A stretch of 64,000 nt of DNA from Saccostrea cucullata. Lineage: Eukaryota. Numbering within the stretch: the first letter of the stretch is position 1; each line of letters opens with the position of its first letter. This document shows, piece after piece, positions 1-64,000 of the stretch. Below the pieces are notes generated by a model. That model searched no databases and had not been told where the DNA came from. It saw only the letters and a list, made by a program, of their open reading frames with translations. The DNA lies in contig NW_026923439.1 in assembly GCF_032062105.1 (NCBI RefSeq), forward strand, positions 1 through 64,000, in the 5' to 3' direction. A program made the translations under genes and the position numbers.

Positions 1-25920: not shown

Positions 25921-27649
25921 CGCACACTGTAAAAAGAGGACTTCCTTATCTTGTTATTTACTAACTGAACCCATTACTATCGGCAAAAACAACAGTTGTG
26001 CTTAGTGCTAAAGGATTTAAAAGTATTTACGTTTTACATCAATTTCAAATCTGAGAGAAAGTAACTGCAGAAGATACTGTCACAATAGTTTAAACATGTA
26101 CATTGTACAGTCACTTAGTCAGGCCATTGTAGTTGAACAGTGTGTTGAACTGTTGACTAATCTGCACAAGTTATTACAGTAAAGCCTCGAAACACAATAC
26201 GAACCTCTGATTTGCTTAAGCAGGACAAAAACTGGAAGCTCTCATGTGTATTCCATTATCTCGTCAGGTTACAGAAACGTCCTATTTGTCACAGGCGTCG
26301 GCGCACCTCAGCTCCGTTTTTGGTCGAGTTCTTTTTCGTTGTTGACACTTACAACGGGAAATAACTCTAGAAACTACACTGAATCGACAGGTGGATCTTG
26401 CGAAGAACAAGGGCGAATAAAATATCGGATCTGCCTACTAACACAATTTAACCTTGCATAATCTTATTTTTGACATATCAAAATCGTCGTATATGTCAAG
26501 TTTACATGTATCCACGTCCGATTCGAATCCTCTCAATATCGCTTGGCAAGTGTCCGATTCGAATCCCATTGTTTCCCCCAGTGTCCACAGCCAATTCGGA
26601 TACCATCATTCACTGTTTTTAACATTTCACCGTATTTTACTTTATGTTCCAAAATACTTTTTAAATCATTGCTCCCAAGTTTTTATTCTCACATCTTTAA
26701 AGATTTGAATATAAAATAGACGGCTTGTCTTGCTTACATACACCCCCAGATGTCTTGCAAAAATCACGATTTTGTGAAAATTTAGTGATATACATTAATC
26801 AGGTAAGCATTTCGGTCTATAAGTCCCCTTCCTTATAAACTTCCAAAGAAGATGGGTGAACCAGGATGCCTATCTTTTATAAATCATATTTAATGTGTGA
26901 TTAAGTATAAAAGTAAAGCTCTCAATATTATAATGCATGAAATCATGTAATTTTTTTTTATTATTTTTTTCCGAAATAAGGAAACTGGGAGATAAGCCGA
27001 GCCCTATGCCTACATGTTAATGAAAGATAAAATATTAACAAATCTGTTTTTCACAAATTCATTTTTTGATGAATTTATGTAATTCTTATTAACATTTGCA
27101 TACATTGCTAATGCCTTGATTAACCCAACAAAATGGCAGGAGGCTCAATTAATTTTCACAATATCTACATTTTAAAAGAAGAGTGGGTCATCCTACTTTT
27201 TTTTTTAGAACGAATGACGAAAGGCAATTTTTTTTTCTTTTTTACTTTAAGAGTCTTGCAAAAATGTGGTACGAAGATCCTATCTACATAAAAAATTAAG
27301 TTAACTCAATAACTTACTTATGGACTGGTTATATGAAATACAAGTCCAAATACGCCTGCTAATTGTGGAGAACTGTATATGCTTTCTAAGTTACTATGAA
27401 TGTGTGACTGAGTGACCTAGTGGTTTGCAAGAGGCTCTTAAAACGGACATTCTATATAAATATAAAGAGGAAAGTGTTCGAATCACATTGTAGTTTTGGG
27501 GGAGGTGTTTCTTTAATATTAATTTGCACAGCTGCAAAAGGGGCGTGGGCCCCCTCCGAATTATTTTCCAGTTTAGCAGTAAGTTTTCTCAGATGTCAAC
27601 ATCAATCATATCAGACCATTTTATTGCCTAGTATCATAAATCATTATTC

Positions 27650-27790
27650 CATGCGCGGATCTACAGGAGGGAGGGGGGGGGGGGGAGGGAGGTCCGGACC
27701 CCTGGAATTTGTTGTCAAGAAATGTCTGGGTTGGAAATTTTTTTTGACTGGGGTGGACCCCCCTGGAAAAAATTCCTGGATCGGCGCCTG
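27650..27790. mobile_element. 141-bp MITE with 7-bp TSD (ATTATTC)
   Basis: attattc|catgcgcggatc...gatcggcgcctg|attattc. Confidence 0.8.
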
Positions 27791-27894
27791 ATTATTCAAA
27801 CATTATTTTGATAACCTAGTTCTGAAAATATATTTTAAGAAGAATAAAACGTACGTTGATTTTACTACTGACAAATAACTTCTGTGGGAGATAT

Positions 27895-28121
27895 CACAGG
27901 CACCTGAAGTATGGATAATACCCCTAAAAATATAAAATTTCCCCGTCAAACACATCTATATGTCGTTATATGCAAGCAGATTGTACTTATCTCAATTTTA
28001 AAGAATGGCCCTATTCGGTATAATAAAAATATTTGACGGGGAAATTTTATATTTTTGAGATATTTTACACTCTTACATTTTTTTTTCATTAAAAAAAGGG
28101 GGGTCACTTCAGGTGCCTGTG
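27895..28121. mobile_element. 227-bp MITE with CACAGGCACCTGAAGT TIRs and 8-bp TSD (GGAGATAT)
   Basis: ggagatat|cacaggcacctgaagt...acttcaggtgcctgtg|ggagatat. Confidence 0.8.
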
Positions 28122-28958
28122 GGAGATATCGGAGATTACATCTCGGTATTGGTACTTTTGCGGAATACATGTACTCTTAGATTTCTATTACATATTTACT
28201 GATTTGCTTTAGGAAGTTATTAATATAGTTTGTTAATATCATGAAAAACATACATGTATTACAAAAACGAAGTATTCGTTATTTAGCAGTCTCAACCGCT
28301 ATTTCTTAAGTATTTTTAACTTCCTTATTTTGAACCATTACAAAATTATTTTGAAGCATTACAGTGCTCTGCACTGACAGAATTCAAGGGGTCAATATAA
28401 AGGAGAAACTGTAGCTTTATTCTGGTTTTATTATTTCATCTCAATACTGACAGTAGTATGCACAACACACAAAAAAGATATTCTCTGTTAACTCCTCACA
28501 GGCATATGACACCCTGGATATCTGGGGGTCTTTGTTTTATTTTAAGATTTCAATCATTTTAATTTTTGTTGTTGGGGGGGGGGATCAATCACAGTAATAA
28601 GACACAGTTTTTTATCATAAGATTTTCATTGTAAGGATAAACTAATTGACATTATGACTGGATTTATTAAAGAGAAGTGTGAGGATGAAACTAACTCACT
28701 ATTGACATTTTACAGTAATGGATAATTACTGAATTTTATGAACAATACAAACAAATTATACCCCATTACACATTTTTTTGTAGATTCAATGTTTATTAGG
28801 CAGTGTAAATAGACATACTCTGCTCAATGCATATCAGTCCTCCTCTTTACAGTCATCTTGTTAAGTCCACTTCACAAATCAGTTGATGTGTTTGCAAATA
28901 CATGTATTATAAACACAACATTCATATATATCACAATTTCTATGTTCATTTTCACATT

Positions 28959-30542
28959 TTATCTTTTAGATCCACTTTTTTCTCTCTTCTTATCCTTTAG
29001 TGTCTTGATTTTCTTTATTTCCTTATATAACACATTTTCTCTCACTGTAAAAGATTAAAAATTAAATAAAAAAAAAATGGTTTTATATGAACATCATTAG
29101 TTCATGTTTAAAAAAAAAGTTTGTTTGTACTCTCCTTACCAAATGGCTAGAAATAAGAATGATGCAACTCAAAACTGTTTTTGAACCTTCCAGACCACAA
29201 TACTTTTGTTACTCCTGAATTTTATTTTCATTCTGTCGACAAATATTTTAAGATTAAAAACAAATTTTTCACCCACCTACCTGCCAACAAAACTTTTTTT
29301 TACCTTTAGTCTGGAGAGGACAAGCAAACATTATTTAAAAGATGATCTTTTACTAGTATAATATATGTTTTCAATCCAGGTATATATTTATATGTACATC
29401 ATATGAGGAGGTCAGATACATCACAAAGGTATTGAATGTTAAAAACCTGGTTGAAATCTTGATAACATTTAAAAAGAAACAATTTGTAAATATTACCTAA
29501 TGGATCAAACAGTACAGCCTCTCCTGGTCCATCAATACGTGGCCGTAAGCGTACATATTTATGTTTTGTCCCTGCTAAACTTTCTAATAATACCAAGACA
29601 GTCCTGTAAAGATAACATATTAGGTTTATATGTACAAAATATACATTTTAATGTCTTATGGTAAAATCTGGTGATCTTCAAATTCAAATAAGTTTTAAAT
29701 TAATTATAAGAAATGTAAATTCAAAAGCTTTAAGTTTTGAACACAATGTTTGCATAAAAATCCAGATAGTACCTATTATTTATATGGCACATGAACTTGA
29801 GGTTGGGCTGGGACAATATATCATGAATATTGATTCCGTGTGAGGATGATATGCATATGCCATTGGATACATTTGAAGAAATATAAAAATTATTGTCTTA
29901 CATGTAACACCTCTTGCGTAGAATAATTTTGTTTTATTAACAACAGATATACAACTTTGAATAAATTATTCTCTTATTTGTGAAGATTTGTCTGGTTAAA
30001 TTCAATACAAACAAGCACTTGGAGAGTATTGCATAAGCAATACTGTAAAATCACATATTTTTGTGGGGTCAAATTTTCATGGTTTGAAGAAAATATCTTA
30101 GTTTGTGTGGATTTGATTTCGTGGATCAAGAATTTATGATTACTTATGTATGTAACATTTTACATTTCGTGGTGGATATGAATTCGTGGGTCTCGTCAGA
30201 CCCCGAAAACAACGAAAATGAACCCCCCATGAAAATCGGTGATTTCACAGTACATGTCTTGGGACAACCCCTCACCACAGCTAGAATGCCTCCCATATAC
30301 TCTCGATGTAGCAAAGAATTGCAAAATCTCTCCAAAACTATTTTGAAAATATAAAACTTTAAGGATTTGGGTTAAATAACTACCAAATTAATTGAAACAA
30401 ACCTTCTTGAAGTTTTGTAATAAATTGTATGCTTTAAACCTATTAAAAAATTATCAACATTAAGACGAAAATTCAACTTATTTTCTCAACGGTTTTTATT
30501 GCTTCATATTTACACAGAACTTTCTTTCATAGAATATGACAT
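28959..30542 (-). CDS. MRPL33: Mitochondrial ribosomal protein L33 (bL33m)
   Basis: Exons 30439-30403, 29603-29497 and 29044-28959 splice in frame to LKHTIYYKTSRRTVLVLLESLAGTKHKYVRLRPRIDGPGEAVLFDPLVRENVLYKEIKKIKTL..., matching the L33 pattern (LV..S.AGT...DP.V...VL..E.KKI). The first coding exon is uncertain (candidate 30542-30521 with a weak donor). Confidence 0.85.
30043..30250. mobile_element. TA-flanked MITE (CTGT...ACAG) in an MRPL33 intron
   Basis: ta|ctgtaaaatcac...gtgatttcacag|ta. Confidence 0.7.
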
Positions 30543-30699
30543 TTGTCAGTGTTTTCCCTAAGAACCGGCTACCGGCAAAATTGACCACTTCAATTGACAA
30601 AAATGCTGCTTTGAAATAAAAATTTGTTGTAAGGTCTATAGAGATTCTGTTCCTAAACCTCTGCCCCTAGCCTGTTACAACTGATCTCTAACCCTTTAT

Positions 30700-30965
30700 T
30701 ATAGTTTGCAGCTAACTGTAAAGTTTCACATTACATCACGATCTTTTTCGTCAGATGCATCCAGCGTAAACAATTCACGTGATCGGTCAACTCAAATTAT
30801 CAACATTGACATGGAAATAGTCTGTTGCACAAGCAACCAATCAGGGATAAGAACAAAGTTCCAGTTGTAAAGCTTGCGGTTAAGAGGCGTGTACAATTTA
30901 TCTGAGCGCAGCTGTCAACTAGATCGTGACGTAAAGTGAAACTTTACAGTTAGCTGCAAATTATA
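30700..30965. mobile_element. MITE with TIRs of about 45 bp upstream of the MRPL33 coding exons
   Basis: tatagtttgcagctaactgtaaagtttcacattacatcacgatc ... gatcgtgacgtaaagtgaaactttacagttagctgcaaattata. Confidence 0.8.
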
Positions 30966-32134
30966 ATACTTTGAAATAAAGGGAAAACACTGAGTTGTAT
31001 TAAGTTTGAGTTATTTTTATTTCCTTGCTACTTTGCGGCCAATACACAAAGTGCATTCTGTTGTTTAACTGGGTCCGTAGGACATTTATCATTTTAATGA
31101 TAGATTATTCTATCTATTTTGTCAATATAAAGCTACCAAGGAAATCAATAATTTTTTACATGACAGTCTGGTTTCGGACATTAAATAAGTGCGGCATGCT
31201 GATCGTGAACCCAATTATAACAAAATTTAAAAATTTATCAATTATAAGATATACCCGGTACATATACAGATGTTGTGTGTTCCATTGCAAAACTTAATAA
31301 TATTCACTGCCAATGTTTACGGGTCGAGTTCATCAAATTCCATGAGGATTTAATTCAATTATTGTAATTAGTTGGAGATCAGAAGGTGAGAATTTATTAA
31401 ATGACGTGTTGCTAGTCAAAACCAGCAAATTACTTACTTAGATGGTGGTATTATAATTAGCGTGGTGTTAAAATAATTCATATATATATTAATTATATAT
31501 ATCGATGTTTCGCAAAGCGACATAAATAAAGCGAGCAACAAATATAACGTGTAAGAACAAAGGAAATTCGGATTCAAAATTTACATACGTCAGCCAAATT
31601 TCTTTGTGCAACATTCCCAGAATTCCTACACTACCCAATGTCCTTTGCGTGAATATTGCCGAATAAATAAATAAATAATAACGTAATGCAGGCTTTCAGT
31701 TTGTAGAAATCTTTCAAAGAAACAAGAAATAACTCTGCAATGTTTTTCGACAAAAATTGCACTAGTTCTATAGTTTCAAATCAGAAAATAGCTGTCTCCG
31801 TAAGCTTTCCGACGAGCTTTGTGACGTCGTATGACGTCACAGCTAGTAGATTTCCTTCGTGCGGCTTGACGTTCGAAATGGCTGATCTCAAGTGTTTTTG
31901 ATGGTACAACTGCGCTCGCCCCAACGGTCACACCGTAAAACATATTATATATCTATATGTTTACTTCAAACGCAGACATAAATAATTATGTCTCTGCAAC
32001 AAATATAATCTTGAATGAAAAAAAATGTTTCTAAAAATATCAAAATTTACATCATGTAACATGTTTAAAATCTAAAATTTTGTTCAACGAATTTCAGTAG
32101 GCTAGCACATGTTTAACAGTTTGTACAACAATGC

Positions 32135-32218
32135 GGGGCGAACCATCTTAGCGCGAAACGGAATCGGTGCGAAACATCGTAGCACGAACCATGCATAGGT
32201 GCGAAACATCCCGTTACC
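32135..32218. repeat. Short GCGAAAC/ACGAACC repeat cluster ending in GTTACC, probably a transposon terminus
   Basis: Five copies of a (g/a)cgaa(a/c)c core at about 15-17 bp spacing. Confidence 0.5.
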
Positions 32219-32667
32219 CATAGTCAGATAATTCTAAAGTTGGCAGTTTTTGCTAGATTTTAAGGTAAATTTAAAATTACAATAGCGATTTAATTCAAAC
32301 AAATTTTCGAACATTATAATATATTACGTTCCTCACGTTTCTATTATAAGGGAAAATAATTTTTCACTACATACTTTCCTTTCGATGACATTCTGTTCAA
32401 TGTTAGTTTACTTCTTGAATCTTAATACATTTCCTTCTTTCCTTGAAGCGTCTATGGGATCTTGTTTTTAGATAAGTTATACTTTTTAAATTCGATAGCC
32501 CACAAAGATTACCCACTTATATATTTGTTCTATTTTTCAACCGCTATAGATGACTTTTTATAAACAAAGCTGACAAATTATAATTTTAGAAAAGGAAATC
32601 GATTCAATATTATTTAGACTAAAAACTGTACGAAAATCAAACGAACGCGTTCAAGCGAATGCAACTA

Positions 32668-32720
32668 AACCGGAAGTTATTTTCCGGATTTTAACGAAAA
32701 CTCACGAATGCCACGTTAGC
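32668..32720 (+). promoter_or_regulatory. TMED10 proximal promoter motifs: ETS site (ACCGGAAGT) and CREB3/XBP1-like TGCCACGT
   Basis: accggaagt at about 32669-32677 and tgccacgt at 32709-32716, 60-110 bp upstream of the ATG. Confidence 0.5.
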
Positions 32721-32779
32721 AAGCAAACGTGCTAATACGAGTGACCATATTCAGAGTTTTATCGAGACTTTTGTGCAAG

Positions 32780-35700
32780 ATGGATGTATTGCATGTATTG
32801 TCCGTTTTGATTGTTTTGACAGTTGTTTCAGTAGATTCGCTCATGTTTCACTTGGGCGCAAATCAAAAGAAATGCCTTAAAGAAGAGATTCATAAAGATG
32901 TTTTGGTAACCGGCGAATATCAACTCTCAGATGTGCCAGGTCACAAAACACAGCTTCTGGTACAGATATATTATATATCTAACTATTCAAGAGTGAATCT
33001 ACGTGTAAAATGTTTGAGAATTGGTTAAATTCCTTTAGGAACAGTAATAGTTTCAACTGTTTTTAAATGTAAACACTAAACTTTAACAGTGCAATGAATA
33101 TTGTTTACTTTAAAATTTTTCACAATAAGGTCATTTGTAGCTAGCCTCATGTTCATAAAACTGTAAATGTAATATAATGATGCTGCCTTTGTTAAAGCGA
33201 ACACAGCTACTTATTCAGTTTTAAACTAATTTGTACTGATCAAACCACATGTGCCATTTGCTAGGTACAGACTCTGCCATCACATGGAGTTTTCTGTATT
33301 TTTGCATTACCAAATCAAAGTCTGAACACTGCGAATTTAAATCAAACAAGTTAAATTTACTATTTATCTGTTATATACATCAATTAAAATCAAGAGGATT
33401 TTATCTTTTTCTTGGAATGTCTTGTTACTGCAACAACAATGTTTGCGGTGAGACACAATTTGCTAAGTATTCATGGTGGACACTTTTTCCTGTTAAATAT
33501 ATGTTGCCAAGCTTTTAGAAAGGAAATAGTTTTTTTCTTCAGTTCTTTTATTTGTTACACTAATATCTGGTATATATCGTAATACTGTAAAAGTTGAAAC
33601 AGGGCTAGACAAATAGCATTGCCCGACGTCCGGGACAACAATTTTTTGTTGGCGGGCAAGTATTTGATAACAGGTGCCAGCCCGCGGACAAGTGATTTTC
33701 CAATTAACAAAAAAAGATCTTGTACGATACTCAAATATTTTTTTGTGTTATCGCTTTTAAAGTATAAATCACAGCAAAGCACCTGTTTTCGCTGCTGTTA
33801 ACCACTGCATCAGCTGTACATACAAACATCGAATGGTTGGAATCCTCTAGAATTTACCCATGTTAAAATATGCAGATGTCGTAAAACATGAAGTTATCGA
33901 TGTCGTCAAAAACGGTGTATGAGAGTTTAGACATTTATTGTCAAAATATTAAATTATTACTGTGAATACAGATGCTTGTGGTGTTAAAATTGTTGTTGAT
34001 TGCTGTTCCCTGGCAAGCACTCTGCCATGATCTCTTAATCGATATTACATGCAGTAGTGTTCTGTTCACAGATTTGTGTTGTTTTTAGGTTTTATGAGAT
34101 TGATCACTGTCCGATATCTTCACCTTTTCCATTAAATAAATACAACATTAATTTAAAAAAAGGTGTATCTTATTGCAGAATTTTGAGAAAGAATACCCCT
34201 TAAAATACAACATTTCTCTCTAAATTTATCTGTGGAAGAATTTCGTGATTTTAAATCTAGGATGGTCTTACTGTAGTGTTTAAGTGTCTCACTCAACACT
34301 GCTCAAGAAATAATTTTATATCAATGCTTCATTACTGTATAATTTAAGAAAAAGGGGGGACAAGCATGTTTTTTGGTAGGACAAGTAGTTTTACAATGGT
34401 AACCTGTCCGAGGGCAAGTACTGCAAAATTCTATTTGTCTGTCCCTTGTGAAACTTGGATGATGTGAAAATGTTGACAAATTTGACGGATTTTTAATTAT
34501 CATCAAAGTTTTCACTCATTAACTTTTGCATTCCTGTAAAAGGGCACTGTTAGATACTAGTAAATCGTCAAAGTTTCCACTCGCCATTTTTCTAATTTAC
34601 AGAAGTTGTCAAACTTTCATTCCTTCAATATAACCACTTTAACATTATTAAATTGTATGTTTTAGGTGACAGATTCCAAGGGCCATATTCTTTATCAGAA
34701 AGATGATGCAAAGAAAGGAAAGTTTGCTTTCACAACAGAGGAGTATGACATGTTTGAAATCTGCTTTAACAATAGAATGCCAGGTGGTAAGTACTTGTTA
34801 TATAACTTATGGCTAGCTATTTATATGAACAAGATTAATTATGGAATATATGTACATGATAAAATTTACAGTAAAACTCCTTTAAATCCAAGTCCTAGGG
34901 ACCTGTAAATTTACTGTATCTATAATTTGTAACATCCAAAAAAAAAAAATTAACAAATTCGTTAATACAAAAATTTCAAATTTTCAATATTAAGGTATAT
35001 AATTATAGTAAATATGTGAACATAAGAAGCCCAGATCTGTTCATTTTATGTAAGTATACTTTCTTACAAATTTTCTTTGTATGTTTAAGGTGGCCAGAGT
35101 CCAGATAGAGAGGTTTCCTTGGACATGAAACATGGAGTAGAAGCTAAGAGCTATGATGAGGTAAATACTGATAGATAAAATGTATTATCACAAATAAAAA
35201 TGATAAAGATTTACATTACCATTTACCGGTAAAAATACAATAGGATTATGAGAAACATAATGCAATAAATCTGGTAAAAATTTTGAATTACTACTATTTT
35301 ACACTTTCAAACAAACGAAAAATTCTTCTGCTCTGTAGGCTACACAAAAATGTGTGAACTAATGTTCTAATAGGCCTTTCTTCATTTACCTTATGAATTT
35401 ATGTTGCAGCTAGCTAAAGCAGAAAAGCTGAAACCATTGGAAGTAGAGTTGAGACGATTAGAAGATTTATCAAAGTCTATTGTAGATGATTTTGAGTACA
35501 TGAAAGCCAGAGAAAAAATGATGAGAGACACTAATGGTAAATGTCTGCAATTCCAGCTGGTATTTGGGCTGGAGCTAATTTTGTAGCCTTGAAAAGTATT
35601 TTTTGCTGTAATACAAATTAAGTAGATAATGCTTTACATATCTAACACCCATATGTCTACATAGGGTATAGATATAATTATAGTAAAATTGATATTAATA

Positions 35701-36069
35701 CATAGGAAACACATGTATTTTAATGTTTGAGCCTTTATAGTGGACACAGATATATTGAATTCAGGCTTATGACAAACTCATTATTCACCAAGAAAATAAT
35801 CAAGTACACTGTATAAACTTAAATAATAATTTACAGACTTGACAGCTTTCATCTGTCCCAGACTATAACTAATGTTTTCTGCCAAAGTCTATATGTAGAT
35901 ACAATTTCGCCACACCTTGTTTTAAAATAATCTTGATCTGATTTCAGAATCCACCCACTCCCGTGTGATGTACTTCAGTATCTTTTCAATGTGCTGTCTA
36001 CTTGGACTAGCTACATGGCAGGTGCTCTATCTGAGGAGATTTTTCAAGGCCAAGAAACTCATTGAATGA
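32780..36069 (+). CDS. TMED10: Transmembrane emp24 domain-containing protein 10 (p24 delta/TMP21)
   Basis: Exons 32780-32959, 34666-34786, 35090-35160, 35410-35536, 35948-36069. Signal peptide, [50 protein letters not shown] and tail [13 protein letters not shown]. Confidence 0.97.
33600..34447. mobile_element. CAG-terminal non-autonomous element in TMED10 intron 1
   Basis: ttgaaa|cagggctagacaaatag...ctatttgtctgtccctt|gtgaaa; subterminal ggacaag/gggcaag repeats; imperfect 6-bp TSD. Confidence 0.65.
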
Positions 36070-37619
36070 ACACACAACAATATAGGACTATTAGGAACAT
36101 TTTTATTTATTTTGCTTCTGGGGTCATTTTTTACTAAAATTCAAGAGCAAATTCTTATTTTTGGGATTGGTTTATATAGTAATTTATATCTATTTTAGAT
36201 GTTAAATTTTGTAATTGGAATAAAGAATATTTAATTATTGATTGAAAATGATTTTTTTTAATCTTTTTTTTTCTCCCTCGAAATTAGCTTTAATAAATTA
36301 TTTTTGCCTACTCCAAAATTATGAGAAAGTTTTTGCGATTTAAAATTGTCAAATTATGTGACATTAAAAATGTTTCATTTTGATCTATGATGAGGCAACT
36401 ACATGTAAATAAACATGTTGAAAGAAGTGTAAGTTTATTCACAAGTTTGAAAATGTGCATAGTGATCTTTTGTGAGAGTGTGTATGTTCTATGATGAACC
36501 AAAGGTGTTCCCATTCAAAACATGTACATATGATGTATTTTAACAATATTTGATGAAAGTTTCACATACTAGAATCACTTTTGTTGAATGTAAATCACAG
36601 AAGATTAAGTTTTGTTATTTGCATATTTTAATCAGTCCTCGTAATTTTCACTCATTGTGTGAAATGTGCTGAAATACTTGCTAGCCAGGATGATCAATTT
36701 TTCAGTTTAAAAATTGCAATATTTATCAACCCTGATAAAAGTTGCTTGTTTTAAAGTTTAAGTGCATAGTAGGATTGAATATTCTTAAACTTTTCATAAG
36801 TTATGAAGATATAATGATAGAAAATTAATGCAAGTTTTATCTAACAATATTACCAGGTTTAACATATTGTAGAATAAAGAGGCCTGGACTGATCTCTGTG
36901 TAAATACATGTATATGTATAAGAACTACATGTACTGCTTCTTTATTATTTTTTTTTTTTTGATGTGTAATCATTACTGTTTGGTTGTTCAGGGTTTAGAT
37001 TATTTATTTCTCTTTATATACAACACTTTAACTGGTAATTTCTGCAGGTTGAAGTTGCAATTTCACTCTTCAAAATGACATTTTTAGAAATGAAAACTTT
37101 CTTTGACAAAAAATTCCAAAAGAATTTTATGCAATATTGTTCGGCACTTAATATTTTCTAGAACTTTGAAAATAGCAGAAATTGCCAGTGAAATTTTAAA
37201 AAGGAATTATAAAATAGCTATTTTTGTACTATGGGTTTATTTAGAGTGATTGTTTACATTCCTTTTAGTTCCCAAACATAATACATGTACCCTTATAAAA
37301 CTTGAATGTTTAAAATAAAAGTTTATCCAGAATGTTTGACTTTATGAGAGGCATATAGAATGCAAGTCTTTGATGTGTTTTCTCGACTCATTTTTTCAGT
37401 TTAATGATTTTGTTTCAATGAATATTTATAAACAATCTGTCATCTTTTAATATTGTTACTTGAAATGAATAAGTGTGTGATGAATGTTTTGTGTAAGTAG
37501 TTAAACAACATCAAGTATCTGTGAAAAGTTTTATCAATGAATGATAAAAGTTTGATGTAAAAACATTACCACTTTGTTTTGAATTAGCTCTCAAAGGAAG
37601 AAAAAAAGAGTTCTTTCTT

Positions 37620-38370
37620 TTTCGGCTCACCTCGGTGAAGTTAGGGGGAGCTTGTTTGATACCCTCTGTGCCAATGTCGGTGTTCACTTTGTAGGTTAAA
37701 GTGTTTGGTGCAGTTTTCTCTTAAGTACTTCTAGGACCTACATGAATCAGAGATGCAAGGAGGATGCTTCTAGTGTGTTTCATTGTACCAGCCAAGTTTT
37801 CAGTTGCTGCACTATCAGGAAAAGAATGATCTGATTATGTTTTTGGAGCAGGTTCAAGTTTTGGGTGCAGGTTAATGTTTTGGTGTAGGTCCCATTTTAA
37901 AATAATAAGTCCTGATTATGTTTTTGGAGCAGGTTCAAGTTTTTGGTGCAGGTTAATGTTTTTTTGAATCCAAATTTTTATAGATGATGCAACAAGAGAT
38001 GAACACTCTAAAACTTGCCTGAGATGCTGGATTTGAATTACTGAGTACATTTTCTGGATGAGTCACAAGTTTGAAGTTTTGGATAAGTCTTTTCCCAAGA
38101 AATAGCCAACCCTATCAGATCAAAACTGCAGAAATGTTGCATCTTGGGATGTACACTTGTAGATAATTAGATTAATGTGGGACTTTGCCTTACTTGAAGA
38201 CAACAACCTTTGAGGTGAACCTATTTCTTTGGGGAAAAGAGGTGGGGGTAAGGCGTTTATTTCTTTGACTTTTGATACCAACTGAACACAAATATTTGCT
38301 TTCGAAGGGGGGGGGGGGGTGTCAAAGGGCACTTGCAGTTGGGTTGGTATAAACATATAATTGCTCTGCA
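37620..38370 (+). mobile_element. Degenerate HINE-type repeat with an internal 81-bp duplication
   Basis: ctgattatgtttttggagcaggttcaagtttt at 37831 and 37912. Segment 38001-38080 matches the reverse complement of 51060-51130. Confidence 0.5.
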
Positions 38371-38718
38371 AATTCCGGGGTTCCGGGAAAAAAATGTAGG
38401 AATCTATTTCTCAGAAAATTCTACTTTTAGACTTCATGGCAACACTGTACTTCGATATTAAAATTAATGCAAAATCAAGGCCTAAAAATTATGACATGGT
38501 TTAAAAGTTCTTAATTTGTTTCATTGAATGAAATTTGTTCAAAATATCAAATATAGTTTTCAATTCTTCCAAACTTTGCTAAAATCAGAAATTGTGAGGT
38601 GAAGTACATTCTGGCAATGTCAGGGGTCCTGAGACATTGTCGTTACATGTAATACTAGTATATATTCGAATCATGGTTTGGTAGTGTGGATCAAAGTTCT
38701 GCATAGGAATATGTAGAA

Positions 38719-39906
38719 AACAAGAAGTGTTTGTGAAACACTTATGTCCCCGTGTGGCAGCTCTTAGAGAAGGTTGATTTTTCTCAATTTATAAATGCAA
38801 GTCGAGGGATGAAAAAAAGATGTTACCCAAAGAAAATATGAAAGCTCACGCACTATTGATTAATAAATTGCTGCCAAGATTAAAATTTTGTAAACGTGGG
38901 TAAAAATCCAAGGTCATAGGGTCGAATCAAAGGTACTTAGGGAAAGACCTTGTCATAAAAAATACACATGTAAAAAATTATATTAACAAGAAATGTTTGT
39001 AAAACACTTATGCCCCCCTCCCCCAAATTGGAATTTTTCTAAATCCAAAAGGGCATAACTCTGTCAAAAATGGCGCGATTGTACCCAAAACTGAATTTGA
39101 CAAAGATGTTTATCTGAAAATCTGTATACCAATTTTCATGTCAGTATGTGCAACCTCTGCAAAGAAAATGAACCGAAACTGCAAATAATTGGAATTTTTC
39201 TGAGTCCAAGGGACATAACTCTGTCAAAAATGGTGCGATCGTACCCAAAACAGAACTTGACCTAGATATTCATGTGATATATCTGTATATATATATATAT
39301 ATTTGTGCAGCGGTTGCGAAGAAAATGAACGGAAACTAAGTGGACCGACAGACCGACCGACAGACAGCAGCAAAGCAATATGCCCTCCCTTCTTCGAAGG
39401 GGGGCATAAAAATATCGAATCTGTTCAAAAGTTATGACCAATGTTAAAGTTTTTCAAAAGTATGTCAAACTCCATCGTCAATGTTGTTGGAAGGAAGGCC
39501 TTGTCAATGGGATACATAAAAATTCAAAAATTATGTCCAAGATTAAATTTATTAAAAAGATTATCAAACTCAAAGGTCAAGGTCAAAATTATTTATACCT
39601 ATGAAAAGGTCTTATCACAATATAACATGTGAGGTATGAAAGCGGCTAGCACCAATTAACTGTTCAAAAGTTATAGACAAAGTCAATGTTGGGTAAATTT
39701 TTGCAAAATTTGGTCAATTAAAATCTAAGGTCAAGAGGTCAAATATGTTGATACCCAAAGAGAGCCCCACATGGAATATGCTATAGCTCCAACCAATTAA
39801 AACTTACGGGCAATGTTTAAGTTTTTGCATACAAATAGATAAACAGACATACCGACGGACAGGACAAAACTATATACACCAGGAACTTCGATTTCTAGAG
39901 TGTAAA
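38719..39906 (+). mobile_element. Two nested HINE-type elements (inner copy about 38986-39411)
   Basis: Two near-identical 5' ends (aacaagaa(g/a)tgtttgt(g/a)aaacacttatg) at 38719 and 38986. The inner copy has a tandem duplication, a GACC/GACA microsatellite and the hairpin tatgccctcccttcttcgaaggggggcata. The outer copy ends with a microsatellite at about 39835-39865. Confidence 0.7.
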
Positions 39907-40969
39907 ATGTTGTTTCTAAAGATATCCATAGCACATGAATCCTTTGTCCAAAGGTCATAGGGATGGTGGAGGTCAGAAAATTATGACGAGACCAAATTGC
40001 TTGACTCGAAAATAAATATTGTATAAATATTCACATCAAATATTTTATAAGATTTTTCTGACAACATCAAGAACTGCGAACACCTAGTGGCACTTTGTTA
40101 GAACTGTTGAATGTAAACCATATTTTGGGGTATGTACAAGCTTTCTATTATTCTTTTATCATCTCGATGGAGGATTTTTACAATATTTAAAATGGTATAA
40201 ATTTTGTATTTAAATACTTGAAATACCCCGCTAGTTATTTCTTTGTTTAAAAAAGGTGTTTGTTTTATTGCTGCATTGTTAAAATATTAAAATTTGCTTA
40301 TCATGCATTTTATCTTGCAGGAAACTATGTACTTCATAGCCATGATCAATCAAGTACCTAGACAAACCGTTCTATCTGAAATGATATTGTCCTACGGACC
40401 TGGTTTAAATAAAATCCACAAATGTTTCCTTTCTGTATGTATATACGGAAGTAGAAAAATCAAGTCATTCAGCTGGTATAGAATAAACATTTTCTTTTGT
40501 TAAATCGAATTAACAGAAATATAATTAAAATAAAACCATGACTGAAGAATGTTGTTCAATGTTGGACAAAGCAGTATTCTGGATATACAAACAAACTGAA
40601 ACAATTATCATACATACAAATATCAGAATCTGCGAGTTGATAATTATTAAAACAACATTCAAGTATGAACATGCAATTATTGCAGGTTTTTTTTTCATCC
40701 TTTGACTTATCTTGGCCATTGGCGTTGTTATCAAGTTTATGAAATTTATCAGATCATATCTTAAAAATTGAAAATCTTTAATAAATATTGTTAAAAACAA
40801 TTTTTAAACATCCGGAAGATTAAATAATCCAGAAATTGTACAGAGGATGTCAGATCAATGTTTATACCATCTAACACTTTATATCCAACACATCATTCGG
40901 CTTCCATAAAAACAGTCCTAAATATCACTTCATTTCGATTAATCCATGGGACCTCTGTTATTGAAGTAT

Positions 40970-41134
40970 TTAACGTTTCTTCAATTTGTCTATTTTATGT
41001 CCTCCTTTTAATCCTACATAGACACCGACAGCAAACCCTGCTAGAAATGTGAACGTAACGATCCAAAACAACGCCTTCCCTTTAACCTCTATCTCCAGAC
41101 CATCTTCTCCAATCTCAATGTCCAAGTCTGACAT
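40970..41134 (-). CDS. 54-aa single-pass membrane microprotein with a glycine zipper (not in the ORF track)
   Basis: Hand translation: MSDLDIEIGEDGLEIEVKGKALFWIVTFTFLAGFAVGVYVGLKGGHKIDKLKKR. Purine at -3, acidic N-terminus, TM helix with GxxxGxxxG, basic C-tail. Confidence 0.65.
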   Translation of the reverse strand: MSDLDIEIGEDGLEIEVKGKALFWIVTFTFLAGFAVGVYVGLKGGHKIDKLKKR

Positions 41135-41689
41135 TTCTATGTCACGGGTCTAGTCTCACGAGTGACGATCAATGTAACAACATGCAACCACTTGACTAAA
41201 CGTGACTATAAGTGATACCGGTTAAGGTGATTGCTTATGTTTGTAAAGGGGAACAAGGCAGTGGGTTACAAAGCTAACATCGAGAAATGCTATATTTTAT
41301 CATGTAGAGCTAAGAAGTATATAATTACTATAGGACTTAGGTAAACATAATGTTATAGATCGAGATATTAAGGTCCGCAGGTACGTATAGCAGGCCCCTA
41401 TACATATAGGAACTCCCCTGATGAGTTTACCCGATATATATACTAATCAAAAAGAATTTTTTAAAAAGCCTTTTACGCTTCTTTTGAATTTTAAATGTCT
41501 AATATAAAAAAAGTCCTTGTTTTACCCTGGGAGATCCAAAACAAGTGTTAGTTCAAAAAGTAAAATAGGAGGTGTACAGTAGCATTATGTAATAAAGAAT
41601 CTGTTAAAGTACATGTATGTATATCATTCAATTTTATTCAGTGGTATAGGAGGAGTTGCGGATAAGAGACGCTAGCATGGGTACCCCTC

Positions 41690-42255
41690 AATATTATATA
41701 AATGGTGCCTGTTTTGGAGGGTAACAGTTGAAACTGCCACCCCTCGGAAAACCATTGTCAACCGACGCGTCAGCAGAGGTTGACAATGGTTTTCCGAGGG
41801 GTGGCAAAAATATGTGTTTATTATACAAAAATTAAAAAAGAAAAAAATCGTCGATCATCTTTACGTTCACGTTTAGAAAGCTTTCAAACTCCTCGCTACT
41901 TCTAAAAAGATTTACTGACCTTTTTATTGTTTGTTTGATACTCTAAGAGTCTTTTATCATATAAAGTTTCATTATTTTTGCACTCGCAAGCGCATGATTC
42001 GTCTGTCATTTGTTGTTTTCAAGTACATCGGACGCAAGCTTTTAGTGACGTCAAGTTTATTCCAGTTCTTTCAAACGCGCAACTGACGTTTTGAGAATTC
42101 TACGGTGAACCGTACGCGCATAATATCCACGCATGTGGCATTACCGTTGTGTTACCCGTTGTCACATGCGTTGTTAAGGCTGAGGGTAATAGAACGGATT
42201 GTTAACTGCGTCTAAACCAATCAGATTTTAGTATTTAACATGAAAGTATAATAAA
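41690..42255. mobile_element. Non-autonomous element with a long internal palindrome
   Basis: tgccacccctcggaaaaccattgtcaacc-(loop)-ggttgacaatggttttccgaggggtggca at 41735-41806; boundaries approximate. Confidence 0.55.
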
Positions 42256-42790
42256 AGGTCATATTATCTATACTGAACGGTCGGATATACATGTCAATAA
42301 GAGACATAAATAAAATTGACTGACGCAAAAATACTTTTTTGTACCATTTATAAGGACTATGAAAGGGAAATGTGATATCGGCCCGGTTTACTATAACATA
42401 TGTGTTCAAGCATTTTTGTCAAGTAAAATAGATAAATTACATGTAATCTATTTAGACAAGAGACAACCTAGAAAAACACCATTCTGAAACAAAGCACCTA
42501 TGATTGTGGTGAGCTTGACCCTGAGTGGCTGCGCGACACACGTTTGTTGGCTCAGGTGAGCTAAAACAGTATCACTACTGTATATACGGTAACTAAGCGA
42601 AAAAATCACAAGAGTTAAACCAAGTAACTCTTGGTAATAAGGCGAGCAGGTTTATTATTATTTTTTTTTTTTTACAACAAAATCAATGTAGAATGGCGTA
42701 AGTTAGGCCTAACAATAAATTTTCAGTAGGCTTGGTAATAGTCAACTTTTGATTCATCAAAACAATATTAATTTCACCGTAAGTATGCAA

Positions 42791-42862
42791 TCCTCGGTAG
42801 TATAGTGGTAAGTATCCCCGCCTGTCACGCGGGAGACCGGGGTTCGATTCCCCGCCGGGGAG
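42791..42862 (+). tRNA. trnD-GUC: tRNA-Asp (anticodon GTC)
   Basis: TCCTCGG/CCGGGGA acceptor stem, A-box TAGTATAGTGG, anticodon arm CCCGC-CTGTCAC-GCGGG, B-box GGTTCGATTCC, discriminator G. Confidence 0.97.
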
Positions 42863-42868
42863 GTAGCA

Positions 42869-42881
42869 TTTTTTTTTTTTA
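42869..42881 (+). terminator. RNA polymerase III oligo-T terminator of tRNA-Asp
   Basis: Run of 13 T starting 7 nt after the tRNA. Confidence 0.85.
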
Positions 42882-43491
42882 TAGGATATATATCTTTTAC
42901 ATTTTTTTGCATTTTCAATCAACCGTTTCATAGTATTTATTTGCAGTAAATCTGATGACGTTTTTTTGTTTTATTATTCAGTGGAAGCATTTCCGGAGAG
43001 AGAGAAGACACGGACAGTATTGGAAGACTTATGTAGATCTGTTTGAAAAGGATATAGTGTTTCTGGCGAAGAAGTGGTAAGTATGGACTCATTTAATTGA
43101 TTCAACGGATATAAAGTGAAATAGTCAAACAATGTTTTGTGTTTACATTGACTTTAAAAAATATTATGAGCCACCAAGTACAGTGTAGCAGGTCATGAGT
43201 ACAAAGTGAAAGTAAGCTGTTGTGAACAAGTTTTGGTAAAATCCACTTGTATTAATCCATTTGACTAAAATTTCATCCCATTCTCCGACAGGGTATGACT
43301 CGATGATCTAAAATGTCTTATAAAATTGTGCCAAATTCCGCAAATTTTGTAGATACATGGTAGGCTTTTACGTCTACTTTCATTTTCGTTTGTGTTTCAC
43401 TTAGGCATGTTAAAACATAATATATCAACATACACTAGTCTTAGTCTCATGTTTTATATTGTAGATCAAAGGACCTGACTTTTCCTAAAGT

Positions 43492-43683
43492 ATGGCCAGA
43501 CTCCGCGAAGTATCTGGCACCACGGCCCTGGTTTTGGCGGGTCTGACGTTTGCCTTGGGGTTCTACCTGGGTTACAAGGCAAAAGCTTATCGCCTTCGAT
43601 ATCTCCATAATAAAAGAGATCGTCTGATGAATAAACTGAACAAAGCAACAGAGGACATTCAGTATACAATGAACAATATTTGA
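43492..43683 (+). CDS. MTLN: Mitoregulin-like mitochondrial microprotein (63 aa)
   Basis: EVSGTTALVLAGLTFALGFYLGYKAKAYRLRYLHNKRDRLMNKL aligns without gaps to human mitoregulin as I recall it (DVSERTLQLSVLVAFASGVLLGWQANRLRRRYLDWRKRRLQDKL), 17/44 identical. Strong Kozak (A at -3, G at +4), acceptor at 43464, upstream non-coding exon ending at 43076 (G|gtaagt). Confidence 0.8.
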   Translation: MARLREVSGTTALVLAGLTFALGFYLGYKAKAYRLRYLHNKRDRLMNKLNKATEDIQYTMNNI

Positions 43684-44580
43684 CAAATACTCGGTTTAGG
43701 TTGTCTGCAATCTCTTTGATATTTTTTAGGTCATATAGATAGGCCTGTATATTTATTGAAATGTCAGCACATAGGGATTATTGGTAACAGAATTTATGCT
43801 GATATAATTTATTGTACATTTTATATGATATATTTTAACATTTACTTGAATATTGTATATCAAGTAATATACTGTATATAATTGAGATTAAAATTTTCTA
43901 TAATAATCATATCCTGTATCAGCCTGAGACACATATATATAGATCACAAAACAGTAGAATGTGAACCAAAAATATATTGTGTTTTATCATAAGTACAGGC
44001 ATCAGGATCACGAATCAAACTTAAACTTATAATTATTCAAATTTTTAATCGCCTATAAAATATTTATCAATTATAGAATTTATTTTTAAATTCGCACATA
44101 ACACCTCAGTGAAACAATATTGAAAAATAGTTTTATATATTTTGGTTTGCTTGACTTCTACAACATTTTATTATAAAATGAAGAGGCTTACTTTTTTTCA
44201 GTTGCCGATTTCTTTCAGTACCATTTTTTGGCATACAATACTACATTTCCCTTGTATCACTTTACCCTAGTACAAACTAGGGAAGGGGAATGTCATTGAG
44301 CCTTTCAGTGAACATTTTTAATAGTAAAAGTAATGTTGGGGAAAAAAGTGAGAGGGCCAGTGTAATACACTACTGTACATGTATATATACCTTCCCGTAT
44401 TATTAACCCTGGAAGATTTGTAGTTTGTACCTAATCTTCCTTCGAAGTGTACTGGTATTATTTTTAATTACATGTGTATATGACCCCTCTGTACATCAAG
44501 AAAAAGTTCATGCTCATTAATTTTTTTTAAATTAAAAATGTTATTTTATAAAGGTGTAAAAAGTAGTACATGTGCCGAGT

Positions 44581-44668
44581 TAGCTGCAATAATGTAGCCC
44601 TCTCCAATTTTTTTTAATCTGATGTTTACTCCCATAAAAAAAGAAGAGGGCTACATTTTTGCAGCTAG
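44581..44668. mobile_element. Miniature TA-flanked inverted-repeat element
   Basis: tagctgcaataatgtagccctct...agagggctacatttttgcagcta. Confidence 0.65.
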
Positions 44669-45257
44669 TATTGAGTTTATTATATCTACATGTATTTCAT
44701 TTATTATAGAGTAAATCAGCGATTTGCACCCGTATGTTCAAAGATCGAGAACTAAGTATTGATGAACTAAGATATCACCGTCATTTAACTAGTGTGAAAA
44801 ATACTATAGTACATGCAAAAAGTGTGTTCAAATATTTAAGAAAGCTTGAATCGATTTCAAATTGAGTAATAATAAACGGAGCCTAATAAACGAAATGCTT
44901 CACTTCATCTTTTTTTATCTGTAAGATCAGTTTAAAGACGATCCTTATATAGCGGAAAAAAAATCTCGTATCGGGAAGTCCTCAGCTTTAAGAGGTATGT
45001 TTTGTGCTTACAATAGTTTTTTTAACTTGCTAGCACCAACAACACAGGACTTCGATCGTAAATGACTTCCGTAATATGGGCATTAAGTGGTGTGAATAGT
45101 TTTCAGTCTTAAATACTAATCTCGTTGGAAAACTGAATTTAATAATAAAAAAAAATCTTTTTCAAGATATCACCCAGAAACTAGTGTTACACTCAAACAG
45201 AATGGGCCCTTGAAGCCCATTATTAACTTACATCACGATAATTAGATTAATAAATTT

Positions 45258-46730
45258 TTAATATTTTATTTGCTCGTAAAGTGACAAAAGTTCTGTGAAA
45301 GACTGAAATCTGTAGTAAGTTAAAAATGGGTACAAAATTAGCTGAATGACTCGGTAGAAGCGGTCCTTTGCCATGCCGATATCCTGCAGACCCACCAATG
45401 AGTTCACCATCCAGTTGGACATGTTGATGCTGGATAGAAGCAGTATCAGAAGCTTGGTGTTCTGTGAAATGTCAAGGTCGTTTCCTAGGTCCTCAAATCT
45501 GTGACCCACGATGATGAAAATCGTTTGATAGAGGACTCCTACACTATTGGAGACTCTATAGACGATGAAATATGGTCCGCGCTCCTCTACAGCAATGGCA
45601 GATACACTGAAAGCAATGACTGCCATAGAACTCACTGTTAACGCCACCTCGTTGAAGTTGACATCTTTGGTGTGTAGGACAAAGTTCAGCTTACGGAAAA
45701 AGTTGTGATTTATCGCTAAAATTAACATTAGAACAAACAATTTTATAGAACATACGAAACCTATGGTTATATTTTGCAAATTAGAACTAGGTGCAATTGT
45801 AGTCCATGGCAGAATAACTAGTGTTGAGATATTCCAGACAGCTGCAGTGACCAGAAATAGACAGATCTTGATTTTCGGGAAGGAAAAGACTGGCAGCGAT
45901 TTTTGTAAAATGCTCGTCGAATGGCTACAGTTACCAGACAGATGAGAATCACGAGGATTTTTAATTAAACCTGGAATAGTTTTTCTTTCGGTCAGTCCAA
46001 AAACGAAGGATGTTGCCAGAACTGCAAACTCTAGGGTCACGGGCAGCCTGAAAGGCATGGTGATTTTGGCGAATTTTTTAATTGAGTCGCTCTGCACATA
46101 TGAACAGTTTACCTGGTAAGTCCCATTCTCATCAGGGTTTAACAACAAATCTCTGTTTTCTGAAATTCTGAACAAAATAGACCTTATCCAGTCCACTAGG
46201 TTTCCTATCGCAATGAGTGACATGAGATATTTCATTTTGGCGGAACATATGAATGTATACCGACTTGTACATGTCATAAAAATGACTTGCACAAGAACAA
46301 ATACAATGTTCACGGAGCCATGAACCAAAAGGGAGTATAACAGCTCATCTTGTACTGCATATTTACAGTGTAAGTAAAATATAATGTAAATGAACGAGAA
46401 GGTACACTTTACAATACCAAAGAACCACAGAAAGCCCATGTTTACTTTTGTCACTGTCGGGATACGCGAATCCTTGCACCCTATCCATTCTTCTTGTTGG
46501 CAGAACACCGACACAATGAGATATACGGTGACGAGCAGACCCAAGAAGCAAGTCAATATGGAGATGATGTCCAACACAAGATTTGCGGTGACATCACCCA
46601 TGCCTCTCTCCTCGTAGGTAAAAATGGCCACCGAAAGAATCCCAAGAATTGCAGAGAACATGAGCACGGATCCTACATCTCCGTCAAATAGTTCTCCATA
46701 ACGGTTTCTTCGCAGCTGATGCATCTCCAT
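45258..46730 (-). CDS. Otopetrin-family proton channel, intronless and divergent
   Basis: 490-aa ORF with about 12 hydrophobic segments in two halves. Motifs VFVLVQVIF, GNLVDW, PVTLEF, YQTIFI, NMSNW and YPFLTYYRFQS correspond to the otopetrin Q, N-x3-W, P-x2-IEY and P-x2-IFYRFHS signatures. Confidence 0.85.
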   Translation of the reverse strand: MEMHQLRRNRYGELFDGDVGSVLMFSAILGILSVAIFTYEERGMGDVTANLVLDIISILTCFLGLLVTVYLIVSVFCQQEEWIGCKDSRIPTVTKVNMGFLWFFGIVKCTFSFIYIIFYLHCKYAVQDELLYSLLVHGSVNIVFVLVQVIFMTCTSRYTFICSAKMKYLMSLIAIGNLVDWIRSILFRISENRDLLLNPDENGTYQVNCSYVQSDSIKKFAKITMPFRLPVTLEFAVLATSFVFGLTERKTIPGLIKNPRDSHLSGNCSHSTSILQKSLPVFSFPKIKICLFLVTAAVWNISTLVILPWTTIAPSSNLQNITIGFVCSIKLFVLMLILAINHNFFRKLNFVLHTKDVNFNEVALTVSSMAVIAFSVSAIAVEERGPYFIVYRVSNSVGVLYQTIFIIVGHRFEDLGNDLDISQNTKLLILLLSSINMSNWMVNSLVGLQDIGMAKDRFYRVIQLILYPFLTYYRFQSFTELLSLYEQIKY

Positions 46731-47179
46731 CTTGGTTAAAATGTGGAGAAATTTACATCTACTGTGATATGTCTAATGAACAAAGTTAGTACACCATTAG
46801 TTCTGTTATCTCAAAATGTGCAAGTATGTGATGAATATCGACCATCTGCGGAAGTTTCATGAAATCATTCACAAGGAAGTCCTCCAAGTCAGCAAAATAG
46901 AATTGAAGTTTCTCATACTTCCCGTCCATAAGAACTTAATTGTTCGTGTGTAATGTTGTGGAAAATAATGTGAAGAGTCCCTTCGTGTTGATGATAAATA
47001 TGTATTAATTGATTGAAGAGTCAGCAATAAAATAAAGGTGGTTTTCTATAAGATTTGTTCCACAAAACTTTTCCACTTTGTTTTTTATATAATTGATGAA
47101 AATCACGAGGTACTTAAGCTTTTAAGTGAAATGAAGATTTGAGTCAGTAAGAAACCGGACTAGACTTTTTTAAATGTTT

Positions 47180-47845
47180 TTTTTTGGTTCCAAAATTTCA
47201 TTTCTTGACCTTTGAGTATGACACATTTTTGCAATTTTTTTTAAGTCAAACTTTTGAAAAGTTGGTGCTAAGACTTAATTCATACATGTACTTCACCTGT
47301 GTATGATTGCGACAAGATCTTTACCAAGGATATTAATATCTTAAGTGTTTTGAATTTGACCGTAAAGTTTGAATCGCAATTGAAAAATTTTTAAGTTGTG
47401 ATATAACTTTTGAATTGTTAATGCTAGGGTTTTCATATTTTACTGGTATACTTCTTGTGACAACATCCTTCTTTGGATACTAACAAATTGACCTATTTTG
47501 ATCTTGGAGTTTGGCCTACTTTTGAAAAACTTTAATGTTGATTATAATTTTTGAACATTTGGTGCTCATGCATCAATATTTCACATTAGTATTTCTTATG
47601 ACAGGGCCTTCCTCTGGGTATATCTGTATTTAGACCCTTTAACCTTGGAGTTGTGACCCAAATTTCAAAAAAAGCTTTTTCGACCATTTTTGAATGGATG
47701 GTGCTTAAGCTTTTATAGTTCTTGGTTTATTCACCAAGACAAGTTCTTTCTTTGGGTAAGAACATTTTCTTCTCTGACGACCTGGAAGTTTGACTTGCAT
47801 TTGAGAAACTTCAATCTTCGCCAAAAGCTACGGGGGTAAACGTTT
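47180..47845. repeat. Degenerate tandem array (unit of about 120-140 bp), probably an old HINE-type element
   Basis: Recurrent aacttttgaa...tgcta / ttcttgtgaca / ccttggagtt motifs. Confidence 0.45.
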
Positions 47846-47969
47846 TTTTTTTTTAAAATACATCTTTTTTTAAATGCATTTTATTCATGTTAAAGGTGAA
47901 TACTTTGTAATTGGTTATATTTCCTTTTTTAATTTTTAATAACTTTCAACATATTACTTATAAACTAAA

Positions 47970-48203
47970 TTATAACACTATGATATACGTTAGAAATATT
48001 GCAATTAATACAGGTAAAAAGAGAGCAGAATATATGATGACACATGCTATCAGTTCTCGTCGTTGTATCAGTTGTCGTCTGCAGAGTGGCTTCTGTCGTC
48101 TGCTTTGGATCATCTCCACGCAGTCATCGTACATGAACATGATCATTCTCCACCGCTCCTGCAATGACTCCAGTGTGTTTTGGACCCCACGATCCAGAAG
48201 CAT
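47970..48203 (-). CDS. Putative tail-anchored small protein (77 aa from the first good ATG; the frame is open back to the acceptor at 48286)
   Basis: MLLDRGVQNTLESLQERWRM...ELIACVIIYSALFLPVLIAIFLTYIIVL. accATG context, acceptor tatttcag upstream, and a C-terminal hydrophobic helix running to the stop. No family recognised. Confidence 0.45.
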   Translation of the reverse strand: MLLDRGVQNTLESLQERWRMIMFMYDDCVEMIQSRRQKPLCRRQLIQRRELIACVIIYSALFLPVLIAIFLTYIIVL

Positions 48204-49034
48204 GGTGTTTTTAATCCGAGCATACTCTCCTGTTAAGGTCCCGTATTTTTCTTGACGTCTGTCTTCCTTCAGCGATACCCTCCTCTGAAATAACAATATC
48301 AATTTAAGGATTCATAGAAATTCTCTGAAAGAACAACACCTTATTCTTTCAATTACATGGTCAATTGGAATTCTCTTTAAAAACAATATCGTTTGACTCG
48401 TTGGAATTCTCTGCAATAAGAAAAAAACATGGATTCATGGTGGTTCTATGAAAGGACAATTTATTTGATCTGTCATGGATTAATCGAAATCATGGAAATT
48501 CTCTGTAAGGGTAATGCCTAAAATTCAGACAAAATTCTATTTATTAAGACCAGCATTTCCCCAAAAGCATATTAATAAAAAGGGAATTTCGTTTTAATAT
48601 TGTAAATTAATCGACTCAATATTTTTTATCATTTTGAGTTCGTCAAAAAAAAAAATACTTAAGTGGATTACTTTTTATATGGGTGTAACATATATCACGT
48701 AATACTTCCATTTCTAATTTTTCTCTCTGTGATAACTCTTTGAAAGTTAGCGGAGTTAATTTCTTGATTATTCTACCGGAATGAAAATTAGGCAGATCAA
48801 TAGGTCAGGAGCTGAGGAGGCCTAATATGCATGCAAATCTCGTGCTCATCTGTCTCTGAGTCTGACACTAAGGAGGCTAAATATGCATGAAAATCTCGTG
48901 CGACTGCCGTTGTGTCTGACGTCAGTGGGCGAAGACTATTGAAATTAGGATGGGAATCCTCGTGTAATTTAAATCTATGTCTGCATTTTTAAAGTCTAAA
49001 TCTACAATTTTATTTCACAATGAAATGGAAATAT

Positions 49035-49183
49035 AAGGAATCACTGTCTAGTTATAGTATAGTATGCAAGAGACATGGGATAATTTATGCATAACGGGCT
49101 TCACCCATTATGCAAATTATACCATGTTTCCCACTATTGTTGATGCCCTGGCATACTATACTAACTAGACAGTGATTCCTTAA
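49035..49183. repeat. Palindromic (foldback) element
   Basis: taaggaatcactgtctagttatagtatagtatgc ... gcatactatactaactagacagtgattcctta with an inner hairpin. Confidence 0.75.
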
Positions 49184-51023
49184 ACAACTTATTTGCCCCT
49201 CCTCTGTCCCTACACAATACAGATCTAGAACTCTAGGTATACTGTAAGTGTATATGCCACGTTTAATTAATTAACACGTACAGTGTGTTTATCAATACAG
49301 CGGATATGCATAAACGAAAAGAAGATAAACATCAAATAAACAAACATCAGCAATATTTGGAATGCTTTGGAACTACGTATATTATCTGTTAAATACTCAC
49401 ACGAATGGAAGTTTTACGAATAAGCGAACCTCCCTGGAGTTTTTCCTTTGTGATAACAATCTTAGGTGGATCCATCCTTCATCTGTTTGCCGTATACTTC
49501 CTTTTTGCCACCATTATGAACACACACTTTCTCCCAGCCGAACCATCAACAAAATGCTGAGGTGAATTCCAAATCTGACAACAGCACGCGCCTGTTTCTG
49601 GCTCATGTTCTATATACTGTGTATATTCTTAAAATATTCGCGCTTTTATCAAAACAATGCCGACTATATAGATGTAGATGATTTTCTGAACAGCACTGAG
49701 TGCTTTACCTGGTTGTGCCAGATTTATCGATATGTTAATTATCTGATATGTGGGACTTTCTTTTGTAATTACGTTGTGTTCAATTAAGCAGGGATTAACC
49801 ATTTTAAAATTCACCAATGGTCATTAACCGAACCTTTAATAAGCTGAACGTAAATTGAATTATCTTGTAAATAATACAACAAAATTTGCAATAAATTGAC
49901 TTAATTCTATAAAAAAAATTCAGAATTTTAAACAACTCATATATGCATGCACATATGTATATAAATACAGTATAATGATAGGCAAGCTCATTGTAGCAAT
50001 AGCCTAGCTTCGGATACATTGCACGTAGCAACAGCCCCCCCCCCCCATTTTTACTATTGAAAGGACGCCCCCCTTTTTTTTTTTTTACAGTAAAGTTAAA
50101 AAAGGGTAATGTAGTGTTGTAGTAATAAAGTTTGGAACTGAAAAAAGTAAAACATTTCTCTGGCTACCCCCTCTCTTTAAAAATGATGCTACGTCGCTGG
50201 ATACACTTCAAAATACAAGTATTTTTGATTTGAAAACGTCTTTGTTGTGATCAAACGAGGAACAGGGATTTAACTGATTAAGTTGAGTCCACTAGAACGA
50301 GAAAGACATAACATGACCATTTAAAGTTTCGGGGGATGGTCTGATTGACTTGCTTCACTATACGGTGCCTTTACAAGATAAAAGCATATTTTTTTGCCAG
50401 CATAAAAGTCAGATTTTAAAACTATCTAGATAAATACACAATTGGAAGAATTGTATTTGAAAAAAGTGAATTAACAATTTGAAAGTTTGAAAGCAGATTA
50501 TCGGTTATTCTTGCTTTTATGACTTCGATAAAAAAAAAACGATTTGGATTTTCCGTTATTTTCAAGAAAGTGGACAAAATTCGTTCAATTATCAGTGTTA
50601 CTTTTTTGCTTCTAAAGGTCGAGCGTGCCCCCAGAAAAAATATGTTTCACCGATTTTATAAATCTTTACATTATATATAAAGATCGAGTCAGGTTTGGGA
50701 TAATGCTAAATGTAATGGTAATGAACTTGATGTATAATTAATTTAGTTATATGTGATGTTAAAAAAAAGCATTACATTTAATGGCAATGTAATGCATTGC
50801 TTTATAAAATTCATAGTAATGCTGGAATTACTCAGCATTATTTTGTATATACTTTTTTAAACGTTAAAGATAGATAATCAGAGATTACAGAGCTCATCTC
50901 AACGAATGAGGCAAAGTTCCACATTAAACTAGAAGTGCACATCCTAAGATGCAACATTAATGCAATTTTGATCGATCTGATCATAGTGCTTTCAGTTATA
51001 CTTAGTAATAGACTTATCAAAAA

Positions 51024-51054
<31 letters not shown>

Positions 51055-51784
51055 GAAAATTCAAACTAGTCACCCATCCAGAAAATGCAATTCAAATCCA
51101 GCATCAGAAGCAAGTGTAAGAGTGTTCATTCCATGATGCATCATCCTGGTCATTCATCCATGGTTCAGATAGGCCTTATAGTTATAGTAAAGGGTTAGGA
51201 GGTGGATAAAAAATAGGATTGGTAAAAGAATGTGTTTAGAATTTTGTTAGGGTGTGAAAGATAGTGGGTTTACCAATGCTGGAAAGTGGAGAGACCCCCC
51301 TCCCCCAAATTGTGCAAAAAATCTTGCGCTGAACATTTTTTTTGTTTGCATAACGGGGTCTGTATATAAAACCAACGTTCTGCAGCTATTCTAGACAAAA
51401 TAGTCATCGGGATCGGGATGCCATAAATCTTGAATGCAGACATGTGAAAAAACAAATGTAATACTTTATTTCACTTTCAGACCAAAATCGATGAAATTAT
51501 TTTAAATTACTGCTCATATATTTATGCCTCTATGATTCTGCACGACCGGGATGAAGCACGATATTTCAAAGCTGAGATACACACACGAGTACTCGGAGAT
51601 TGTAGGAGAATTAATGTTGATTTGGACTGAAGTTGGATTCCCAGTGTACAGCTGGTAATTTGAGTAGTTAGGACAAAAACATATAAATTATCAGAGTATA
51701 TACGCCTATTTCAGTTGATTTTGCTTCATAAAGTCTAAGAGAGAATTGTTGTAAAGTCTCTCCTCCAATCTTTTGAAACAATGA

Positions 51785-51882
51785 ATGATCTCATTTATGG
51801 GGTTCAGATATAAACAATGATCTCATTAATTAAGTCATTTATGGGGTTCAGATAACAATGAACTCATTTATAGGGTTCAGAT
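51785..51882 (+). repeat. Short tandem minisatellite (about 3 copies of tcatttatggggttcagat)
   Basis: Copies at about 51791, 51835 and 51863. Confidence 0.7.
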
Positions 51883-52084
51883 GCTGTTTGAATGTATTTG
51901 TTTAATGTCTCTTTGAGAATTTTTCACTTATATAGAGATGCCACCAAAATTTTAGAATAGCATTCTTATTTTGATAAATTTGCTGCAATTCACAATATTT
52001 TAATTTCCCAGGTTCTAGACCAACATTCACTGTACACAAATTTTGGGAGATTGTAATACAATTCCAGCAACTATATAGCAAAAA

Positions 52085-55000
52085 ATGGATGATAAATCAA
52101 ATAGACTACAATTAGTTCAACTAAAATTGATCAATGTTTTGGATTTTCTATCGAATTACCTCCCCCTTGTAAACTGTCATTCTAATGACTTTATTCTTAA
52201 CAATCATTGGCACACATTTTTGTGTGAGTCCATCAGAAAAGAACTTGAAACCCTCAGTACTAGTGAACTTGTATCAGTCTTGAGTCATACAATTGATAAC
52301 AAGAAATTAAGCCAACAGGAGACTTGTAGAGAAGATGGATCTGATCCAAGTTCTTGGAAATTCAAATGTGAATATCTGGATACAACAAAGACAGAAAGTG
52401 AAATTAGTGAAATTTATTCACCTGAGATGCAGAAATTGCCCCCTCACTGGGTTCATGGAAACTTGTATTCATTTTTATATGATGCACAAAGGAACAGTCT
52501 TCAAAACTTGGGCATTCTTTCACAGATTGAAAATCTTTTTGAAGATGTAAATGCTGCAAATGAAAACTCTGTGTTTATTTCCACATTTATGAATCAGAAA
52601 AAGACTCATGAAGTAGAGGTAATGGGAGAACTGTGTTTTAAGCTGACTAAGAAATATGACACTAGTGTGGTAAGTAAACCTGCAGGATATATTTCATTAT
52701 TTTGAAATTGTTAGTTTATAAATATGGTATTGCCAGTATCAACAACTTGAATAATGATGCACCTAACTAGAACAAATCATCTTATTGTAAAAAAAAAATG
52801 AATTTATGTGAAATTTAAATTTAACATAAATCAAAGGAGAAATCAAACTGAAAATTTTGAAAAATAAATGAAAGGGTAACTTATGTTTTTTGTGTATTTT
52901 TAGGTAGTAGATCTAGGGAGTGGTAAAGGATACCTCAGTACACACCTGGCATTCCAGCATAAACTGTGTGTGATTGGTGTAGATGCCCAAAACATCAACA
53001 CAAAAGGGGCCACAAAGAGGGCAGACATACTATCCCGGCAGTGGGAGGGAATAACTCGAAATGAAGTTTTACGAGCTGATAAAGTTGAGCCAGGAAAGAT
53101 AGGTAAAAAGAAGAAAAAACTTATGAAGAAGTTAAATCTAGAAAAAGACATGCAGCAACAAAAGGACTTCAAAAAATCTGATGATTTGCATTGTGGGATA
53201 TCTGATGAACTCCTTACAGACTTCTCCGGTTTATTTGATGATTCTGGGGAAATTGGTGATGGTAAAATAAGTGGAGATTTCAAAGATAGTTTACCAGTAA
53301 CTTGTGATTCCTCAGACCTGGCAGAGAAAATTCAAAATAGTGCGACCATCAAAAACAACTGTAAAGGAGGAGAGGGGAAAGAACATCTAAGCAAATCTCA
53401 AACAGAAGTCAAAACTAATATAGAATGTGAGCATAATTCTAATAGTAGTAATTTTTCTCATAAAAAAGTCAACACAAAATCTTCAACACTAAAAGCCAAC
53501 CACTTTCCTGTTACCATGTATATACACACAGACTCCAACCTTAGTGACATAGTAAACAAAGCTTTGGCACAGAATTCAGCACACACAAAAGGCAAGGGAG
53601 CATCATCCACAGATTTCTGTGAAATTTCTTCAACTGAACAGGGCAAATCAGTCTGCTGTGATAGAAGTGATCAGGAATGGGACAGGAAAAACTGTGTTCT
53701 GCTGACAGGGCTCCATACTTGTGGTGGTCTGGGTTCCAATATGTTAAGACTGTTTGTTGAGTCAGAAGATGCCAAAGTCCTGTGTAATGTAGCTTGTTGT
53801 TATCACCTCATGAGTGAGGAATTTGTTGCCAGTCCATTTAAAGAGAAAGGTACATCTAGCTTAACATTAATATAAGTGCATTCAGGAAAAAGTGCATTTT
53901 ATATGTGTCAGTTTGATAAAGATTCAATCATATAGCCATGACTAGTGAAAAGATGATGTTTTGATTTTATTTTTATCTATTGGTATATAATTATTGTAAA
54001 AGAAATATAACCTATGTTTCTAACATCATTTTGTAGAAGACATGATTGAGGCTCCAGGCTTTCCTCTTAGTGACTTTTTAAAGAGAAACAAAGTTGGTAT
54101 CGGGAGACAAGCCAGAAATCTGGCCTCTCAGTCCGTCAACAGACGCGCCCAGGACGAGGAGGTATATCTCTCATAACCCAGTCTTGGGAACTCCATTACA
54201 TTGTGTATTTTATATATTAAATTGTCTTCTTATGTTTTGTTTGCGTAGGTGCTTGCTAAACAGTTTCCCAGAATGTTGCTGCAAGTTATACTTCGGGATC
54301 AGCTGGGATATGTGAGAAGTGATTGGAAAGGGCTGAGAAAGTTAGACCAGAAATGCAAGGGGATGTATGAATACGTTACAAAGGCATTTGTCAAGCTAGG
54401 AGTTCCTACAGGAGGAGTAAGTTTTTAGCTTAAATAAGTTGTGTTGCTGAAACATTATGACCAAGATGGTAAATACCAACAACTGTTTTACCCTGACATT
54501 TGACAATTATCGGGCCATGACCCAAAGATATAACTTTCACCTTTATCGTAAATAAAATTTTATGCCTAGTTTACTTGAAAGTTATGGTAAAAAGTGATGA
54601 AGCTGTAGAAAAGAGCTGACAAAATTTGTTCTGAATGGCATGTAAATAGAAAAGTGTTCTTTCACACATGTAATCAGATGGGTAAAAACTATAAACAAAT
54701 TTATATTGATAGATCACTGAGGAGCTTATCGATTCCTATTGTGAAAAGTACAAAGACCAGAAGAAGAAGTTTGCTGCATTCTTTCAGTTGAAGACTGCCC
54801 TGGCTCCCTGCATTGAAGCTGTCATTCTGTTGGACAGGCTTTGTTTTCTTCTCGAGCAGGTATATTATCATTTTGTTTGGATGCAGAAACAGATTTATCT
54901 CCCTTTACGCAGCTTCAGTTCTTGCATCACACTGGTTTATGTTCAATGCATTCATAAAGATTTCATTGTAGATTAAAAAAAAAACGCCAAAAAAACTCCA

Positions 55001-55134
55001 ATTTCTTTTCTTGAGTTACTTATAAATATACATAATTTTCATTACAGGAGTCTGTTAAAGATGCCAAACTGCTACAGCTCTTTGACCCTGTGACCTCACC
55101 AAGGTGTTATGGGATTGTTTCTGTGAAAGTTTAA
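52085..55134 (+). CDS. METTL25: Methyltransferase-like protein 25
   Basis: Exons 52085-52669, 52904-53849, 54037-54161, 54249-54416, 54713-54859, 55048-55134. Motifs FMNQKKTHEV, VVDLGSGKGYLS, TGLHTCGGL, VACCYHLMSEEF, GFPLS and FDPVTSPRCY. Confidence 0.92.
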
Positions 55135-56060
55135 GCAATCATGGACCCCTTCAGTGTTCTGTTAAAATCTAAGTGATTCTGGACCATTCTGATTATATGC
55201 TACGATAAAATACTTTAAAAGATAAATACATGTATGATGATTTTTTGTAATACAAGTGTAACTGTGTTGAATGAAGTTTTGAAAGAAATGTGGTGTCCTG
55301 TTTTTATATCAGACAACAAAAGTACTGATTTTGCCACGTATTACGCATTGGACTGGTGAAGACATTCAATATTGAAAATTATTAAAAGATGACTGCTTAT
55401 AGTAAACGGAGGGGAGAAAATTAATCCAAGAATAATGACTATTTGCCGTTATTAATTTGACCCCATAAGATTCCCAAATTTGGCAATCAATGATGAATTC
55501 AGCTAAATTACTAAATTTGGCATTTTCATTGACAGATACTAATAAGGAATTTTATTTTTAAAAAGAGCTGTCTTTTAAAGTTTATGTATATTTGATTTCA
55601 CTATTTCTGGTTTACAATTCGGGTTTATTTTCCAAGACCATTTTTGTTAAGATCTGTTCAAGTATAAATTTCTAGACAAACTGAAGATTTGAAAATACCT
55701 GTATAATAGGTTGGTTATTTGAAATGCAGTCTATTTTTTGGTCACAGTCTTGATTAATATACAATACTATTCATGTCCAATTGATAATGTCTGGTTTGAG
55801 ACTACTTTAATGGAAGTGAATGTACAGATGTAGACAAATTACCAGGATTTTTTTTTAACTAATTGTTTCATTGGCATCTAATGAAGTCCGAGTTTTATAC
55901 AAGTCAAGAACTTTCACTATGGGCTTTCAATTTATAATTGGGCTTATTGGCTCATACATTCACTCATAATTATAAAAACACTGAATATTACAAGAATTTT
56001 TTTATCAACAAGTGATCCATAAGACCATAAATACTACACTACATTTCAGAAGGAGCCAAA

Positions 56061-57211
56061 ATGACTTCATCCCCAGGTGCCCCAGATCCAGCCTTCACCT
56101 TGAGGGGGAGTGGCAGTCCCATCACCTGTCTGAAATTTACTGACCAGGCAGATCAGAAGCTTTATTCCGGTTCTCAGGAAGGAACTATCCATATCTGGGA
56201 CATGAAGACCCATAGACCACTAGAAACACTGGCTGCCCACCCTGGACAGTCCGTTCTGTGGATTGAGTTCATCAGTGGTGATGAGATGGTGACGTTTGGA
56301 AGAAATGGCATTGCTAATATATGGAAAGCTGCAGAAGCAAGTTGGACAATTACAGGTTAAATGATTATTTAATAACTTCTTTGTTAGTGTTAGACATTTT
56401 ACGCAGCTATGTTGTTACTTTGCATTAAACTACATGTAAAAGGTAATTTCCACATACCAAGATATATCGGTATACTGGCTACTTATACATCTATTCTGTA
56501 TATATTTTGTAATTTATTTGTGTAAGAAATTTGCCAAGTACCTTATTATTTCAAATGTTTCATATTGATCTAATTCTAGGTAACATTCAGACATCTGTGA
56601 TGGGGTTTTGTCCTGGTGCACTGCTGAAACAGGACAATTTACTGGCTCTTCCCAGTGAGGAAACATCAGCAGTTGATTTATACGATATCAAAACTCGGGA
56701 GAAAGTTGGACATTTCCTTGATTCTGGCTGTAAACATGGAATGACTATGAGTATCAAGTCAATTTCCGACACATCTCAATTTTTTGTGGGATATGAAGAT
56801 GGTTCCATTGGTTTATGGGATTGCAAACATTCTGGAATCCTGGACAAGGCTAAATTCTTTGAGGAATGTGTGATGTGTCTTGACTACAGCTCTGGTGCTA
56901 ATCTTGGAATCTGTGGATCTCCCAGTAAGACGTTATCGACCTGGAACATTACTGATAACCAGATTAACAAGGGAACAAGTTATGAAGTGAAAAACCCTGG
57001 ATTTAACGACGTAAAAATTCGTAATGACCAAAAAATATTAGCCACTGCCGGTTGGGATCACCAAGTACGAGTGTTTGGTGTGAAGAAATTCAAGCCTTTA
57101 GCTGTATTGTCCTACCACAAGGACAGCATTCAATGTCTGGCCTTCTCAAAAGACAATATGTTAGCCTGTGGTTCTAAGGATCAACATATCAGTCTCTGGA
57201 AACTTTACTAA
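56061..57211 (+). CDS. GNB1L: WD40 protein GNB1L (ASTRA/Asa1-like)
   Basis: Exons 56061-56355 and 56580-57211. N-terminal PDPAFTLRG; C-terminal KIRNDQKILATAGWDHQVRVF...PLAVLSYH...GSKDQHISLWKLY. Confidence 0.93.
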
Positions 57212-58473
57212 TTTACTGTAGTAATATGTGACAATTTGTTTTTCACAGTAAACACAGAATCAATTAAGACAATTTTTTAATCTTTGCATTTTTTAATGGT
57301 ATTTTTATTTTTAAAATATCAACAATAATTTGAAATTGGTCAGTTTTAGCTTTCCTTTCATTAAATGAACATACGTGTACTTGTAAACATGGAACACAAC
57401 ATTCTATAACCTCCTTTATCATGGAAATTCTTTTCATAGAATCTTTGGACTTATTACATGTATAAGGATGTGTTATACTTCAGCCATTGAGACAGACAAT
57501 AAAAACTGACACATATCATGAACAAAATGAAATGTTAAATTTCTCTTCAACATGGCAGAAAATGTGAACTACATGTACATTTTAACTTGATATTAAACTT
57601 CATATTGAGGATGTCTTGTTATTATTTCTAGATCATGTACATATGTACCTGTGTTAAGTAACAATGAAAAAATAACAGATCAATACTCTTTTCAAGTGGC
57701 CTTGTGTGATGCAGTGCCGAACAGACACAGCATCCCACTGACAAATGAAAAAGATACAGCTATTAACAGAGAGTATTCCAGTAACAGAGAACAAGTTGCC
57801 CTATAATCAGACCCTGATCAGTAGTTCTGATAACACAGTAACAAGATCGGAACACACAACAATAACAGAGATAAAAACAGACTAGATCAAGAAATCTCTT
57901 AAGGTGTAATGCTGACTAAAGTGTTATCAAATCTCAAACAGTATATAGAAAATCTTTTATCATTATCTAAAACTGCTTGAGTACATTATAAGTTAAAAAA
58001 ATGCACTAGGAATAGAAAGTATACAAAGTATATCAGTATATGCATCACTGATGTATGCATCGTCTATTTCTCTTAATTTTTAGTTGTATAGTAACATATA
58101 ACAGTAATAGTCTAAATATCCTGCAAAAATCAAAATGATAAATTAAAAAATAATTTTTTTCTCAACAAGTTTCTTCTAAATACCTGTGACAGCTTTAGTG
58201 CACTAGTCTAAAAATATTTTTATAAAAATTTTTTTTATTATAGATTTTTTGTTAATATTTGTCTTTTTGAAACATTTTAATTAATTAAATATAACACTTG
58301 AACATTGCAGTGGTTGTATATACCTGAGTATTGGAGAAATCAATTAATTGTGCTGAACACTTGAACATGAACATATAATATTGCACTCTAAAATTGTTCA
58401 AAAAAATTTCAATTGAAGAGAAAAAAGTCTGAAAATAGCCTTCTATATTTTTTAAAGATCTTGAATTTTAAAC

Positions 58474-63015
<4,542 letters not shown>

Positions 63016-63057
63016 CTGAAAAAGAAAACCATATCAAATAAATGATTATTTATAATA

Positions 63058-63275
63058 CTGTAGATCACTTAATTTTCGCGACACCTTATTTTCCCGAGAT
63101 TGTCATTGACTCTTTGTAAGCGAAGCATAATTTTCATGAATAGTTGTAATTCCTCTATATACATTTTTGTAATTGTAAGGAATACTTTAATACGCGAGAA
63201 TTTAATTTTTGCGAATGCATTGTCTCGCATAATTACGCGAAAATAAAGTTCTCACAAATAAAAAGTGATTTACAG
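63058..63275. mobile_element. TA-flanked MITE (CTGTA...TACAG)
   Basis: ta|ctgtagatcactt...aagtgatttacag|ta with cgcga-rich subterminal repeats. Confidence 0.7.
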
Positions 63276-63368
63276 TATTTAACTACAAAGTAACATCTTA
63301 ATACCGGAAAAAAGCAAAACCAACACAAAGTCATTTAAAAAAAAAAAAAGGTATAAAAAGTATGCAAA

Positions 63369-63378
63369 AACTAGATGA

Positions 63379-63416
<38 letters not shown>

Positions 63417-64000
63417 CTATCGATAAGATGAGATATGATTTTGACTTAAATTTTTGTTAAAACATTATGATATCAAAACTTCTTTTATGTGATTAATTTT
63501 TTTTTCATTTATATAACATTAAAAAAACTATAAATGCAGAAAGTTGAATGGTTGTCTATTGTTTAGAATACGATTCTAAACATCTTTTATTCAATATTCC
63601 TTATGAAAATAGTTCTCCCTTTGGAGGTATAAAGAATGGAAAGATTAAGCATTTTGACCTCTTATGGCTCCTAATTTTGTACTTATGATCATAATTTTAT
63701 AATATATTGTTGCAAATTGTTAAGATAAACATTTTTGCTTCAGTAATTTATAACAAAATATTGTTCATTAAAGAGATATCACTAAAGGACATTTTGCCCT
63801 TCAGAGACCCTAATTTGAGGGGTCAGCCCCTTTTTCTTGGTATAATATAAATGCTCTTTACATTATGCACAACTTTTCTTCAATATCTTTTAACAAACTA
63901 TGAACAGGTAAAAAGATATGAAATAAAAGGTGTCAAACTTTGTGAGATGTTTCTGAGACATTTTTTGGGCCCCACAGATCTCCGTTGCCTTTTATGCTAG
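63369..64000 (+). mobile_element. 5' part of a HINE-type element with degenerate internal repeats
   Basis: Begins aactagatgagatctcgttgcgagcaacgag (5' hairpin); truncated by the window edge. Confidence 0.5.

Follow-up and report, generated by a model that had tools for sequence, protein, structure and literature searches.

Evidence for an unannotated glycine-zipper microprotein gene beside a mitoregulin-family gene in Saccostrea cucullata

The minus-strand open reading frame at 40970-41134 of the window (the whole stretch of 64,000 nucleotides of Saccostrea cucullata DNA analysed here) is almost certainly a genuine, unannotated, single-exon protein-coding smORF. The explanation to which we lean, by a small margin over even chances, is that its product, a member of a family genomically linked to mitoregulin (MTLN), would be a bitopic microprotein, that this family would have been duplicated from an MTLN-like gene and that the protein would act as a modulator or partner of MTLN assemblies. 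A first-pass annotation, made from the letters of the sequence, had pointed to a minus-strand frame of 54 residues at this position and had given its translation, both of which we reproduced. Its proposal that the frame is a real gene missing from the annotation is borne out by purifying selection, by kept ORF ends, by 30 unannotated clusters of related sequences and by RNA-derived contigs from Crassostrea.

The reading frame, its locus and its coding status

The frame opens with an ATG, runs for 54 codons and ends in TAA. An in-frame TAG is located six codons upstream, so that no start is possible ahead of the ATG at 41134. The window contains zero N bases between 40000 and 44000. The features of the gene, of its product and of the immediate neighbourhood are as follows:

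40970-41134, minus strand: complete CDS of a B-type family member (ORF call, conservation confined to the CDS, dN/dS of about 0.08, family)
41150-41152, minus strand: upstream in-frame TAG (read from the sequence; open frame of 59 codons)
41075-41128, minus strand: residues 3-20, acidic N-terminal segment (27-sequence alignment)
41009-41074, minus strand: residues 21-42, predicted TM helix with an FxxGxxxG(xxxG) glycine zipper comprising F30, G33 and G37 (27-sequence alignment, AF2, alignment to the MTLN TM region)
40973-41008, minus strand: residues 43-54, short basic C-terminal tail, no RxRYL (translation, 27-sequence alignment)
40777-40782, minus strand: ATTAAA, candidate polyadenylation signal 187 nt past the stop (pattern match only)
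42791-42862, plus strand: tRNA-Asp(GTC), between the genes of the 54-residue and the 63-residue microprotein
43492-43683, plus strand: gene of the mitoregulin family encoding 63 residues, probable parent or paralogue of the 54-residue gene (PF22002, adjacency in four lineages)

Judged by its match to Pfam family PF22002 (E 6.9e-10, 39.1 bits, cutoff 27), the 63-residue ORF is a bona fide MTLN-family ORF. The tRNA gene between the two microprotein genes keeps its position in Crassostrea, where bases 1-30 of contigs L009 and L010 match 42785-42814 of the window by blastn; because the same tRNA is present in these contigs, tRNA-Asp belongs to the conserved oyster locus. Both contigs end in the tRNA, just upstream of a further family copy of the A type (see below). 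At a distance of 1.6 kb beyond the MTLN gene, an uninterrupted ORF of 490 codons (45258-46730, minus strand) encodes a multi-pass membrane protein in which no Pfam family was found at E <= 0.001. Large open exons at 52970-53875 and 56531-57211 (both plus strand) carry a Methyltransf_32 domain (E 9.5e-11) and WD40 repeats, respectively, and are ordinary neighbours.

A word-based protein search led to two unnamed clusters at 80% identity, derived from assemblies of public sequencing runs, and 15 contigs were retrieved. The Crassostrea orthologues of the 54-residue protein are 70-80% identical to it. When the 15 contigs were compared with the window by blastn, only 40974-41135 aligned (78%), apart from the 30-nt match to the tRNA. 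The codon-level conservation in other oysters to which the first-pass annotation had looked is evident: differences between the CDS of the window and its orthologues are distributed over the three codon positions as 5/4/29 (or 5/4/27), corresponding to a pS of about 0.6, a pN of about 0.10 and a dN/dS of 0.075-0.088. Seven distinct CDS alleles of the Crassostrea type differ from each other by synonymous changes only. Between the lineages L028 and L038 a dN/dS of 0.087 was determined for the B copy; for the A copy pN amounts to 0.078 and pS is saturated, and in both copies dN/dS does not exceed about 0.09. A similarity that is bounded by the CDS and biased by codon position indicates a translated frame rather than a non-coding element or a gene on the opposite strand.

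An exact 54-residue orthologue, P0003, is present in 129 index blocks and is listed in EukProt, as a complete ORF, under transcript GAHX01003147.1 of the Mikrocytos mackini transcriptome. Since this parasite was isolated from tissue of Crassostrea gigas and reads of the host are a known contaminant (PMC10245619), we read GAHX01003147.1 as a C. gigas transcript. Part of the contigs can likewise be assigned to Crassostrea, because the related MTLN cluster includes a RefSeq protein of Crassostrea virginica. Transcription of the smORF is indicated indirectly, and for Crassostrea only.

There is little chance that the ORF is part of something larger, be it one exon of a gene for a longer protein or a uORF or dORF of another transcript. 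Such a reading would find its support in contig L013 (bases 1-1346), in which a complete spliced coding sequence of glutaredoxin-3 (GLRX3) is joined to the smORF region and thus stands upstream of the ORF. The join is located 78 nt upstream of the smORF ATG, and a canonical splice acceptor is absent from it. In the genome of the window, however, GLRX3 comprises at least 8 exons and lies on a different contig, from which it follows that L013 is RNA-derived and chimeric, probably as an assembly or template-switch chimera; the smORF mRNA may begin at its join point. In addition, the in-frame stop upstream of the ATG, the conservation of start and stop in all lineages and the end of conservation at the borders of the CDS speak against a larger unit. 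Even less credible is a chance ORF or a conserved but untranslated non-coding element, for although the frame comprises only 54 codons in an AT-rich genome and has no protein database entry, the dN/dS of about 0.08, the location of 29 of the 38 differences at third codon positions, the purely synonymous differences among the Crassostrea alleles and the single ORF architecture common to 30 family clusters are all at variance with it.

The microprotein family

An exact look-up of the 54-residue protein matched no protein collection. An exhaustive HMM search over 1.84 billion representatives yielded 8 proteins, and a profile search with 13 members yielded 30 clusters, so that the family comprises at least 30 sequence clusters; no cluster of the 30 is named, carries a Pfam domain or corresponds to an NCBI or UniRef entry. 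A protein-atlas search with the 54-residue protein returned only bacterial hypothetical clusters, all of them below 0.9, and nothing on peptides of this family or on oyster smORFs was found in the literature searched. The family is probably previously undescribed; it occurs in oysters and in other lineages, which are probably bivalves as well, as we assume. The family illustrates how deeply conserved genes can escape every reference annotation merely by being shorter than the length cut-offs.

In the alignment of 27 family sequences (A5) G12, F30 and G33 are invariant and E7, G9, G19 and G37 nearly so. The layout is constant and consists of two glycine-closed hydrophobic/acidic units, a TM helix with an F-x2-G-x3-G pattern and a tail of 12-17 residues rich in Lys and Arg. 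The ORF of the window, which scores 93.4 bits against the family HMM, has all four of the N-terminal family residues (E7, G9, G12 and G19). In its segment 3-20 hydrophobic and acidic residues alternate in two repeats, and a glycine turn ends each repeat. A duplicated acidic motif had already been noticed in the first-pass annotation, together with the lack of an RxRYL tail; both are visible in the ORF and both extend to all 27 members. The constancy of the two-repeat acidic motif across the alignment makes it a conserved family feature. We infer that the acidic N-terminus may fold as a beta-hairpin; AF2 assigned low confidence to residues 3-20 and did not model a hairpin. AF2 predicts the monomer as a single long helix, of which only the TM region is modelled with confidence (pLDDT about 90). 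The protein carries a net charge of about -5 on the N-terminal side of the helix and about +5 on the C-terminal side, and no cleavable presequence was detected in the 54 residues.

In several lineages the gene is present as a tandem pair, the A type being proximal to the promoter and the B type distal, and the ORF of the window is of the B type. A-type copies are present in Crassostrea (L017, L009) and in L028/L038; the Crassostrea copies are located at L017:96-260 and L009:47-304. A second, A-type copy was found neither in the window nor in the whole genome, which leaves one family gene here. The A copy of one Crassostrea lineage, with a dN/dS of 0.43, indels and loss of the original start, suggests that this copy is being lost in oysters. 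The single copies L027:6001-6150 and L040:6001-6162 differ by 10.5 non-synonymous versus 3.5 synonymous changes and by a 4-residue indel within the zipper. In this pair of close genomes (dS about 0.1) the dN/dS of the family gene is near 1, and selection on it appears to be relaxed or diversifying. Taken together, the relaxed A copy and the L027/L040 pair indicate that the family is not uniformly constrained. The 90% cluster of P0037, a 54-residue protein of the A type, also contains an adenylosuccinate synthetase of 440 residues (P0039), which we rejected as a clustering artefact.

Relationship to MTLN and a possible role

Both the family HMM and the MTLN HMM were run over all loci long enough to tell, namely the window and three other lineages. 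An MTLN homologue was found 0.2-2.4 kb from the family gene in every such lineage, head-to-head in three of them and in direct tandem in one. Three arrangements can be distinguished:

Window: family gene (minus), tRNA-Asp, MTLN (plus); head-to-head, gap of 2.36 kb
L028 and L038: MTLN (minus), A copy (plus), B copy (plus); head-to-head, gap of 0.9-1.4 kb
L027, L040 and L041: MTLN (plus), family gene (plus); direct tandem, gap of 224 nt

The MTLN proteins of the linked lineages share just 34-44% identity, and the adjacency must therefore be old. The idea of an inverted duplicate, put forward in the first-pass annotation, agrees with the head-to-head arrangement in the window but not with the L027 lineage, where the two genes follow each other directly at a distance of 224 nt. 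Spacers between tandem ORFs measure 178-224 nt, and three of the four short spacers that were checked contain neither AATAAA nor ATTAAA; such spacers would be compatible, in a weak sense, with co-transcription.

The ungapped match of 8 identical residues in 22, which pairs ORF residues 16-37 with MTLN residues 6-27 and from which the assumption of a relationship had started, was recovered by BLASTP with 17.3 bits. For a comparison of profiles by hhalign the MTLN alignment comprised 5 sequences, as a word search with the MTLN ORF gave just two close orthologues. The family profile of 13 members matched it with 82% probability (E 1e-5, score 29.7) and that of 27 members with 90% probability (E 1.5e-6, score 33.3), in both cases in the same register as the 22-residue match. 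With the columns of the TM block or TM core shuffled, the real score was attained in 0/150, 0/150, 1/300, 0/300 and 0/400 trials (the last value for the TM core), and a reversed MTLN profile scored 13.6. By these comparisons the similarity of the family to MTLN in the TM region appears to exceed composition.

Some family members bridge the two families. One of them, P0085, aligns to the MTLN of the window with 28.9 bits (BLASTP, E 2e-7) and 14 of 28 residues identical, with one 4-residue gap. The MTLN of the L027 lineage (L027:5561-5776) carries an N-terminal extension of 20 residues with alternating hydrophobic and acidic residues, and its extension and helix align with the adjacent family protein (BLASTP, 14/37, E 0.002); this MTLN may be an intermediate form between both families. 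Of the window's 1116 six-frame open pieces, the MTLN ORF was the best non-self match of the family HMM (12.6 bits, the next piece 5.7), and the 54-residue ORF was that of the MTLN HMM, more narrowly, with 9.4 bits against 8.4 for the next. The two ORFs are hence reciprocal best non-self matches in the window. Matches between species are at least as good as those within a genome, and this speaks against gene conversion as the source of the similarity.

The strongest competitor, to which we grant a substantial though clearly smaller probability, is that the family arose independently and came to stand beside MTLN through co-regulation or a joint function, in which case the two would share a promoter region or, in some lineages, a bicistronic transcript. 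The likeness of the TM segments would then be a convergence on FxxGxxxG. This pattern is a general packing motif of TM helices, so that convergence is possible, and the aligned region comprises only 22-28 residues, for which two registers can be chosen owing to the 4-residue indel. An independent origin is favoured by the entirely different soluble ends of the two proteins and by the failure of all 27 family members to match the Pfam MTLN model (PF22002, gathering cutoff 27 bits) at E <= 10. Several other small TM families (DUF4535, YohP, ATPase_gene1, LapA and PIGBOS1-like) gave E values of 0.002-0.5 with the 27 members. It is further favoured by two helices that equal the cross-match of the families: PetL of cytochrome b6f reaches 14.1 bits with the family HMM versus 9.6-13.9 bits for MTLN, and FXYD2 reaches 14 bits with the MTLN HMM versus 15.5 bits or less for family members. 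On these scores the similarity at HMM level ranks with the upper end of the noise that natural glycine-zipper helices produce. Against an independent origin speak, on the other hand, the hhalign probability of 90% in one consistent register and 0/400 TM-core shuffles, the bridging member at E 2e-7, the similarity in the L027 lineage that extends N-terminally past the helix and the adjacency itself, tandem adjacency being the usual signature of duplication.

We conclude that common ancestry of the family and MTLN is somewhat likely, though unproven. The first-pass view of a diverged MTLN paralogue that kept its TM face and changed its ends is strengthened by the register at 82-90%, the shuffles, the bridging sequences and the adjacency, and it is weakened by the 0/27 result with the Pfam model and by the level of PetL and FXYD2. 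The same annotation had named a similarity to MTLN no better than that to random glycine-zipper TM helices as a ground for giving up the idea; by HMM, the similarity is indeed no better than that of the best natural helices of this kind in 177,635 PDB sequences. PetL and FXYD2 are, however, the extremes of this large database, whereas MTLN was a single candidate chosen beforehand.

If the slightly favoured explanation by duplication holds, a local duplication of an MTLN-like gene would have founded the family. The helix with its packing face would have been retained in it, the long basic helix with RxRYL would have disappeared, and the acidic N-terminus would have been preserved or elaborated. 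From the charges of -5 and +5 around the helix the positive-inside rule predicts an N-out/C-in orientation, the same as for MTLN, and the charge dipole would orient the protein accordingly in the membrane. Residues F30, G33 and G37 lie on one face of the helix, a classic packing surface. Through this glycine zipper the helices would oligomerise, be it among themselves or together with MTLN, and the protein would be a small, membrane-embedded modulator or partner that works with or parallel to assemblies of the MTLN type. Topology and oligomerisation of the 54-residue protein are predictions and its mitochondrial location is a guess by association; the topology of an N-exo signal anchor in the ER is equally compatible with the sequence.

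A more far-reaching proposal, which we regard as doubtful, is that MTLN and the family constitute an ancient two-component, in some lineages three-component, module of co-expressed microproteins that would form a hetero-oligomeric membrane complex. Co-expression would then keep the genes adjacent, as bicistronic units where they stand in tandem 180-225 nt apart, while in the other arrangements one divergent control region would serve both. Within the complex, one subunit would place its acidic N-terminus on one face of the membrane and the other its basic C-terminal helix on the opposite face.

Here an invertebrate MTLN is accompanied by a conserved neighbour, probably its duplicate, whose soluble end differs and whose copy number is one or two according to lineage. 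The pair can serve as a natural experiment to tell whether the helix face or the tails matter in microproteins of the MTLN type. As a candidate partner, the neighbour could also help to resolve the disputed mechanism of MTLN.

Comparison with known systems

MTLN (also MOXI or MPM, PF22002) is the closest of the systems considered. Like the family it is small (about 55-63 residues) and encoded by a single coding exon, its single TM helix, close to the N-terminus, bears an F..G...G face of small residues in the same register, and positive charge follows C-terminally of the helix; the genes are adjacent in four lineages. According to one review, which cites Linzer 2024, MTLN self-oligomerises (PMC11920140), and this would fit the shared packing face. 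The differences concern mainly the ends. MTLN has a basic C-terminal helix of 30 residues with RxRYL, a motif present in 5/5 MTLN homologues and in 0/27 family members, whereas the family has a tail of 12-17 residues instead. Conversely, the conserved acidic two-repeat N-terminus of the family is absent from most MTLN homologues, and the family helix is one turn longer than that of MTLN, as seen from the 4-residue indel. In reviews, mitoregulin is described as restricted to vertebrates and without paralogues (PMC11920140).

STMP1 (DUF4535, PF15054) is likewise small and single-pass, with an FLxGFxxG-like zipper, and a resemblance to microproteins of the STMP1 type had been noted at first. This resemblance did not hold: the 54-residue ORF scores 11.3 bits with PF15054 (cutoff 28.3, E 0.28) over residues 27-40 only, the best E value among the 27 members is 0.01, and the match is no better than those to YohP, ATPase_gene1 and LapA. 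A search of the oyster's own genome for STMP1 with PF15054 yielded nothing beyond a fragment of 21.5 bits. That the family consists of diverged relatives of STMP1 rather than of MTLN is very improbable and was rejected, since DUF4535, although the commonest weak match (5 of 27 members, over 14 zipper residues), stays far under its cutoff and is confined to the zipper, since the helix of STMP1 is situated at the extreme N-terminus without an acidic leader whereas 20 acidic-segment residues precede that of the family, and since there is no genomic link or synteny.

Drosophila sarcolamban and tarsal-less/pri are polycistronic or tandem smORF genes. The same-strand arrays with 180-225 nt between the frames (A and B copies in L028/L038, MTLN and the family gene in L027/L040) resemble such genes; the gene of the window differs from them in that it stands alone and faces away from MTLN. 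PetL of cytochrome b6f and FXYD2, finally, show a comparable HMM similarity over the helix, but share neither flanks nor linkage nor taxonomic range with the family. By the curated criteria the family is placed outside both PF22002 and PF15054, and the most fitting description of it is a new, MTLN-linked type of predicted single-pass glycine-zipper microprotein.

Follow-up and report, generated by a model that had tools for sequence, protein, structure and literature searches.

Mitoregulin (MTLN), a small protein of mitochondrial membranes, passes for vertebrate-only in reviews. A short reading frame in the oyster Saccostrea cucullata, which an earlier note had proposed as a mollusc mitoregulin, raises the question of whether the family is confined to vertebrates and of what such a protein would do in an invertebrate. 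We examined this frame within its window, the whole stretch of 64,000 nucleotides that was analysed, whose relevant features are collected in Table 1. Overall, the best explanation, with a probability that we put at roughly 85% by analogy with the vertebrate protein, is a mitoregulin-family gene whose product would cross a mitochondrial membrane once, form oligomers and interact with anionic lipid or with enzymes of lipid metabolism.

The frame runs through 63 codons without interruption to a TGA, and its ATG stands in the strong Kozak context described earlier, given by A at -3 and a G at +4. The description of the frame as spliced was inexact: the 63-aa ORF at 43492-43683 on the plus strand stands, and its coding sequence is free of introns. 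We predict an intron in the 5′ UTR, outside the coding sequence, because there is a donor-like GTAAGT at 43077 and an acceptor-like AG (43463-43464) 27 nt upstream of the ATG. For the ortholog in Crassostrea virginica, RefSeq models an acceptor 10 nt ahead of the corresponding ATG, with a donor in comparable context, and acceptor-like sites also precede the ATG at other oyster, mussel-like, isopod and plankton MTLN loci. The Logan and ENA contigs of the orthologs appear to be genomic (unspliced). A scan of the 1.17-Gb assembly gave one match to the family (38.2 bits), and the gene is thus single copy.

Table 1. Features of the oyster MTLN locus, in window positions
Feature	Position	Strand	Evidence
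Partner microprotein, 54 aa, one predicted TM helix with glycine spacing	40970..41134	-	Homologs, alignment, conserved linkage
tRNA-Asp(GTC), between the two small ORFs	42791..42862	+	ARAGORN; Rfam RF00005, 60.4 bits
Upstream non-coding exon, predicted only; ATG-stop inside at 43031	42982..43076	+	Acceptor-like and donor-like sites
5′ UTR intron, predicted only	43077..43464	+	GTAAGT donor at 43077, polypyrimidine, AG acceptor ending 43464
Mitoregulin (MTLN)-family ORF, 63 aa, single coding exon	43492..43683	+	Translation, Pfam PF22002, genome scan, dN/dS
TM segment (predicted), residues 7-28, with F20-x2-G23-x3-G27-Y28 at its end	43510..43575	+	Hydropathy and alignment
Basic helical tail, residues 29-57, amphipathic in later part	43576..43662	+	Charge, helix model, alignment
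Closest hexamer resembling a poly(A) signal, ATTAAA; weak, as the DNA is AT-rich	43887..43892	+	

The homology proposed for this ORF is borne out by a profile score. The Pfam family MTLN (PF22002) matched it at 39.1 bits (E 6.9e-10) against a cut-off of 27, while the runner-up family reached 14.4. The match joins residues 14-57 of the query to positions 11-54 of the profile, 44 positions on each side, the same length as the stretch over which 17 putative identities with human MTLN had been counted. An exhaustive phmmer search returned 15 matches, 13 of them above the MTLN cut-off; the other two (P0009 and P0013) fail Pfam MTLN and were excluded from the set. A profile search returned 40 proteins, among them one from Armadillidium, and all 40 were already annotated as PF22002. 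We then have a family alignment of 34 members, every row of which matches PF22002. In the numbering of the oyster protein, F20, G23, G27 and L38 are invariant throughout, position 28 is aromatic in 34/34, and R34, K/R41, R42, L45 and K48 are nearly invariant.

Since no vertebrate MTLN was among the matches of the protein searches (phmmer and profile), the family is tied to vertebrates through the Pfam model and a cluster of the ESM Atlas. When the Atlas was queried with the family member P0008, the top cluster was named 'Mitoregulin family protein' (0.93), with Mollusca as the commonest phylum (the phylum is known for only 2 members), and the next was a chordate 'Mitoregulin' cluster (0.88, 196 of 256 features), which we regard as a lead. 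When the oyster-type sequence was the query, a feature search of the Atlas led to unnamed clusters alone (at most 0.84); the Atlas structure search and a JGI metagenome scan gave no match. The best PDB match, the MNLL chain of an algal complex I (E 0.0068 with the single sequence), was lost when a profile was used and was discarded. Taken at the level of sequence, the assignment of the ORF to the mitoregulin family is, in our judgement, close to certain.

A short protein of this kind could nevertheless be a convergent look-alike, that is, an unrelated conserved microprotein with one TM helix and a basic tail whose composition earns it a score on the MTLN profile, as happens with bacterial LapA domains. 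The sequence is short, and 16 of the 34 members cross-match LapA_dom at E<0.05, one of them above its cut-off; bacterial LapA/YciS (PF06305) has the same layout, with a glycine-spaced TM helix and then a basic helical tail. We compared the ORF with shuffles that keep the composition of its TM segment and tail, a control proposed in the earlier note. The real ORF scored 66.1 bits, far above the maximum of 13.3 bits, or 31.1 bits with finer segments (5,000 shuffles each), although the HMM was built from matches to the query itself, which makes this control partly circular and Pfam the cleaner test. On the family HMM, 80 enterobacterial LapA proteins reached at most 9.2 bits, compared with 66-95 bits for MTLN members. 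The direct comparison with E. coli LapA by hhalign was weak (38% probability over 19 columns), and LapA_dom did not match the oyster ORF at E up to 10. In addition, 34/34 members have MTLN as their best-scoring Pfam family, and the language-model search independently leads to the chordate Mitoregulin cluster. We consider a look-alike very improbable, and the resemblance to LapA would be one of architecture; a LapA ancestry of MTLN is weak and unsupported. The LapA cross-matches concern P0017 and alignment A4, and P0062 is labelled 'YciS (DUF1049 family)' by JGI.

The comparison among oysters speaks to whether the frame is a gene at all. Orthologs are 86% identical (P0001, from Logan) and 76-78% identical (C. 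virginica), and the pairwise dN/dS values among the three oysters are 0.034, 0.076 and 0.040. Codon differences fall overwhelmingly at third positions (31-34, vs 3-6 at second positions; Fisher p <= 3e-12). Synonymous sites are near saturation, and the ORF can be aligned between oysters while its flanks cannot. The ORF is therefore a real gene under strong purifying selection, and the conservation in related oysters on which the original proposal had been made to depend was found, at 76-86% identity and dN/dS 0.03-0.08. A chance ORF, a pseudogene or a contaminant is effectively refuted by this selection. This reading is also contradicted by the orthologs in independent assemblies and by the window itself, AT-rich and eukaryotic in character, in which methyltransferase and WD40 genes lie; the C. 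virginica ortholog sits on a 48-Mb chromosome.

The anatomy of the protein agrees with the earlier description of one TM helix followed by a basic amphipathic tail. The most hydrophobic 19-mer spans residues 7-25, with a moderate Kyte-Doolittle mean of 1.54, and supports a single predicted TM helix. Residues 29-50 contain 8 K/R and 1 D/E (net +7), and the conserved residues of the tail are K31, R34, L38, K41, R42, L45 and K48. Across the 34 members, the net charge of the tail ranges from +5 to +9, with a median of +7. Over residues 29-42 there is little hydrophobic moment (0.13-0.16), compared with 0.46-0.69 from residue 35 to 57, so the amphipathic character belongs to the later part. AlphaFold2 predicts one continuous helix at 9-62 (mean pLDDT 81.8, pTM 0.38), a model that informs on little except helicity.

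How old is the family? C. virginica (a mollusc), Armadillidium nasatum (an arthropod) and chordates (from papers and the Atlas cluster) all carry MTLN, and hence, judged by these sequences, the family is older than the protostome-deuterostome split, in keeping with the age of at least the bilaterian ancestor that had been suggested. Over the aligned ORF, the C. virginica and A. nasatum proteins are 78% and 37% identical to the oyster protein. Distant members are only about 40% identical to it, and identities among invertebrate members are 25-50% overall; mammalian and zebrafish mitoregulin are 71% identical (PMC7214441). Most of the other matches come from marine samples. No MTLN above the cut-off occurred in 301 bacterial genomes (of the phylum of an Escherichia genome) or in 14 control genomes, and the two sub-threshold bacterial matches are alternative frames of unrelated genes. 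One locus (L013) holds two MTLN copies with identical protein, at 3155-3406 and 10001-10252, 6.8 kb apart among reverse-transcriptase genes; its member P0008 is the top scorer on Pfam MTLN (60.5 bits).

That such genes are easily missed by annotation, as the earlier note supposed, is illustrated by both named invertebrates. In C. virginica, LOC144620493 (XP_078317463.1; L008 10001-10404) is an 'uncharacterized' protein of 114 aa that appears to be mis-modelled with a 51-aa N-terminal extension, and it is already annotated as PF22002. In A. nasatum, Anas_04337 (KAB7499499.1; L017 9320-9517) is a 102-aa hypothetical protein with a PF22002 tag, in which a spliced and apparently wrong C-terminus replaces an intact single-exon ORF of 65 aa. 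We found no report of an invertebrate MTLN in published papers, within an incomplete coverage of the literature. Invertebrate MTLN is thus implicit in databases, through Pfam pre-annotation and the ESM Atlas, in which the proteins are unnamed, and the papers searched are silent about it. With invertebrate members already labelled in Pfam and the Atlas, the finding is less surprising than the note assumed. The oyster gene is a further member of a known family, and it contradicts the statement in the literature that the family is vertebrate-only.

What the oyster protein does can be approached through its vertebrate relative (MTLN/MOXI/MPM/LEMP, encoded by LINC00116; PF22002). The two share small size, a single-copy gene, one N-terminal TM helix without a presequence (both predicted in the oyster), and a basic C-terminal helix. 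They differ in length (63 aa in the oyster, 56 aa in vertebrates), and the oyster ORF apparently occupies the last exon, with an intron before it in the 5′ UTR; in human, the first exon holds the ORF (PMC6091870). The oyster gene also has, unlike known mitoregulin, an invertebrate host and a head-to-head partner microprotein. Tyr28 of the oyster falls on profile position 25. If Pfam numbering is assumed to equal human numbering, it aligns with human Trp25, and an Asn aligns with human Trp37; by this alignment, Tyr28 is the likely equivalent of Trp25, a conservative change.

In vertebrates, Mtln has no classical presequence, is thought to be imported by means of its positive charges, and binds cardiolipin (PMC6091870). 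It was associated with CPT1B, CYB5B and CYB5R3 (PMC10469944), and it self-associates into a complex of about 66 kDa that is disrupted by W25V (PMC11732159). Its mechanism is disputed, and even its membrane is: the outer membrane, with a cytosolic C-tail (PMC10469944), or the inner one (PMC6091870). Mitochondrial single-pass helices are less hydrophobic than those of the ER (PMC10469944), and the modest TM hydrophobicity of the oyster protein fits the mitochondrial type. By analogy, the oyster protein would lack a cleavable presequence and would be directed to mitochondria by its weakly hydrophobic N-terminal helix and the flanking positive charges; its helix would cross a mitochondrial membrane once. 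The small-residue face of G23 and G27, together with the aromatic residue 28, may let the helices pack as a homo-oligomer. The basic tail, which is conserved, would bind anionic lipid (cardiolipin) and/or enzymes of lipid metabolism (CPT1, CYB5B/CYB5R3), and this binding would tune fatty-acid oxidation and membrane integrity. Of these proposals, the mitochondrial location is very likely on the vertebrate analogy, and a lipid-related mechanism shared with vertebrates is somewhat favoured.

The head-to-head partner deserves separate consideration. Its start codon lies 2,358 nt from that of MTLN, and its ORF is single copy in this genome. Databases hold at least 15 proteins of its conserved family (54-59 aa, single TM), which has no Pfam assignment. 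The head-to-head pairing and the paralogy of the two genes had been proposed earlier from the window, and we found the linkage conserved in the oyster and at two more distant loci, L009 and L018, which are probably mussels to judge by their repeats. Tandem partner copies stand head-to-head with MTLN in both (6986-7156 and 7342-7518 on the minus strand of L009; 3638-3811 and 3987-4157 on the plus strand of L018), at a spacing of 1.5-2.8 kb, and the MTLN there is about 45% identical to the oyster's. Between these loci, the ORFs alone align, and the partner copies show pN 0.06 vs pS 0.58. The linkage is not obligatory, since a search of the 10 kb around MTLN revealed no partner ORF in C. virginica, in Armadillidium or at the remaining long loci.

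The origin of the partner is less clear-cut. PF22002 matched 0 of 18 partner-family members. On the MTLN HMM, they score 4-12 bits, which is above local shuffles (mean 0.3) and overlaps the LapA controls (maximum 9.2), and hhalign aligns the two families with 76-89% probability over 19-25 TM columns only. Because the similarity is confined to the TM segment and the scores overlap the LapA controls, paralogy of the partner with MTLN is possible but unproven. The short glycine-spaced TM segment also recalls STMP1/DUF4535 (PF15054; E 0.28 for the window ORF and 0.01 for the best of its family); with 14 residues matched and 11.3 bits against a cut-off of 28.3, this assignment was rejected. A larger proposal would make MTLN, an ancient animal microprotein, and a highly diverged, MTLN-derived head-to-head paralog, which would have duplicated again at the mussel-like loci, into a conserved two-gene unit of bivalves, with a shared bidirectional promoter and joint assembly in a mitochondrial membrane. 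We regard this as speculative and rather unlikely; if it were true, the two products would form a hetero-oligomer specific to this lineage, which might adjust the oxidation of lipids in animals of the intertidal zone.

The partner bears equally on whether a true MTLN homolog might have diverged in function, with other partners or another location, for example as a hetero-oligomer with the partner microprotein. The identity of only about 40% to distant members and the differing Trp positions leave room for this, and the head-to-head arrangement in the oyster and two more distant loci suggests co-regulation. On the other side, the core motif and the net charge of the tail are kept in 34/34 members, and no partner was found near MTLN in C. 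virginica, in Armadillidium or at the other long loci. We judge a diverged function improbable and retain the reading of a mitoregulin-type mitochondrial helix.

Several further observations concern the neighbourhood. The tRNA-Asp is possibly within the 5′ UTR region of MTLN; its 5′ 30 nt also begin the partner-ORF contigs L111 and L112 of a second oyster, and it is absent from mussel-like loci (L009). L111 also holds a degenerate second partner copy at about 135-253. In the RNA-derived contig L115 (1-1346), a spliced glutaredoxin-3 CDS is joined to the partner-ORF region. A GLRX3-partner fusion was dismissed as a probable chimera, as the joint has no acceptor and GLRX3 lies on another contig here; the contig still suggests that the partner gene is transcribed in its oyster of origin. 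Between the microprotein genes, a long inverted repeat at 41694-41835, with near mirror-image ORF translations on opposite strands, is probably a small foldback element. An intronless ORF of 490 aa at 45258-46730 on the minus strand, convergent with MTLN, would encode a multi-pass membrane protein without a Pfam match at E up to 10. Motifs near the C-terminus of this protein are reminiscent of otopetrin proton channels. Farther downstream on the plus strand are the exons of a methyltransferase gene at 52085-53875 (Pfam Methyltransf_32, 42.3 bits), presumably METTL25-like, and a WD40-repeat exon at 56531-57211, which we take to resemble GNB1L.

With these members, MTLN drops off any list of vertebrate innovations and becomes a case of small genes lost in annotation. 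The weight of the finding is limited, in that the label already exists in Pfam-based databases and the finding brings no new mechanism. The vertebrate-only alignments used in the field, however, are too similar to reveal which residues are important, and invertebrate MTLN isolates about ten near-invariant ones: F20, G23, G27, the aromatic residue 28, R34, L38, K/R41, R42, L45 and K48. These residues are few enough to be mutated one by one in human cells, and the invertebrate members allow rescue to be tested directly across phyla. The value of the oyster gene lies in a far deeper alignment for a disputed protein and in an uncharacterised linked partner.
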